The notes below the pieces were generated by a model. The model had not been told where the DNA came from. It did no database searches and saw nothing but the letters and a program-made list of their open reading frames with translations. A DNA stretch of 64,000 bases, from the IMG/VR virus record IMGVR_UViG_3300029448_000012. The stretch is one strand, 5' to 3'. Every line of letters begins with the position of its first letter. The first letter of the stretch is position 1. The position numbers and the translations under genes are program-made. Positions 1 through 64,000 of this stretch are shown in pieces. This stretch comes from an uncultured virus (IMG/VR IMGVR_UViG_3300029448_000012). Its lineage: Duplodnaviria > Heunggongvirae > Uroviricota > Caudoviricetes.

Positions 1-1275
1 ACATTAACTAACTTAGATGCTACCGGAACAGTAATTGCTGGTACACTTGCTGTGACAGGAGTTTTGTCTAGACCCGTAACTGTTGACTCGGGCACTTATG
101 GATCAGCAACATTAATTCCACAAATTACAGTTGATACTTCTGGGTTTATTGATAGTATTGGAGAAGTATTAGTTGCTGGAGTAACTGGATTTGCTCTTGA
201 TTCTGCTACTGGTGTTTTGTCAATTAGTACTGCCGATGGTGGAACATTTTCTGCAATCATTGACTCAAATTATTTAGCTGAAAAAGTTAAAAATCTTGAA
301 GGTGATATTACGATCACCACGAATGATGATGGAGCTGGAGTAGGTCCAAGCATTATACTTCAACGTGATACTGCTTCTCCAGCTGATTCAGATTTGCTTG
401 GTCAAATTATTTTTAGAGGTAAAGATGATGGTGGTAGTAATCAAGAGTACGCCAAGATTCGCGGTGTTATTCATGATGCTTCTGCCGGCGTTGAAGATGG
501 AGCAATCGAAACATTTATTTTCGATAGTGGTGCGTATGATATTGCTACTCGCCTATCTAAATCTTCATTTGAATTACTAAGTAATATTCCTCTTAAAGCA
601 AATAGTGTGGTTATAGATGGAGAGCTTGTTGACTCATCCTTTGTGTCTAAACGCGCTAAAGAAATTACTTCATCAGAATTTAAAGTTATCTCAACTAGCG
701 ACAACTCATTGTTTGGGCCTAAGATAGCACTTGATAGAAATAGTTCTTCTCCATCAGACTCAGATGCAATTGGAATAATTGAATTTCGTGGTAGAAATTC
801 AGTAGACTCTGAAATTAAATATGGAGCTATAGAAGCATTTTTAGCAGATCCATCAGCCGACTCTGAAGACGGTGAAATTCAATTTCATATCACTCAATCA
901 GGATTTGATCGACCAAAGTTAATTATTAATAGACAAGGTGTCTTATTAGACAGACAAGAAAGATTAATTTTTCAAGATGATTCGCATCAACAGATTATTG
1001 CTCCAGCAAATTACACATCCGGACATACATTAACTTTACCAGACTCAACCGGTACGTTATTTACTGTTGATCACTTATTCAAATTAATTGATTCAAGTTT
1101 TATTAATGCACGAATAGATGTAAGCATACCAACTCTTAATTTTAAAGACAGAGATTCAAATGAATTTTCATTAGTGGTTCGTAATAATATCCTGTTTACT
1201 GGAGGGGTTGTATCTCTTGCTGACACTGTAACGCTTTTGAATGAAGACAGTGCAGAAATATTAATTACGTTATAA
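1..1275 (+). CDS. Virion structural / tail-fibre-like protein, 5'-truncated by window edge
   Basis: Frame is open from base 1. G/S/T/D-rich, with an internally duplicated domain (GPxIxLxRxxxSPxDSDxxGxIxFRG twice). Lies upstream of the neck genes. Confidence 0.7.
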   Translation, partial: TLTNLDATGTVIAGTLAVTGVLSRPVTVDSGTYGSATLIPQITVDTSGFIDSIGEVLVAGVTGFALDSATGVLSISTADGGTFSAIIDSNYLAEKVKNLEGDITITTNDDGAGVGPSIILQRDTASPADSDLLGQIIFRGKDDGGSNQEYAKIRGVIHDASAGVEDGAIETFIFDSGAYDIATRLSKSSFELLSNIPLKANSVVIDGELVDSSFVSKRAKEITSSEFKVISTSDNSLFGPKIALDRNSSSPSDSDAIGIIEFRGRNSVDSEIKYGAIEAFLADPSADSEDGEIQFHITQSGFDRPKLIINRQGVLLDRQERLIFQDDSHQQIIAPANYTSGHTLTLPDSTGTLFTVDHLFKLIDSSFINARIDVSIPTLNFKDRDSNEFSLVVRNNILFTGGVVSLADTVTLLNEDSAEILITL

Positions 1276-1279
1276 CTAG

Positions 1280-1287
1280 TATAAATA
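1280..1287 (+). promoter_or_regulatory. T4-type late promoter TATAAATA
   Basis: Exact gp55 consensus just upstream of the 1306 ATG. Confidence 0.75.
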
Positions 1288-1305
1288 GCAAAAAAGGAAC
1301 GCAAA

Positions 1306-4300
1306 ATGGCAGATCGTATTCCAATTGTAATCGAAGGATCTACTCTTCGAGAGATATCCAACGGTGACAGAGTTAACATAAGCGGTAACGCACTTCAGGT
1401 CGGAGGTAATATTACACCTGATACTGACTCTGCGTATGATATCGGTACATCATCTCTCAAGTTTAAAGACATTCATCTTTCAAGTGGTACTATTCATCTC
1501 GGAGGCGTAAAGTTAAAAGCCGATGGAGGACAATTATCAATTCAAGATAGTACTGGCGCAGCAGCACCAATTGCTGCGGCCTCTTTACAAACTAACACTA
1601 CTGATGATCTTACCGAAGGTTCTTCAAATCTTTTTTATACTACTGCACGCGCCGATTCTGCCGCTCGGTCTGCTCTTGTTGGTATAGATGCAGGTGGTGA
1701 TGGTTCCTTCTCATATGATTCTGCTACTGGTAAATTTACTTATACTGGTCCTTCTGCCTCAGAAGCTCGAGCTCATGTATCTGCCACTGATGCTGGCGGC
1801 GACGGTTCTTTTTCATATGATGCTAGTACCGGTGTCTTTACTTATACGGGTCCTTCTGCAACAGAAATAAGATCGCACTTCCAAGCATTAAACGCAAATG
1901 GATTTGGATCTTTAACCTTTGATTCTGCTACCGGCACTTTCACCTATACTGGATTCACAGGCGACTCTTCTAGACAACTTTTTGATTCTGCGTTAGGTGA
2001 TGCAACTTCAGCGCAAACTATTAGAAATTATTTTTCATTTTCAGATCAAGGTGGAGATGGAAGCTTTTCATACGATTCATCAACTGGAGTGTTTACGTAT
2101 GTAGGTCCAAGTGCCAGTGACGTAAGAGCACATATTACGGCAAATAAAGGTGTAAGTATTACATCAGGCGAAATCAACGTCGACTCTGCAAATATAAGAG
2201 CAATATTTTCTGCAATTGATTCTGGCGGAGATGGAGCTTTTTCTTATGAACAAGATACTGGTAAATTCATATATCGTGGACCATCTGCCGCAGAAGTAAG
2301 AGCACATATTAATGTTGTTGATGCCGGTGGAGACGGTTCGTTTGCTTATGATTCAAGTCTTGGTAAGTTAACATATACCGGTCCGTCTGCGGCTGAAGCC
2401 CGAGCGCATGTTTCTGCTACGGACGCAGGTGGTGATGGCTCATTTGCCTACAATGCAAGTACAGGAGTATTCACTTATACTGGACCAAGTCCAGCTGAAA
2501 CTCGTGCTCATATTAATGTTGTCGACGCTGGAGGTGATGGATCATTTGCTTATGATTCTGCTCTTGGTAAATTAACATACACTGGGCCAAGTGCTTCAGA
2601 GGTTCGAGCCAAAGTATCTGCTACTGACGCCGGAGGAGACGGTTCATTTGCTTATAATAGTAGCACCGGTGTATTTACATACACCGGACCAAGTGCTTCG
2701 GAAGTAAGAGCTCACGTATCTGTTACTGATGCTGGAGGAGATGGATCATTATCTTATAATAACTCAAACGGAGTATTTACTTACACTGGTCCATCCGCTA
2801 CAGAAGTAAGAGCAAAACTTGTTGCTGGTAGCGGTATAGTATATGATTCAGCTGCTGGAAGAATCTCAACCTCTGGACAAGGATTAGCTTCTACAGATTC
2901 TGTAACATTTGCTGGATTATACGTTTCAGGAAATACTATTATTGGTGGCGATTTTACAGTTAACGGTACAACAACAACGATTAACTCAGAAAACAAAGTA
3001 ATTAATGATCACCTATTTGGATTAAATGATGGTGTTTCAGGTGGCACTAACAACACTGATATTGGATTTATTTTTGAGCGTGGTACGACTGGTAATAATG
3101 CAACGTTTGCCTTTATTGAAGCGAGTGACAAATTTCAGTTAGGTACAACAGCCGATAGTCCTGGCCATCCTGGTAACCTTACAATTTCAACCGGAACTTT
3201 GATTGCTAATATTGAAGGAAATGTTACCGGTAACGTTACCGGTAACGTATCTGGTTCATCCGGATCAACAACTGGTAACGCAGCTACTGCTACTGCTTTA
3301 CAGAATGCTAGAACCATTGGTGGTGTATCATTTGACGGCACCGGTAATATTAACCTTCCAGGCGTTAATACTTCAGGAAACCAGAATACTTCAGGTACTG
3401 CTGCAGTTGCAACGGCTATTACAGTTTCAGATAATGAGTCTACAAATGAGAATAACCACATTCTCTTTGGTGCCGGCGGAGCAGGCTCTGGTAACATTGG
3501 TGTTGAAGCCGATGGTAATATGACTTACAATCCAAGTACTGGTAAGATTACTGCTACTGGGTTTGTTGGTGCTTTAGAGGGCAACGCAACAACCGCTACT
3601 ACTCTTGCAACTGGCAGAACCTTTTCATTGACCGGCGATGTTACTGCCAGTGCAGTGTCATTTAATGGTAGTGGAAACATTGCGTTGGCTACAACAATTG
3701 CTGCTAATTCAGTGGCTCTTGGTACTGACACAACTGGTAACTATGTACAACAGGGTGCTACATCTGGTAATGGTATTTCAGGATCCGTCAACTCAGAAGG
3801 TGGAACATTTACAGTTACATCAAATGCTACGAACGCAAATAACGCTTCAACTATTGTATTTCGAGATGGATCTGGCAACTTTAGCGCTGGTACTATTACT
3901 GCTACGTTAAGTGGTAATGCTTCAACAGCAACGAGCGCGACTAGCGCAACTAACTCTACTAATGCGACAAACTTTAACGTTGCTGCTGATAATAGTACTA
4001 ACTCTTCACATTTTGTGGTTTTTGTTGGCGGTGCTACTGGTAACCAGAGGCCTAATTCTGATACTGGACTAACATATAATCCATCTTCGAATACGTTATC
4101 AACTAGTACGTTTTCTGGTGCTTTGTCGGGTAACGCAACCACTGCTACTCGACTGCAAACTGCTAGAACCATTGGTGGCGTATCATTTAACGGTACTGCT
4201 AATATTAACTTACCAGGTGTTAACACTTCAGGAAACCAGAATACTTCTGGTAACGCAGCTACTGCTACTGCTTTACAGAATGCTAGAACTATTGGTGGTG

Positions 4301-4770
4301 TGTCATTTAACGGTACTTCTAATATTAACCTTCCGGGTGTTAACACTTCCGGTAACCAGAATACTTCAGGTACTGCAACTAATGCAACAAACTTTAACGT
4401 TGCTGCTGATAATAGTACTAATGCTACACATTATGTTATCTTTACTGGTGGTGCTACCGGTAACCAAAGACCCAATTCTGATACTGGACTAACATATAAT
4501 CCATCTTCGGGGGCGTTATCGACTAATACGTTTTCTGGTGCTTTATCGGGTAATGCTACAACTGCCACTCGTTTACAAACTGCTAGAACCATATCATTAA
4601 CAGGTAATGTAACTGGTTCGACATCATTTAACGGTAGTGGCAATGTTTCTATATCCTGTTCGTTGGCTGCAAACTCAGTAAACTCTAATGAGCTTGCTAG
4701 TGCATCAACACTTCAAATTAAAAATACATCAGGCTCGGTTTTAAAAACTGTTATTGGAGCAGGTAACTGA
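1306..4770 (+). CDS. Long repetitive tail-fibre-like virion protein (1154 aa)
   Basis: G/S/T/N/A-rich. Contains 34-aa repeats and ATxLQTARTIGGVSFNG fibre repeats. Directly precedes gp13. Confidence 0.75.
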   Translation: MADRIPIVIEGSTLREISNGDRVNISGNALQVGGNITPDTDSAYDIGTSSLKFKDIHLSSGTIHLGGVKLKADGGQLSIQDSTGAAAPIAAASLQTNTTDDLTEGSSNLFYTTARADSAARSALVGIDAGGDGSFSYDSATGKFTYTGPSASEARAHVSATDAGGDGSFSYDASTGVFTYTGPSATEIRSHFQALNANGFGSLTFDSATGTFTYTGFTGDSSRQLFDSALGDATSAQTIRNYFSFSDQGGDGSFSYDSSTGVFTYVGPSASDVRAHITANKGVSITSGEINVDSANIRAIFSAIDSGGDGAFSYEQDTGKFIYRGPSAAEVRAHINVVDAGGDGSFAYDSSLGKLTYTGPSAAEARAHVSATDAGGDGSFAYNASTGVFTYTGPSPAETRAHINVVDAGGDGSFAYDSALGKLTYTGPSASEVRAKVSATDAGGDGSFAYNSSTGVFTYTGPSASEVRAHVSVTDAGGDGSLSYNNSNGVFTYTGPSATEVRAKLVAGSGIVYDSAAGRISTSGQGLASTDSVTFAGLYVSGNTIIGGDFTVNGTTTTINSENKVINDHLFGLNDGVSGGTNNTDIGFIFERGTTGNNATFAFIEASDKFQLGTTADSPGHPGNLTISTGTLIANIEGNVTGNVTGNVSGSSGSTTGNAATATALQNARTIGGVSFDGTGNINLPGVNTSGNQNTSGTAAVATAITVSDNESTNENNHILFGAGGAGSGNIGVEADGNMTYNPSTGKITATGFVGALEGNATTATTLATGRTFSLTGDVTASAVSFNGSGNIALATTIAANSVALGTDTTGNYVQQGATSGNGISGSVNSEGGTFTVTSNATNANNASTIVFRDGSGNFSAGTITATLSGNASTATSATSATNSTNATNFNVAADNSTNSSHFVVFVGGATGNQRPNSDTGLTYNPSSNTLSTSTFSGALSGNATTATRLQTARTIGGVSFNGTANINLPGVNTSGNQNTSGNAATATALQNARTIGGVSFNGTSNINLPGVNTSGNQNTSGTATNATNFNVAADNSTNATHYVIFTGGATGNQRPNSDTGLTYNPSSGALSTNTFSGALSGNATTATRLQTARTISLTGNVTGSTSFNGSGNVSISCSLAANSVNSNELASASTLQIKNTSGSVLKTVIGAGN
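1678..2817 (+). repeat. About 10 copies of a 34-aa (102-nt) coding repeat xxxxDAGGDGSFxYxxxxGxxTYTGPSAxExRAH
   Basis: Read directly from the translation; one copy is degenerate. Confidence 0.9.
3274..4600 (+). repeat. Second coding repeat family (LQNARTIGGVSFxGTxNINLPGVNTSGNQNTSG x3) plus a ~210-nt duplication, 3961-4170 vs 4381-4590
   Basis: Near-identical DNA blocks 420 nt apart. Confidence 0.85.
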
Positions 4771-5525
4771 TGGCTAATCCTAATTCAAGACAAGGTTTAA
4801 TAGACTATTGTAAGCGTAGGCTTGGTGACCCAGTTATTGAGATTAACGTTGATGAAGATCAGCTTGAAGATAGAGTTGACGAGGCAATACAATATTATCA
4901 GGAGTTTCATTCTGATGCAACATACAGAGCATATGCATCTCATGAATTAACAAACGCTGATATAGCGAATAAATTTATTACAACTTCTTCTGAAGTGCAT
5001 TATGTGTCTAAAGTATTTCCATTGATTACGAGTACTACTGCCTCGAAAAATCTATTTAATCTTAGATATCAGCTTCATCTATCAGAAATTACTGATATGT
5101 CACAATTTGCAGGTGACATTGCTTATTACGAACAAATTCAACAATATCTTTCATTACTTGATATGACACTCAATGGTCACACTATGGTTGATTTTGCTCG
5201 TAGACAAAATAGAATTTATATTCATGGCCATTTTGAAGATTTAGACGTTGTGGCCGGCGATTTTATCGTATACGAATACTATAGTACAATCGATCCTGAT
5301 ACTCACACTTCAATCTATAATGATCTGTGGTTAAAAGAATACACAACTGCTCTTATTAAACTTCAATGGGGAATGAATCTTATGAAGTTTGAAGGCATGC
5401 AGCTACCGGGTGGTGTAATTATTAATGGTCGCCAGTTATATGATGATGCTACAGGAGAACTCCAGGACTTAAAGGAAAGAATTAGACTTGAATTTGAAAT
5501 GCCAGCTGACTTTTTTATAGGATAA
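4770..5525 (+). CDS. gp13: Neck protein gp13
   Basis: LxDYCxRRLGxPVIEINV start, QLPGGVxxNG near the C-terminus; T4 synteny. Confidence 0.92.
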   Translation: MANPNSRQGLIDYCKRRLGDPVIEINVDEDQLEDRVDEAIQYYQEFHSDATYRAYASHELTNADIANKFITTSSEVHYVSKVFPLITSTTASKNLFNLRYQLHLSEITDMSQFAGDIAYYEQIQQYLSLLDMTLNGHTMVDFARRQNRIYIHGHFEDLDVVAGDFIVYEYYSTIDPDTHTSIYNDLWLKEYTTALIKLQWGMNLMKFEGMQLPGGVIINGRQLYDDATGELQDLKERIRLEFEMPADFFIG

Positions 5526-5528
5526 ATC

Positions 5529-6437
5529 ATGGCTACCAATTTTTATTTTAGTCAAAAGGTAAGATCAGAACAAAACCTTTATGAAGACATTGTTCTTGAA
5601 TCTATTAAGATGTATGGACAAGACGTTTATTATCTACCACGTGACATTGTAAATGAAAATAAAGTATTCGGTGAAGATGTTCCTTCTTCATTCAATTCAT
5701 CTTATAAAGTTGAAATGTATATCGACAACATCGAAGGATTTGACGGTGAGGGAGATCTTTTTACTCGATTCGGTGTTGAAATTAGAGATGAAGCAACCTT
5801 TATTGTATCTAGACGTAGATGGTCACAAACAGTTTCTAGATATGACAACAATATTTCAGGTGATAGGCCAAGAGAAGGTGACCTGATATATCTTCCTCTT
5901 TCAAATTCTATGTTTGAAATCACACACGTAGAACATGAGCAGCCTTTCTATCAATTATCAAATCTTCCAGTATTTCGTTGTAGAGCACACTTATTTGAAT
6001 ATAATGATGAAGACTTTGATACTGGTGTCGACACTATTCAAGATATTGAAGAAAGATACGCATATCAATATGCTCTTAAATTAGATTCTTCAAGTTACTT
6101 TACTGTTCCTGGAAACCTTGTGGCACAAACTCTTTCAGATGGAGCGGTTATGTCAGGTGAAGTAATGAAATATTCTGATAGTGATGATCTTCTTTTCGTT
6201 GGCCATGTAGGATCTAGTGATGGACTTTATCGTAACTTTGTGACAAGTGATTCAGCTTCTCTTAAAATTAGAATTTCTGGTAACGGTCGAAATGATTCAG
6301 ATCTTACAATACTTTCAGTAACTGATTCAGATAATAAAATATCTGAAAATGAACAAAATGCATTCTTCTCAGAATATATTGACGATTTCCTTGACTTCTC
6401 TGAAAGCAATCCATTTGGTGATCCGGAGAATAACTAA
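5529..6437 (+). CDS. gp14: Neck protein gp14
   Basis: ESIKMYGQDVYYLPR, RPREGDLIY, DFSESNPFG. Confidence 0.92.
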   Translation: MATNFYFSQKVRSEQNLYEDIVLESIKMYGQDVYYLPRDIVNENKVFGEDVPSSFNSSYKVEMYIDNIEGFDGEGDLFTRFGVEIRDEATFIVSRRRWSQTVSRYDNNISGDRPREGDLIYLPLSNSMFEITHVEHEQPFYQLSNLPVFRCRAHLFEYNDEDFDTGVDTIQDIEERYAYQYALKLDSSSYFTVPGNLVAQTLSDGAVMSGEVMKYSDSDDLLFVGHVGSSDGLYRNFVTSDSASLKIRISGNGRNDSDLTILSVTDSDNKISENEQNAFFSEYIDDFLDFSESNPFGDPENN

Positions 6438-7228
6438 TGTTTGGTGGACACTTTTATCATGAAAAAACAAGAAAAGCAGTTGCTCTCTTTGGTAAACTGT
6501 TTAATAACTTGTATGTAGTTCGTAAGAATAGTAGTGGCGCAGTTATTTCTCAAGTAAAAGTTCCGTTGGCGTATGCTCCAAAATCAAAATATCTTGAACG
6601 TATTAGAGAAAATCCGGATTTAACAAATGATACAAAAGTAGCTATTAAGCTTCCTCGTATGTCTTTTGAAATTACAGCTTTTTCGTATGATAACCAGAGA
6701 CAGTTAACAAAGACAAATCACTTTACACAATTTGGTACTGCTAACACAAATAGAAATAAATTTCTTACTGATGTTCCTTATGTACTTTCATTTCAATTAA
6801 ATATTTATGCTAAAACACAAGATGATGCGTTACAGTTAGTAGAGCAGATTTTACCTACGTTTAATCCACAATACAGTGTAACGATGAAGCCGTTTTCAGA
6901 TTTTCCAAGTATACTTGAAGATGTGCCGGTTACTATATTAGGTGTAAGCTTTTCTGATGATTTTGAAGGAGAGCTTGGAGCTCGTAGAACTCTTGTGTAT
7001 ACCATTGACTTTGAAATGAGAATAAAATATCATAGTGCAACAAATACTGGTAAAATCATTAGAGATTCTCGTGCAAAAATATTTGATATTAAAGGTGGAT
7101 TACAAGATTCTGATTTAAGACTAGTAACTCTTCAAGTTACCCCTGATTCAGATGGAATAAATATATTAGGTGATTCTGACTTTGGATTTACTACAACACA
7201 TTATGGTGCCGACAGTGACGTCTCATGA
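6437..7228 (+). CDS. gp15: Tail sheath stabiliser / terminator gp15
   Basis: FGKLFNN, KVPLAYAPK, LPRMSFEI, QLVEQILP. Confidence 0.92.
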   Translation: MFGGHFYHEKTRKAVALFGKLFNNLYVVRKNSSGAVISQVKVPLAYAPKSKYLERIRENPDLTNDTKVAIKLPRMSFEITAFSYDNQRQLTKTNHFTQFGTANTNRNKFLTDVPYVLSFQLNIYAKTQDDALQLVEQILPTFNPQYSVTMKPFSDFPSILEDVPVTILGVSFSDDFEGELGARRTLVYTIDFEMRIKYHSATNTGKIIRDSRAKIFDIKGGLQDSDLRLVTLQVTPDSDGINILGDSDFGFTTTHYGADSDVS

Positions 7229-7583
7229 TAACAATTCTAAGAATGATTATGATTATTCGCGCGACACGTATTACGAACTCTTAGAAAAAGGTAAAGAAGC
7301 TCTTGAAGATATGATTAACGTAGCTCGAGAATCAGAACATCCAAGAGCTTATGAAGTACTATCAGGTATGATAAAAAATATTTCAGACGTAAATGATCGT
7401 TTGATGGATCTCAATAAAAAACAAAAAGATCTTGAGAAAAAGGATGATATAAAGCAAGTTGAAAATCAGCAAAATAATTTTTATTTGGGATCTACTGCTG
7501 ATATTCAAAGAATGCTTCAAGGTGATGTAATTGATGCTGAACCAGTTAAGAACGTATCTCGGGAATCCGAATCTCAAACGTGA
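7203..7583 (+). CDS. gp16: Terminase small subunit gp16 (start uncertain)
   Basis: ARESEHPRAYEV motif and NNFYLGSTADIQRML; sits before gp17. Confidence 0.88.
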   Translation: MVPTVTSHDNNSKNDYDYSRDTYYELLEKGKEALEDMINVARESEHPRAYEVLSGMIKNISDVNDRLMDLNKKQKDLEKKDDIKQVENQQNNFYLGSTADIQRMLQGDVIDAEPVKNVSRESESQT

Positions 7584-9120
7584 CGGTGTTCAAGAACAAT
7601 GGACACCTGAAAAGTTAAGAGAATATAAGAAGTGTATGGATGATCCCGTATATTTCGCAGAAAAATATGTAAAGGTAATTTCACTCGATAAGGGATTAGT
7701 TCCATTTAAATTATATCCTTATCAGAAAAAAATGTTTGGTAATTTTAATGAGCATAGGTTTAACATTGTACTCGCCTGCCGGCAAAGCGGTAAATCAATA
7801 TCAGCATGTGCGTACATGCTCTGGTATGCGTTGTTTCATCCGGAAAAAACTGTTGCAATCTTGGCTAACAAAGGAGCAACGGCAAGAGAAATGCTTGGGC
7901 GTATCACCCTTATGCTTGAAAACTTACCGTTCTTTTTGCAACCAGGATCAAAAGCTGTTAACAAAGGTTCGCTTGAGTTTGGTAATAATTCTAGAATCAT
8001 TACTTCTGCAACCTCTGGGTCTTCTATCCGTGGTTTGTCTATCAACCTTCTTTATCTTGATGAGTTTGCTTTCGTAGAAAGAGCAGCAGAGTTTTATACT
8101 TCCACATATCCAGTAATTTCAGCCGGTAAAGATACTAAAGTTATTATTACATCTACTGCCAATGGTATTGGTAATATGTTCTATAAACTTTGGGAAGGAT
8201 CTACACAAGGCGTGAATGAATTTCACGCGTTTAGAGTTGATTGGTGGGATGTTCCAGAACGTGATGAAAAATGGAAAGATGAAACAATAGCCAACACCTC
8301 TCAATTGCAATTTGATCAAGAATTTGGAAACACTTTCTTTGGCACCGGTGATACACTTGTTGGTGCAGAAACTCTTATGAAATTCAGAGCGCACAATCCT
8401 AAAAGATTTTTAGAAAACGGTGACTTTTTAGTATATAAAGAGCCAATAAAAAAGCATGAGTATATTATTACAGTTGATGTTGGAAAGGGAAGAGGCCAAG
8501 ACTATTCTACATTTAACGTGATCGATATTAGCGTGTCGCCTTTTGAGCAAGTTGCTGTGTACCGCAACAATACTATCTCGCCTTTGCTCTTCCCGAATAT
8601 TATTTATAAATATGCAAATGTCTATAACAAGGCTTATACAATTGTAGAATCAAATGATCAGGGATCTGTAGTGTGCAATGGTTTATATCATGAATTAGAA
8701 TATGAAAATGTTCATGTAGAATCCACAGTAACAGCAGATTCTATTGGAATATTGATGACTCGCAAAGTTAAAAGACTAGGTTGTTCTGGTCTTAAAGATA
8801 TTTTAGAAAATGGAAAACTAAAAGTTGTGGATGAAAATACAATTCTAGAAATATCTACATTTGTGGCCAGAGGACAGTCATATGAAGCGGCAGATGGAAA
8901 TCATGATGATTTGATTATGAATTTAGTTATGTTTGCATTTTTTGCACAAACTCAATTCTTTAATGACATGACTAATATCAATTTAAAACAAATGTTATTT
9001 GAGAAAAGAGTAAAAGATATTGAAGATGACATAGTGCCATTTGGATTTGTCGACGATGGATCTGATTATATAGATCAGATTGAGAGACCTGAATGGGTGA
9101 TTGAATTTGATGAAAATTGA
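7531..9120 (+). CDS. gp17: Terminase large subunit gp17
   Basis: YLGNPNLKR, RQSGKS (Walker A), LYLDEFAF (Walker B), RNase H-like nuclease with HDDL. Confidence 0.97.
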   Translation: MMLNQLRTYLGNPNLKRDGVQEQWTPEKLREYKKCMDDPVYFAEKYVKVISLDKGLVPFKLYPYQKKMFGNFNEHRFNIVLACRQSGKSISACAYMLWYALFHPEKTVAILANKGATAREMLGRITLMLENLPFFLQPGSKAVNKGSLEFGNNSRIITSATSGSSIRGLSINLLYLDEFAFVERAAEFYTSTYPVISAGKDTKVIITSTANGIGNMFYKLWEGSTQGVNEFHAFRVDWWDVPERDEKWKDETIANTSQLQFDQEFGNTFFGTGDTLVGAETLMKFRAHNPKRFLENGDFLVYKEPIKKHEYIITVDVGKGRGQDYSTFNVIDISVSPFEQVAVYRNNTISPLLFPNIIYKYANVYNKAYTIVESNDQGSVVCNGLYHELEYENVHVESTVTADSIGILMTRKVKRLGCSGLKDILENGKLKVVDENTILEISTFVARGQSYEAADGNHDDLIMNLVMFAFFAQTQFFNDMTNINLKQMLFEKRVKDIEDDIVPFGFVDDGSDYIDQIERPEWVIEFDEN

Positions 9121-9125
9121 TTTTA

Positions 9126-9133
9126 TATAAATA
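9126..9133 (+). promoter_or_regulatory. Late promoter TATAAATA
   Basis: Consensus upstream of gp18. Confidence 0.75.
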
Positions 9134-9192
9134 TAACCATACAGTGAACAATCGTATTATGACCCACAAAATTAACCCAAAGAGGTACAATC

Positions 9193-10974
9193 ATGGCACT
9201 TTTTGCACCATCTGAATCTCCTGCGGTTGTCGTCAAAGAGGTAGATCTGACAGGCGGTGTGCCAAATGTCCAGACTTCTACTGGAGCGTACGCAGGTAAA
9301 TTCATGTGGGGGCCGGCTAACAAAACAGTATTAGTATCTAATGAAGAAGATCTAGTAGAAACTTTTGGAACACCGGATACAGCCCACTCAATTAATTTTC
9401 ATGACGCAGCATATTTCCTGCGTTATTCAAACACTCTTCAACTAGTACGTATCGCTGATTCTTCTGCAGGAAACGCGGTATCAACTTCTGGTCAAACTTC
9501 TGCATATGGAGTAGGCACTTATACAGTACCGACTGTTAAAAATGAAGATGATTTTGATGCTCAGTTTGCAGCTCTTGATTCTGACGGGCATACATTTATA
9601 GCACGTTTTCCAGGATCACTTGGTAGTGGAATTAGAGTTTCAGTTTGCCCACCATCAGTTGCTGATTCAGCCTTTGACGGCTGGATTTATAAAAGCTCTT
9701 TTGATGCAGCACCCGGCACTTCTGATTTTACTTTTGCTCGTAACGGAACAAATGATGAAGTACACGTTGCTGTAGTTGATGTAAATGGAGTATTCAGCGG
9801 AACACAAGGGACGCTATTAGAAACATATCCATTCTTATCAGTAGCAACCGATGCTAAAAACGTTGATGACGGATCTTCAATCTTTATTAAAGATGTTCTT
9901 AACGAACGTTCTCAGTACATCAACTTTATTGATTTTGATTCTAACTTTAAAAATTTTGGTAATGCTGGTACAGCAACAACTTCTGGAACGTCTAAAGATT
10001 TTCTTGGTAATGCTGTACAAACATCTGCAGTTGTTAACTTTGAGTTTGATTCAGGTACAAACTCTGGAACAATCAGCGCTGGTCAATATTTAACTGCCTT
10101 TGATCTTTTTGAAGACAAAGACGTAATTGAAGTTGACTTCTTAATTGCACCAGGCATGACATCTAGATCTGATCAAACTGTAGTTACTAATGATCTCATT
10201 TCAATTGCGGCAGCACGTAAAGATTGTATTGTTGTAACAGGGCCAGCACGCAATGATGTTGTAAATCAAACCAGTGATGCCACAATCACAACAAACATTA
10301 CAACCACATCAAACACGTTTACTCGCTCTAGTTATTCAACCGTAATTGGCAACTATTTAAAAGTTTACGATAAATTCAACGATCAGCTTATTCAAATTCC
10401 TGCTTCTTCATCTATTGCAGGTCTTATGGCTGAAACAGATCGTGTAGCTGCTCCTTGGTTCTCACCAGCTGGCACAAGACGTGGAGCACTTCTTGGTGTA
10501 ACATCGATAAACTACAATCCGAACAAAACTCGCAGAGACGTATTGTATAAAGCAGGCGTCAACCCGATTGTAAATCTACCGGGCAGAGGTATTCATCTTT
10601 TCGGTGATAAAACAGCACTTTCAAGACCATCAGCATTCGATCGTATTAACGTACGGCGCTTGTTCTTAACACTCGAAAGAGCGATTGAAAGAGCTGCTAA
10701 AGATGTACTCTTTGAATTCAATGATGAATTTACAAGAGCAGAATTCGTTAACATTATTGAACCAGTACTTAGAGATGTTAAAGGTCGTAGAGGTATTACA
10801 GACTTCCGGATTGTGGCTGACGAAACAGTCAACACTCCAACAGTCATAGATAGCAATCAGTTTATTGCTAATATCTTTATCAAGCCTGCTCGTTCTATCA
10901 ACTTCATTACTTTAAATTTTGTAGCTGTTAGAACTGGCGTTAGCTTCGAAGAAGTAACTGGTCAGGCATTTTAA
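9193..10974 (+). CDS. gp18: Tail sheath protein gp18
   Basis: SPAVVVKEVDLT, PWFSPAG, FDRINVRRLF, IKPARSINFITLNF. Confidence 0.97.
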   Translation: MALFAPSESPAVVVKEVDLTGGVPNVQTSTGAYAGKFMWGPANKTVLVSNEEDLVETFGTPDTAHSINFHDAAYFLRYSNTLQLVRIADSSAGNAVSTSGQTSAYGVGTYTVPTVKNEDDFDAQFAALDSDGHTFIARFPGSLGSGIRVSVCPPSVADSAFDGWIYKSSFDAAPGTSDFTFARNGTNDEVHVAVVDVNGVFSGTQGTLLETYPFLSVATDAKNVDDGSSIFIKDVLNERSQYINFIDFDSNFKNFGNAGTATTSGTSKDFLGNAVQTSAVVNFEFDSGTNSGTISAGQYLTAFDLFEDKDVIEVDFLIAPGMTSRSDQTVVTNDLISIAAARKDCIVVTGPARNDVVNQTSDATITTNITTTSNTFTRSSYSTVIGNYLKVYDKFNDQLIQIPASSSIAGLMAETDRVAAPWFSPAGTRRGALLGVTSINYNPNKTRRDVLYKAGVNPIVNLPGRGIHLFGDKTALSRPSAFDRINVRRLFLTLERAIERAAKDVLFEFNDEFTRAEFVNIIEPVLRDVKGRRGITDFRIVADETVNTPTVIDSNQFIANIFIKPARSINFITLNFVAVRTGVSFEEVTGQAF

Positions 10975-10988
10975 AGGAGGGATAACTC

Positions 10989-11528
10989 ATGGCATTAGGT
11001 AGTGTAGATGAATTTAAATCACGGCTAACCGGTGGCGGTGCCCGCGGTAACCTCTTTCAGGTGACGTTGGCAAATCCACGAGGTGGTCTAGGTGTTGATC
11101 TAGACGTTGACTTCGCATCATTTATGTGTGAAGCAGCACAGCTTCCAGCTTCAACCGTTGGGACTATTGTTATCCCATTTCGCGGTCGACAGCTAAAAGT
11201 TGCTGGAGATCGTTTATTTGATTCTTGGACAGTAACAGTAATCAATGACACAGAGTTTAAGATTAGAGATGCAATGGAGCGTTGGATGAATGCCATCGCA
11301 AACCATGCTGATGCTGGTGGTACACAAGCGCCTGATCTTTACTTTACTAACTTGAAAGTTGAGCAGTTTGATCGTAATGAATCTGTTATTAAGACATATG
11401 ACTTTAAAGACGCTTGGCCTTCGGATGTATCAGCAATTGATTTAAACTACGGTGATAATGACACGATCGAAAGATTCACAATCACTTGGCAGTATCAATA
11501 CTGGACATCAAGTACTACGGACGCATAA
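10989..11528 (+). CDS. gp19: Tail tube protein gp19
   Basis: GGARxNLFQV, PFRGRQLKVAGDR, WTVTVIND. Confidence 0.95.
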   Translation: MALGSVDEFKSRLTGGGARGNLFQVTLANPRGGLGVDLDVDFASFMCEAAQLPASTVGTIVIPFRGRQLKVAGDRLFDSWTVTVINDTEFKIRDAMERWMNAIANHADAGGTQAPDLYFTNLKVEQFDRNESVIKTYDFKDAWPSDVSAIDLNYGDNDTIERFTITWQYQYWTSSTTDA

Positions 11529-11542
11529 CAACAATAATATAT

Positions 11543-11575
11543 AAAAGGAGTGGGGAATAAGCTCCCGCTCCTTTT
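11543..11575 (+). terminator. Intrinsic terminator-like hairpin after gp19
   Basis: AAAAGGAGTGGG...CCCGCTCCTTTT inverted repeat. Confidence 0.65.
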
Positions 11576-11590
11576 ATTGTAGGAATTACT

Positions 11591-13081
11591 ATGGCAGAAA
11601 ACGCTAGCGGATTTAAATTATTTGGCTTTGAAATTAAAAGAAGTCGCCCTGAAGAGGATCCAAAAAAGGCTCCTTCAATTGTACCCGCACGAGATGAGGA
11701 TGGTGCAGGATATATCACTGCATCAGGATCTCATTATGGCCAGTATATTAATTTAGATGGCTATGATGCTAAAGATAACCATCAATTAATTATGAAATAT
11801 CGTGGTGTTGCAATGCATCCTGAAGTTGATGCTGCAATTGAAGATATTGTTAATGAAGCAATTATTGGTGGCGAAGATCCAGTAACAATTAACATGGACA
11901 ATCTAGATGTTTCAGATTCAATAAAAAAACAAATTAAAGATGAATTTGATAATATTTCGTCAATGCTTAATTTTGTTGAACTTGGCCATGATATTTTTAG
12001 AAGATGGTACATTGATGGTAGAATTTATCATCATCTTGTGGTGGATGAATCAAATCTAAAAAAAGGCATCGTCGATATACGTTCGATTGATGCTGCTCGA
12101 ATGAGAAAAGTAAAACAAGTCAAAAAGAAAAAAGATCCGGCAACAGGTGCTAATCTTATTGAAAATGTAGAAGAATATTTTATTTTTCAAGAAAAACCAG
12201 GAGCTCAAACATCTGGTGTAAAACTTTCTCTTGATTCAGTTTCATATGTTACTTCTGGTCTTTTGGATGAAACTCGAAAAAAAGTTTTGTCTTATATGCA
12301 TAAGGCTTTAAAGCCTATCAATCAGCTTCGAATGATGGAAGACTCTTTGGTCATTTATCGTTTGGCTCGAGCTCCAGAACGTCGTATTTTTTATATTGAT
12401 GTTGGTAACTTACCACGAGGTAAAGCCGAACAATATATGAAAGACATTATGACTCGATATCGTAATAAGCTTGTTTATGATGCTACGTCTGGCGAAATTA
12501 AAGATGATCGTAAACACCAATCATTGCTTGAAGATTTTTGGTTGCCAAGACGTGAAGGTGGTAAAGGTACTGAAATTAGCACATTGCCCGGTGGTGACAA
12601 TCTTGGACAAATTGATGATATTGTTTACTTTCAAAAGAAATTATATCGTGCTTTAAACGTTCCGATTAACCGTTTGGAACAAGAAGCACAATTTAGTTTA
12701 GGAAGATCAAGTGAAATTTCGCGTGATGAGCTTAAGTTCCAAAAGTTTATTGATAGACTTCGTGCTCGATTTGCACATCTTTTCATGGGTATTCTTAAAA
12801 CACAGTTAATTCTTAAGGGTATTGTTACTGATCAAGACTGGTTAGACATGAAAGAAAAGATTATCGTTGATTTCATGAGAGATAATCACTTTACAGAGCT
12901 AAAAGATGCTGAAATTTTAAGAGAAAGAATTCAAACATTAGATCAAATGAATCAGTACATTGGTGATTACTTTAGCAAAGAATGGGTAATGAAAAATGTT
13001 TTAAGATTTACAGATGATGATATTGAACAAATGGCGAAACAAGACGATAAAGAACAACCTCAAGGAGATGAAAATGAGTGA
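11591..13081 (+). CDS. gp20: Portal protein gp20
   Basis: RAPERRIFYIDVGNLP, EDFWLPRREGGKGTEI. Confidence 0.98.
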   Translation: MAENASGFKLFGFEIKRSRPEEDPKKAPSIVPARDEDGAGYITASGSHYGQYINLDGYDAKDNHQLIMKYRGVAMHPEVDAAIEDIVNEAIIGGEDPVTINMDNLDVSDSIKKQIKDEFDNISSMLNFVELGHDIFRRWYIDGRIYHHLVVDESNLKKGIVDIRSIDAARMRKVKQVKKKKDPATGANLIENVEEYFIFQEKPGAQTSGVKLSLDSVSYVTSGLLDETRKKVLSYMHKALKPINQLRMMEDSLVIYRLARAPERRIFYIDVGNLPRGKAEQYMKDIMTRYRNKLVYDATSGEIKDDRKHQSLLEDFWLPRREGGKGTEISTLPGGDNLGQIDDIVYFQKKLYRALNVPINRLEQEAQFSLGRSSEISRDELKFQKFIDRLRARFAHLFMGILKTQLILKGIVTDQDWLDMKEKIIVDFMRDNHFTELKDAEILRERIQTLDQMNQYIGDYFSKEWVMKNVLRFTDDDIEQMAKQDDKEQPQGDENE

Positions 13082-13382
13082 TGTTGAAACCCCTGAAGTA
13101 GAAACTGCAGAAAATCCTTTACATGATTTAGTTCAAGCAGCATTGGACAAAGATTATAACAAAGCTAATGAGATTTTTGGTCAAGTTGTTTCTATAAAAT
13201 TAGATGATATAATTGATCAAGAACGTGTTAAATTAGCTGGTCAGGTATACAATGGTGAAGAACCTGAAGATGATCTTGAAGATGATCCTGAGGATTTCGA
13301 AATTGACGATGAAACAGAATTCGATGATGAATTAGAAGATGATGAATTAGATGAAGAGGAAGAAGAATATTCTTCTAACTAG
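13068..13382 (+). CDS. Acidic prohead core protein (gp67-like)
   Basis: Small, very acidic ORF between portal and protease; SD AGGAG. Confidence 0.65.
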   Translation: MKMSDVETPEVETAENPLHDLVQAALDKDYNKANEIFGQVVSIKLDDIIDQERVKLAGQVYNGEEPEDDLEDDPEDFEIDDETEFDDELEDDELDEEEEEYSSN

Positions 13383-13395
13383 AAAATAATAATAT

Positions 13396-13403
13396 TATAA
13401 ATA
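13396..13403 (+). promoter_or_regulatory. Late promoter TATAAATA
   Basis: Consensus upstream of gp21. Confidence 0.75.
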
Positions 13404-13433
13404 TATAAGAATAACAGAAATGGATGTGTAAAA

Positions 13434-14087
13434 ATGAAACTCATTTCAGAATTTACTGATCAACATATTGAAGTTCTTACCGAAGCAAAAGACGGTAAGA
13501 AAAAGTACGTTATTGAAGGTATTTTTGCACAAGCCAATGCAAAGAATAGAAACGGTAGGATATATCCGCTCGATGTTATGGAATCTGCTATTGAAAAATA
13601 TAACAATACGCAGGTTTCAAAAGGTCGTGCAGTCGGTGAATTAAATCATCCTGAAGGACCAACCGTTAATCTAGATAAAGTTTCTCATAAGATCGAAAAA
13701 CTTCAAGTTGAAGGAAACGATGTTATGGGCAAAGCCACAGTATTGGATACTCCGATGGGAATGATTGTTCAAGGTCTACTCGAAGGTGGTGTTCAACTGG
13801 GCGTTTCGACTCGTGGTATGGGAAGTTTGCAGCAACAAAATGACGCTATGGTCGTTAAAAACGACTTTCTCTTAAATGCGATTGATATCGTACAAGATCC
13901 ATCTGCTCCATCAGCATTTGTTAATGGGATTATGGAAGGTGTAGAATGGGTTTGGAATAACGGCATTATTGAAGCTCGAACAATTGAAAAAATGGAGACT
14001 GAAATTCAGACAGCTCCACGTGCTGATCTCTATGAGACTCAGGTCCGTGAGTTTAAAAATTTCCTCTCGTTACTCAAAACTAGATAG
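13434..14087 (+). CDS. gp21: Prohead protease gp21
   Basis: KNRNGRIYP, GELNHP, GVSTRGMGS, DIVxDPSAP. Confidence 0.96.
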   Translation: MKLISEFTDQHIEVLTEAKDGKKKYVIEGIFAQANAKNRNGRIYPLDVMESAIEKYNNTQVSKGRAVGELNHPEGPTVNLDKVSHKIEKLQVEGNDVMGKATVLDTPMGMIVQGLLEGGVQLGVSTRGMGSLQQQNDAMVVKNDFLLNAIDIVQDPSAPSAFVNGIMEGVEWVWNNGIIEARTIEKMETEIQTAPRADLYETQVREFKNFLSLLKTR

Positions 14088-14102
14088 AAAAAGGAGTCAG
14101 TC

Positions 14103-15284
14103 ATGACTGAAGATCAAAATATGGATCAGGACTTTGAACTCCATGATGACGAGAATGAAATCATGGAAATGAAACACGGTTCTGATAAAATGAAAAACCG
14201 CAAAATGGAAATGAAACACGATTCTGACATGAAGAAGCGTAAATTAATGGGAATGAAACATTCCGATAAAATGGAAATGAAACACGGCGGTGAAGAAGAA
14301 GATTCAATTAAGAGTGCAGACATGGCTACTGATATGGCCAAAGATGCTCCAAAGCGTAAAATGCCTGGCGGTACTGCCGCTGATAACACCATGCAAGAAC
14401 CAATGCCAAAAACTAAGGCAGGTATGCTTCAAGCAATGATGCATTCCGCCGGTAAAATGAAGAAGCAAGAACTTATGGCAATGTATGGTAGCATGAAAAA
14501 GCAGATGATGCAAGCATCATATCATGAAGATGTAGATCAAGAAGATTTTGATCATATGCAAGAGATCGCTTACGAAGCTGACTTCGAAGAAGATCTTAAC
14601 GCTCTGGTTGCAGAAGAAGCAACTCTTTCTGATGAATTTAAAGCGAAAGCAGAAACAATCTTTGAAGCTGCTATTAAATCTAGACTATCATCTGAAATCG
14701 ATCGTTTAGAAGAAAAGTACAACGAAGAACTTTCTGAAGAAATCGCAACAACCAAAGCTGATCTAGTAGATAAGGTAGATTCCTATCTTAACTATGTAGT
14801 AGAGCAGTGGATGGATGATAATAAGGTGGCTGTACAAGCTGGCCTTCGCACCGAGATCGCCGAGAAGTTCATGAACAGCTTGAAAGATCTGTTTGTAGAA
14901 TCTTACATCGACGTACCAGAGTCCAAAGTCGACCTAGTTGACGAACTTGCCGAAGAAGTTGATGAGCTTGAGACTAAGCTGAATGAATCAACTGGTAAGA
15001 TCATCGAAATGACCGAGGAACTAGAGAACTTTAAGCGTAACGAAGTAATTCGTGAAGCATCAAAAGATCTCGCAGAAACACAAATCGAGAAGCTTAAGAA
15101 ACTTGTATCTGATATCGATTTTTCTGATAATTTTGCGCAGAAAGTTGCTACAGTAAAAGAATCTTACTTTAATAAACCGGCAGCTGCTGAGGTAGTTACT
15201 GAAGAAGATGACATGTTTGAGGTTGAAACTTCTGATGTCATGGGTCAGTATCTCAGTGCCATTAAAAAACAAAATAAATCCTAA
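14103..15284 (+). CDS. gp22: Prohead core scaffold gp22 with Met-rich N-terminal extension
   Basis: FKAKAETIFEAA, KVDSYLNYVVEQW; lies between gp21 and gp23. Confidence 0.92.
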   Translation: MTEDQNMDQDFELHDDENEIMEMKHGSDKMKNRKMEMKHDSDMKKRKLMGMKHSDKMEMKHGGEEEDSIKSADMATDMAKDAPKRKMPGGTAADNTMQEPMPKTKAGMLQAMMHSAGKMKKQELMAMYGSMKKQMMQASYHEDVDQEDFDHMQEIAYEADFEEDLNALVAEEATLSDEFKAKAETIFEAAIKSRLSSEIDRLEEKYNEELSEEIATTKADLVDKVDSYLNYVVEQWMDDNKVAVQAGLRTEIAEKFMNSLKDLFVESYIDVPESKVDLVDELAEEVDELETKLNESTGKIIEMTEELENFKRNEVIREASKDLAETQIEKLKKLVSDIDFSDNFAQKVATVKESYFNKPAAAEVVTEEDDMFEVETSDVMGQYLSAIKKQNKS

Positions 15285-15295
15285 GGGAGTCCATA

Positions 15296-16627
15296 ATGCA
15301 AAACGTAATTTCTTACGATAATCTTGTCGAGAAATGGGCACCGGTATTGAATGAAGAATCTGCCGGTACTATTCAAGACGCACATAGAAGAGCTGTTACT
15401 GCAGCAATTCTCGAGAACCAGGAACTTGCCCTCAAAGAAGAAGGCGGGCTCCAAGAATCAAACGTAGCAGCTAACACTGCTAACTGGAATCCAGTCCTGA
15501 TCGCACTTGTACGTCGTGCTATGCCAAACCTTGTAGCATACGACATTTGCGGCGTTCAGCCAATGTCTGGTCCAACTGGCCTGATCTTCGCAATGAAGTC
15601 AACCTTCCAGAAAACCAAAGCTGGTGTATCAAACGGTGATGAAGCGCTGTTTAACGAAGCTCCAGTTGGTTACTCGGGTGACTCAATTGTTGGTGGTAAC
15701 GGTTCGCTTGGTCCATCTGGTTTAGCTGGTACACTTGATGGTGACAACGACTCAACAATTCTTGACTCCGCGACAACACATGTTCCAGTTACCGGTGATG
15801 CATACACCACAGCCGAAGGCGAAGTACTTGGTGGTTCTGGTCAAGAAGAACTCGCTCCAATGGGCTTCACCATTGAAAAGTCAACAGTTACTGCAAAGAC
15901 ACGTGCTCTTCGCGCTAACTACACACTCGAACTTGCACAGGATCTGAAAGCTATCCACGGTCTGGACGCTGAAACAGAACTGGCAAACATCCTTTCAACT
16001 GAAATCCTGTCAGAAATCAACCGTGAAGTTGTACGTACAATCAACTCACAAGCTAAGATTGGTTCCCGTCAGACTTCCAACCAGACACTTGGTATCTTCG
16101 ATCTGGCAACAGATGCAGATGGTCGTTGGTCGGTTGAAAAGTACAAAGGCATGATCATGCAGATTGAGCGTGAAGCTAACGTTATCGCAAAAGAAACACG
16201 TCGTGGTAAAGGTAACTTTATCCTGTGTTCTTCTGACGTTGCTGCTGCTCTTAACGCTGCCGGCATGTTAGACTACACTCCAGCACTTGCTACTAACCTG
16301 AATGTTGATGACACTGGTAACACATTTGCCGGTACACTGAACGGACGTATTAGAGTCTATATCGATCCATTCTCAACTCGTGACTACATCAACGTTGGTT
16401 ATAAGGGTACTAACCCATATGACGCAGGTCTCTTCTATTGCCCATACGTTCCATTAACAATGGTCAAGGCAGTAGGTGAGGAAGACTTCCAGCCACGTAT
16501 CGGGTTCAAAACTCGTTATGGCATGGTATCTAATCCATTTGTTGGTTCCACGCCAGCCGACGGACTAGCAACTGCACGTACAAACCAGTATTACAGAATC
16601 TTTGCAGTGAACAACATCCTTTCGTAG
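15296..16627 (+). CDS. gp23: Major capsid protein gp23
   Basis: DICGVQPMSGPTGLIFAM, ELAQDLKAIHGLDAE, FQPRIGFKTRYG. Confidence 0.99.
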   Translation: MQNVISYDNLVEKWAPVLNEESAGTIQDAHRRAVTAAILENQELALKEEGGLQESNVAANTANWNPVLIALVRRAMPNLVAYDICGVQPMSGPTGLIFAMKSTFQKTKAGVSNGDEALFNEAPVGYSGDSIVGGNGSLGPSGLAGTLDGDNDSTILDSATTHVPVTGDAYTTAEGEVLGGSGQEELAPMGFTIEKSTVTAKTRALRANYTLELAQDLKAIHGLDAETELANILSTEILSEINREVVRTINSQAKIGSRQTSNQTLGIFDLATDADGRWSVEKYKGMIMQIEREANVIAKETRRGKGNFILCSSDVAAALNAAGMLDYTPALATNLNVDDTGNTFAGTLNGRIRVYIDPFSTRDYINVGYKGTNPYDAGLFYCPYVPLTMVKAVGEEDFQPRIGFKTRYGMVSNPFVGSTPADGLATARTNQYYRIFAVNNILS

Positions 16628-16671
16628 GACCAAAATTAAAAACAACTGTAATAGTAATACGCGAAAAAACT

Positions 16672-16699
16672 GGGCCATCTTCGGATGGCCCTTTCTTTT
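16672..16699 (+). terminator. Intrinsic terminator after gp23
   Basis: GGGCCATC-TTCG-GATGGCCC followed by a T-rich tract. Confidence 0.9.
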
Positions 16700-16701
16700 A
16701 A

Positions 16702-16709
16702 TATAAATA
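16702..16709 (+). promoter_or_regulatory. Late promoter TATAAATA
   Basis: Consensus just after the terminator and before gp3. Confidence 0.7.
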
Positions 16710-16714
16710 GAGTT

Positions 16715-17215
16715 ATGGCTACACTTACTACAAATATTAACTATATTCAACCTACGTCGTTTAAACTAACGATCGATCGATTGAATTATCCCAACTTAGA
16801 GTATTTTTGTCAATCAGTGAATCATCCTAGTATGTCACTGTCGCCAGCAGAAATACCTTTTAGAAAACTAAGAAGTGTTCCATTTCCTGGTGGTGCACTT
16901 GATTATGGTGAGTTTTCAGCAAATATTATTCTTGACGAAGATATGAAAGCATACACAGAAATGCATGACTGGATGCGTCGAATTGTTGATAATCCACTTA
17001 AAAGTGCTCTTGATAGAGATGATAGTACAATTAACTCTGTTGCTGATATTACGCTATCTATTCTATCAAGTTCAAACACAGTAATAAAACAAATAAGATA
17101 TACAGATGCTATGCCAGTCGTTTTAGGAGATATCGCGTTTGAAGCGACAGCTTCTGGTACAGAATTTATTACAGTTGCCATAGGATTTAGATTTACGCTT
17201 TTTGAATTAGTATAG
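16715..17215 (+). CDS. gp3: Tail completion / tube terminator gp3
   Basis: NYIQPTSFKL, EYFCQSVN, DEDMKAYxEMHDW; usual position in marine T4-like phages. Confidence 0.85.
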   Translation: MATLTTNINYIQPTSFKLTIDRLNYPNLEYFCQSVNHPSMSLSPAEIPFRKLRSVPFPGGALDYGEFSANIILDEDMKAYTEMHDWMRRIVDNPLKSALDRDDSTINSVADITLSILSSSNTVIKQIRYTDAMPVVLGDIAFEATASGTEFITVAIGFRFTLFELV

Positions 17216-17241
17216 ATAATCTTATATGATGGAGATTGATT

Positions 17242-17685
17242 ATGATTGACTTGAAAGAAATCCTTACTCAGTGGAGTGAGGATAGTAAAATTAGTATGAA
17301 GCTTGATGAAGATTCTAGGAATACACCTCTTTTACATGCTAAATATCTTGAAAAACTTTCGAATGCTAAATTGCTTTTGAAAAGAGCTGAATTTTCTCAA
17401 AAGACACTACTTAAACAAAAGTGGGAATGGTACAATGGAAAAATGAGTCAAGAGGATGTTGCTGAACTTGGATGGAATCCTGATCCTTTCAACGGGTTAA
17501 AAATTATGAAAGGTGATATGGAATACTATTATGATTCAGATCCTGAAATTCAAAAGTCTGAAGAAAAGATTCAATACTATAAAACAATAGTTGAGACATT
17601 AACTGAAATAGTTTCAAATATTAATTGGCGACATCAAACGATTGGAAACATAATCAAGTGGAAGCAGTTCGAATCCGGAAATTAA
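17242..17685 (+). CDS. uvsY: Recombination mediator UvsY
   Basis: LHAKYL, C-terminal IGNIIKWKQFESG. Confidence 0.88.
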   Translation: MIDLKEILTQWSEDSKISMKLDEDSRNTPLLHAKYLEKLSNAKLLLKRAEFSQKTLLKQKWEWYNGKMSQEDVAELGWNPDPFNGLKIMKGDMEYYYDSDPEIQKSEEKIQYYKTIVETLTEIVSNINWRHQTIGNIIKWKQFESGN

Positions 17686-19139
17686 ATCAGGCTAACTTAC
17701 ACGTTGAGTGTGATTACGGGCAAGCCGAAGAACTTAATGAATTCTTTTCATTCTTTGTGCCTGGCTATAAATTTATGCCGGCTTTTAAACGAAGAGTTTG
17801 GGATGGAAAAATTCGTTTATTTGATAAACGTACCGGTGAATTACCAGCTGGTTTGATATATCATCTCGTTCAGTTTTTAGAATCACGTGGTTATAATTAT
17901 GAAGCAGTACGTACGCTTTACGGGATGCCATATTCTGAAGATACAATTGATTCAAAAGAATTAGCTACATTTATTTCTAAATTAAATCTACCATTTACAT
18001 TACGAGACTATCAGTTTCTTGCCGTTATTGAAGGACTAAAAAGACAACGTGGTGTACTTCTTTCTCCAACTGGATCTGGCAAATCACTTATCATATATGT
18101 CCTATTATCATACTACTTAGGAATCCTAAGAGGTACAAGTAATAAAAAGGTATTAGTTATTGTACCGACAACTTCTTTAGTTGAACAAATGACAAATGAT
18201 TTCGAAGAATATAATATGCCAAAAGAATTAGCTCATAAAATTTATTCAGGTAAAGATAAAAACACTAATGCTCCTATTATTGTTTCTACGTGGCAGTCAA
18301 TTTATAAGCTACCCAAACAATGGTTCGAACAATTTGGTATGGTGATTGGTGATGAGTGTCATGGATTTAAATCAAAGTCATTAATGAATATTATGAATAA
18401 AGCTACTGAAGCTGCTTATAGATATGGAACTACCGGAACCTTGGATGGCACTCAAACTCATGAGCTCGTACTTCAAGGGTTGTTTGGTAAGATATATAAA
18501 GTAACGACCACGAAAAAATTACAAGACAATGATACATTGGCACAACTTGATATTAAACGACTTGTGTTAAATTATTCAAAAGAATATAGAGAATCATTTG
18601 GTAATAAAACATATCAAGAAGAAATCACAGAAATAGTAACAAATGAAAAGCGCAATAAGTTTATTGCTAATCTAGCTTTAGATTTGAAAGGTAATACACT
18701 TGTTCTTTTTAATTACGTAGAAAAACATGGTAAACCTCTTTTTCAATCAATACAAGACAAAGCTGTCGTAAGTAGAAAAGTTTTCTTTGTATCCGGTGAT
18801 GTAGCCACGTCAGATAGAGAAGCAATTCGTGGAATTGTAGAAAAACAAAAAAATTCTATCATTGTTGCTAGTCTTGGAACCTTTAGCACTGGTATCAACA
18901 TAAAAAACTTACATAATATTATTTTTGCATCGCCTTCAAAATCACAAATTAGAGTGCTACAATCAATTGGTAGAGGATTACGACAAAGTGATGATCGGCG
19001 TGCGACTAAGTTATATGATATTATAGATAATATTAGTACTGAAAATCAAAAAAACTTTGCATGGCTACATGGAAAAGAGCGCTTCAAGATATACCAAAAA
19101 GAACAATTTAACTGTAAAACATATGATATTGACCTATGA
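17658..19139 (+). CDS. uvsW: SF2 helicase UvsW (GTG start inferred)
   Basis: WDGKIRLF, SPTGSGKS, DECH, LQSIGRGLR. Confidence 0.95.
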   Translation: MEAVRIRKLNQANLHVECDYGQAEELNEFFSFFVPGYKFMPAFKRRVWDGKIRLFDKRTGELPAGLIYHLVQFLESRGYNYEAVRTLYGMPYSEDTIDSKELATFISKLNLPFTLRDYQFLAVIEGLKRQRGVLLSPTGSGKSLIIYVLLSYYLGILRGTSNKKVLVIVPTTSLVEQMTNDFEEYNMPKELAHKIYSGKDKNTNAPIIVSTWQSIYKLPKQWFEQFGMVIGDECHGFKSKSLMNIMNKATEAAYRYGTTGTLDGTQTHELVLQGLFGKIYKVTTTKKLQDNDTLAQLDIKRLVLNYSKEYRESFGNKTYQEEITEIVTNEKRNKFIANLALDLKGNTLVLFNYVEKHGKPLFQSIQDKAVVSRKVFFVSGDVATSDREAIRGIVEKQKNSIIVASLGTFSTGINIKNLHNIIFASPSKSQIRVLQSIGRGLRQSDDRRATKLYDIIDNISTENQKNFAWLHGKERFKIYQKEQFNCKTYDIDL

Positions 19140-19585
19140 GTTATAAACAACTTAAACTAACTAGTGGCGAAGAATTTATTGCTAACATCATCGATGTTGA
19201 TCAAGAAGAAGGTGTTATCGTCATGGCTCAAGCACTTAAAATTATTGAGTCAGATAACGCAGAAGAAGGCATTTCCTATTTTGCCTTTAGACCATTGATG
19301 TCATTTACCGAAGATATGGATAAAATTCACATCCTTAATCTGGCACACATTGTAGTTGAAACAACCCCTTCAGAAAATATTATGAAGCACTATAATCGAA
19401 CAATAGAAAAAATGAAAAGAGTTGCAATGGGTGGTAAAACTATGGAAGAACTAGAAGAAGCTAGTGAAGAAGAATTTGAAGAATATATGAGAATGCTTGA
19501 TGATTTAGACGAATACGAAGAAGAAATAGATCCACGTGGAGATAACATAGTTAAATTTAGACGACCAAAGGATACTTTTCACTAA
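19136..19585 (+). CDS. Conserved T4-like hypothetical protein (possible Sm-like fold)
   Basis: KLTSGEEFIA start; acidic tail ending in FH; translationally coupled to uvsW. Confidence 0.6.
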   Translation: MSYKQLKLTSGEEFIANIIDVDQEEGVIVMAQALKIIESDNAEEGISYFAFRPLMSFTEDMDKIHILNLAHIVVETTPSENIMKHYNRTIEKMKRVAMGGKTMEELEEASEEEFEEYMRMLDDLDEYEEEIDPRGDNIVKFRRPKDTFH

Positions 19586-20220
19586 TGTCATTTTTAGTAG
19601 CTCCGTTACCGCCAGAAAATGTATATGTTCGTAAAGAATTTCTTTATGATCATCAAAAAGGACATGGTGAGTTTACACCTGGAATATGGATATCAGCAAA
19701 ATCAACTCAATATAAAGCTTTATATTTTGAAACCTTGTTAACGGAATATGGAGCTCTTTTCGATAAACTTCCGATATCTGCTTTTGTATGGAAGACAAAT
19801 CACGGTGAACTCTTGCCTCTTGATGTTCTTCAACTTTGGGATTGTTTCGATTATCATTTGACAGTAGTTGAAAAACCAATTCTTTCTCGTTGTGAATTTT
19901 TCGGTAAAGATAAAAGAATGCATCCAGGCGAATATGTTTTTACAATTGATAACGCTCATCCGGATAAGAGTGTTTTGGATATCAATTTTTCCGAACATGA
20001 TCCGGAACATAAATCTTTCAATATTATAATGTTGGATAATGGCCAATTTGCTGCTCAACCTAATAATAGAATTATATGGCGCGATTCAAGTTTGACGCCC
20101 GATAATTTAAAAACACCAGACTTTAAAGTTTGTACACAAAACTATAGAGTAGAAACTGAACCAAAATGGTCAGTTGGTCACACCGACGAATGGAACTACA
20201 GAACTAGAGACGGAGCTTAG
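19585..20220 (+). CDS. Hypothetical protein (211 aa)
   Basis: Coupled ORF with motifs LWDCF and LDNGQFAAQPNNR; function unknown. Confidence 0.7.
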   Translation: MSFLVAPLPPENVYVRKEFLYDHQKGHGEFTPGIWISAKSTQYKALYFETLLTEYGALFDKLPISAFVWKTNHGELLPLDVLQLWDCFDYHLTVVEKPILSRCEFFGKDKRMHPGEYVFTIDNAHPDKSVLDINFSEHDPEHKSFNIIMLDNGQFAAQPNNRIIWRDSSLTPDNLKTPDFKVCTQNYRVETEPKWSVGHTDEWNYRTRDGA

Positions 20221-20313
20221 TATATCCTGGTTCCTTAAAAACCTTAATTAATTATACCATATTCGACAGAAAAGTAAACAATTAATTTTATTTTTAAAAA
20301 GAAAAAATACATA

Positions 20314-20342
20314 TATACAAAACAGTCTTTATTTGATATAAT
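20314..20342 (+). promoter_or_regulatory. Sigma70-like early/middle promoter TATACA-N17-TATAAT
   Basis: Same architecture as 11 other sites in the window. Confidence 0.65.
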
Positions 20343-20369
20343 ATACTTAATTAATGAAAAGGACTACTT

Positions 20370-20963
20370 ATGTCAAGATCAAAAAAACAAAGCATTCATT
20401 ACGTAAATAATGCTGAATTTTCGCAGGCTGTAGTTGACTATGTTACTGTAGTTAATGAAGCAAAAGATAACAATAAACAAATTCCAAAAGTACCAGATTA
20501 CGTTGCGCAATGTTTTCTACGCATTGCCGAAGGTTTGTCTCACAAATCTAATTTTATTCGCTATACATATCGCGAAGAAATGGTTATGGATGCAGTTGAA
20601 AATTGTTTAAAAGCTATTGGTAATTATAATCTAGATGCAGCTACACGAACTGGTAAACCTAACGCGTTTGCGTACTTTACTCAAATTACATGGTATGCTT
20701 TTCTTCGTCGTATTTCTCGTGAGAAAAAACAACAAGATATTAAAATGAAGTTTATTGCTAATTCTGGTATTGATGACTTTGCGGTTAACGAAAACGGCGA
20801 TGATACGTCTGGCCTTGTAGCAGAAGCTTTTGTTGACTCTCTTAAAACTCGTATTGATAGAGTTAAATACGTTGACGCAGAAGTAAAAGAATATGGAAAA
20901 GTTGAAAAGAAACGTAAGAAAAGAACAATTACCGCTGATTCTGATCTTTCGGAGTTTTTATAA
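20370..20963 (+). CDS. gp55: Late-transcription sigma factor gp55
   Basis: HYVNN, IAEGLSHKSNF, NAFAYFTQI, AFLRRI..EKKQ. Confidence 0.95.
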   Translation: MSRSKKQSIHYVNNAEFSQAVVDYVTVVNEAKDNNKQIPKVPDYVAQCFLRIAEGLSHKSNFIRYTYREEMVMDAVENCLKAIGNYNLDAATRTGKPNAFAYFTQITWYAFLRRISREKKQQDIKMKFIANSGIDDFAVNENGDDTSGLVAEAFVDSLKTRIDRVKYVDAEVKEYGKVEKKRKKRTITADSDLSEFL

Positions 20964-22024
20964 TGAAAATAGCAATCCTCAATGATACTCATTGTGGTAT
21001 TCGTAATTCCTCTCAAATCTTTCTAGACAATGCTGAAGATTTCTATAAGAATGTTTTCTTTCCGGAATGTGAAAAACAAGGTGTAACTCAAATTGTACAT
21101 CTTGGAGATTATTACGATAATCGCAAAGTAATTAATGTAAAAGCACTTAATCATAATCGTAAGTGTTTTCTTAATGAAATGCGTAAACGTGGTATGATCA
21201 TGGATATTATTCCTGGCAATCACGATACGTATTTTAAAAATACTAATGACATGAATAGTTTAAAAGAACTACTCGGTCACTTTATGAATGAAGTCAATAT
21301 TATCATGGAACCGACTGTAATGGAATATGGTTCTTTGAAAATAGCAATGCTACCATGGATTGCTCAAGATAATTATGACAAGTCAATGGAGTTTATTGCT
21401 AATTGTAAAGCAGATTGGCTTGGTGGTCATCTTGAACTTGGTGGATTTGAGCTTATGAGAGGTGTAGAAAATCATCATGGCATGAGTCATAAGATTTTTG
21501 AAAGATTTGAATTAGTACTTACTGGACACTTTCACGTATCTTCCCGTAAAGACAACGTTTGGTATCTTGGTAGTCAAATGGAGTTCTTTTGGTCAGATGC
21601 TCATGATCCAAAGTATTTCCATATTGTCGATACTGAAACTCGTGAAATAGAAAAAATCAAAAATCCACACACTTTATTTCATAAAATTGTTTACAATGAT
21701 AAAGAAATGGATTATAATAGATATGATACTTCGGTATTAGATAAGAAATTTGTCAAAGTAGTTGTGGTAGAAAAAACTGATACGTTCAGTTTTGATCGGT
21801 TTATTGATCGTATTCAAAATGAAGACATCTTCGATCTTAAAATCTCTGAAAACTTTAACGAGTTTATCGGTGCAAATGTTAATGACGATGGCCTTGAGAT
21901 TGATGACACACCAAAACTTATGGATGACTATATTGAAGGTGTAGATACTGATCTAGACAAAGATCGTATTAAAGTGATGATGAGAGACCTGATGACTCAG
22001 GCTCAAGCTTTGGAAATCGTATGA
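20963..22024 (+). CDS. gp47: Recombination nuclease gp47 (Mre11/SbcD-like)
   Basis: DTHxG, GDxxD, GNHD, GHFH phosphoesterase motifs. Confidence 0.95.
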   Translation: MKIAILNDTHCGIRNSSQIFLDNAEDFYKNVFFPECEKQGVTQIVHLGDYYDNRKVINVKALNHNRKCFLNEMRKRGMIMDIIPGNHDTYFKNTNDMNSLKELLGHFMNEVNIIMEPTVMEYGSLKIAMLPWIAQDNYDKSMEFIANCKADWLGGHLELGGFELMRGVENHHGMSHKIFERFELVLTGHFHVSSRKDNVWYLGSQMEFFWSDAHDPKYFHIVDTETREIEKIKNPHTLFHKIVYNDKEMDYNRYDTSVLDKKFVKVVVVEKTDTFSFDRFIDRIQNEDIFDLKISENFNEFIGANVNDDGLEIDDTPKLMDDYIEGVDTDLDKDRIKVMMRDLMTQAQALEIV

Positions 22025-23730
22025 TTGTATTTCAAAAAATTAGATACAAAAATTTTCTATCAACTGGTAATAATTTTACCGAATTAGATATTCTTCGGCA
22101 TAAATCAACTCTTATTGTTGGCCAAAATGGATCAGGAAAGTCCACAATGTTGGATGCTATTTCTTTTGCTTTATTTGGTAAGCCTCATCGTAATATCAAT
22201 AAACCTCAACTTATTAACTCAATTAACAATAAGCAATGTGTTGTTGAAGTTGAGTTTCAAGTTGGTGCTGCTCAATTTAAAGTAGTTCGTGGAATTAAAC
22301 CTGGTATCTTTGAAATCTGGAAGAATGGTGAAATGATTAACCAATCTTCGCATGCCAAAGAATATCAACGTATTCTTGAACAAAACATTCTTAAACTAAA
22401 TCATAAGTCATTTCATCAAGTTGTGATACTTGGTTCTTCGAACTTCGTACCATTTATGCAGCTAAATCCACATAATCGTAGGCTTGTGATTGAAGATCTT
22501 CTTGATATTGGCGTTTTTTCAAAGATGAATCAACTTCTTAAAGAAGAAGTTAATGTTATCAAAGAAAATTTAAAAGATATATCATATCAAACAGATTTAA
22601 GTAAAAATAAATTTGATACGCAAAAGAAATATATTGCTGATGTAAAAAAAATTACTGATGAGGCTATCACATATAAAGAAACTCAGATTTCAACAAAGTC
22701 TTCTCAGATTGAAAAATTAGAATTGGATAACGCTAACGTTAGTAAAGATATCGAAGGTAAGCAGGAAAATATTCAAAATGAACTTAATCAACTCAACAAT
22801 CGAAAACAATCACTTATACAGTATAGCGCACAATTCAAGCAACAAATGGCAACAGTCGTTAAAGATGCAAAGTTTTATGAAGAAAATGAAACATGCCCAA
22901 CCTGCGATCAAGATATTGATCAAAAACGAAGACAAGAAAAACTCTCTACGGCTAAGTCTAAGGCAAAAGAATTACAAAGTGCCATGGGTAAGCTCACTGA
23001 AGAGTCAGATCAAGTTGAACAAACTATTTCAGACACAACTGATGCACTTTCCGAAATACGAGACAAACAAAATATCCTACATTCTAACATACAACAAATT
23101 AATAGGATACAGGGTGAAATTGGAGATCTCAGAAAAGATATCGCTGGATCAGCCACCGCTGATTTAAAAGCAGCAGAAAAAGAACTAGAAAATATAAAAG
23201 CACGTCTTTCTTCTCTTATGGATAATAAGATGAGATCAAATGAAGAATATTCTTATAAGTCTGCTATTAGTGAAATGCTTAAAGATACTGGAATCAAAAC
23301 AAAAATTATTAAACAGTATCTACCTGTTATGAATCAGCTGATTAATCAATACCTTCAAGTACTTGACTTTTATGTTGCGTTTGATCTTGATGAAGAGTTT
23401 AATGAAACTATTCGATCTCGTCATCGTGATGAGTTTACGTATGATTCTTTTTCTGAAGGTGAAAAGCAAAGAATTGATTTGGCTCTTCTCTTTACGTGGA
23501 GACAAATTGCTAAGATGAAGAATAGCGTAGCAACAAATCTTCTTATGTTAGATGAAACGTTTGATTCTTCTCTTGATCATGAAGGTGTAGACAATCTTCT
23601 TAAAATTCTTCACACGCTTGGCGATGATACGAATATCTTTATCATCTCTCACAAAGGAGAAATTCTTGATGGTAAGTTCGAAAACAAAATTGAGTTTATC
23701 AAAGACAAAAATTTCTCAAAGATTAAATAA
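22021..23730 (+). CDS. gp46: Recombination ATPase gp46 (Rad50/SbcC-like)
   Basis: GQNGSGKST, CPTC hook, FSEGEK signature, LDE. Confidence 0.96.
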   Translation: MIVFQKIRYKNFLSTGNNFTELDILRHKSTLIVGQNGSGKSTMLDAISFALFGKPHRNINKPQLINSINNKQCVVEVEFQVGAAQFKVVRGIKPGIFEIWKNGEMINQSSHAKEYQRILEQNILKLNHKSFHQVVILGSSNFVPFMQLNPHNRRLVIEDLLDIGVFSKMNQLLKEEVNVIKENLKDISYQTDLSKNKFDTQKKYIADVKKITDEAITYKETQISTKSSQIEKLELDNANVSKDIEGKQENIQNELNQLNNRKQSLIQYSAQFKQQMATVVKDAKFYEENETCPTCDQDIDQKRRQEKLSTAKSKAKELQSAMGKLTEESDQVEQTISDTTDALSEIRDKQNILHSNIQQINRIQGEIGDLRKDIAGSATADLKAAEKELENIKARLSSLMDNKMRSNEEYSYKSAISEMLKDTGIKTKIIKQYLPVMNQLINQYLQVLDFYVAFDLDEEFNETIRSRHRDEFTYDSFSEGEKQRIDLALLFTWRQIAKMKNSVATNLLMLDETFDSSLDHEGVDNLLKILHTLGDDTNIFIISHKGEILDGKFENKIEFIKDKNFSKIK

Positions 23731-23734
23731 TTGG

Positions 23735-23763
23735 TTTACAATCTAATGATTATATGTTATAAT
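23735..23763 (+). promoter_or_regulatory. Early/middle promoter TTTACA-N17-TATAAT
   Basis: Exact motif upstream of gp45. Confidence 0.8.
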
Positions 23764-23794
23764 AACTTATTAATCAAGCACAAAGAGGTATATT

Positions 23795-24472
23795 ATGGAA
23801 CTCAGTGAAAATACTCTTAATATCTTGAAAAACTTTTCAGGTATTAATCCAAACATGATGATTCGTACTGGTAACACCATTAAGACTATCTCTGAAGCAC
23901 GCACCGTTCTAGCCAGAGCGACTGTTGCTGAAGAGTTTCCAGTCGACTTTGGTATCTACGATCTCAATGAATTTATGGGCGTCCTTAGTCTTGTTGATCA
24001 ACCGAATCTCAAATTCCAAGATGAATTTGTTATTGTCAATGATTCAACCGGCCGCTCTAAAGTAAAGTACTTCTATTCATCAGAAGATACTTTGACAACA
24101 CCACAAAAAGATATCACAATGCCAAAAGCAAATGTAAAGTTTACACTTGACAATGATACGATGAATAAGCTTAAGCGCGCAGCATCAACTCTTGGTCATA
24201 GTGAAATTTCTATTTCTGGCAAAGATGGCGTACTCAGTCTTTCTGTGGTTGACTCTCAAAACATGACATCAAATGCTTTCTCCATTGATGTTGATGGTGA
24301 ATTTGCAGAAGATGCCATGTTTAACTTTATCCTGAGTACAAATAACTTAAAAATCTTACCTGGTGATTATGAGGTACAGATTTCATCTAAACTCATTACG
24401 CAATTTAGTCATAAAAGTCTAGACGTAAAATACTGGATTGCTCTTGAAAAAACCTCAACTTTTGGAGTATAA
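23795..24472 (+). CDS. gp45: Sliding clamp gp45
   Basis: LKNFSGIN, FGIYDLNEF, YWIALE. Confidence 0.95.
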   Translation: MELSENTLNILKNFSGINPNMMIRTGNTIKTISEARTVLARATVAEEFPVDFGIYDLNEFMGVLSLVDQPNLKFQDEFVIVNDSTGRSKVKYFYSSEDTLTTPQKDITMPKANVKFTLDNDTMNKLKRAASTLGHSEISISGKDGVLSLSVVDSQNMTSNAFSIDVDGEFAEDAMFNFILSTNNLKILPGDYEVQISSKLITQFSHKSLDVKYWIALEKTSTFGV

Positions 24473-24473
24473 T

Positions 24474-24692
24474 ATGTCGACAGAAACTCTGACACAACTA
24501 CGTGAATTGTCAAATCGTACAGCTCGTTCTATGATCGCGGTTGTTGATGCGATGACTCAACGTGGTGCTATTAAAGGAGAAGAACTCTCCACAATTGGTG
24601 GTCTTCGTGATCAATCAATTCAAATCATTCAGCTGTGTGAACAGGCTGAACAAGAAGCAGCAATGGAAGAAGTTGCCGAAGAACAAGGTTAA
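24474..24692 (+). CDS. Small hypothetical protein
   Basis: SD GGAG; helical, contains QRGAIKGEEL. Confidence 0.6.
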   Translation: MSTETLTQLRELSNRTARSMIAVVDAMTQRGAIKGEELSTIGGLRDQSIQIIQLCEQAEQEAAMEEVAEEQG

Positions 24693-24771
24693 TGCCTTGC
24701 GGGTGGTGCCGAAATACACTCGCCGGGAGCCATGGTTAGCTCCCACCTTTATTATATTATGGAGTATGTGA

Positions 24772-25707
24772 ATGTCTAATGATTTCCTTTGGGTCGAAAA
24801 GTATCGCCCCAAAACTATCGCTGATTGTATTCTACACGATGGTTTAAAAGAAACTTTCCAAAAGATTGTAGAATCAGGCGAAGTGCCAAACATGCTGTTC
24901 AGTGGTACAGCTGGCACTGGTAAAACTACTGTTGCCAAAGCTCTTTGTAATCAAATGAATCTTGATTGGATCATGATCAATGGTTCAGAAGATGGCAATA
25001 TCGATACCCTGCGTGGTAAGATTAAACAGTTTGCTTCCACTATCTCATTACAAGGTGGAGTCAAAGTTGTAATCCTTGATGAGGCTGATTATCTAAATCC
25101 ACAGTCAACGCAACCGGCACTTCGCGGTTTTATCGAAGAATTTTCAAATAATTGCCGGTTTATTCTTACATGTAATTTCAAGAATCGAATCATTGAACCA
25201 CTTCACTCTCGTTGCGGCGTATTTGAGTTCAACACTTCGAAAAAAGACTCTGCTGTTCTTATGCAGCAGATGTTCGAACGTTCTTGTAATATTCTCGATG
25301 ATGAAGGAGTTGAATATGATAAAAAAGATCTTTTGCCGATTGTTTCCAAGTTTGCGCCTGACTGGCGTAGAGTTCTCAATGAACTTCAAAGACGTGCTGT
25401 TTTGGGGAATATGGGTATTTCTACTGCTGGTAGCAGTAGTACAGCCATTGATGATCTATTTTCTCTTTTAAAATCAAAAGACTTTAAACAAATGCGATTG
25501 TGGGTTGTAAACAACATTGACACAGACGCATCTGCTGTCTTTCGTGGTCTTTATGATCGAGCAGTTGATCACGTTCAACCACAATCTATTCCACAACTCG
25601 TATTGATTTTAGCTGACTATCAATATAAACACGCATTCGTTGCTGATCATGAGCTTAATGTTGTAGCATGTCTTACGGAGGTTATGGCAAATGTCCAGTT
25701 CTCCTGA
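24772..25707 (+). CDS. gp44: Clamp loader large subunit gp44
   Basis: LWVEKYRP, GTGKTT, LDEAD, SRC. Confidence 0.97.
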   Translation: MSNDFLWVEKYRPKTIADCILHDGLKETFQKIVESGEVPNMLFSGTAGTGKTTVAKALCNQMNLDWIMINGSEDGNIDTLRGKIKQFASTISLQGGVKVVILDEADYLNPQSTQPALRGFIEEFSNNCRFILTCNFKNRIIEPLHSRCGVFEFNTSKKDSAVLMQQMFERSCNILDDEGVEYDKKDLLPIVSKFAPDWRRVLNELQRRAVLGNMGISTAGSSSTAIDDLFSLLKSKDFKQMRLWVVNNIDTDASAVFRGLYDRAVDHVQPQSIPQLVLILADYQYKHAFVADHELNVVACLTEVMANVQFS

Positions 25708-25939
25708 TATTATTCTTTATACGCAAATTGGTTGTGATTTTTGCGACATCATGAAAAATAAACTAAGTGATTGGGGATATTTATTTCAAGAGGTTAATAT
25801 CTCAAGAATGCCTGAACAAAAAGAATTCTTGCGCAAAGAAGGTCATACATCTGTTCCACAGATTTATGTGAATGGCAAGCATGCTAATAAAGTTGATACG
25901 ATTAATTTTACCGAGGAGATGCTTCGTGAATCCCTTTGA
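25691..25939 (+). CDS. Glutaredoxin
   Basis: CDFC active site and SVPQI motif. Confidence 0.85.
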   Translation: MSSSPDIILYTQIGCDFCDIMKNKLSDWGYLFQEVNISRMPEQKEFLRKEGHTSVPQIYVNGKHANKVDTINFTEEMLRESL

Positions 25940-26303
25940 GTTTGTAAATGATATTAATCATGGTAAGTCTAATATTATGGTTGATGATATCACTGAAAAA
26001 GCTTATAACGCTTTTATGGTAAATCGTAGTTTGTCTTATTTCAATGACACAGTTTTATTTGCCAATGAAATGAATCTTAACGCGCATCTTGATAATCGTC
26101 TACAATTTGACTTTCTTATAAATATAGTTAGAAAAAAGAAAAGATTTTCTAAATGGGCCAAGGCTCAAAAAAGCAGTGACGTGGAAGTAGTTAAAGAGTA
26201 TTATGGTTATAGCAATCAAAAAGCACGCCAAGTCCTCGATCTTCTCACGTCTGATCAAATTGACGATTTAAAAAAGAAGGTTTACCGAGGTGGAAAAAGA
26301 TAA
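25926..26303 (+). CDS. gp62: Clamp loader small subunit gp62
   Basis: YNAFMVNRSLS, RKKKRFSKW, EYYGYS. Confidence 0.92.
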   Translation: MNPFEFVNDINHGKSNIMVDDITEKAYNAFMVNRSLSYFNDTVLFANEMNLNAHLDNRLQFDFLINIVRKKKRFSKWAKAQKSSDVEVVKEYYGYSNQKARQVLDLLTSDQIDDLKKKVYRGGKR

Positions 26304-26703
26304 CACTATAATTCAATGGACACCCGCCTCCATGCTTGAGGTGACATTGAATGAGCCAGATGATTTTCTTAAAGTAAGAGAAACACTGACAAGAATTGGC
26401 GTAGCATCAAGAAAAGAAAATACACTCTTTCAATCTTGTCACATTCTTCATAAACAAGGGCGATACTTTATCGTTCATTTCAAAGAACTCTTTTTACTCG
26501 ATGGAAAAAAGTCTAACTTAGAAGAAAATGATATTGCTAGACGTAACACAATTGCTACTCTCATGTCTGATTGGGGACTAGTCTCAATTGATAATAAAGA
26601 TGATGCTCAGCCTCTAGCACCTATGCGTCAAATTAAAATTATTCCTTTTAAAGAAAAAAATAATTGGACTTTACAACCAAAATATAATATTGGAAACAAA
26701 TGA
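26290..26703 (+). CDS. regA: Translational repressor RegA
   Basis: DDFLKVRETLTRIG, QSCHILHKQGRYFIVHFKEL. Confidence 0.97.
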   Translation: MEKDNTIIQWTPASMLEVTLNEPDDFLKVRETLTRIGVASRKENTLFQSCHILHKQGRYFIVHFKELFLLDGKKSNLEENDIARRNTIATLMSDWGLVSIDNKDDAQPLAPMRQIKIIPFKEKNNWTLQPKYNIGNK

Positions 26704-27857
26704 GCTTTGAATATAATGGATGGGAACGTGATTACCTGAATAACCAAAAACAATATGATGAATTATTTCGTAATTCAATCATGGCAGGTGAGCAAGACGT
26801 TAACGTCAATTTTCTTGAAGAACAAGTATCTCATATTGCAAAAAGACGTTATGCTGCTTCTGTGGCAAACGCAACTGATGGTTTACAATTTGCTTTAGAA
26901 GCACATGGCATAAAAGCTGGTGATGAGGTACTTGTTTCAAATTTTTCTTGGATTTCTTCTGCTACACCGGTTTTAGCAATTGGTGCTATTCCAGTATTTT
27001 GTGAGATTGATTCAGATACGTATCAAATTACTCTTGATAGTATTAAAAGAATGTCGACAAAAAATACAGTAGCTATCATTTATCCATGTTTATTTGGAGC
27101 AATATTTCCGGAAATTTTTAATGTTGTCGAATGGTGTAAAGAAAATAATATTATTTTTATTGAAGATTCATCACAACTTATTGGAACACAATTAAATGGA
27201 GTACCTGCTGGATCTATTGGTGACATTAGCGTTTATTCTTTCAATGACAATAAAGTAATTGCCGGAATCAACGGTGGTGGCATGGTTATGACTAACAATA
27301 AAAACATTAGAGATCATGTTGCAAAATTAGCTTATCATGGAAGAGGATCTAGCTGGAAAGACAGAGATGTCAAATATTTAGGCCGTAATTCTAAAATGTA
27401 TTTGTTTAATGCTAAAGTAATTGAACTGCGTTTAAACAAAATAAAAGAGTACCAATCTCGAAGACAATCGATTGCAAAGATATATGATGAGTTTTTTGCA
27501 AATCATAAACAAGTTTATGTGCAATCATTTCCACATAATTTAAATCACAACTATCACAAATACGTAATTCGATTTGAAAATAAAAAAATAAGAGATAATG
27601 TGAAGGAAAAAACTGGAGCAAATGTACATTATGATCCAGCAATATCTCAAAATACTTATTTTAAAAACAAATATAAAACAGATAAAACTTCTGTATCAGA
27701 ACATTGTGCTGGTACTATCATGTCACTTCCAATTCATGCATGGATGACAAATGAAGAAGTTGAAGAAATATGCGAAACCATTGATCATTCATTATGGGAA
27801 TCGTATATATATATTAATGGATGCCGATCATCGGGTCCATTATTTAACCTTGCTTAA
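26700..27857 (+). CDS. DegT/DnrJ/EryC1/StrS family PLP-dependent sugar aminotransferase
   Basis: GDEVLVS, IEDSSQ, SFNDNKV (PLP lysine), GGGMVMTN, SLPIH. Confidence 0.88.
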   Translation: MSFEYNGWERDYLNNQKQYDELFRNSIMAGEQDVNVNFLEEQVSHIAKRRYAASVANATDGLQFALEAHGIKAGDEVLVSNFSWISSATPVLAIGAIPVFCEIDSDTYQITLDSIKRMSTKNTVAIIYPCLFGAIFPEIFNVVEWCKENNIIFIEDSSQLIGTQLNGVPAGSIGDISVYSFNDNKVIAGINGGGMVMTNNKNIRDHVAKLAYHGRGSSWKDRDVKYLGRNSKMYLFNAKVIELRLNKIKEYQSRRQSIAKIYDEFFANHKQVYVQSFPHNLNHNYHKYVIRFENKKIRDNVKEKTGANVHYDPAISQNTYFKNKYKTDKTSVSEHCAGTIMSLPIHAWMTNEEVEEICETIDHSLWESYIYINGCRSSGPLFNLA

Positions 27858-27872
27858 CAGGAGGTCACAATG
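27817..27872 (+). promoter_or_regulatory. ROSE-like RNA thermometer in the hsp20 5'UTR
   Basis: Two hairpins. The second, ACCUUGCU-UAAC-AGGAGGU, pairs UUGCU against the SD with a bulged G. Confidence 0.7.
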
Positions 27873-28337
27873 ACTAAAGCAACTTATTTGCCAAGAAATG
27901 CATTCCTTGGCTTTGATCACATTTTCGACCAGCTGGAAAATATTCACAGCCAAGCGAAAGATACCTATCCACCACATAACGTAGTTAAACATAGCACGTA
28001 TAAGTACGAAATCGAACTTGCTGTGGCTGGATTTAGTAAAGAACATATTGATATCGAATTAAAAGACCACGTCTTGTCTATTAAAGGTGATAGACCAATG
28101 CGTCGTCCTCAAGAACTTTATGTTCATAAAGGCATCAGTGCTCGTAATTGGGCAAAGTCATTTAGACTGTCGGAATATACCGAAGTAACCGGAGCTGATC
28201 TTGTGGATGGAATTTTAACTGTCAATCTTGAAGTTGTCCTTCCCGAAGAAAAGCTGCCTCGTAAAATTTCAATCGGAAACAACGAGGTAACAAATGACAA
28301 CAATAACGCTGAATTACTCTCAGAATCTTCTCAATAG
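27870..28337 (+). CDS. Small heat shock protein Hsp20 (IbpA-like)
   Basis: GFD..F, YPPHNVVK, ELAVAGF, HKGISAR, DGILTVNL. Confidence 0.95.
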   Translation: MTKATYLPRNAFLGFDHIFDQLENIHSQAKDTYPPHNVVKHSTYKYEIELAVAGFSKEHIDIELKDHVLSIKGDRPMRRPQELYVHKGISARNWAKSFRLSEYTEVTGADLVDGILTVNLEVVLPEEKLPRKISIGNNEVTNDNNNAELLSESSQ

Positions 28338-28536
28338 TTTTGCGAGTGTATTAAAGAAAACTCTTCAAGGTATTATGATTGGGTATATCTTAGCTCGTCA
28401 AACTCAAGCAAATGCACGCCTTGCTAGAATAATGATTCATGAATATAGACGCGAAGGTCATACCGTCGATTCTCTTACTCATGAACTTAATGCTAAAACT
28501 CTTAAAAGTGTTTGGGCGGAGTTTAAAAATGACTAG
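28294..28536 (+). CDS. Small hypothetical protein
   Basis: SD GAGG; overlaps the hsp20 end. Confidence 0.55.
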   Translation: MTTITLNYSQNLLNSFASVLKKTLQGIMIGYILARQTQANARLARIMIHEYRREGHTVDSLTHELNAKTLKSVWAEFKND

Positions 28537-28663
28537 ATGGTTAAGTCAACTGTTTAAAAACATGGCGATGACTCCAGCTGAAAGATATCTTTCTCAAGCT
28601 ACAAATCTTCAAGATTTAGAGCGTAGACAAAGAGATATCTCAAGAGGAAGAGTAAGATTCTAA
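28529..28663 (+). CDS. Small protein, DUF3563-like
   Basis: ERYLSQATNLQDLERRQR motif; SD GGAG. Confidence 0.6.
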   Translation: MTRWLSQLFKNMAMTPAERYLSQATNLQDLERRQRDISRGRVRF

Positions 28664-28675
28664 CACAAATATAAA

Positions 28676-28703
28676 TAATAGGGCAGCGATAGTTGCCCTA
28701 TTA
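28676..28703 (+). terminator. Hairpin overlapping a late promoter (TATAAATA 28670-28677)
   Basis: TAATAGGGCAGC...GTTGCCCTATTA inverted repeat. Confidence 0.55.
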
Positions 28704-28722
28704 ACTACACCAGGAGATCGTA

Positions 28723-29706
28723 ATGTTAGAAACAATTAAAACAAATTCATTTTTTGACGAAAAGACTTTAAATGAAATTGTTAGTGGACATTCCTTATTT
28801 AAAAAATTATTTTGCGAAGAATATCTTAATTCACCGGAAGAAAATATTCATCTTCAAGAATTTCAAACATATAACTTTTGGACCAAAACAAATGGAATCT
28901 TAGAAGAAAGAAGTGAAGAATTCAGATGGGATAGGGTACACGTAGAATACCAAGACATTGAAAACAATGAATGGCCTCAACCAGACGGTAAACCTGAATT
29001 TGTGCAATTTCTCCATGATATTAAAAGTAAATTTAATATGGAAGAATTTCATTATTTTATGTTAGATGAACTTAATACTAGATTATCAAATTATTGTGAT
29101 AAATTTGGCAGAATATATTATTTTGCGCTATATGATTTAAATCATTGTTTTGAAACGCACTGTGATGGACGAGATATAAAAGATAAAAGATTACCGATTC
29201 CAGACAATTGGGATAATCTTACTCGAGAAGACTGGCATCAAGAAGATGATGTTAACTATACTAGACAAGGGCTAATAAACTTAGATGTTGCTGACCCGAC
29301 AGATGGTACAGTTATGTTCGAACAATCTTTTCCATATTCAGTCTATATTGATATGAGTTGTAAATTTGGCGAAATGCCATATAATAAGAAAAATAAACCA
29401 AGAATTCAGTTTTTAAAAGGCGATAAACCGTATCGATTTGGTGCAGAAATTAAAAACTTTACGCATAAGCTTATGAATATTGATGATTATGATGAAATTA
29501 TGGAACATTGTTTCGATGAATCGGTGTTTCCACATGAAGCAACATATGGATTAAGCTTAGAAAAAGTTTTAACTTTAGACAATCCTGGAACAATGTATAC
29601 ATGGGACTGCGAAAAATTTCACAAGGTAAAACCATTTCCAGATACAGTTGATCCACGACGAAGACGTTTAACAACACACTTTACTTGCGTAACAAAGGAG
29701 AGCTAA
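28723..29706 (+). CDS. Putative 2OG-Fe(II) dioxygenase-like protein
   Basis: HCD (HxD), distal FH, then R; GT strand spacing fits a DSBH fold. Confidence 0.5.
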   Translation: MLETIKTNSFFDEKTLNEIVSGHSLFKKLFCEEYLNSPEENIHLQEFQTYNFWTKTNGILEERSEEFRWDRVHVEYQDIENNEWPQPDGKPEFVQFLHDIKSKFNMEEFHYFMLDELNTRLSNYCDKFGRIYYFALYDLNHCFETHCDGRDIKDKRLPIPDNWDNLTREDWHQEDDVNYTRQGLINLDVADPTDGTVMFEQSFPYSVYIDMSCKFGEMPYNKKNKPRIQFLKGDKPYRFGAEIKNFTHKLMNIDDYDEIMEHCFDESVFPHEATYGLSLEKVLTLDNPGTMYTWDCEKFHKVKPFPDTVDPRRRRLTTHFTCVTKES

Positions 29707-30150
29707 ATGAACGTAGAACAACTTAGAAAAGAATTAGAAATTGATGAGGGCGTAAAACATGAAGTATACCTGGATCATCTTGATCTCCCTACTTTTGGTA
29801 TCGGTCATCTTATACTCGAAACAGACCCAGAATTTGGAGCCGAAGTCGGCACACCTGTCACTGAAGAACGAGTCATTGAAGCATTCAACGCAGACCTCGA
29901 CATCGTGCTCGGAGACTGTAGACGACTCTACGACGATTTTGACAGCCTGCCAGAAGAAGCCCAGCTTATCGTGGCAAACATGTGTTTCAATCTTGGACTA
30001 CCTCGTTTGTCCAAATTTAAAGGAATGAAAGCCGGTGTAGATGCTCGTGATTGGAATAAAGCTGCTGATGAAATGGTAGATTCTCGTTGGTATAAGCAGG
30101 TTACTAATCGCGCGCAACGTCTTGTCGATCGGATGAGAGCTCTTGCTTAA
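29707..30150 (+). CDS. Lysozyme / endolysin (GH24-like)
   Basis: DEG..YxD..PTFGIGH, NMCFNLG, AADEMxDSRW. Confidence 0.9.
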   Translation: MNVEQLRKELEIDEGVKHEVYLDHLDLPTFGIGHLILETDPEFGAEVGTPVTEERVIEAFNADLDIVLGDCRRLYDDFDSLPEEAQLIVANMCFNLGLPRLSKFKGMKAGVDARDWNKAADEMVDSRWYKQVTNRAQRLVDRMRALA

Positions 30151-30424
30151 TATTACAGATTCAGCAAAAGAATATTTAAATAAAGTCGGACAACCGAATG
30201 TATGGTTGTCCGTTAAAGGTGGCGGTTGTTCTGGGTTTACTTACGTCTGGGATGTAACCGATAAAGATCCTACAGTTGAAAACTTGGCATTAGATCCAAT
30301 GGCTGAAATGTTTGTTGTCGGATGTACAATTGATTACGTTAATGAGCTTGGTGGATCTTATTTAAAAGTAATAAACCCTAACGCTACAGCCTCATGCGGG
30401 TGTGGAGAAAGTTTTGCAGTATAA
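30143..30424 (+). CDS. Fe-S cluster assembly A-type carrier (IscA/HesB)
   Basis: GGGCSG and NPNAxxxCGCGESF. Confidence 0.92.
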   Translation: MLNITDSAKEYLNKVGQPNVWLSVKGGGCSGFTYVWDVTDKDPTVENLALDPMAEMFVVGCTIDYVNELGGSYLKVINPNATASCGCGESFAV

Positions 30425-30612
30425 TGGAAATGATTTGGCATATATTATTAACGGTGTGCGCGGGTAGTACCTGTATAGATCAAGACATACAATGGTTTGA
30501 AACAAAACTTCAATGCGAAACCATGCTCGTAAAATATGTAGAAGTTCCAGCAGACGGTCCATGGGATACCGTTGAATATCAGTGTAAACCACTAAATTCT
30601 AAGTCCCTTTGA
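30424..30612 (+). CDS. Small Cys-containing, possibly exported protein
   Basis: Hydrophobic N-terminus, four Cys, coupled start. Confidence 0.5.
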   Translation: MEMIWHILLTVCAGSTCIDQDIQWFETKLQCETMLVKYVEVPADGPWDTVEYQCKPLNSKSL

Positions 30613-30624
30613 TTCATTTTGTTG

Positions 30625-30653
30625 TTTACAAACCTTTCCAAATAGTATATAAT
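30625..30653 (+). promoter_or_regulatory. Early/middle promoter TTTACA-N17-TATAAT
   Basis: Exact motif upstream of gp43. Confidence 0.8.
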
Positions 30654-30675
30654 AATATATGAATTTGGAGGTAAT

Positions 30676-33168
30676 ATGTCGTCTTTTTATACTAATGTTT
30701 GTCGCTATGGCAACTCAATGCTTTACCGCGGTTATAACCAACACGGCAAACGTATCTATCGTAAAGATACAGAATTTAAACCAGTTTTCTATACTGAAAC
30801 AAAAACTTCTACTGAATGGTCTGGTTTAGATGGTGCGTCAATTGCGCCTATCGAGCAACCAAACATGAGAGAAGCTAAATATTGGCTTGAAGCAAATAAA
30901 GATGTTGCTGGTCGTAAGATCTATGGCAACCGTAATTATATTCACCAATATATTACTCAACGCTTTCCACGTGATATAGACTTTAAGCGTGAATGTATCG
31001 ACGTTGGCACTTTTGATATTGAAACAGAATATGATGATGGCTTTCCACATCCACGTGAAGCAAGCCAACGCATTCTTTCAATTACTTACAAATCAAGCAA
31101 ATCTAAGATATACCATGTCTGGGGTTATGGCGATTTCGATACGAAAAAATCTTTAATTCAACCTGTTCGTTATTATCGCTGTCGCGATGAAGCCTCACTC
31201 CTTTCTAAATTTATAGACTTCTGGTCTGATCCTGATAAAACACCTGACGTAATTACAGGTTGGAATATTCGTTTCTTTGATGTTCCATATCTTATTAATC
31301 GCACAGCAAAAATTCTTGGTGTAGAACAAATCAAACACTTCTCACCTTGGCGAATGGTTGAACACCGTGAAATTACTCGCCGTGGTCGTACCGAAGACGC
31401 TTATGATATTAAAGGTATCGAACAACTTGACTATATGGAACTCTTTCAAAAGTTTGGTTATTCGTACGGTCCACAAGAATCTTATAAACTTGATCATATT
31501 GCTTATGTTGTGCTTGGTGATCAAAAACTTTCATATGAAGAATCGGGTTCTTTGAAAAATCTTTACAAAGATGATTTTCAAAAGTATATCGACTACAATA
31601 TGAAAGACGTTGAGTTAATCGAACGCCTTGAAGACAAAATGGGGTTACTCACTTTGGCCATGACTGTAGCATACAAAGGTGGTGTCAACTACACCGACAC
31701 ATTTGGTGTTACGAATATTTGGGAATCAATCATTTATCGTAAACTACACTCAGAAAAACGCATGCCTTTAGCATTTACTCCTGAACACGGTAAAACAAAA
31801 TTTGCCGGTGGTTATGTTAAGGAACCACATGTTGGTGCTCATGATTGGGTAGTTTCATTTGATTTGAATTCTCTATATCCAAACATTATTGTCCAGTGGA
31901 ATATGAGTACCGAAACTCTAATTAACCAAGCCGAAGTTTCTGGTGTTGAATATTACATGAGTTCTTCAGATTTTACTGATAATGCATGCGTTGCGGCTAA
32001 TGGATCTACTTATCGTAAAGATGTTGATGGCATTATTCCAAACATCATTATTGACTATTATGATGATCGCAAATCTATCAAGAAAATGATGCTATCTGCC
32101 GAGTCTCAATATCAAAAAGAAAAATCCATTGAACTTGAAAAAGAAATCAACAAACTTAATAATCAGCAAATGGCCATTAAAATTCTTATGAATTCTCTTT
32201 ATGGCGCTCTTGGTAATCGATACTTTAAATATTATGATTTACGTTTAGCCGAAGGTGTTACACTTACCGGCCAATTAGCAATCAAATGGGCTGAACGTAC
32301 CGTAAACGAATATATGAATGAATTACTTAAAACTGAAGATGTTGATTATGTCATAGCAATCGATACAGATTCGCTTTATGTTAACTTTGGTCCAATGGTT
32401 GAAAAGTTTCAACCGAAAAATCCTGTTAATTTTCTTGATAGTATTTGTCGTACACATGTTGAGCCGGCTATAAAAGAGTCATATGAAAAACTGTTTACTC
32501 GTATGAATTGTCATAAACCTCGAATGGAAATGGGCAGGGAAGTAATTGCCGATCGCGGTATCTGGACAGCTAAAAAGCGTTACATTCTTAACGTACATAA
32601 TTCTGAAGGTGTTCAGTACGCGCAACCAAAACTTAAAATTATGGGTATTGAAGCAATTAAAAGTTCTACACCAGAAATTTGTCGCGATAAGTTCAAAGAA
32701 ATATTTCAAATACTTATTTCAGGTACAGAGGAAGATACTCAAAAATACATTGAAAAATTCAAGTCAGAATTTAAAGCACTACCTGCTGAAAAAGTTGCGT
32801 TTCCTCGTTCAGTTTCAAACGTAACTGAATACAAAGATAGTAAATTAATTTATAAAAAAGGTTCTCCAATTCATGTTCGTGGCAGCTTACTTTATAACAA
32901 ATTACTAAAAGACAACAAACTTACAAAAAAGTATGAGCTTATTCAAAACGCTAATCGAATCAAATTTTGTTATATGAGAATGCCTAATCCGATTCATGAA
33001 AATGTGATTGCGTTTCCGGAAGTACTTCCAAGCGAGCTCAAACTTGATCGCTATATAGACTATGACCTACAATTTGACAAAACTTTTGTTGAACCACTTA
33101 AACTTATTCTTGATGCAATCGGCTGGACACCAGAACCAGTCGCAAATTTAGATGAATTTTTCGCATAA
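30676..33168 (+). CDS. gp43: Family B DNA polymerase gp43
   Basis: DIET exonuclease motif, SFDLNSLYP, KILMNSLYG, DTDS. Confidence 0.98.
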   Translation: MSSFYTNVCRYGNSMLYRGYNQHGKRIYRKDTEFKPVFYTETKTSTEWSGLDGASIAPIEQPNMREAKYWLEANKDVAGRKIYGNRNYIHQYITQRFPRDIDFKRECIDVGTFDIETEYDDGFPHPREASQRILSITYKSSKSKIYHVWGYGDFDTKKSLIQPVRYYRCRDEASLLSKFIDFWSDPDKTPDVITGWNIRFFDVPYLINRTAKILGVEQIKHFSPWRMVEHREITRRGRTEDAYDIKGIEQLDYMELFQKFGYSYGPQESYKLDHIAYVVLGDQKLSYEESGSLKNLYKDDFQKYIDYNMKDVELIERLEDKMGLLTLAMTVAYKGGVNYTDTFGVTNIWESIIYRKLHSEKRMPLAFTPEHGKTKFAGGYVKEPHVGAHDWVVSFDLNSLYPNIIVQWNMSTETLINQAEVSGVEYYMSSSDFTDNACVAANGSTYRKDVDGIIPNIIIDYYDDRKSIKKMMLSAESQYQKEKSIELEKEINKLNNQQMAIKILMNSLYGALGNRYFKYYDLRLAEGVTLTGQLAIKWAERTVNEYMNELLKTEDVDYVIAIDTDSLYVNFGPMVEKFQPKNPVNFLDSICRTHVEPAIKESYEKLFTRMNCHKPRMEMGREVIADRGIWTAKKRYILNVHNSEGVQYAQPKLKIMGIEAIKSSTPEICRDKFKEIFQILISGTEEDTQKYIEKFKSEFKALPAEKVAFPRSVSNVTEYKDSKLIYKKGSPIHVRGSLLYNKLLKDNKLTKKYELIQNANRIKFCYMRMPNPIHENVIAFPEVLPSELKLDRYIDYDLQFDKTFVEPLKLILDAIGWTPEPVANLDEFFA

Positions 33169-33172
33169 ACAG

Positions 33173-33201
33173 TTTACTTTTGTAATAAAATGGAGTATAA
33201 T
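33173..33201 (+). promoter_or_regulatory. Early/middle promoter TTTACT-N17-TATAAT
   Basis: Motif 6 nt upstream of ATG 33208. Confidence 0.7.
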
Positions 33202-33207
33202 AATATT

Positions 33208-33621
33208 ATGAAAAAGCAATGGCACGAAGATATTTGGGATATGCACTATAAGTTTGGTGTACACCAATGGATTATTGAAAATATTAATGATAAAGAAAAG
33301 CTATCAAAGTTTCTTGAGTTTCGTATGAACTTTTTACGTGAAGAACTTAATGAAACACAAAACGCGATTGACAACAAAGATCCGCAAGAAATTGTGGATG
33401 GTTTAATCGATCTTTGCGTGGTAGCAATCGGGACACTTGATGCTTTCGGTGTTGATGCTCAACGAGCTTGGGATGAAGTTCATAAAGCTAATATGACTAA
33501 ACAACCTGGCGTAAAAGAATCACGACCGAATCCACTTGGTCTTCCCGATTTGATTAAACCTGAAGGATGGACAGGACCAGACCATGACAATAACACCGGG
33601 GATTTCCCTAACGCTCTTTGA
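33208..33621 (+). CDS. All-alpha NTP pyrophosphohydrolase (MazG/PRA-PH-like); candidate dCTPase
   Basis: EELNE...EIVDGLID..V, EVHKANMxK, KPEGWxGP. Confidence 0.8.
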   Translation: MKKQWHEDIWDMHYKFGVHQWIIENINDKEKLSKFLEFRMNFLREELNETQNAIDNKDPQEIVDGLIDLCVVAIGTLDAFGVDAQRAWDEVHKANMTKQPGVKESRPNPLGLPDLIKPEGWTGPDHDNNTGDFPNAL

Positions 33622-34525
33622 TAGCATATTTGATAATAAGACTGACAAGCGCATTGACTTACATAACTTTGATGCGTTTGAACGTGTCTTATATCAGTTG
33701 TCTGAAGTTGAACGTAAAGATAAAAAAGATGCTCAACTTATGTCACCTGCCATATACAATAAAGGCACCACAAGAAAAAATGATAACGTCATTGAATGGG
33801 CTGGCTGGTGCGCAGTCGATGTTGATGACTGGACTCCGGAAGGAAATTTAGAAGATGACTTACTTCGCCGTTTTTCTCGCTATCGCTTTGTTTGTTATAG
33901 TACTGCCAGCTCACAAACTAATCAACCTAAGTTTAGATTGGTCTTCCCAATTACCTCAAGTGTCAAAGCCGATAGAATTAAAAAATTTTGGTACGCCCTC
34001 CAAACCGAACTTGGAGATCTCGGAGACAGACAAACTAAGGATTTCTCGAGGATGTATTATATCCCTGGCAAATATGCTATGGCTGACAATTTTATATTCA
34101 GCCACCGTGACGGTAGCTCTATTGATCCAGCTGAGATAATCTTTAAACATCCAATGCCGGAAAAGGCAAGCCTCAATAACTTCTTCGATCGTTTGCCCGA
34201 AGCATTACAAGAACAAATCATTCAATATCGTAAAGACAGGCTCGATGCTAACTTTGAATGGTCATCATATCATGACTGTCCGTTCTGGCCAAAACAATTA
34301 GCGAATGAATATAAAACTATTACTAAAACTGGTTGGTATGCTAAAATGTATTCTATTATGGTAGCTACTGCTGGCAATGCTATACGTAAAAAATATCCAA
34401 TCACTGCTGATGAAATTTCTCAGCTATGCCGACAGTTTGATACTGACACTGGTAATTGGTACAAGAATCGTCCACTAGATAAAGAAGCAGATCGTGCTCT
34501 CGAATACGTTTATAAAAATTTATAA
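33584..34525 (+). CDS. Archaeo-eukaryotic primase (AEP)/PrimPol-like protein
   Basis: DVDD, YSTAS, KFRLVFP, D..RMYYIP; helical C-terminus with HDCPF. Confidence 0.75.
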   Translation: MTITPGISLTLFDSIFDNKTDKRIDLHNFDAFERVLYQLSEVERKDKKDAQLMSPAIYNKGTTRKNDNVIEWAGWCAVDVDDWTPEGNLEDDLLRRFSRYRFVCYSTASSQTNQPKFRLVFPITSSVKADRIKKFWYALQTELGDLGDRQTKDFSRMYYIPGKYAMADNFIFSHRDGSSIDPAEIIFKHPMPEKASLNNFFDRLPEALQEQIIQYRKDRLDANFEWSSYHDCPFWPKQLANEYKTITKTGWYAKMYSIMVATAGNAIRKKYPITADEISQLCRQFDTDTGNWYKNRPLDKEADRALEYVYKNL

Positions 34526-34541
34526 TTTGATAACTTTTTTG

Positions 34542-34570
34542 TTTACAAATGAAAAAAAGTTTGATATAAT
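34542..34570 (+). promoter_or_regulatory. Early/middle promoter TTTACA-N17-TATAAT
   Basis: Exact motif. Confidence 0.8.
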
Positions 34571-34599
34571 ATATCTAACAATTGATGAGGAGATATATC

Positions 34600-35085
34600 A
34601 TGTACGACTTCAGTGAAACAACTTTGGAATCTTATTGGATTGAAAAATACGGTAGTGTAGTAAAAGCCGTAATAAAAAAACAAAATAAACTTATTTCTGA
34701 TACAGTTGAAGAGCTATATGCTTTTTATACAAATGGTATTGTCAGAAACGCAATCGGTTTTGATGTTGAAAGACCCAATAAAATATTGGACGAATTAAAA
34801 TATACTGGAACTGTGCAGGGAAAATCAGCATTGCGGGTAGGCGGTCTGACTAATAAAGAAGGTAAATCAGATAATATCGTCATTATTGATGGTGTTAATA
34901 ATAGAACCTTTAGAATTCCTAATCACATCTTTTTTAACTTCGCGCATTTAACAATTTCAAAAACCAAGACTTCAACAACTACAGAATTTCACTGGTCTGT
35001 TTCTTACAACAAAAACGATAAAGTAAAACGAGAAAACACAGAATTGCTTTTACAATATGAGGTAACAAATGAAATATTCTCTTAA
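34600..35085 (+). CDS. Hypothetical protein, possible PD-(D/E)xK nuclease
   Basis: Strong SD GAGGAG; GFDV...DELK motif. Confidence 0.45.
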   Translation: MYDFSETTLESYWIEKYGSVVKAVIKKQNKLISDTVEELYAFYTNGIVRNAIGFDVERPNKILDELKYTGTVQGKSALRVGGLTNKEGKSDNIVIIDGVNNRTFRIPNHIFFNFAHLTISKTKTSTTTEFHWSVSYNKNDKVKRENTELLLQYEVTNEIFS

Positions 35086-35425
35086 AGTTCTTCAGCGTGC
35101 AGCTGAAATCCAAAACAAAAAAAGTAATGATTATCAAAATCCAAACTCACGAGTACGTCAAGCTATGTACTATCCTCGTGGTTGTAGTACTATTCTCGAT
35201 ACAATGTATGCCAAAGTTCTTCGCATGCAATCTGTAATTGAAGCCATGGAAACTGATCCAAACTATCAGCCAAACTTTGAATCACTTGAGGATTCATGTA
35301 TTGATATCATTAATTATGCTTCATTCTTTGCTGCATATATGAATGGTTCTATCGATGGTCAAAATCCTGATTGTGATTTTCTTAATCGTCCAAAGAAAGT
35401 AGAACATGAAAATGAAAGTGAATGA
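35069..35425 (+). CDS. Nucleotide-modification-associated helical protein (DUF1599/Nmad1-like)
   Basis: KxxDY...KxxR...ESLEDSxxDIINYA. Confidence 0.7.
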   Translation: MKYSLKVLQRAAEIQNKKSNDYQNPNSRVRQAMYYPRGCSTILDTMYAKVLRMQSVIEAMETDPNYQPNFESLEDSCIDIINYASFFAAYMNGSIDGQNPDCDFLNRPKKVEHENESE

Positions 35426-36083
35426 TATTCGTCAATTTTTTATCGATGAATTAAAAGATGAAACTTTTACAATCGATAAAACGGGTCAGAAAACAATCGA
35501 ATTGATTGGTGCCTCATTTCTAGCAGATGAGCCATCTATCTTTGGCACTCCCGATCAAGACTATATTGATGACGAGATTGGTTGGTATTATTCAGAGTCA
35601 ACAAACATTAATGATATTCGTGAAAGCGAACCTCCAAAAGCATGGCAATACTCTGCAAATAAACACGGTGAAATCAATAGCAACTATGGCTTGTTGATTT
35701 TTAGTCATAAATACTTTCAGCAATATGAATTAGTACTCGATGAACTAATAACAAATCCATACAGTCGTCGCGCTATCATGATTTATAATCGTCCTTCTAT
35801 CTGGAGTGAGTATAATGAAAATGGTAAAAACGATTTTATTTGTACTAATGCTGTCACTTATTACATTCGCGATAACACCTTACACGCAGTTGTACAAATG
35901 CGCTCAAACGATGTCGTGTTCGGATATAAGAATGACTATGCTTGGCAACGCCATGTTCTAGATAGATTAGTTGACGATTTCAATAGTTGTAAAGAACATG
36001 CTTTACAAATCACTGGAGGTGATATCACTTGGCAAGTACAAAACTTACATGTTTATGAAAGGCATTTTCATCTTGTCAAATAA
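35406..36083 (+). CDS. gp42: dCMP hydroxymethylase (T4 gp42-like)
   Basis: DKTGxKTIExIGASFxADEP, GEINSNYG, DFICTN, MRSNDVVFGYKNDYAWQ, LHVYERHF closely match T4 gp42 as I recall it. Confidence 0.9.
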   Translation: MKMKVNDIRQFFIDELKDETFTIDKTGQKTIELIGASFLADEPSIFGTPDQDYIDDEIGWYYSESTNINDIRESEPPKAWQYSANKHGEINSNYGLLIFSHKYFQQYELVLDELITNPYSRRAIMIYNRPSIWSEYNENGKNDFICTNAVTYYIRDNTLHAVVQMRSNDVVFGYKNDYAWQRHVLDRLVDDFNSCKEHALQITGGDITWQVQNLHVYERHFHLVK

Positions 36084-36510
36084 ATGGGATAAAAGATACC
36101 TTGAGCTAGCAGAACAAGTCTCTACCTGGTCTAAAGATCCATCAACAAAAATTGGTGCGATCGCAGTAGGACCGAAAGGACAAGTTCTCGCTCAAGGCTA
36201 CAATGGTTTTCCTCGTGGGATTGTGGACTCCCCAGATCGTTATGAAGATCGTACGAGGAAATACGAGCTGGTAGTTCACGCAGAAATGAATGTCATATAT
36301 AATGCTTCATATAATGGTGTGTCATTGGATGGGTCGACATTATACGTGCACGGACTACCAGCTTGTTCAGATTGTGCCAAAGGAATTATTCAGGTTGGCA
36401 TTAAAAGAGTTGTCATGAGAGATCAGGAAATACCTGTTTTATGGCAACAATCATGGACTAAAACCGAAGAAATGTTTAATGAAGCAGGAGTCAAGTATGA
36501 ATTTATCTAG
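36073..36510 (+). CDS. dCMP deaminase (start inferred)
   Basis: SKDPST, GYNGFPRG, HAExN, PxCxxC. Confidence 0.92.
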   Translation: MSNKWDKRYLELAEQVSTWSKDPSTKIGAIAVGPKGQVLAQGYNGFPRGIVDSPDRYEDRTRKYELVVHAEMNVIYNASYNGVSLDGSTLYVHGLPACSDCAKGIIQVGIKRVVMRDQEIPVLWQQSWTKTEEMFNEAGVKYEFI

Positions 36511-36664
36511 AGAATCTTATGAAGACTATATGGTTCGTCGTAGTAGAGAAGAAGATGAAAAAAATTATTCACCACTATCTACTGATCAAGAAATTCTACA
36601 AATCAAGGAAGATATTAAAAAACTTCAAATTGATATTGCTTACATGATGAAAAAATATGAATAA
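36497..36664 (+). CDS. Small hypothetical protein
   Basis: SD AGGAG; overlaps both neighbours. Confidence 0.5.
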   Translation: MNLSRESYEDYMVRRSREEDEKNYSPLSTDQEILQIKEDIKKLQIDIAYMMKKYE

Positions 36665-37034
36665 AGTTCTGGTTATAGGACATAGCCCGAGTCGCGGTCG
36701 TAGAACTACACAGAAACAGAACAATCCTACGTTGAAGCGATTAAACCGGTGGCTCGATGCATGTAATGTGGGTATATACAGCTTCACCAATCTTTGTGCA
36801 TCGAGCGCCACATCTCTGAAAAAAGGTGAAATATGTGAAACTATGTTACATGAGATATTTAAAGATTATAATAAAATTATAACTTTAGGTAAAGAAGTGA
36901 AACATTATACTAATAAAATGGGCTACGATTTTTATGAGCTTCCTCATCCAAGTCCGCTAAATCGTAATCTCAACGATAAAGAATACGAAAAAGACGTAAT
37001 TAAAGGTTTACAAAGCTTCATACATAGTGTATAA
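36657..37034 (+). CDS. Uracil-DNA glycosylase superfamily protein (minimal)
   Basis: VIGHSP, FTNL, IITLG, LPHPSPLN. Confidence 0.75.
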   Translation: MNKVLVIGHSPSRGRRTTQKQNNPTLKRLNRWLDACNVGIYSFTNLCASSATSLKKGEICETMLHEIFKDYNKIITLGKEVKHYTNKMGYDFYELPHPSPLNRNLNDKEYEKDVIKGLQSFIHSV

Positions 37035-37035
37035 T
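37007..37035 (+). promoter_or_regulatory. Early/middle promoter TTTACA-N17-TATAAT
   Basis: Exact motif upstream of the glycosyltransferase. Confidence 0.75.
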
Positions 37036-37057
37036 ACTCTTATAACTGAAGAATTAT

Positions 37058-37888
37058 ATGGAAAACAATATGATTAATCACATTATTATTCCTACTCTGG
37101 GTAGAACACACAATCAGATAACGTATAAAAACCTACCTGATAATCTAAAACAAAAAGTTTACTTTACCGTTCAGCCTCACGAGTACGATGAGATGAATGA
37201 GATCTATGGTGATAAGGTTCTAAAACTTCCAGAAGAAATAAAGCGTATCGCACCAACTCGTGAATGGATCTTCAATAAGTTTTGTGATACACGTCATATG
37301 GTATTCGATGATGACCTTGAGTTTGTAGTCAAGGAACCGAATCCTGGCGAAGGTACCAAGTGGCTATCACGTAAATTTACTGATCAAGACTTTGTAGACG
37401 CTTTTGATCTAGTTGATAGCTGGATGGATGAAGGTATCTGCTTTGGTGGTTTACTTCCTGCATGGGTTATCCCAGACGTAAAGCAGTGGCCTGTAAGAGA
37501 AAATCAACGCATGATGACAAACTGGTTCTTCAATGGTCCTAAACTTCCACGTGATATTGAATGGAATCGTGTCATGGGTGGTGCTGAAGACTTTGATGTC
37601 AACTTACAGCTACTAACGCGTGGCTTTAAGAATCGCGTGTCTGCTAAATACATGGTGGGATGTTCGAACACGAATGCAGACGGTGGTTGTTCTACATGGC
37701 GTACGCTTGAAGTTCATAACGAGGCTCAAAGAATACTACATGAACTGTGGCCAGACTTCGTAAAGATTCGCGAAAAAGAAGTTACGTCCGGACCGTGGAA
37801 AGGTCATGTCAAATTGGCTACTACGATTCAACATAAAAAAGCTTATGAATCGAGTCAATCAAATAGCCTTGAGGAATTTTTTCGATGA
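37058..37888 (+). CDS. GT-A fold glycosyltransferase, TET-associated/GREB1-like DNA base glycosyltransferase type
   Basis: IIPTLGR, R..I, FDDD, EDFDxxLQLL, GGC. Confidence 0.75.
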   Translation: MENNMINHIIIPTLGRTHNQITYKNLPDNLKQKVYFTVQPHEYDEMNEIYGDKVLKLPEEIKRIAPTREWIFNKFCDTRHMVFDDDLEFVVKEPNPGEGTKWLSRKFTDQDFVDAFDLVDSWMDEGICFGGLLPAWVIPDVKQWPVRENQRMMTNWFFNGPKLPRDIEWNRVMGGAEDFDVNLQLLTRGFKNRVSAKYMVGCSNTNADGGCSTWRTLEVHNEAQRILHELWPDFVKIREKEVTSGPWKGHVKLATTIQHKKAYESSQSNSLEEFFR

Positions 37889-39078
37889 ATTTTGCGAGTA
37901 TTGTACCACTCATTGGCGGTGAAACAATTGCTATGCAAAACGTATTTGGTAAGTTGCCAGAATATATTTTGTCCTATAAAGCGTTTGAAGCCAACGATAT
38001 GCAGTTGGTTGAATACTATCGTGGTGAAGTGCCATATCATTTACTTGATGAGTATCGAGTACTTCCAGTAAACGTTGATGTAGTAAATACTGTTTGCCCA
38101 TGCGCTGGGCTAAGTAGTCTATCACCATCAGCTTCTTCTGATAACGCAGCAAATGATTGGATGATTGAATCAGCTAAATACGTCTTAAATCAAATACAAC
38201 CTAAAGTATTCTGGGGTGAGAATGCTCCAAGGTTAGCAAGCAAGATGGGTGAACCTGTGGTTGAAAGATTACGACAGGTTGGTGAAGAAGCTGGTTACAC
38301 TTTTACGATTTATAAGACTATGTCAAAGTTACATGGGTTGAGCCAGGTACGTGATAGAACATTTTATTTTTTCTGGAAGGGTGAAAAAGCACCAGTTCTT
38401 GAATATATAAATCGTGTACCTGAAAATATCGAAGATACCATTCGGTCAGTTGGACGTAACCCAGATGACCCTATGGACATTCTTACAAATGATCAGGTTC
38501 CATCACACAATCCTTTCTATAAGTATGTGCTCGAAGAAATAGAGGGCGGCATCACTCACTCAGAGTTTGCAGACAAAATTGAAAAAACAACAAACCCACA
38601 AGACTATATCGAAGAACGAAACATTCCTTACAGTAAAGTTAGTGAGTGGATGAAATCAAAAGGCTTTGATAGAGATGCTGCCAAGGCTAAGCGTATGCAC
38701 GCTAAGTTAAAGAGTGGTGGCAACATTATGAGAAAGATGACAACCATACCGAAAGGTTTGATTGGAGCTTTCGTTGGCCATATGCCAACAGCACTTACGC
38801 ATCCTGATGAAGATAGATATCTTACGATTAGAGAAGCTATGGAAATCATGAAGCTTCCAAAAGACTTTGTTCTTCAGGGTGGAAGAAAGAATCTGAATAT
38901 GATTTGTCAAAACGTTCCAGTCACCACTGCGGAAGATATGGCGAGTCAAGTGAAGGCCTTTATTGAAGGAAGGCTGGATAACAAAATGATCGAGACTAAA
39001 TTCTTAGTTCAAGATAATCGCGCACAGACTATCAAATATGAAAAAGACAGTGTACAGCTTGATGCATTTATGGTATAA
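37885..39078 (+). CDS. DNA cytosine-C5 methyltransferase homologue with divergent motif I
   Basis: CPCAGLS (IV), ENA (VI), QVRDR (VIII), RYLTIREA (IX); motif I reads VPLIGG. Confidence 0.75.
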   Translation: MNFASIVPLIGGETIAMQNVFGKLPEYILSYKAFEANDMQLVEYYRGEVPYHLLDEYRVLPVNVDVVNTVCPCAGLSSLSPSASSDNAANDWMIESAKYVLNQIQPKVFWGENAPRLASKMGEPVVERLRQVGEEAGYTFTIYKTMSKLHGLSQVRDRTFYFFWKGEKAPVLEYINRVPENIEDTIRSVGRNPDDPMDILTNDQVPSHNPFYKYVLEEIEGGITHSEFADKIEKTTNPQDYIEERNIPYSKVSEWMKSKGFDRDAAKAKRMHAKLKSGGNIMRKMTTIPKGLIGAFVGHMPTALTHPDEDRYLTIREAMEIMKLPKDFVLQGGRKNLNMICQNVPVTTAEDMASQVKAFIEGRLDNKMIETKFLVQDNRAQTIKYEKDSVQLDAFMV

Positions 39079-39079
39079 T
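39051..39079 (+). promoter_or_regulatory. Early/middle promoter TGTACA-N17-TATAAT
   Basis: Motif upstream of uvsX. Confidence 0.7.
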
Positions 39080-39101
39080 ATAATTTTAGAAGGAGATATT
39101 A

Positions 39102-40142
39102 ATGTCTATCATGGATAAATTAAAAAAGAACTCAAAGGTAAAAACCACTGAAGTTCTATCGGAATCAAAGTTCTTTACTGAAAAAGATATGATTCCAACT
39201 GATGTACCAATGATGAATGTGGCGTTGTCTGGTTCAGTTGATGGTGGTTTAGCACCTGGCTTGACTGTATTAGCTGGTCCATCAAAACATTTTAAAACAT
39301 CATTTGCTTTGATTATGGCAAGTGCCTATTTGAAAAAGTATGATGATGCTGTACTTCTTTTTTATGATTCTGAGTTTGGTTCACCACAAACTTATTTTCA
39401 ACAATTTGACATCGATACAAATCGTGTACTTCATACACCGATTACGAATGTAGAAGAACTCAAGTTTGATATTATTAGTCAACTTGAAGCTCTTGATCGT
39501 GATGATAAAGTTGTTGTGGTAATTGATTCAGTTGGTAACTTGGCTTCCAAGAAAGAATTAGAAGATGCTATCAATGAAAAGTCTGTTGCTGATATGTCAC
39601 GTGCTAAAGCATTGAAAGGTTTGTTCCGTATGTGTACACCTTATCTTGCTATGAAAAATATTCCATTGATTGCCGTAAATCATACGTATCAGGAAATCGG
39701 CCTATTCCCTAAAGCAATTGTTTCTGGTGGCACTGGTATTTACTACTCTGCTGATAACATCTGGATTCTTGGTCGTAGACAGAATAAAAAAGGTACTGAA
39801 ATTACAGGATATGAGTTTGTAATCAACGTTGAAAAATCACGCTATGTTAAAGAAAAGTCAAAGATTCCTATTACTGTTAGTTGGGAAGGTGGAGTACAAA
39901 AGTGGTCAGGTCTTCTTGAAGTTGCTATGCAAGGTGAATATGTGGCTAAGCCGTCGAATGGTTGGTATTGCCGTGTTGACCGAGACACTGGCGAGTTACT
40001 TGAACCAAAAGTACGAGAAGCCCAAACTTTAGAATCAGAGTTCTGGCAATCTATCTTTGAAGAAACCGATTTTGCTAATTATCTTACTGAAGCATATAAG
40101 ATTGGCGGAAATGCTCACGTTGATATTGAGGAAGAAGAATGA
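39102..40142 (+). CDS. uvsX: RecA-like recombinase UvsX
   Basis: AGPSKHFKT, YDSEFG, IDSVGNLASKKE, SGGTG. Confidence 0.97.
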   Translation: MSIMDKLKKNSKVKTTEVLSESKFFTEKDMIPTDVPMMNVALSGSVDGGLAPGLTVLAGPSKHFKTSFALIMASAYLKKYDDAVLLFYDSEFGSPQTYFQQFDIDTNRVLHTPITNVEELKFDIISQLEALDRDDKVVVVIDSVGNLASKKELEDAINEKSVADMSRAKALKGLFRMCTPYLAMKNIPLIAVNHTYQEIGLFPKAIVSGGTGIYYSADNIWILGRRQNKKGTEITGYEFVINVEKSRYVKEKSKIPITVSWEGGVQKWSGLLEVAMQGEYVAKPSNGWYCRVDRDTGELLEPKVREAQTLESEFWQSIFEETDFANYLTEAYKIGGNAHVDIEEEE

Positions 40143-40474
40143 TTGAAGGAAAAGATTATGAACTTGTCATGCCTGAAGATGAAGGTGAATATTGGGCATG
40201 CCGTATTCTAACTGGAGACTTTGTCGAAACGGTTATTAAGTTTGGAGCGATTTCTTTAAACGAATCTGAAGACGCGTTAAACTTTAACTTTTATGTTGTT
40301 TCGTCTCCAGATACAAATGCTAATATTGATAATCATGATCTTCAAATTGTTGCTCAACAAATTCTTACAAGTGTAATGAACACATGTCTTACAGAAGGTC
40401 ATTTTGAATTAAGGGACCGAGAAACTGGAGAAGACTTACCGTATGATGAAGTATTTCGCAACATTGAAGAATGA
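40139..40474 (+). CDS. Hypothetical acidic protein between uvsX and gp41
   Basis: Coupled ORF. Confidence 0.6.
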   Translation: MIEGKDYELVMPEDEGEYWACRILTGDFVETVIKFGAISLNESEDALNFNFYVVSSPDTNANIDNHDLQIVAQQILTSVMNTCLTEGHFELRDRETGEDLPYDEVFRNIEE

Positions 40475-40475
40475 T

Positions 40476-40504
40476 TTTACTTTTACTTGACATTGTGGTA
40501 TAAT
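40476..40504 (+). promoter_or_regulatory. Early/middle promoter TTTACT-N17-TATAAT
   Basis: Motif 5 nt upstream of the gp41 ATG. Confidence 0.7.
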
Positions 40505-40509
40505 AACAT

Positions 40510-41892
40510 ATGCAAGCAAACATTGAACAAACTATCCTTCGAAATCTGTTAACAGATGAAATGTACATGCGTAAGATATTACCTTTCATCAAACCAGATT
40601 ATTTTCAAGGTGCTTATCGAACTCTCTTTAAAGAAGCGGGTAAGTACGTTGCAAAATACAATAAACTTCCTACAGCCGAAACTCTTGTTATTGAATTACA
40701 AGACTCAACAAATATGTCAGACGAACAATTTCAAATGTCCATGGAAATTGTTCCAAAACTTTTTGACGTTGAAGTAATTGATCAAGATTGGCTACTTGAC
40801 GCTACAGAAAAGTGGTGTCAAGATCGAGCATTATATAACGCCGTAATGGAATCAATCTCCATCATTGACGGTAAACACGAAAGTCTTACTAAGAATGCTT
40901 TACCTGATATTTTATCGAAAGCTCTTGGTGTTTCTTTCGATAAAAATGTAGGTCACGATTATGTCGAAAACGCAGAAGAAAGGTGGGAATTCTATAATAC
41001 AAAAGAAGACCGTATACCTTTTGATCTCCAGTACTTTAACAAAATTACAAAAGGAGGCGTACCAAATAAAACTCTTAATATTGCTCTTGCTGGTACTGGT
41101 GTCGGTAAATCTTTATATATGTGTCATGTAGCTGCAAGTGCTCTTGTAGAAGGCCGTAATGTTCTTTATATTACAATGGAAATGGCCGAAGAAAGAATTG
41201 CTGAGCGTATTGATGCTAATTTGTTAAACATTCCGATCGATCAATTAGCAAATCAATCAAAAGATATGTTTACTGAAAAGGTTGCTAATCTTGCTCGTAA
41301 AACAACGGGTAGATTAGTTGTTAAGGAATATCCAACTGGTTCTGCTCATGCTGGCCATTTTCGCGCGCTCTTAAACGAACTTAAATTAAAAAAGCAATTC
41401 GAACCAGATATTATCTTTATTGATTATCTTAATATTTGTGCTTCAAGTAGAATGAAAGGAATGGGTGGTGCAATCAACTCATACAGTTACATTAAGGCAA
41501 TTGCTGAAGAATTACGTGGCCTTGCGGTCGAGTTTGACCTACCGATCTTCTCTGCAACGCAAACGACTCGTTCTGGTTATGGTAACTCGGATGTTGGGCT
41601 TGAAGATACGTCTGAGTCTTTTGGATTACCCGCAACGGCCGATCTAATGTTTGCTTTGATTTCTACCGAAGAACTTGAAAAAGATGGTCAACTTATGGTT
41701 AAACAATTAAAAAATCGTTACAATGATCCAACGTTCCATAAACGGTTTGTCATCGGTGTTGATCGATCCAAAATGCGTTTGTATGACGTAGAAGAAAGCG
41801 ATCAAACATTAATGGATGATACACCGGTTTTTGATCAGTCAAATTCAGGAGAACGCGTATCACAGGAAAAGTTTGGAGACTTTAAACTATGA
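40510..41892 (+). CDS. gp41: Replicative helicase gp41 (DnaB-like)
   Basis: AGTGVGKS, YITMEMAE, IDYLNIC, SESFGLPATAD, KQLKNRY. Confidence 0.97.
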   Translation: MQANIEQTILRNLLTDEMYMRKILPFIKPDYFQGAYRTLFKEAGKYVAKYNKLPTAETLVIELQDSTNMSDEQFQMSMEIVPKLFDVEVIDQDWLLDATEKWCQDRALYNAVMESISIIDGKHESLTKNALPDILSKALGVSFDKNVGHDYVENAEERWEFYNTKEDRIPFDLQYFNKITKGGVPNKTLNIALAGTGVGKSLYMCHVAASALVEGRNVLYITMEMAEERIAERIDANLLNIPIDQLANQSKDMFTEKVANLARKTTGRLVVKEYPTGSAHAGHFRALLNELKLKKQFEPDIIFIDYLNICASSRMKGMGGAINSYSYIKAIAEELRGLAVEFDLPIFSATQTTRSGYGNSDVGLEDTSESFGLPATADLMFALISTEELEKDGQLMVKQLKNRYNDPTFHKRFVIGVDRSKMRLYDVEESDQTLMDDTPVFDQSNSGERVSQEKFGDFKL

Positions 41893-42554
41893 ACGTAAGA
41901 CTTATTTCATATTCACAAACAGCGGAGAACTTATATGTCGGCAACGATTTACAGGAACTCGTGGCGTATACAGCCCGTGTATCCAATCCATCGAACCAAC
42001 TTAACTCTGAAACGTCAGAAAGGTTACTTACCTATCTCATCAAACACAAGCATTGGTCACCCTTCGAAATGGTGTCTGCTTGCTTAGAGATTGAAACAAC
42101 TCGTGATATTGCTCGTCAAATTTTAAGGCATAGATCATTCTCTTTTCAAGAGTTTAGCCAACGATATGCTAACCCTACAGAAGATCTTCGTATTAATGAG
42201 CTAAGAGATGCTCGTTTACAAGATAAAAAAAATCGTCAAAACTCAATCGAAACTTATGATCCAGAACTTAAATTAGAGTGGTACAAAAAACAATCTGAAG
42301 TAGCCCTTGCAGCAAAAAACTCTTACGAATGGGCTATTGAAAATGGCATTGCAAAAGAACAAGCGCGCGCTGTTTTACCAGAAGGTACTACATTATCTCG
42401 TTTGTATATGAATGGAACTTTAAGATCTTGGATGCATTATATTGATATTCGAACAAGCAAAGAAACACAAAAAGAACACCGCGATGTTGCTGAAGCCTGT
42501 GCTAACGCAATTAAACCTATTTTTCCTATGATCGAAAAATACGTTAAATCGTAA
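41889..42554 (+). CDS. thyX: Flavin-dependent thymidylate synthase
   Basis: HWSPFE and RHRSFSFQEFSQRY signature. Confidence 0.96.
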   Translation: MNVRLISYSQTAENLYVGNDLQELVAYTARVSNPSNQLNSETSERLLTYLIKHKHWSPFEMVSACLEIETTRDIARQILRHRSFSFQEFSQRYANPTEDLRINELRDARLQDKKNRQNSIETYDPELKLEWYKKQSEVALAAKNSYEWAIENGIAKEQARAVLPEGTTLSRLYMNGTLRSWMHYIDIRTSKETQKEHRDVAEACANAIKPIFPMIEKYVKS

Positions 42555-42603
42555 AAAAATTACAAGTGATTGTTTTTGTTGAATAAAAAAATGCACTTTT
42601 TTG

Positions 42604-42632
42604 TGTACAATACCTCATTTCTAGTGTATTAT
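42604..42632 (+). promoter_or_regulatory. Early promoter TGTACA-N17-TATTAT
   Basis: Motif with an upstream A/T tract, ahead of small early-type genes. Confidence 0.6.
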
Positions 42633-42664
42633 ATAAACATAATCAAACTTGAGGAGACAAGATT

Positions 42665-42994
42665 ATGGAAAAGTTATTCACAGTATACCAGCCAAACCTG
42701 AACAAATTCATCAAAGATGGCAATTTTGTTTCAAGTGAAATGGCTGATAAGCATTTTAAAATCACTAGTGGCGAAGTTACTCCTAGCGATTTGCGTAATC
42801 TTTATGGTACTCCGGTTTGTACCATTAAAGCTAAAAACTTAGATGAAGTTTTTGAAATTGGTAACATCGGTCCAGAAGAAAAGATCACACGCTTAAACAA
42901 GATGCATTCAGTTTCTGTTGGTGACATCATTGATGATAGCACAAGTGGTAAACGTTATGTTGTTTCTTCAATTGGCTTTAAAGCTCTCAACTAA
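42665..42994 (+). CDS. Small protein with YodL-like motif
   Basis: LDEVFEIGN...HSVSVGDII..G..YVV...GF. Confidence 0.55.
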   Translation: MEKLFTVYQPNLNKFIKDGNFVSSEMADKHFKITSGEVTPSDLRNLYGTPVCTIKAKNLDEVFEIGNIGPEEKITRLNKMHSVSVGDIIDDSTSGKRYVVSSIGFKALN

Positions 42995-43004
42995 GGAGTA
43001 TATT

Positions 43005-43232
43005 ATGGGTAAGTTAAAAGCAATATTAATCGATGCAGAAGATTTTGCATGCGAAAACTATAACATTCCACGTAATGAATTTGTAGCTCGTTCTTGGGAC
43101 TTTGCAAAAAGTTACAACCTTGTTCATCGACCAGATGAAATTCATCGTCATGCAATTGAATACTATGATATCATTCAACGTGATATCAAAAACTATCATG
43201 CACAAGCATACATGAAAGGAATTCAAAAATGA
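43005..43232 (+). CDS. Small hypothetical protein
   Basis: SD AAGGAG, start MGKLK. Confidence 0.6.
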   Translation: MGKLKAILIDAEDFACENYNIPRNEFVARSWDFAKSYNLVHRPDEIHRHAIEYYDIIQRDIKNYHAQAYMKGIQK

Positions 43233-43597
43233 GTATTGATTATGCTTTTAATGAAGAAAAGCTTTTAGAAGAAATGAAAACTTACATTGACAATACGTAT
43301 AGTGCTCATTATAGTCAAAACCAGTATCAATCAACTCAAATCATCGAAGACATGGGTCACGGTATGGGCTTTGCTCTAGGTAATGTTATCAAATATTGTC
43401 AGCGCTATGGAAAGAAAGATGGTTTCAATCGCAATGATTTAAAGAAAGTTATCCATTATGGTATCATTGCTCTTGCGATGCATGATAACAATTGTAAGCC
43501 GGCTAATACTTCTTCTAAAGAAAAACCAACTAGTTTGCAAGTGGATTATCAAGGGCCCTTTGGAGTTTCTTTGACAGGCGGTCCTCGAGGTTTTTAA
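43229..43597 (+). CDS. DUF3310-like protein
   Basis: HY...GFALGNVIKYxxRxGKK..DLKKxxHY. Confidence 0.75.
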   Translation: MSIDYAFNEEKLLEEMKTYIDNTYSAHYSQNQYQSTQIIEDMGHGMGFALGNVIKYCQRYGKKDGFNRNDLKKVIHYGIIALAMHDNNCKPANTSSKEKPTSLQVDYQGPFGVSLTGGPRGF

Positions 43598-44129
43598 GAT
43601 CTCTTTCAACTTTGGCTTCAAGATCATCCATTCTACTTTGATTGGATTCTTGAAGCCTATTTGCCTTTGTATCATAGTCATTCTGTAATCCATCTCGTTT
43701 GTTTTCAAAACGCTCTTCTGCGTTTTGGATAATCTCTCTTACTTCACTTTCTACTTCACGAACTTTATCATCCATTCTATCAACAGATTTTTCAATCGAT
43801 AAGATATCATCACGAAGATCACCTTTGATATCTCTTGCATATCCAATCGCTTCGTCTAATTGCGTTTCGATGATTTGCATACGGTTATCGTAATCAGAAA
43901 TTTTTTCTTCATATTCCTGTTGTTGATCGACAAAAGCAATAGCTTCCTCAACTTTTTGATACATGAGGAATCCACCATAGAGTGCACCAAGTACAGAACC
44001 AAGCACTGCAACAAGTGCAGATACTGACATAAAGCTTACTTTTAAACCAAGAATGCGAAATTCTTTGTTTTTAAGATTCTCAACACTTTCTTCTACATTT
44101 TCAAGTTCTTGTCCTAAATCTTTTACCAT
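43530..44129 (-). CDS. Membrane-anchored coiled-coil protein (cassette gene 6)
   Basis: One N-proximal TM segment, long heptad region, ends DNPLAN. Confidence 0.75.
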   Translation of the reverse strand: MVKDLGQELENVEESVENLKNKEFRILGLKVSFMSVSALVAVLGSVLGALYGGFLMYQKVEEAIAFVDQQQEYEEKISDYDNRMQIIETQLDEAIGYARDIKGDLRDDILSIEKSVDRMDDKVREVESEVREIIQNAEERFENKRDGLQNDYDTKANRLQESNQSRMDDLEAKVERDLKNLEDRLSKKLQRALDNPLAN

Positions 44130-44537
44130 TTATTCCTCGTTTTGTAATTCTCTAAGTCTTGCTAGTTCTTCTTCAAGTTTCATAATTTCAAGTCTTTTTC
44201 TTTTTAATTCTAATAGATAAAGTGTATTACAATTGATTCGTTCTTTTGGTCCATCAAGTGGTATGGTAATACGAGCATATACTCCAATGTCTTTAGTGCT
44301 GTGGCCTATCGATGAATCGTTTTGTTTGAGTGGGCTTTCATAATTATCAATAATGCCTGTGACACCGAATTCAAGATTGGTACCACCACCAATAGAGTTT
44401 TTACAATCCATTTCGCCAGCTCTAAATGAATCTTGACCGTATGTTGAACCGGAGTTGGGCAACTGTAAATTTAATGAGCTGCTTTCAGCGATCGCTAGCG
44501 ATGGCAATAGACAAAGCATAATTATAAGTTTTTTCAT
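44130..44537 (-). CDS. Exported protein with Cys-bracketed beta-hairpin and C-terminal coiled coil (cassette gene 5)
   Basis: Signal peptide MKKLII...AIA; NLEFGVTG and IGVYARITIPL alternating strands. Confidence 0.7.
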   Translation of the reverse strand: MKKLIIMLCLLPSLAIAESSSLNLQLPNSGSTYGQDSFRAGEMDCKNSIGGGTNLEFGVTGIIDNYESPLKQNDSSIGHSTKDIGVYARITIPLDGPKERINCNTLYLLELKRKRLEIMKLEEELARLRELQNEE

Positions 44538-44905
44538 TTAAATCTCGAGCATATCATAGAAGATATTGATGGCCGGCCTCCATTTCTTAATTTAGATCTA
44601 GAACAAATATATTCTGCTTTTGATCGATCCGTTTTTCTTATGTAAACATCAAACTTTACTCGAGAAAGATATTCAACTTTCATTACTTTATATGACGATA
44701 CAAATGGAACAGGATTCCAATCTTTATCAAACACCGCAATCTCATAATATTCAACATCATCTCTTTTATTAAAAACTTCCATTTCAGTAATTAATAAACC
44801 ATTATATGCTGATAGTTTCAATTTAGGATATGTTGGCGTCATCTCATGCGCAAAGGCAATTGATGACACTAACATAAACAATAATGATATAAAATATTTA
44901 TTCAT
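44534..44905 (-). CDS. Exported Ig-like protein, weakly resembling the PapD chaperone N-domain (cassette gene 4)
   Basis: Signal peptide ending AFA; MTPT..L....MEVFN beta pattern; two C-terminal Cys. Confidence 0.5.
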   Translation of the reverse strand: MNKYFISLLFMLVSSIAFAHEMTPTYPKLKLSAYNGLLITEMEVFNKRDDVEYYEIAVFDKDWNPVPFVSSYKVMKVEYLSRVKFDVYIRKTDRSKAEYICSRSKLRNGGRPSISSMICSRFK

Positions 44906-44906
44906 A

Positions 44907-45410
44907 TTATTTTGCGATACAAACCGCTTCAATATTGGCTTCATATGTTCCGCCTGGGAAAGCTTTATTACCACCATACGTTGCAGTTGAAGTCGACTTA
45001 AACCAAGTTGAACCAGATGCTGTTAAGTCATATTGTGTAGTTTGACCAAATGTTACTTTGTTTGTTTCATATGAACCCATATTAGTTGCATCACTAACCG
45101 CACTTACTTCTGTTGAACCTGTCCAAACAACTGTATCACTTAATGATGGACTTTCGGAAAAGTAAGTTGGTGTTGTAACCTGAGCATAATACGCATCAGC
45201 TAAAGTAACATCATATCTTACGATCGGCTGAACACCACCATCAGCTGCAGCAGTTGTCAATGTGTAAGCATTTGGGTTACCATAAACACCGGGAGTATCG
45301 GTTGTGATTACACAGCGAGATTGAACATTACCAGTAATAGGGATTTCTGCAGCCATTGCCGAGAAACAACCCAAACTCAAAATTCCAGCTAGAATTGATT
45401 TTTTGAACAT
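44907..45410 (-). CDS. Exported fimbrial/pilin-like subunit (cassette gene 3)
   Basis: Signal peptide ending AMA; ITGNVQSRCVI start and FPGGTYEANIEAVC end; Thr/Gly-rich beta protein; SD AGGAG. Confidence 0.6.
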   Translation of the reverse strand: MFKKSILAGILSLGCFSAMAAEIPITGNVQSRCVITTDTPGVYGNPNAYTLTTAAADGGVQPIVRYDVTLADAYYAQVTTPTYFSESPSLSDTVVWTGSTEVSAVSDATNMGSYETNKVTFGQTTQYDLTASGSTWFKSTSTATYGGNKAFPGGTYEANIEAVCIAK

Positions 45411-45419
45411 TCTGTTCTC

Positions 45420-46325
45420 CTAATTATTATACTGCATATCTACCATTTGATTATGCAGCAATTGTTGAGCTAGCCCGTTTCGTAGGCCTTGTTGATTATC
45501 TTCAAGTGTTTTATCAATTAGTGTAACGGTTTCTTTATATACACCACCATTGATAATTTTATTCGTATAACCATTGTCAATTTGTTTCTGCATAATGCCG
45601 TTCATAATTATAATTCTTTGATTCTCTGCAAAGAGTCCAGCTGCGTTTGTATCGGCTAGCATAGCTAAGCGATATTCTCTTTTACGCTTTTCTTCCTCTT
45701 CTTCGTCTTCTTCTAATTCTTCTTCAACTGTTTCTTCGTTTTCCTCGATTAAAGATTTTTCATCATCATTTAAATTAACGTATTCGTCATCGGTAGCATC
45801 ATATATCTCTATGTCGGGTATTACTGGCATTGGTACTTCGTATCCTGGACAATTTGGATCAAACTGTGGATTGTAACAAGGATCTACTTTGTACATGTAA
45901 ACCACATTAGGATCTTCAACTGATCCAGGTCCATCTACTTCAATAGAACCGTCACCCCATAACTCTCTATTTAATCCAGGAACTACCGGCACAACCTTTC
46001 TGATTTCTGTTCCTCCTAAAGATCCCGGCTTCCACTGATCTGTTTCTCGAAAAATATATCCAGTTCCAGCAATGTTTTTATTTTGAACGTGCACGTCGAC
46101 TGAGTCATCTACTTCTTTTTGAATAGTATAGTTATAAATCACACCATTAATATCTAACCCAGGTGGAGTCGGAAGAACATTCTGCATATTCCAAGAATTG
46201 CCGGTAGATGCAGCATTGCCGGTTGTGCCATAATATGGAGCTATACTCTCAGAGTAAGAATAAGAGGCCCATGAGGATGCCACCAAGACTAATAGCGTCT
46301 TCTTTAAGATCTTGAGTTTCTTCAC
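45420..46325 (-). CDS. Exported protein with beta domain, DPC..PQ.DPNCPGY motif and acidic linker (cassette gene 2; GTG start inferred)
   Basis: Signal-like KKLKILKKTLLVLVASSWASYSYS; overlaps the upstream gene. Confidence 0.7.
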   Translation of the reverse strand: MKKLKILKKTLLVLVASSWASYSYSESIAPYYGTTGNAASTGNSWNMQNVLPTPPGLDINGVIYNYTIQKEVDDSVDVHVQNKNIAGTGYIFRETDQWKPGSLGGTEIRKVVPVVPGLNRELWGDGSIEVDGPGSVEDPNVVYMYKVDPCYNPQFDPNCPGYEVPMPVIPDIEIYDATDDEYVNLNDDEKSLIEENEETVEEELEEDEEEEEKRKREYRLAMLADTNAAGLFAENQRIIIMNGIMQKQIDNGYTNKIINGGVYKETVTLIDKTLEDNQQGLRNGLAQQLLHNQMVDMQYNN

Positions 46326-46788
46326 TGGTATGTTTTTCCTTTTGCGTTTCTTCATGAGATTCCCAGCCAATTTTTGCAGCTTGGCCAATCTGTCCTTCGT
46401 AAGGACAAGGTGTACCAGCCATCATCATAGCATCAAATACATTCTCATCTTGACACATAACAGAAACTGCCGCAACTTTCATTCCCATATCATATAATGT
46501 CTTAGCATTTTTCAGTCTTAAACAATTTTCTTCAGTAAATGTAGTACCGGCTGAAATACCTAGAATCTGTGTTTGTACTGCGCCAGCTACGCCAATTGTA
46601 CACAAATCACTATTACTATTTGAGCCAAGTTGTGGCGAAATAGCAGACGGTGGAGGTGACTTTACAGTTGTCTCCATATTTCCATTTGTAGTCACAGTGC
46701 TATTTGTTGTAGATTCTGTTTGAATCGTTTCAGCATTTGCTGTGCTAACAACAAGTAACATCAAAAATAAAACTAACCACTTATACAT
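46249..46788 (-). CDS. Exported Cys-rich protein with C-terminal hydrophobic anchor (cassette gene 1)
   Basis: Signal peptide ending ANA; PPPSAISP, four Cys, AGTPCP; SD AGGAG. Confidence 0.75.
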   Translation of the reverse strand: MYKWLVLFLMLLVVSTANAETIQTESTTNSTVTTNGNMETTVKSPPPSAISPQLGSNSNSDLCTIGVAGAVQTQILGISAGTTFTEENCLRLKNAKTLYDMGMKVAAVSVMCQDENVFDAMMMAGTPCPYEGQIGQAAKIGWESHEETQKEKHTSEETQDLKEDAISLGGILMGLLFLL

Positions 46789-46803
46789 TGTATCTCCTAG
46801 AAT

Positions 46804-46811
46804 TATTTATA
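46804..46811 (-). promoter_or_regulatory. Minus-strand late promoter TATAAATA driving the exported-protein cassette
   Basis: TATTTATA on +, 15 nt upstream of the 46788 start. Confidence 0.7.
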
Positions 46812-46833
46812 TACTGTCAAAAAATTGACAGTA
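46812..46833 (-). terminator. Hairpin after the small minus-strand genes
   Basis: TACTGTCAA-AAAA-TTGACAGTA perfect inverted repeat. Confidence 0.55.
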
Positions 46834-46834
46834 A

Positions 46835-47038
46835 CTATAATTTGACACCATTGAGTGTCAATAATTTGTCATTAAAATTTTTATCTGGTTCTTTTGGTTC
46901 AACTTTAACTTCATCTTTTGGTGTCAATCTCATTGTTAAAGATAAAATACGTAATTTTAATCTGTCCATATTATTATCATATGGAGGCAAATTTAATTCT
47001 TTTCTCATTGTTGCGATCTTCAATTTGATATCATTCAT
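46835..47038 (-). CDS. Small hypothetical protein
   Basis: Overlaps the stop of the upstream minus-strand gene. Confidence 0.5.
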   Translation of the reverse strand: MNDIKLKIATMRKELNLPPYDNNMDRLKLRILSLTMRLTPKDEVKVEPKEPDKNFNDKLLTLNGVKL

Positions 47039-47267
47039 ACACTTTAATTCCTAAAGCTTCTGGATTTGTATAAATCGGCTTACAATACGAAGTCACTCTG
47101 TCCCTTGGATCAATGAAGTCCATATATCTGTAATTGCCATATCTTTTTGATACTTGTTTAGCAAAGTAATTGCATCTGTTAATATCATAAAAATACATAT
47201 CATTTGAAATCAAACGTCTATCTTCACCAACTCCTAAATAAACTACTAATAAAAAGATATGTATCAT
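47031..47267 (-). CDS. Small protein with hydrophobic N-terminus and two Cys
   Basis: MIHIFLLVVYLG...YFYDINRC...YCKP; late promoter at 47329-47336 (-). Confidence 0.6.
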   Translation of the reverse strand: MIHIFLLVVYLGVGEDRRLISNDMYFYDINRCNYFAKQVSKRYGNYRYMDFIDPRDRVTSYCKPIYTNPEALGIKVYE

Positions 47268-47347
47268 TTGACAAACCAGTACAGAGTAGATTATGATTTA
47301 AGTCAATAGAAATATATCTCACCAATGCTATTTATACAAAAAAACAG

Positions 47348-47385
47348 TTTACAAATATATTAAATTTTGGTATAATATATAAATA
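47348..47385 (+). promoter_or_regulatory. Tandem early (TTTACA-N17-TATAAT, 47348-47376) and late (TATAAATA, 47378-47385) promoters for tmRNA
   Basis: Both exact motifs lie immediately upstream of the tmRNA acceptor piece. Confidence 0.8.
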
Positions 47386-47390
47386 CAAAT

Positions 47391-47750
47391 GCAGATGATA
47401 GAGGCTTTACAGGACGCGGGGGCAGTGCCCGCCGCCTCCACCATAAACACATTAGAGATAACATGAGTAGTTGTTGCACAAGAAAAAGAACTTGGAAAGA
47501 TCTCATGTTTCTACCTATGGCCGTAAGTATTGCAGTTTTAGGACTTGTATTCTTACTAGGTATTGAAATGGGAATAGCATATGCTCTAGGCTATGTTGAT
47601 TCTAGTGTGTTTATGATGGGGGCGAAATAGGATCGACTGGTGGCTGAGTCTGCGAAAAGTAAATGCAAACGATAACTTTGCACCTCAGGATATGCGCCTA
47701 GCAGCGTAGTTCCTATGCGCCCGTCGGAGCGTGGAAACAGAATCCGACAC
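47391..47750 (+). ncRNA. ssrA: Circularly permuted two-piece tmRNA (alphaproteobacterial type); outer ends approximate
   Basis: Acceptor piece (T arm GCGGG-GGCAGTG-CCCGC, then CGCCTCCACCA ending 47443) precedes the coding piece (GGGGGCGAAATAGGATCGAC from 47618). G3.U pair present. Tag frame 47665-47709 reads ANDNFAPQDMRLAA*. 3' hairpin GTCGGA/TCCGAC. Confidence 0.95.
47463..47630 (+). CDS. 55-aa putative membrane peptide inside the tmRNA intervening segment
   Basis: MSSCCTRKRTWKDLMFLPMAVSIAVLGLVFLLGIEMGIAYALGYVDSSVFMMGAK*; basic N-terminus plus TM segment; weak SD AGAG. Confidence 0.6.
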   Translation: MSSCCTRKRTWKDLMFLPMAVSIAVLGLVFLLGIEMGIAYALGYVDSSVFMMGAK

Positions 47751-47769
47751 TTTATTCTAGGAGTTTATA

Positions 47770-47934
47770 ATGGTAAGACCAAACACAAACTTTAATTTAT
47801 CTGTGCGCGATGTTGAATTGATTGAATTTGCTTTACGCAATAGTAAACAGACACAAGAAGTTATAGAATTGCTTGCCAAAATTCATAATCAAAAAAATTG
47901 GTATAGACCGAATCAGATATATGTGAGTGGTTGA
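47770..47934 (+). CDS. 54-aa small protein (not in ORF track)
   Basis: SD AGGAG; MVRPNTNFNLSVRDVELIEFALR...IHNQKNWYRP...YVSG. Confidence 0.7.
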   Translation: MVRPNTNFNLSVRDVELIEFALRNSKQTQEVIELLAKIHNQKNWYRPNQIYVSG

Positions 47935-48407
47935 TGTTAAAACAAATTAAGTATGGAAACGCATATCCTCTTTGGAAAATGCTATGGCCTGGTCGAGATG
48001 ACATTAAACCTATGTCATCAATGACAGATTTACATGATTGGGATATGAATATTTATGAAAAGTATGAACCTATATTCTTTGGTATATACACCGATGATAC
48101 AAATGAACTCGTTGCGGTTAATAGTTGCCATCCTACTTCCGAAACTCGTATGAGATCAAGAGGTTTGTATGTCAAATCCGAATATACTGGAAATGGTTTA
48201 GCTCAAGGTTTGTTGCAGCATACTATTGATTATTCAAGAAACGAGGGATATGAAGTTCTTTGGAGCATACCTCGACTTACCGCACTTAAGTCATATACTA
48301 GTGTAGGGTTTATTGAAACTGGTGATCGTTGGAGTGGTGAAGCTTGGAAATCAGATGGAGTGCCACAAACACAAACAAACGCATATGCAGAAATTAAATT
48401 AAAATAA
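47934..48407 (+). CDS. GNAT family acetyltransferase
   Basis: RGLYVxxEYxGxGLAxxLL acetyl-CoA motif; A..Y...GF. Confidence 0.85.
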   Translation: MLKQIKYGNAYPLWKMLWPGRDDIKPMSSMTDLHDWDMNIYEKYEPIFFGIYTDDTNELVAVNSCHPTSETRMRSRGLYVKSEYTGNGLAQGLLQHTIDYSRNEGYEVLWSIPRLTALKSYTSVGFIETGDRWSGEAWKSDGVPQTQTNAYAEIKLK

Positions 48408-48422
48408 AAATGCATTTTCCTA

Positions 48423-48451
48423 TTTACATTTCATAAAAATTAGTATATAAT
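48423..48451 (+). promoter_or_regulatory. Early promoter TTTACA-N17-TATAAT
   Basis: Exact motif. Confidence 0.8.
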
Positions 48452-48487
48452 ATACTTATAAAATGGAAAGCTGCTAGGAGATATATT

Positions 48488-49444
48488 ATGGCACATCAAG
48501 TTGAAACAATGGCTTATGCAGGTGAAGTTCCTTGGCATGGCCTCGGTGTACCGGTTAGTAATGATCTTACACCGGTGCAAATGATGGAAAAGGCTGGCGT
48601 CGATTGGCGTGTACAAGAAGTCGAAACTTTCATCGAATACAATAACAAGAAAATGACGACTGGTCAAAAGGCTCTGGTTCGCGAAACCGATGGTCGTATC
48701 TTGACTACAGTCGGTGAGAACTGGAATCCAGTTCAAAACGAAGATGCATTCAATTTCTTCGCTGAATATTGCCTTTCCGGTAACATGGAAATGCATACTG
48801 CTGGTTCTCTTAGAGATGGTCAGATGGTATGGGCATTGGCTAAAGTCAAGTCAGACTTTGAGCTTTTCGGTGGAGATCGTGTTGAGTCTTATCTTCTCTT
48901 CTCAAATCCACATCAATATGGTAAGGCAATTGATATTCGTTTTACTCCAATCCGTGTGGTATGTAACAACACTTTGACTTTGTCACTTGATCAAAAGACT
49001 GAAAAATCTGTCAAGGTTGGTCACCGTGTTGAGTTTGATGCAAATGAAGTTAAGACTGCACTTGGTATTGCTAGTGACAAACTGGCAAACTATAAGGAAG
49101 CTGCAGAGTTTCTTGGTAAGAAAAAGTTCAATATGGACTCTTATATTGAATATCTTAACACTGTCTTTCCTCGTACTGCTGATAAGCGCATACAAGGTAA
49201 AGGTTTAAGTGTTGATACTCTTTCACGTAATGCTCGTCAAGCACATGACATTCTTCACACTCAGCCAGGTGCTGAATATGCAGAAGGTACGTGGTGGCAG
49301 GCATTTAACTCTGTTACATACATTACTGATCACGTTCAAGGTCGTAATGCTGATAATCGCTTGTATTCTTCATGGTGGGGTGGTAATCAACTTCGTAAAA
49401 AGAATGCATTGAAAACAGCAATTGAATTTGCGGAGGCTGCATAA
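48488..49444 (+). CDS. DUF932 family phage/plasmid protein
   Basis: PWHGLG, PVQNxDAF, TAGSLxxG, TPIRVVCNNTL, GTWWxAFNxVT. Confidence 0.9.
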   Translation: MAHQVETMAYAGEVPWHGLGVPVSNDLTPVQMMEKAGVDWRVQEVETFIEYNNKKMTTGQKALVRETDGRILTTVGENWNPVQNEDAFNFFAEYCLSGNMEMHTAGSLRDGQMVWALAKVKSDFELFGGDRVESYLLFSNPHQYGKAIDIRFTPIRVVCNNTLTLSLDQKTEKSVKVGHRVEFDANEVKTALGIASDKLANYKEAAEFLGKKKFNMDSYIEYLNTVFPRTADKRIQGKGLSVDTLSRNARQAHDILHTQPGAEYAEGTWWQAFNSVTYITDHVQGRNADNRLYSSWWGGNQLRKKNALKTAIEFAEAA

Positions 49445-49806
49445 TGCAAAAACTAGTTGTAGATGGTTGGAATGCTATTATGGATCACAAGCGTAATCCA
49501 TTAAGCAACATTCCAGATTTAAATACTCGACATATGATCATGCAGGTATTAGCATGGATATGGTGTATTATCTTTTCAATGAGTCTCGGTAGCATCTTTG
49601 TATTTGGTGTAAGTGTGGTTGCTCATACTTTGTTACTAGCAGGTATTGCTATCACAGTTGGTACATTTACTGCTGCAAAGAAAAAACCAGAACTTTTTAA
49701 TCTGCGCCCTGGGTATCACAGCGTAAGTCGCACAAGACAATATATGTGGATCAATGGACAAAAGGTAAGACTTGATCCAAATGATCCTGGAGGTGAACAT
49801 GAATAA
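49444..49806 (+). CDS. Small two-TM membrane protein
   Basis: WNAIMD..NPL..IPD...RHMIMQVLAW; ends GGEHE. Confidence 0.7.
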   Translation: MQKLVVDGWNAIMDHKRNPLSNIPDLNTRHMIMQVLAWIWCIIFSMSLGSIFVFGVSVVAHTLLLAGIAITVGTFTAAKKKPELFNLRPGYHSVSRTRQYMWINGQKVRLDPNDPGGEHE

Positions 49807-49921
49807 GATTAAAAAGTTTTTTGAGAGTCATGATCTTCCTGAGTTAGTACTCATTTACTTGCCAGTCACTACCATGTTTCTTGTTTTTGCATATCACTTA
49901 ATCAAACGAATCGTGTTTTAG
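49799..49921 (+). CDS. 40-aa single-TM peptide
   Basis: SD GGAGG; MNKIKKFFESHDLPELVLIYLPVTTMFLVFAYHLIKRIVF. Confidence 0.5.
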   Translation: MNKIKKFFESHDLPELVLIYLPVTTMFLVFAYHLIKRIVF

Positions 49922-49930
49922 GAGTAAATT

Positions 49931-50104
49931 ATGAAAGCACATAAACCAGAACTACTTGGTGAATGGGCTCGTGAAAACGGGTTCGAAAATATTGCTCGTT
50001 TCTTCCATCCACAGGAAGTAGAAAAACGTAGGATTGCTGGAGTCAAACGTTATAACGATAAACAACGGCAGAAAAAAGAACAACAATACGAAAAGCGCCG
50101 TTAA
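49931..50104 (+). CDS. 57-aa basic protein
   Basis: SD AGGAG; MKAHKPELLGEWARENG... Confidence 0.6.
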   Translation: MKAHKPELLGEWARENGFENIARFFHPQEVEKRRIAGVKRYNDKQRQKKEQQYEKRR

Positions 50105-50115
50105 GGCGCTTTTTT
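50091..50115 (+). terminator. Intrinsic terminator, followed by late promoter TATAAATA (50118-50125)
   Basis: AAAAGCGCC-GTTAA-GGCGCTTTTTT. Confidence 0.8.
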
Positions 50116-50153
50116 GTTATAAATAGAACTAGAAAATTTTATCGGAGTTAAAC

Positions 50154-50924
50154 ATGCGTCGGTTTAAAACTTTTTCTAGATTAATAGAAACTGCAGAGGC
50201 TAATGGTATGAATAAAATTTTTATCCAACGTGCTATGCAAGTCACGTCATTTAACTTGCTAGCAACAGATTTCCAAAGTCTAGACTATAAAAAAGAAATT
50301 CAATATCTTTTTAGTACACACTTTTTTCCTAGAATAGACATTAAATTTCAAGACACAGTCGATGCTGCAAAGCTTAATACCGAAATTACTAAATTAAAAA
50401 GAGCTAATAAATCAAACTTTGAACATTTGCACAAATACAATTTAAAAGGTATTGGTCCAGGGGAAGTTGTTCTTTATTTCTTATTAAATAAAGGTCATCT
50501 CGGAGGTGGATCTAGCGCCGGCGTTGACTTAGTAGTAGGACAACAGAAATACGAAATTAAGGCTGTCGATCTGTCGGGCGATGGAAAGCAAGTATTCAAC
50601 TTCAAAACTGGTGGAACTTTTAATACTTCTGATTTAATTGCAAGAGCTCTTAAAATGAAATCTGATGTTAATGGTTCTGGTGAAGGAGTATCTAAAGGCG
50701 TTATTAATAAAATTAAAGAACAAATGCCTACTGAATGGAAAAAATTAGAAGACGACTACAGGAAAAGAGTTTATGACAATTATTTTAAAAATCACGTGAT
50801 GATTTTTATGAATAACAAAACAGCAAAAATTGGAGAAATTATTGCTGTTAAAACTGTGGCAAAAAAAGATATAGAATTTGAGCGCGTTACTTCAGGTGTA
50901 ATCAAGCCAAGAGTTAATATATAG
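50154..50924 (+). CDS. Probable internal head protein, possible PD-(D/E)xK nuclease
   Basis: MRRFKTF..LIE leader; GxGE...GVDL...YEIK. Confidence 0.55.
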   Translation: MRRFKTFSRLIETAEANGMNKIFIQRAMQVTSFNLLATDFQSLDYKKEIQYLFSTHFFPRIDIKFQDTVDAAKLNTEITKLKRANKSNFEHLHKYNLKGIGPGEVVLYFLLNKGHLGGGSSAGVDLVVGQQKYEIKAVDLSGDGKQVFNFKTGGTFNTSDLIARALKMKSDVNGSGEGVSKGVINKIKEQMPTEWKKLEDDYRKRVYDNYFKNHVMIFMNNKTAKIGEIIAVKTVAKKDIEFERVTSGVIKPRVNI

Positions 50925-50936
50925 GTGAAATTCTAA

Positions 50937-52163
50937 ATGAGATTTTCAGAATTTATAGCTGAACAAAAAAATACTCACATGACTCACATCGAGGACAAGG
51001 TGATTTATGGCGGTGTCAATGGAACTCGTCAAGCGATTCTTGCTCTTCGTTCTTTACGTGATATGCTTGGTGGTGTAAAAGACGGAAACGTTTCTGTTAA
51101 GTGGGATGGTGCACCAGCTATCTTTGCTGGTATTGATCCGCGTGACAGTAAGTTTTTTGTAGCCAAAAAAGGCATTTTCAATAAAAACCCAAAAGTATAT
51201 AAAACAGATTCAGATATTGATGATGACACTTCTGGTGATTTAAATGCAAAGCTTAAATTGGCACTTAAGCATTTACCAGAACTTGGTATAAAGGGTGTAA
51301 TTCAAGGAGACTTTCTCTTTGGTCCCGGAGATGTCAAAAAGAAAAAGATTAAAGGTAAGAGCTATGTCACTTTTCACCCTAATACGATTGTTTATGCAGT
51401 TCCATCGGGAAGTGAAGCTGAGAAGGAAATTAACTCGGCGAAATTGGGGATTGTCTGGCATACGTCATACTCAGGAAACTCATTCGAATCAATGAAACAA
51501 AACTTCGGAGTTGACGTATCAAAGTTAAAAAAATCAAAGGATGTGTGGTCACAAGATGCCATGCTTCGCGATTTAACTAACATGACAATGTCTAAAGAAG
51601 ATACTGAAGAAGTAAACAAACACTTGGCAAATGCCGGTAGAATCTTCAATAAAATTGCTGGATCTACACTTCGCCAACTTGAGGCAAATAAAGATCTTGC
51701 TGTGCACATTGAAACACATACTAATAAGTACGTACGAGCAGGTGCTATTCCACCTGATCCTCGTAAAAGAGTTGCAGCTTTAATCAAATTTATCGAAGAC
51801 AAATATAAAAAAGAAATGGATAAGCGCACAACCGAAAAAGGTAAGTCAGCACAACAAAGAAAGTTAGATGATATCTTAGAATTCTTTTCAAGCGAAAATA
51901 AAACAAGTCTTGAAATGATATTCGAATTGCAAAGAATCATTGTTCTTGCAAAATTAAAACTTATAAATACTTTAAATAAACTAGGAAATGTTGATACATT
52001 TCTAAAAACAAAAAGAGGTTATCAAGTAACAGGCCAAGAAGGTTATGTAGCAATTGATAAACTCGGCGGTGATGCGGTGAAAGTTATTGATAGGTTAGAG
52101 TTTTCCTATGCCAATTTTTCACCAGACATATTAAAGGGATGGGATAAGCCAGGGAGAAATTAA
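50937..52163 (+). CDS. Conserved T4-like protein with ligase-type KWDG motif (DUF6267-like)
   Basis: MRFSEFIAE leader; KNTHMTHIED, VKWDGAPA, QGD, EGYV, KxIDRLEFS. Confidence 0.7.
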   Translation: MRFSEFIAEQKNTHMTHIEDKVIYGGVNGTRQAILALRSLRDMLGGVKDGNVSVKWDGAPAIFAGIDPRDSKFFVAKKGIFNKNPKVYKTDSDIDDDTSGDLNAKLKLALKHLPELGIKGVIQGDFLFGPGDVKKKKIKGKSYVTFHPNTIVYAVPSGSEAEKEINSAKLGIVWHTSYSGNSFESMKQNFGVDVSKLKKSKDVWSQDAMLRDLTNMTMSKEDTEEVNKHLANAGRIFNKIAGSTLRQLEANKDLAVHIETHTNKYVRAGAIPPDPRKRVAALIKFIEDKYKKEMDKRTTEKGKSAQQRKLDDILEFFSSENKTSLEMIFELQRIIVLAKLKLINTLNKLGNVDTFLKTKRGYQVTGQEGYVAIDKLGGDAVKVIDRLEFSYANFSPDILKGWDKPGRN

Positions 52164-52606
52164 TGGCAATGTTGTCATTTAAAGATCTATTAGCTAATCC
52201 GGATGCATATGCCGGCTATGATGATCAGCTAAAATATCGAAAACAGAAACAAAAGCGGATGGGCTATGAAGAAGTAGAACCCACCGAAGAAGAACTATCG
52301 GTATCTGGTAGACGCAAACTCGCTCGAGTAATGAAGCGTCGAAAGTCTCAACTCAAAAGAGCTCGTGAACGTGCTAAGAAGCGTATGGCTAAAAAAGATG
52401 TAATAGCCAAGCGCGCACGTCGTCAGGCAAGATCTGCTGCCGCTAAAAAACTTACAAAGGGTAAGTCAAAAGCAGATCTTTCAGTAGCACAGAAAAAGAA
52501 TATTGAAAAGCGGCTAGCTCAAAAAGGCTGGCAGCAAAGAATTGCTGTAATCAATAAAAGATTAATGCCTAAAGTAAGAAGACAAGAAATTACCAGAAAA
52601 CGATGA
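52163..52606 (+). CDS. Highly basic protein, probable internal head/core protein
   Basis: SFKD leader; K/R-rich; late promoter at 51962-51969. Confidence 0.65.
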   Translation: MAMLSFKDLLANPDAYAGYDDQLKYRKQKQKRMGYEEVEPTEEELSVSGRRKLARVMKRRKSQLKRARERAKKRMAKKDVIAKRARRQARSAAAKKLTKGKSKADLSVAQKKNIEKRLAQKGWQQRIAVINKRLMPKVRRQEITRKR

Positions 52607-53679
52607 TACCAAGTTTTAAAAATTATTTAGTTGAAGAAGAAAGGATTGTTTATTTTACCTTTGGTAGAATGAACCCTCCTACTATTGGTCATGAGAAACT
52701 CTTGACTAAATTAGCAGCTAATGCTCGTGGTTCATTTCCATATAGAGTTTACTTATCGCAGTCACAAGACGCGAAGAAAAATCCATTAGATTATAAATCA
52801 AAAGTCAAGTACGCTCGTAAGATGTTTCCAAAACATGCTCGACAAATTATGTTTGATTCTAAAATCAAGACTGTTTTTGATGCTATGGTCAAAATGTACG
52901 ACGAAGGATTTAAAAGAGTAGTGATGGTTGTTGGTTCTGATCGCGTTAACGAGTTTGATGCACTCTTAAATAAGTACAATGGTCAAAAAGCAAGACATGG
53001 TTTTTATAATTTTGAAAGAATTCAAATTATCTCAGCTGGTGAACGTGATCCTGATGCCGAAGGTGCAACAGGAATGTCAGCTTCAAAGATGAGAGCTGCA
53101 GCTGCAGAAGATGACTTTCCAATGTTTGCTCAAGGTCTTCCAAAATCAATTAAGAACAATGACGCTAAGAGCATTTACAATGATGTTCGTAAAGGCATGG
53201 GCCTCAAAGAACAAAGAGAATTTAAGAATCATCTTCAGTTGCAGCCAGTTTCTGAAGCACGTGAAAATTATGTCGAAGGCATGTTTCAACCAGGTGATCA
53301 AGTTGTAATAAAAGAAAATGATCAGATTGCTACAATTATTCGTCGTGGTTCTAATTACCTGATTGTAGAATCAAATGGTCAGATGATGCGTAAATGGCTC
53401 GATGCAGTCGAGATACTTGAAAAGAAAAAATCAAAAGAACGAGTTAAGATGGCTAAACAGGATCCAGACATTGGTGGAAGACCTGGTACACAGCCAAAGG
53501 TATATCATGCTGGGCTATCAAAGAAACAAAAGGTAGCTCGGGATAGGCAGTTCAAGCGCCAGGCAAAGATGGATGATGATAATCCAGCAGCTTACAAACC
53601 TGCACCTGGTGATAAAAGTGCAAAAACAAAACCAAGCAAACATACAAAAAAGTTTAAACAAATGTTTGGAGACGACTAA
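52603..53679 (+). CDS. HIGH-motif nucleotidyltransferase (cytidylyltransferase-like) with basic C-terminal extension
   Basis: FGRMNPPTIGH, VGSDR, MSASKMR; SFKNYLVEE leader. Confidence 0.85.
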   Translation: MIPSFKNYLVEEERIVYFTFGRMNPPTIGHEKLLTKLAANARGSFPYRVYLSQSQDAKKNPLDYKSKVKYARKMFPKHARQIMFDSKIKTVFDAMVKMYDEGFKRVVMVVGSDRVNEFDALLNKYNGQKARHGFYNFERIQIISAGERDPDAEGATGMSASKMRAAAAEDDFPMFAQGLPKSIKNNDAKSIYNDVRKGMGLKEQREFKNHLQLQPVSEARENYVEGMFQPGDQVVIKENDQIATIIRRGSNYLIVESNGQMMRKWLDAVEILEKKKSKERVKMAKQDPDIGGRPGTQPKVYHAGLSKKQKVARDRQFKRQAKMDDDNPAAYKPAPGDKSAKTKPSKHTKKFKQMFGDD

Positions 53680-54086
53680 TGGCCGATGACGGTGTACTTA
53701 ACAAAGCACAGCAAAAAATTCGCAATGATAGAATCAAGGCTGCTGCTATGAAAGTTAAAAAGGATCGTGAGCGTATGGCTAAAAGAGATGCCAAAGCTAA
53801 ACCTACCAACTTAGGAACTAAAATAAAATTTAAAGAACACGTTCAGTATATTGAGGAAAAAGCAACTGCAGCTTTAAAGAAAAAGGCTGAAAAGTCAGGT
53901 ATGCCATTAGGTATTCTTCGTAAAGTTTTTAACCGAGGAATGGCTGCATGGCGCACAGGACATCGGCCAGGCACTACACCACAGCAATGGGGACTGGCAA
54001 GAGTCAATTCATTTATAACAAAATCATCTGGAACATGGGGTAAGGCCGATAAAGACCTTGCAGCTAAAGTAAGAGGTTCAAAATAA
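53679..54086 (+). CDS. Basic protein (DUF5824-like C-terminus)
   Basis: KKAEKSG...RGMAAW.TGHRPG.TPQQWG.ARVNSF. Confidence 0.65.
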   Translation: MADDGVLNKAQQKIRNDRIKAAAMKVKKDRERMAKRDAKAKPTNLGTKIKFKEHVQYIEEKATAALKKKAEKSGMPLGILRKVFNRGMAAWRTGHRPGTTPQQWGLARVNSFITKSSGTWGKADKDLAAKVRGSK

Positions 54087-54838
54087 TGCCATTAAAAGTA
54101 TCAGATGGAATTGGAGCGTACATTAAAGATTTTCAAAAGTCTGATGCTCCCCAGTTTAAAGGTAAAAGTAAAGATGAGCGTCGTGACATGGCGATTGCTG
54201 CATATCTTTCTGCAAAACGTGGACCGTTAAAAGACAATAGAGCACACGCTGAAGCTAAAACGGCCATGAGACATTCTGAAATGATGGCAAATATTGCTAG
54301 ATTTAAGAAATTGCCAGACGAAGGTACGCCTGAAGCAACTAAAAAAGCTAAGTCTATGACTCCTGGTTATAAGTCTGAAGCACTTAAAATCTATGAGGCA
54401 CAATTTATTTCTCCTAAGATGTATAAAGTAAAGCAACTTGCACGTCTTGGCCTTGTTAGTAAACAAGATGTACAAAAGTTACTTAACGCTATGGACACTA
54501 TGAGTCAAGGAAAAGAAATTCCAAAAAAGCAAAGGGATATTATCTTTGGTGCATTTGGTGATTTGATCGACTTAGTTACTGGCGATAAGATGATCTTCCA
54601 AAAAGCAAAGAAAGCTGTAAAGGAAGAAAAAGATCCGAATGAATATGATAACGAAGGTGAGGCAATGAAAGATCATCTAGACATCATTATGGATGCTGCT
54701 GACGAAATCTATGATATGGTCGATGATCAAGAAAATTTACCTGAGTGGGTTCAAAACAAAATCACAAAGGCAGCAGACTATATTGATTCTTCACGTGATT
54801 ATCTGATGTCTCAAAAAACGGATAGATCTGATGATTAG
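54086..54838 (+). CDS. Hypothetical modular protein, probable head protein
   Basis: DFQKSDAPQF module and LPEWVQNKITKAADY module. Confidence 0.65.
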   Translation: MPLKVSDGIGAYIKDFQKSDAPQFKGKSKDERRDMAIAAYLSAKRGPLKDNRAHAEAKTAMRHSEMMANIARFKKLPDEGTPEATKKAKSMTPGYKSEALKIYEAQFISPKMYKVKQLARLGLVSKQDVQKLLNAMDTMSQGKEIPKKQRDIIFGAFGDLIDLVTGDKMIFQKAKKAVKEEKDPNEYDNEGEAMKDHLDIIMDAADEIYDMVDDQENLPEWVQNKITKAADYIDSSRDYLMSQKTDRSDD

Positions 54839-55085
54839 ATTTAAAGATTTCGTAGAAGGTAAAAAAGGTTCTACCGATGCGCCAAAGGGTCCTGAGTCAT
54901 ATGAAGCTCAGTACAAGAGACGTTTGGTAAAAACTACAGATCCTGAACATAAAGAAAAAGGTTATAACTGGAGAATTAAAGGTAAGAAGAATAGTTCACT
55001 TACTAAAAAGTTATATAAGAAAAAGCCCAATCAGGCTGAGTTTAATAGACAAATGAGAAGGATCGCAGCTTTTGAGTTTGGATAA
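54831..55085 (+). CDS. Small basic protein with capsid-targeting-like leader
   Basis: MIRFKDFVE. Confidence 0.6.
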   Translation: MIRFKDFVEGKKGSTDAPKGPESYEAQYKRRLVKTTDPEHKEKGYNWRIKGKKNSSLTKKLYKKKPNQAEFNRQMRRIAAFEFG

Positions 55086-55428
55086 GTTTAAAAAATATCG
55101 AGAAGATCAGATTGATAATATCTGTGAAGGTATGTATGACGATTTAGAACTTGAGGAAGCAGAGTATCAAGGTAAGAAAGTTACTTTGAACGATCCAATT
55201 CGTACGTCTGAAAATCCGAATAAAAAGTTTAAAGTATATGTAAGAGGACCAAAGGGCAATGTTGTAGTCGTTCGCTTTGGTGATCCAAACATGGAAATTA
55301 AACGTGATGATCCTGGCAGACGTAAGTCTTTCAGGGCTCGTCATAACTGCGATAACCCCGGACCAAAATATAAAGCACGCTATTGGTCATGTTTTCAGTG
55401 GCGCGCAGGAGCAAAGGTAGATAACTAA
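55072..55428 (+). CDS. Conserved basic viral protein
   Basis: KKFKVYV...VRFGD...RRKSFRARHNC...ARYWSC. Confidence 0.65.
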   Translation: MSLDKFKKYREDQIDNICEGMYDDLELEEAEYQGKKVTLNDPIRTSENPNKKFKVYVRGPKGNVVVVRFGDPNMEIKRDDPGRRKSFRARHNCDNPGPKYKARYWSCFQWRAGAKVDN

Positions 55429-55429
55429 A

Positions 55430-55705
55430 ATGGCTACTACTCAGCAAAGACTCGATCGCATCGAAGAAAAAATAGATAAACTTGCTGACGCAATGATTTC
55501 TCTTGCGCGTGCAGAAGAAAAAATTGTAAGTCTTGCTGAGTTGCAATCAAATCAAACCGAAAGGTTAAATCGCCTTTCGCACAAAATAGACGAAATTGCG
55601 GCAGAAACCGCAGACAATACTCGGACGGTCCAACTTATTAATAAGCTGTTCTGGGTTGTTTTAGTAGCGGCGATGGGTGCCATTGCTACAAATCTCTGGA
55701 TGTAG
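55430..55705 (+). CDS. Coiled-coil protein with C-terminal TM segment
   Basis: RLDRIEEKIDKL heptads; hydrophobic C-terminus. Confidence 0.65.
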   Translation: MATTQQRLDRIEEKIDKLADAMISLARAEEKIVSLAELQSNQTERLNRLSHKIDEIAAETADNTRTVQLINKLFWVVLVAAMGAIATNLWM

Positions 55706-55715
55706 GAGTAAACAC

Positions 55716-57443
55716 ATGAGAAAAACTTTTTATGGTGTTCGGGCCGCACTCGAAGAAATGGCTCAAAAAGATATGGACAAACTTCTTAAAGCATTAAAAA
55801 AGAAGTTGTCAGATGAAGGCGGTGCAGCAGGATTTAAGCCTTTAAAAGATATCGCAAAGACAATGGGAGTTGATTTAACTCCTGCTATGTTAAAAAGCAT
55901 GGATGGAATCATGCAACATAGAGATGGTGATTATATTTTAGAAGAATTAGAAGAAGGCATTTTTGATAAAGCAAAACAAGGTATTTCTAAACTTAAAAGC
56001 ATGACACCGGCCGCAAAGGCAGCTAAAAGGGCGGAACGCGAGAGAAAAGCCATGGATAATATGACCAATAGTATTGTAGCTTTAGGAATGGCTAAAAGAG
56101 GAAAGCCAAAGAAAGAAGCTGTTAAATATCCTCATATGATGTATGATCCAAAGACTGGTAAAGAAGTAACTGCTAAAACACCAGAAGATCATGATAAATT
56201 TGCAAAGATGGGTTATACTCATGAAAAGCCAAAGATGGATGAAATAGTAACTTCAGCTGATAAAAAACCACAGAACGTTGTCGGACCTGATGGTAAGACT
56301 CGAGTTCGAATGGTTCCTGTAACAAAAAGGTCTGAACCAAGAGAAGCTATGGATCCAGTAGATCCAAAGGCTGTTAAGAAAGATTTTAAAGATCGTAAAG
56401 ATAAAGATATTGACAATGATGGTGATGTTGATGATTCTGACAAATATCTACACAAAAAACGTAAAGCAATTTCAAAATCTGTCAATAAAAATGAAGATGA
56501 GCCAGATGGCGATAATGGCGAAACAGCAGTCATGAATCCTAAGAAAGAAAGTAAAGCGACAAAAGAATCTACGATTCGTGAGCGTTTAATGTCTATCTGG
56601 GAAAAGGCAGATCGTGATAAACACTATAAAGGTGCGACTGAACCTGAGCCAATGACAAAAGACGATGAGCGCAGTGCAAAGAAAATGAAGGATGGTCATA
56701 AAAACGTAAAACGTGATGATCATATCGATAAAGAAACTTCTGTAGATGCTGAGAAAGCTGGCCCATCTACAAAGTATCGTGGTAACGATAATCAGAGTGG
56801 TGATAAGAATATTATTCCTTCAGCCACAAAAGACAATCCAGCAAATAAAGTTAAAAAGGAGTCAGTTATGACTGATAAAAAAGAAGAGTATGGTGTATTT
56901 GGCCAAAAGATATCGTCTTCTATGCTCAAGGCGTACTCAATGGTTGAAGGCTTCACACACGAATTCGACTATGCGGAGAGCGGAAGAAACACTGCAAAGA
57001 GTTTTGTAGCAAAAGCCAAATCCGCTGGTATTAAAGCTAAAATCCATAGCCCATCAGGTCCTGGTGGTGGGCATCCAGTTGTACATCTCGGACATAAAGA
57101 TACTAAACACATGCATAGCTTTTTGAAAAAGCATTATGATCCAGGCATGCATCATGATGATCTACATGATTATAAAATCTCTAGCACGAAGTCCGAAGCT
57201 GTGCAGACTGAAAGCTTCACGCACGAATTTGACTATGCTGAGCGCAGGGGCAACACTGCAAAGAATTTTGTAGCAAAAGCTAAGGAAGCAGGAATTAAAG
57301 CTAAAATCCATAGCCCATCAGGTCCTGGTGGTCACCCTGTCGTTCACCTTGGACATAAAGACACTAAACACATGCATGGCTTTTTGAAAAAGCATTATGA
57401 TCCAGGCATGCATCATGATGATCTACATGATTATAAAATCTAA
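55716..57443 (+). CDS. Large charged modular protein, probable internal head protein, with duplicated His-rich C-terminal domain
   Basis: SD AGGAG; DKDIDNDGDVDDSDKYL (EF-hand-like); tandem duplication. Confidence 0.7.
   Translation: MRKTFYGVRAALEEMAQKDMDKLLKALKKKLSDEGGAAGFKPLKDIAKTMGVDLTPAMLKSMDGIMQHRDGDYILEELEEGIFDKAKQGISKLKSMTPAAKAAKRAERERKAMDNMTNSIVALGMAKRGKPKKEAVKYPHMMYDPKTGKEVTAKTPEDHDKFAKMGYTHEKPKMDEIVTSADKKPQNVVGPDGKTRVRMVPVTKRSEPREAMDPVDPKAVKKDFKDRKDKDIDNDGDVDDSDKYLHKKRKAISKSVNKNEDEPDGDNGETAVMNPKKESKATKESTIRERLMSIWEKADRDKHYKGATEPEPMTKDDERSAKKMKDGHKNVKRDDHIDKETSVDAEKAGPSTKYRGNDNQSGDKNIIPSATKDNPANKVKKESVMTDKKEEYGVFGQKISSSMLKAYSMVEGFTHEFDYAESGRNTAKSFVAKAKSAGIKAKIHSPSGPGGGHPVVHLGHKDTKHMHSFLKKHYDPGMHHDDLHDYKISSTKSEAVQTESFTHEFDYAERRGNTAKNFVAKAKEAGIKAKIHSPSGPGGHPVVHLGHKDTKHMHGFLKKHYDPGMHHDDLHDYKI
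56946..57441 (+). repeat. Direct repeat, ~235 nt x2 (56946-57180; 57210-57441)
   Basis: FTHEFDYAE...HHDDLHDYKI occurs twice; 3' parts nearly identical at DNA level. Confidence 0.95.
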
Positions 57444-57451
57444 AGCAATGG

Positions 57452-57730
57452 GTGACAAAAATGCTTAAAAAAGGTCCAAAGGGTGCAGTCCCAACTACTC
57501 GTGGTTGGATCAACCCACAAACTGGTGAACTTTTAAAATCTCAAAGAATTACACAAGAGCAGCTTGATGAATACAATGGCGTGCAGGTTCTAGTCGAACC
57601 TGCACCAGTCATTGAACCAGAACCTGAGCCAGAAATGGAATTGATCGATGACTTTACACCAGTATTTAGTGAACAGCCAGCTATTAAGTCGAAAAAAACA
57701 AAGAAGAAACCTTCTAATCTCTTTAGCTAA
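57452..57730 (+). CDS. Small hypothetical protein
   Basis: PTxRGWxxPxTGELL motif. Confidence 0.6.
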   Translation: MTKMLKKGPKGAVPTTRGWINPQTGELLKSQRITQEQLDEYNGVQVLVEPAPVIEPEPEPEMELIDDFTPVFSEQPAIKSKKTKKKPSNLFS

Positions 57731-57748
57731 TTAATATATAGCTTTGTT

Positions 57749-58114
57749 ATGATATTTAACGAGCTAACAGAAGAGAATGTATTGCTATATGCAGCAAAAG
57801 CATATTACAAACCGCAGTTCTCTGACATTGAAGAGTTTTATGAAGACTTAAAACGCTTTAAATATATTAAACGATTAGTGAATCGTTATCTTGATCAAGG
57901 TGAATTATCAGAAAGATTGATTATTAATCACCTTATTGTAATATTCAATTCATTTGGTGCAGATCCAGCTATCAATATATTAAAGCTCAAACTTGATAAA
58001 AAACATTGGCCGGTAATTAAGCCGTTTTTGATTTATTTAAAATATATTACAGACGATAAAATTACTGGATTTAAAATGGATGCAACCGTAGTCAATAGGC
58101 TAAGAAAAATATGA
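57749..58114 (+). CDS. Conserved T4-like hypothetical protein
   Basis: EEFYEDLKRFKYIKRL...RLIINH. Confidence 0.75.
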   Translation: MIFNELTEENVLLYAAKAYYKPQFSDIEEFYEDLKRFKYIKRLVNRYLDQGELSERLIINHLIVIFNSFGADPAINILKLKLDKKHWPVIKPFLIYLKYITDDKITGFKMDATVVNRLRKI

Positions 58115-58695
58115 GTATACTTAAACGCGGTGCAGATATGATCTACACATTCCGGTTTATCCGGCTACTTGTGCTTGATTGGAAAAACTGGGACGCCTAT
58201 AAGCTAGGAATTATCGATGAAAAAGGAAAAAGACTTAAGTCTCAAGAGCTCGACACTGATGCTCGTAAGTCGGCATACACTCCTTTTATTCGTCTTACCG
58301 CTAATGTTAAGCGGCTGCTTGGAAAAGTTCCAGGGCTCGGTTCTGGACTCGGGTCATTTGCCGCAGGTTTGTTTCTCATTAAAGAAAAATACGGACTATC
58401 CGACGATAACCTTTCGAAAATCATGTCTGAGTTTGGAATCGAACCAACAGACTTATTAAGTGAAGACGCTGAATGGTTTGTTCTTAAAAATGGTGAGCTT
58501 TCTCCAGGCGTTTATAGAATTAAAAATACTAAAGTTTTAAATTCTACACTTGAAGAAATGGTGTTAGCGAAAGATCAAATTAAAGTATTTGACGGCAAAG
58601 CAATTGGTGATGTTTTTGGAATTAGTGTATATGAGGCAACACACCTTAAAACCAACCAAAAAATATATATTACCAGTAGCGAAATTTACAAATGA
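58111..58695 (+). CDS. Conserved T4-like hypothetical protein
   Basis: FIRLL...W.AYKLGIIDEKG...AYTPF. Confidence 0.75.
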   Translation: MSILKRGADMIYTFRFIRLLVLDWKNWDAYKLGIIDEKGKRLKSQELDTDARKSAYTPFIRLTANVKRLLGKVPGLGSGLGSFAAGLFLIKEKYGLSDDNLSKIMSEFGIEPTDLLSEDAEWFVLKNGELSPGVYRIKNTKVLNSTLEEMVLAKDQIKVFDGKAIGDVFGISVYEATHLKTNQKIYITSSEIYK

Positions 58696-59264
58696 GTTTA
58701 TGGGCTAACATTCGTAAAAGACGAGCAGCAGGTAAGCCAAAACTTAAACCTGGGCAAAAGGGATATCCTAAGACGTTGAATATCGGCGAAAAGGATAATC
58801 CACGTATTCCTCGTAAAAAGGGTCAGCCTGCAAATTCTAAGAAGCATAGTGATTTATATACAGACGAGAATCCAAAAGGTACTATCAAGGGTCTTGGTTT
58901 TAAAGATGTTGAAACTGCAAAAGCAAGTGTAGCAAAAATAAAAAAATCGGGTAAGACTCATGCTCATAAAATACAAGCAGCAATTGCAATGGAACAACGT
59001 GCTAGAGTAATGGGCAAGACAGCAGAAGCTGCAGTTTATAGAAAGTATATAAACGCTATGAAAAAGAAAACTAAAGAAATGAATAAGGAAGAGATTACGA
59101 CAACTGCATCTATTCCTAATCCGGCTCAAACAGCAATGGGACCGACTGGAAAAGGTATGGTATCATATGTCACTGATCGACGTCGTAAGAAAAAAGAACG
59201 TTCTATTATGCTTAAGCGATTTAGAGATTACATGAAAGAAAAAGGCATTATTGAAGATGCTTAG
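58692..59264 (+). CDS. Basic hypothetical protein
   Basis: SLWANIRKRR; DLYTDENPKGTIxGLGFKD. Confidence 0.65.
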   Translation: MSLWANIRKRRAAGKPKLKPGQKGYPKTLNIGEKDNPRIPRKKGQPANSKKHSDLYTDENPKGTIKGLGFKDVETAKASVAKIKKSGKTHAHKIQAAIAMEQRARVMGKTAEAAVYRKYINAMKKKTKEMNKEEITTTASIPNPAQTAMGPTGKGMVSYVTDRRRKKKERSIMLKRFRDYMKEKGIIEDA

Positions 59265-59760
59265 AGTTTATATTTTAATTGTAGTAGTCATGGCTGTTGC
59301 CGGTATCGGTTACGGCGCCAAATATTACTATGACACAACTCAAGCAACTATTGCTACTCTCCGAGAAAATAATGCAAAACTAGAAGGTGCGGTAAAAACT
59401 GCAGAAGCAAGTCTTGCACTTCTTCAAGACAATATAGTTAAATTGTCCAAACTAAATAAAAATCTTCAGGCCGATCTTCAAAAGGCAGAGGCCTATGGAG
59501 ACGAATTACGTGTCAAATTGAATAGACTAAACCTTGTACAAGAAGCACTAAGAGATGCTAAAGTGTTAGAAGGAAAAATGAATGGTGCAACTGCAAAACT
59601 TTGGCGTAACCTCATGGACGATACTGGTAATCCTAATGAGTATGATCTTCCTAGCTGGCTGCAGCCGCTTCCAGCCGGAACCGGAGATCAAAATAGTGAC
59701 GAAAGTGGAGAAGGTTCAGATACCGACAGTATCGAGGCCGAAACCTCTTCAACTAACTGA
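59257..59760 (+). CDS. Inner-membrane spanin (Rz-like)
   Basis: N-terminal TM plus coiled coil; 3' end overlapped by a lipoprotein gene. Confidence 0.75.
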   Translation: MLRVYILIVVVMAVAGIGYGAKYYYDTTQATIATLRENNAKLEGAVKTAEASLALLQDNIVKLSKLNKNLQADLQKAEAYGDELRVKLNRLNLVQEALRDAKVLEGKMNGATAKLWRNLMDDTGNPNEYDLPSWLQPLPAGTGDQNSDESGEGSDTDSIEAETSSTN

Positions 59761-60010
59761 TACTCGTGTCTTTGTAGTTACGGAACAAACACTTGAAAAA
59801 TTTATTGCCGAGTTCAAAGAGATCAACGGTGAAGTAGCATTTGTAGCTCTCTCAATGAAAGACTACCAAAACTTAGCACTTAATATCGCAGAATTAAGAA
59901 GATATATCGATCAACAAACGCAAATTATAGTTTACTATGAGAATGCAGTGACTGATGAACCAACACAGGAGAATGGTCAAGATGGAACTGAATCTCAATC
60001 TAGCAAATAA
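59582..60010 (+). CDS. Outer-membrane spanin lipoprotein (Rz1-like)
   Basis: Lipobox LAGC; Pro-rich segment; out-of-frame overlap with the i-spanin. Confidence 0.75.
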   Translation: MVQLQNFGVTSWTILVILMSMIFLAGCSRFQPEPEIKIVTKVEKVQIPTVSRPKPLQLTDTRVFVVTEQTLEKFIAEFKEINGEVAFVALSMKDYQNLALNIAELRRYIDQQTQIIVYYENAVTDEPTQENGQDGTESQSSK

Positions 60011-60698
60011 ACTAGCTCGATGCGCAGACTTAGCGTATAAAGACCAAGATGCTCTCGAAGGTTTTGAAGAATTAGGATACACAAAACATATATTTCTTGA
60101 GAGAGAAGAAGCACAATGTCACGTTGTTTGGAACAAAAAAGAAATAGTTGTTGCTTTTCGTGGCACGGAACCTGATCAAATATCTGATATTTTAGCAGAC
60201 TTAAAAGCATGGCCAAGAAAATCCATGACTGATGGTTGGGTACATGCTGGATTTCGAGAAGAACTTAATAAACTCTGGGGTCTGGTAAAAATAATTATAA
60301 AAGATTTTCCAGAAAAAACGCTGTACATTTGTGGACATTCTCTTGGTGCTGCAATGGCAACCATATGTGCTTCTCGTGCTGAAGAGTTTAGACCAGTTGA
60401 TGGTCTTTATACCTATGGATCACCACGTGTTGGCACAAGATCTTTTGTCAAAGGAATTAAAACTCGGCATTGGAGATTTGTAAATAACAATGATGTTGTT
60501 ACTCGTGTTCCACTAGCGCTGATGGGTTATAAACATCATGGTCAGTTGGTTTATATCAATCACTATGGTAAAATTCGTAAAATGACAATGTGGCAAAGAA
60601 TTAAAGATAAGTGGAGAGGATGGAGGTCAGGACTTCTTGACGGCGTACAAGATCACGATATGCCTAACTACGTTAGTTACACAATCAAGGAGAATTAA
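59955..60698 (+). CDS. Class 3 lipase (alpha/beta hydrolase); start may be 59982
   Basis: VAFRGT, VHAGF, GHSLG, YTYGSPRVG, DVVTRVP, DH. Confidence 0.92.
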   Translation: MNQHRRMVKMELNLNLANKLARCADLAYKDQDALEGFEELGYTKHIFLEREEAQCHVVWNKKEIVVAFRGTEPDQISDILADLKAWPRKSMTDGWVHAGFREELNKLWGLVKIIIKDFPEKTLYICGHSLGAAMATICASRAEEFRPVDGLYTYGSPRVGTRSFVKGIKTRHWRFVNNNDVVTRVPLALMGYKHHGQLVYINHYGKIRKMTMWQRIKDKWRGWRSGLLDGVQDHDMPNYVSYTIKEN

Positions 60699-60980
60699 AT
60701 GATCGAAAGAATGTTTGATGATACGCTGTGGATATATACAGCTATAGCAGGTTCTCTTCTTGGTGCGGCATTTCTTGCGTATTTCAAAGATACAAAAGCT
60801 GGTTTATGGTGTTATGCTAAGTTAGATCAATTCCTTGATTATCTTGTAAAAAGATGGGGATGGACTTGGTTCGAACAGCCAGCAGATGCATGGAGAAAAA
60901 AGTATCCGTATGTCACTAAAAAAATCGATGAACTCGAAAACAGGATAAAGGAGCTAGAAGATGAATTGGCTAAAAAGTAA
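60699..60980 (+). CDS. Membrane protein, holin candidate
   Basis: N-terminal TM; next to spanins; SD AAGGAG. Confidence 0.5.
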   Translation: MIERMFDDTLWIYTAIAGSLLGAAFLAYFKDTKAGLWCYAKLDQFLDYLVKRWGWTWFEQPADAWRKKYPYVTKKIDELENRIKELEDELAKK

Positions 60981-61110
60981 ATTTACTCAAAGTAATACAT
61001 ATGAAGGAGCTGTTATTTTAGCAGCAGGTGTAATGATGGTTGTAGCACCACTCAACCTCATTGCTTACGGCATGGTCATCTATGGTGCAATTAAAATTAT
61101 AAAGGATTAG
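60961..61110 (+). CDS. 49-aa hydrophobic peptide, holin candidate (not in ORF track)
   Basis: MNWLKSKFTQSNTYEGAVILAAGVMMVVAPLNLIAYGMVIYGAIKIIKD. Confidence 0.55.
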   Translation: MNWLKSKFTQSNTYEGAVILAAGVMMVVAPLNLIAYGMVIYGAIKIIKD

Positions 61111-61112
61111 TT

Positions 61113-61310
61113 ATGAGAGACATTCTTATCGAAGCATTCAAAACGCACGCTAAAGGACATATTGATAAACATATTGCCAATGTAGAAGTGTATCTACACA
61201 ATCCAGCTGGCATTGGCGAGCATTCAGATATTATGGAAGCAATTGAACAAGAAATTGAAGAAATTGCAAAATATAATGATCAACTTGAAATGATGGAAAA
61301 GTATTTTTAA
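61113..61310 (+). CDS. Small conserved phage protein
   Basis: ANVEVYLxNPAGIGEHSDI. Confidence 0.7.
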   Translation: MRDILIEAFKTHAKGHIDKHIANVEVYLHNPAGIGEHSDIMEAIEQEIEEIAKYNDQLEMMEKYF

Positions 61311-61341
61311 GATATCAGTAATATTGTTTCACATTTTTTGG

Positions 61342-61370
61342 TTTACAAAAACTAAAAAATGATATATAAT
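61342..61370 (+). promoter_or_regulatory. Early/middle promoter TTTACA-N17-TATAAT
   Basis: Exact motif upstream of the RNR gene. Confidence 0.8.
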
Positions 61371-61407
61371 AATTCCATATAAAAAAATCAAAACCAGGAG
61401 AATATCA

Positions 61408-63624
61408 ATGGCAACAGCTCATGTTGACACAAGGCAGTTTTTGTCTCAAACTAAATTTTACGAAGGATATTCTCGTTTCAAAGATGAAGAAAATAGATAT
61501 GAATCTTGGGACGAGGCTGTCGATAGAGTTATCGGCATGCATTCAGAAAATTATAAAGAAAAAGGCAACGAGTTAGAGCCATATCTAGAAGAAGCAAGGG
61601 AAGCTTACAAAGAGCAACGCGTACTTGCAGCTCAGCGATCTCTCCAGTTTGGTGGTGAACAGCTACTTAAACACCAAATGCGTATGTATAACTGTACGTC
61701 ATCTTATGCTGATCGTCCAGAGTTTTTCGGCGAAGTATTTTATATTCTTTTGTGTGGTGCAGGTGCTGGTTTTTCTGTGCAAAAACATCATATTGCTAAA
61801 ATGCCACAGATTGCAAACCGTACGAAACAGGCAAAAGGTTATATCGTAGAAGATTCAATTGAAGGTTGGGCATCGGCTCTAGATGTGTTAATGTCATCAT
61901 ACTTTGTTGGTGGTGGTAAACATCCAGAATTTGAAGGTCGACGTGTATTCTTTGATCTTTCTAATATTCGTCCTCGAGGTGCTAAGATTTCTGGTGGATT
62001 TAAAGCTCCTGGTCCAGAAGGTCTTCGTCGTTCTCTTGATAAGATTGAACACATGCTTCAGTCTATCGTCATTGATCAAAAGAAACCGATCGATCTCAAG
62101 CCGATTAACGTGTATGACATTACCATGCATGCAGCTGATGCTGTTCTCTCTGGTGGCGTGCGTCGTTCTGCTACAATTTGTTTGTTCTCACCTGATGATG
62201 AAGAGATGATGACTGCAAAGACTGGTAATTGGTTTATTGACAATCCACAACGTGGTCGTTCTAATAACTCTGCGGTTATCGTTCGTGATGAAGCTGATAA
62301 AGAACAATTTGCTAAATTGATGGAATCAGTTAAATCATTTGGTGAACCAGGTTTTGTTTTTGTTGAATCAAAAGAGCATACAACTAACCCATGTGTTGAG
62401 ATTGGTATGTATCCACAGATTGATGGCGAATCTGGCTGGCAAGGTTGTAACCTTACCGAAATCAATGGTGGTATGTGTAAGACAGAAGAAGACTTTTATA
62501 AAGCATGCCGAGCTGCAGCCATCCTTGGTACAGTACAGGCTGGTTATACAGACTTTAAATTCTTATCATCAACATCAAAAAAAATCTTTGACCGTGAAGC
62601 ACTTCTTGGTGTTTCTATTACTGGATGGATGAATCAACCTGAAATCCTTTTTAATCCAAAAGTCTTGGAAAATGGAGCCAAGATTGTCAAAGAAGTTAAT
62701 AAAGAAGTCGCAGCCATTATTGGTATTAATCCTGCCGCTCGGACTACTTGTGTTAAGCCTAGCGGAAACGCATCCGTCTTACTGCAAACCGCTTCTGGTA
62801 TCCATGCTGAACACTCAGATATGTACATCAGAAACGTCCAAATGAATAAAGAATCTGAAATTACACAGGCAATCATTAAGTCAAATCCGTATATGGTAGA
62901 AGACTCTGTATGGTCAGCATCAGGTACTGACGTTGTTGTTTCTTTCCCGATTATTCCACATAAGGGTTCTATTCTTAAGGATGATCTTCTTGGTGTAACA
63001 CACCTTGAAAAAGTTAAGATGGCTCAAAAACATTGGGTTGTAGCTGGCACAAATGAAGAACTTTGTGCAGACAAAGGCATTCGTCACAACGTATCAAATA
63101 CAATCATTGTTGATGACTGGAATGAAGTCGAAGAATATGTCTTTAAAAATCGTCATTCGTTTGCAGGTATTTCATTTCTGTCAATGAGTGGTGATAAAGA
63201 CTATAATCAGGCTCCAAACACTGCAGTTATAAATGCTAAAAAGATGGTTAAAAAATATGATGAAGCAGCAATCTTTGCCTCCGGTCTAGTAGTTGATGCG
63301 CTCAAAGCATATAATAACCTTTGGGATGCATGTTCTACTGCACAGGGTTATGGTATCGATATTTCTCTTGAGTCTGCAGAAAACTTTGCACGGGCTGACT
63401 GGAATCGCCGATTCGAAAACTTTGCAAAAAACTATCTTGACGGTGACATGAAAATGGCTGAACATTGTCTTAAAGATTCTTATTTGCTTCATAGGTGGAA
63501 TAAAATTCAAGCAAATCTTAAGCCAGTTGATTGGAAAGACGGTTTAACTGCAAAGGTGTACACCGACGTTGATACTATTGGTTCTGCAGCATGTGTTGGC
63601 GGAGCGTGTGAAATTGACTTTTAG
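61408..63624 (+). CDS. nrdJ: Class II (B12-dependent) ribonucleotide reductase
   Basis: YNC, GxGxGFS, GGVRRSA, TNPCVEI, CNLTEI, VKPSG, C-terminal CxGGAC. Confidence 0.9.
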   Translation: MATAHVDTRQFLSQTKFYEGYSRFKDEENRYESWDEAVDRVIGMHSENYKEKGNELEPYLEEAREAYKEQRVLAAQRSLQFGGEQLLKHQMRMYNCTSSYADRPEFFGEVFYILLCGAGAGFSVQKHHIAKMPQIANRTKQAKGYIVEDSIEGWASALDVLMSSYFVGGGKHPEFEGRRVFFDLSNIRPRGAKISGGFKAPGPEGLRRSLDKIEHMLQSIVIDQKKPIDLKPINVYDITMHAADAVLSGGVRRSATICLFSPDDEEMMTAKTGNWFIDNPQRGRSNNSAVIVRDEADKEQFAKLMESVKSFGEPGFVFVESKEHTTNPCVEIGMYPQIDGESGWQGCNLTEINGGMCKTEEDFYKACRAAAILGTVQAGYTDFKFLSSTSKKIFDREALLGVSITGWMNQPEILFNPKVLENGAKIVKEVNKEVAAIIGINPAARTTCVKPSGNASVLLQTASGIHAEHSDMYIRNVQMNKESEITQAIIKSNPYMVEDSVWSASGTDVVVSFPIIPHKGSILKDDLLGVTHLEKVKMAQKHWVVAGTNEELCADKGIRHNVSNTIIVDDWNEVEEYVFKNRHSFAGISFLSMSGDKDYNQAPNTAVINAKKMVKKYDEAAIFASGLVVDALKAYNNLWDACSTAQGYGIDISLESAENFARADWNRRFENFAKNYLDGDMKMAEHCLKDSYLLHRWNKIQANLKPVDWKDGLTAKVYTDVDTIGSAACVGGACEIDF

Positions 63625-64000
63625 AAGAATATTTTTAGATGTTGGAGCAAATGTAGGTCAAAACATTCTTAATTTCAAAAAATTATACGGTGATGATTAT
63701 GAAAATTATGAAATATTTGCCTTTGAACCACACCCTGATAATTTTTTATATCTAAAACAAAAATTTGAAGTTAATCCAAAAGTAACACTTTTTCAGGCTG
63801 GTGTATCTAACGTAGATGGAGAAAAAAAATTATACCTCGGATCTTCTAAAAGTCATACGTTTAGAGAAGATAAGTCAACTTTCATGTTGACAAAAGATCC
63901 AATAAAAGTAAAATCTATAAATTTGTCTAAATGGATAAAAAATAATTTTATAAAAAACGATGAAATTATTTTATATTTAGACATTGAAGGTGAAGAATAT
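63608..64000 (+). CDS. FkbM family SAM methyltransferase, 3'-truncated (not in ORF track)
   Basis: IFLDVGANVG, FAFEPHP, LYLDIEGEEY; SD GGAG before GTG/TTG. Confidence 0.85.
   Translation, partial: MKLTFRRIFLDVGANVGQNILNFKKLYGDDYENYEIFAFEPHPDNFLYLKQKFEVNPKVTLFQAGVSNVDGEKKLYLGSSKSHTFREDKSTFMLTKDPIKVKSINLSKWIKNNFIKNDEIILYLDIEGEEY

Follow-up and report, generated by a model that had tools for sequence, protein, structure and literature searches.

The DNA analyzed here, referred to as the window, is a stretch of 64 kb. It is phage DNA, with UvsX-like, DnaB-like and ThyX-like ORFs at about 39-42.5 kb, and comparison of the helicase indicated that T4-like marine phages are its closest cultured relatives (62-68% identity). 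A minus-strand block at 44130-46788 was considered as the curli operon of Melnitz-like phages and was dropped, as it had no Pfam support. The promoter, the tmRNA with its spacer ORF and the gene that follows, all described below, are on the plus strand.

Rfam covariance models identified 47391-47751 as a phage-encoded permuted two-piece tmRNA of the alpha type. The alpha_tmRNA model (RF01849) matched 47329-47751 with 77.9 bits (cut-off 50; model positions 1-355) and the tmRNA_permuted model (RF04321) matched 47391-47709 with 69.1 bits (cut-off 47; model positions 1-213). These two tmRNA families were the only ones to reach the Rfam gathering score in the window, and no group I intron ribozyme was found there. 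Both alignments, together with the sequence, place the acceptor piece at 47391-47443. It contains a T-arm stem (47416-47420 paired with 47428-47432) and the 3' strand of the acceptor helix, CGCCTCC (47433-47439), followed by ACCA (47440-47443). The 5' strand of the same helix, GGGGGCG (47618-47624), opens the coding piece (47618-47751), which was placed in the same way and includes the conserved GAAATAGGATCGAC. The tRNA-Ala-like domain has the 7-bp acceptor helix with a G:U third pair, a discriminator A followed by CCA, and the T-arm; the acceptor pairs covary in relatives, three of them being altered on both sides. The tag reading frame, ANDNFAPQDMRLAA followed by a stop (47665-47709), begins with an alanine resume codon, GCA, at 47665 and has a hydrophobic end in LAA before the TAG at 47707-47709. 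Between the two pieces lies a spacer of 174 nt (47444-47617), which according to the Rfam models and sequence comparison falls outside the mature tmRNA.

A sigma-70-like promoter, TTTACA-17-TATAAT with an upstream TG, was found at 47348-47376 (11 of 12 consensus matches), and relatives carry TTGACA ... TATAAAT at the corresponding position. On the sequence, this promoter is presumed to be the start of a pre-tmRNA that also carries the ORF described below. No promoter-like site was found between it and the ORF or inside the acceptor piece, and no terminator-like site was found in 47000-48000. The next gene (47770-47934), which encodes 54 aa with no family match, has its own GGAG, starts 19 nt past the tmRNA and is probably co-transcribed with it.

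ARAGORN called no tmRNA in the window. The long spacer was rejected as the cause, since the program called the tmRNA of L121, a viral-contig locus with the window's spacer, and missed that of L289, a locus with the window's tmRNA body and a short spacer. These results point to the reduced tmRNA body as the cause of the miss.

The spacer ORF and its protein family

The spacer holds an ATG-initiated ORF (47463-47630), supported by homologues and by pN/pS, which encodes a predicted single-pass membrane protein of 55 aa and ends with TAG at 47628-47630. The last four codons and the TAG lie within the coding piece of the tmRNA, codon 52 having as its third base the first base of that piece (G1, 47618). 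Residues 4-5 of the peptide are CC, the net charge over residues 1-14 is +3, and Kyte-Doolittle hydropathy over 19 residues peaks at 2.64 (residues 14-32). The initial annotation had described a 55-codon ORF with a CC motif, a basic patch and a TM helix, and had placed its last codons and stop inside the tmRNA coding piece; the sequence and the hydropathy profile bear out this description.

Relatives of the peptide were found by a peptide scan to be encoded at 21 of 41 candidate viral-contig stretches, with 60-100% identity. At eight of the 21 loci (L121-L127 and L134) the copy is nested in the spacer of a permuted tmRNA, as in the window. At the other 13 (L128-L133 and L135-L141) it is a free-standing 45-aa gene with its own TAA or TGA and no tmRNA near, located for instance in virion protein/tail sheath or tail terminator/small terminase contexts or after a tail-fibre-like gene. 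In an alignment of 17 sequences the residues M1-R9, D13, L17, P18, L32, E35 and A39-G43 were invariant, and the window peptide has all the marks of the family, namely the N-terminus MSSCCTRKR, D13, LP at 17-18, a hydrophobic helix with E35, and AYALG at 39-43. In the tree, seven nested copies form one clade (83/87), and L134, whose closing stem differs from that of the window, groups with a free-standing copy (91/92).

A profile search of a large protein collection gave 113 matching clusters (E <= 1e-3; 264 candidates), mostly of 44-45 aa, from marine metagenomes and none with a functional name. The window peptide matched no Pfam family at E <= 1, S23p included; the only match in PHROGs was partial (phrog_33354, E 0.012), and the best scores in the ESM Atlas (0.79-0.81) were to unnamed clusters only. 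When 50,697 phage records were searched by tblastn, the free-standing form was without a match and the nested form had nothing beyond noise at E = 5. Gene callers often give the nested copies false upstream extensions (64-82 aa). We would guess at an accessory role for the product, with the host membrane as its target.

The first 45 codons of the window ORF (47463-47597) form a core that is homologous to the free-standing 45-aa genes. Codons 46-55, VDSSVFMMGAK, together with the TAG (47598-47630), make up a C-terminal extension without counterpart in the 13 free-standing homologues. This extension results from translation of the 3' arm of the stem that closes the spacer and of the 13 bases with which the coding piece begins. 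Its residues track the variants of the acceptor stem, GAK in the window corresponding to GLK or GLN where the stem is GGGCCTG.

When the spacer was shuffled 5000 times with dinucleotides preserved, an ATG ORF of at least 55 codons arose in 139 cases. As the length of the ORF is only mildly unlikely by chance, it is the comparative evidence that decides the coding question. pN/pS was determined by the Nei-Gojobori method over the 45-codon core, using the 18 distinct sequences among 22, and was 0.289 overall, 0.241 for the nested copies and 0.301 for the free-standing copies. The same calculation on frame-shifted controls gave 0.80 and 2.07. The variable sites by codon position were 28/16/40 of 45, and 19/9/29 in the nested copies alone. 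Synonymous changes were present even in the codons of the invariant N-terminus, indicating that this motif is conserved as protein. Nested copies have diverged up to a pS of 0.51-0.61 (L125 and L134), and the ORF was intact, with no frameshift and no stop, in the window and in all eight nested loci, the start of L127 being TTG; as the nested copies are closely related, this intactness does not represent nine independent observations. ORF conservation and dN/dS across phage two-piece tmRNAs had been proposed at the outset as a check on the ORF, and the conserved frame and the low pN/pS favor a gene. These comparisons of sequence confirm that the spacer ORF is a real protein-coding gene under purifying selection.

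RNA-library data were taken from Logan contigs, in which ends, strand and expression level are not readable, gaps are meaningless and DNA carry-over is possible. Within these limits, a metatranscriptome contig (X1, 47549-47692) matched the ORF and crossed the border between spacer and coding piece without a mismatch, and one RNA-library run spanned the whole spacer of an L121-type gene (X4, 47412-47641). Another contig (X2, 47250-47473) reached approximately 100 nt upstream of the promoter, which suggests DNA or read-through.

Exchange and distribution of spacer genes

The spacer leader, ORF and 3' arm of the window were 89-100% identical to those of L121-L124 and L127. For the same pairs, when the T-arm and the first 20 bases are set aside, the tmRNA body was 14-76% identical and could in part not be aligned. 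Between the ORFs of the window and of L121 there are three differences, all synonymous, and no flanking genes were found in common between the 64-kb window and the nested relatives. L289, on the other hand, is syntenic with the window: identity is 70% for the DNA of the upstream gene and 91% for the coding piece, and the terminal helix has undergone a compensatory change. The spacer of L289 has 22 nt and contains no ORF. Since this syntenic locus has the same tmRNA with an ORF-less spacer, the tmRNA can do without the ORF. Other tmRNAs with the same tag have spacers of 238 nt and 230 nt, which hold ORFs of 43 aa and 68 aa, respectively. An exact 25-mer of the window coding piece had no match in the viral contigs, which shows that this collection does not include the window, and a shorter pattern from the tag region led to L288-L296. 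RNA-library contigs were also found that have flanks as in the window around other inserts, of 65, 127 or 21 letters, and these look like other tmRNAs with other spacers. Judged from these sequences, the spacer acts as a slot whose cargo of small genes can be exchanged.

The distribution of spacer ORFs in viruses was examined with one exact 19-mer of the tmRNA 5' end, which gave at least 120 viral-contig loci and is not an unbiased census. The permuted structure was placed in 117 of the 120 loci listed, making with the window 118 tmRNAs and 106 distinct spacers. Among the matches listed, 46 of the 106 distinct spacers had at least 100 nt, and in 36 of these 46 a forward ATG ORF took up 60% or more of the spacer; the corresponding figure for a reverse-strand ORF was 10 of 46. 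Most of the spacer ORFs start 7-47 nt past the CCA, behind GGAG-like motifs, and they belong to several unrelated families. Two further families revealed pN/pS values of 0.30 and 0.31, with shifted-frame controls of 1.11-1.82. In the spacer of L015 (499 nt) there is an ORF of 120 aa with 63% identity to a free-standing gene of the window (49444-49806).

Spacer ORFs are also present in cultured phages. In the OM43 phage Melnitz the spacer is 142 nt long and contains an ORF of 54 aa, led by GGAG, that extends 42 nt into the coding piece, and in its record only "SsrA" is annotated across this ORF. The Melnitz ORF is weakly similar to others, with 46% identity over 26 aa to the first ORF of L015; its similarity to L096 and L044 is partly due to translated tmRNA 5' end. 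The spacer of the Pelagibacter phage Mosig is 46 nt long and contains no ORF.

The same 19-mer was used on bacterial genomes, where 105 of 120 loci were placed. The median length of these 105 bacterial spacers was about 34 nt and three had at least 90 nt. No convincing ORF was found in the 105 placed spacers, which include one 115-aa frame in a spacer of 70% G+C. In a second, class-wide sample, RF04321 matched 148 of 151 genomes with spans of 152-343 nt. Eleven of the 12 longest matches were placed; their spacers had 10-133 nt and contained no spacer-filling, SD-led ATG ORF.

RNA fold, stop position and proposed expression of the spacer gene

The spacer is closed by a stem, placed from the MFE fold and from relatives, whose 5' arm, CATAAACACATTAGAG, lies at 47442-47457 and whose 3' arm, TTCTAGTGTGTTTATG, lies at 47600-47615. 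The initial annotation had reported that the 174-nt spacer is closed by a long stem that extends the acceptor helix. Its arms (47442-47456/47601-47615) are indeed present, and in the MFE fold the stem has 16 bp and is stacked on the 7-bp acceptor helix with a two-base internal loop between them. The MFE was -69.6 kcal/mol (z = -6.35), and none of 200 shuffles was as good. In eight related sequences the closing stem was paired in 96.6% of cells, compared to 35-52% in slid controls, and five of its pairs were altered on both sides. Within the spacer, support for pairing was limited to the closing stem.

An SD-like AGAG (47454-47457) lies inside the 5' arm, five bases upstream of the ATG. It is weak compared to the GGAG of the relatives. 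The predicted unpaired probability of the SD and AUG was 0.02-0.03 both for the precursor and for the spacer once excised. When the 3' arm was left off, as in nascent RNA, this probability was 0.01 for the AUG and 0.32 for the SD, which would then be partly free; taken alone, the equilibrium fold modeled for nascent RNA gives no sign of an open start site. Poor expression is expected from the folded RNA, since the SD and the AUG are buried and the SD is weak. Burial of the SD as a general design was rejected, the motif being paired with the 3' arm in the MFE folds of 11 of the 30 ORF-bearing spacers that have an SD-like motif.

The explanation that we consider probable is that this T4-like marine phage has a functional alpha-type two-piece tmRNA into whose spacer a real small membrane-protein gene has been captured as exchangeable cargo. 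The gene has no promoter of its own and would be transcribed within the pre-tmRNA, which would be at the same time a messenger and the precursor of a stable RNA. In the spacer it also has no stop of its own, so that translation would continue past the 3' arm and into the start of the tmRNA, as far as the conserved UAG. RNase P would make the 5' end of the coding piece and would need the acceptor helix for this. That helix could form only once the whole spacer has been transcribed, and in the folded RNA the closing helix would bury the ribosome-binding site and the AUG. Purifying selection in spite of the buried SD and AUG suggests translation of nascent or not-yet-folded transcripts. Translation would most likely be limited to nascent or unprocessed transcripts and would end with maturation. 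Folding may be held back while ribosomes traverse the 3' arm and the acceptor strand; once they have terminated, closure of the helix and then maturation would come next. Cargo would be able to move between tmRNA genes by virtue of their conserved flanks, acceptor helix and closing stem.

More tentatively, the spacer may be a dedicated, recombinationally exchangeable expression slot, a proposal to which we give clearly less credence than to the captured gene itself. Each pre-tmRNA would first go through a short co-transcriptional pioneer phase of translation, and the closing stem and acceptor helix would then bury the ribosome-binding site and hand the RNA to the tRNA-processing enzymes. The output of peptide would in this way be tied, transcript by transcript, to the output of tmRNA early in infection. 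Late translation of the excised spacer, which in the window's clade would be non-stop, would be cleared by the released tmRNA.

The initial annotation had stated that only the unprocessed precursor encodes the full peptide. This follows from the sequence if cleavage by RNase P at G1 is assumed. It had gone on to suggest a feedback switch between peptide synthesis and tmRNA maturation. In the form weighed here, selection would have placed the stop past the site of RNase P cleavage, and maturation would then produce a non-stop message that is tagged and destroyed via the released tmRNA, coupling peptide output inversely to tmRNA maturation. The geometry permits such a switch, as G1 is the third base of codon 52 and the excised spacer is without the last codons and stop, and all eight members of the window's clade, including those with different acceptor stems, read through to the TAG. 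However, these members are closely related to each other, and the TAG itself belongs to the conserved sequence of the tmRNA. The position of the stop relative to G1 is not constant across the families of spacer ORFs, being +13 (TAG), -1 (TGA), -7 to -16 or +30/+42, and it differs within families, as between L003 and L068. In L134, which encodes a relative of the window peptide, the ORF ends with TGA one base before G1. Independent nested genes do not consistently keep the stop downstream of the processing site. Moreover, the extension is missing from the free-standing homologues, and the tmRNA of L289 does without the ORF.

Since the extension consists of translated 3' arm and tmRNA 5' end, the stop inside the mature tmRNA is best seen as a by-product of the junction. 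From these comparisons the TAG does not look like a conserved device; it would be the first in-frame stop encountered after the gene lost its own. The switch, as a selected feature, did not withstand the comparison and is unlikely, and non-stop translation of the excised spacer is possible as a side effect.

Recent capture of a gene that is untranslated in the spacer and has not yet decayed would agree with the predicted pairing of SD and AUG, with the weakened SD of the window and with the TTG in place of ATG in L127. A precedent is the ORF in the intervening sequence (IVS) of the Coxiella burnetii 23S rRNA, which is reported as probably silent, not synthesized in vivo and decaying (PMC4990558). 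Against a silent passenger, the nested copies taken alone have a pN/pS of 0.241 and variable sites of 19/9/29, they have reached a pS of 0.51-0.61 (L125 and L134) and yet no frameshift or stop has appeared in the window or the eight nested loci, and two other nested families revealed the same signal. We therefore consider it rather improbable that the captured gene is silent. That the spacer is conserved as a structured RNA, acting as a processing signal or a regulatory RNA with an incidental open frame, is very unlikely: the fold is strong (z = -6.35) and ORFs of this length arise in 139 of 5000 shuffles, but free-standing homologues with their own stops exist outside tmRNA, substitutions are found above all at third codon positions and the signal is lost in the frame-shifted controls, and pairing support is found for the closing stem only.

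Comparison with known systems

Phage-encoded two-piece tmRNAs behind an early promoter have already been published (PMC9004378). The window gene resembles the permuted tmRNAs of Alphaproteobacteria and of the marine myophages Melnitz and Mosig in the order acceptor piece-spacer-coding piece, in the 7-bp acceptor helix with a G:U third pair, the ACCA and the T-arm, and in the alanine-led tag ending with LAA. It differs from them in the spacer. The published descriptions, in the parts that deal with it, take the spacer as discarded RNA, whereas that of the window has 174 nt and a selected protein gene, compared to the median of about 34 nt in the 105 bacterial genes. In its passages on spacers, a 2025 tmRNA database paper reports a tRNA gene and a repetitive element and mentions no protein gene (PMC11915505). 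In the full texts searched we found no description of proteins encoded in tmRNA spacers, nor of the Rickettsia ORFs in this loop that the initial annotation had mentioned, although the founding papers on two-piece tmRNAs may contain a remark on them.

In the dual-function RNAs SgrS/SgrT, RNAIII/delta-haemolysin and SR1/SR1P, one transcript has an RNA role and encodes a small, often membrane-active peptide. There one mature molecule does both jobs, whereas the coding part of the window's pre-tmRNA would be removed on maturation. The two roles of the pre-tmRNA would be successive and, for each molecule, mutually exclusive.

The 23S rRNA IVS with an S23p ORF, as far as it is described for C. burnetii (PMC4990558), is similar in that an ORF lies in a stem-closed segment that is cut from the precursor of a stable RNA and was acquired horizontally. 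It differs in that the RNA is rRNA and not tmRNA, and in being excised by RNase III, against the tRNA-type processing expected here. Its ORF is probably not expressed and is decaying, whereas purifying selection acts on the phage spacer ORFs. The proteins are not homologous, the window peptide having no Pfam match. Group I introns, some of them with homing-endonuclease genes, are reported to occur in the T-loop of tmRNA genes (PMC11915505). According to that description they also are removable segments that interrupt a tmRNA gene, can carry a protein gene and spread horizontally. In contrast, the window spacer has no ribozyme detected by Rfam and involves no exon ligation, the two pieces staying separate, and the cargo of the phages consists of small membrane or other proteins and not of the element's own mobility enzyme.

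The presence of selected protein genes in the spacer would mean that the precursor of a stable RNA doubles as a messenger, and it raises the question of ribosomes and RNase P competing on one transcript. It also brings to light a set of overlooked small proteins of phages. Many of these are membrane proteins, and the set is mislabeled by gene callers and masked by tmRNA annotation. The same cargo in different tmRNAs, and the same tmRNA with and without cargo, provide a new example of cassette exchange at conserved flanks of an RNA gene. Cultured phages such as Melnitz make the spacer ORFs experimentally tractable.

Reduced tmRNA and its upstream region

The tmRNA body of the window (47391-47751) is unusually small, with a coding piece of approximately 134 nt that lacks a block of approximately 35 nt found in L121-L124 and L134, which are among the phage loci carrying a spacer ORF of the window type. 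ARAGORN made no call for this tmRNA nor for that of the syntenic relative L289; Rfam detected both. Annotation pipelines that depend on ARAGORN would omit the tmRNA of the window.

Approximately 80 nt 5' of the promoter-like site adjacent to the tmRNA, at 47268-47297 on the plus strand, lies another strong one (TTGACA-18-TATGAT, 11 of 12 matches), from which a longer tmRNA precursor could arise. Directly upstream of the tmRNA, a minus-strand block of five ORFs (44130-46788), shared in part with L289, includes several with signal-peptide-like N-termini. No Pfam family was found for these ORFs, and their sole PHROG matches were to PHROGs of unknown function.

ORFs in other tmRNA spacers

In the cultured Methylophilales phage Melnitz (L142, MZ577097), whose SsrA gene is annotated, the tmRNA spacer encloses an unannotated 54-aa ORF (1252-1416), preceded by a GGAG ribosome-binding site. 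This ORF extends 42 nt into the tmRNA coding piece, which it enters in a reading frame different from that of the spacer ORF of the window. A glutamine riboswitch aptamer lies 3' of the Melnitz tmRNA (1554-1602), in agreement with the published account.

The MKNPLVKK-family spacers (viral-contig loci L031, L042, L047, L069, L112 and L078) contain two overlapping frames, an acidic ORF of 23-25 codons with AAGGAG in front at +13 and, at +41 in a different frame, a conserved membrane peptide of 38-44 aa, possibly representing a leader/coupling arrangement.

A second gene family in a tmRNA spacer

A free-standing plus-strand gene of the window (49444-49806) encodes a 120-aa two-helix membrane protein that matched none of the Pfam and PHROG families searched. 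In another phage contig (L015) a 499-nt tmRNA spacer encloses a homologue of this product with 63% identity, indicating that spacer capture has also happened to a second gene family, the one represented in the window by 49444-49806.
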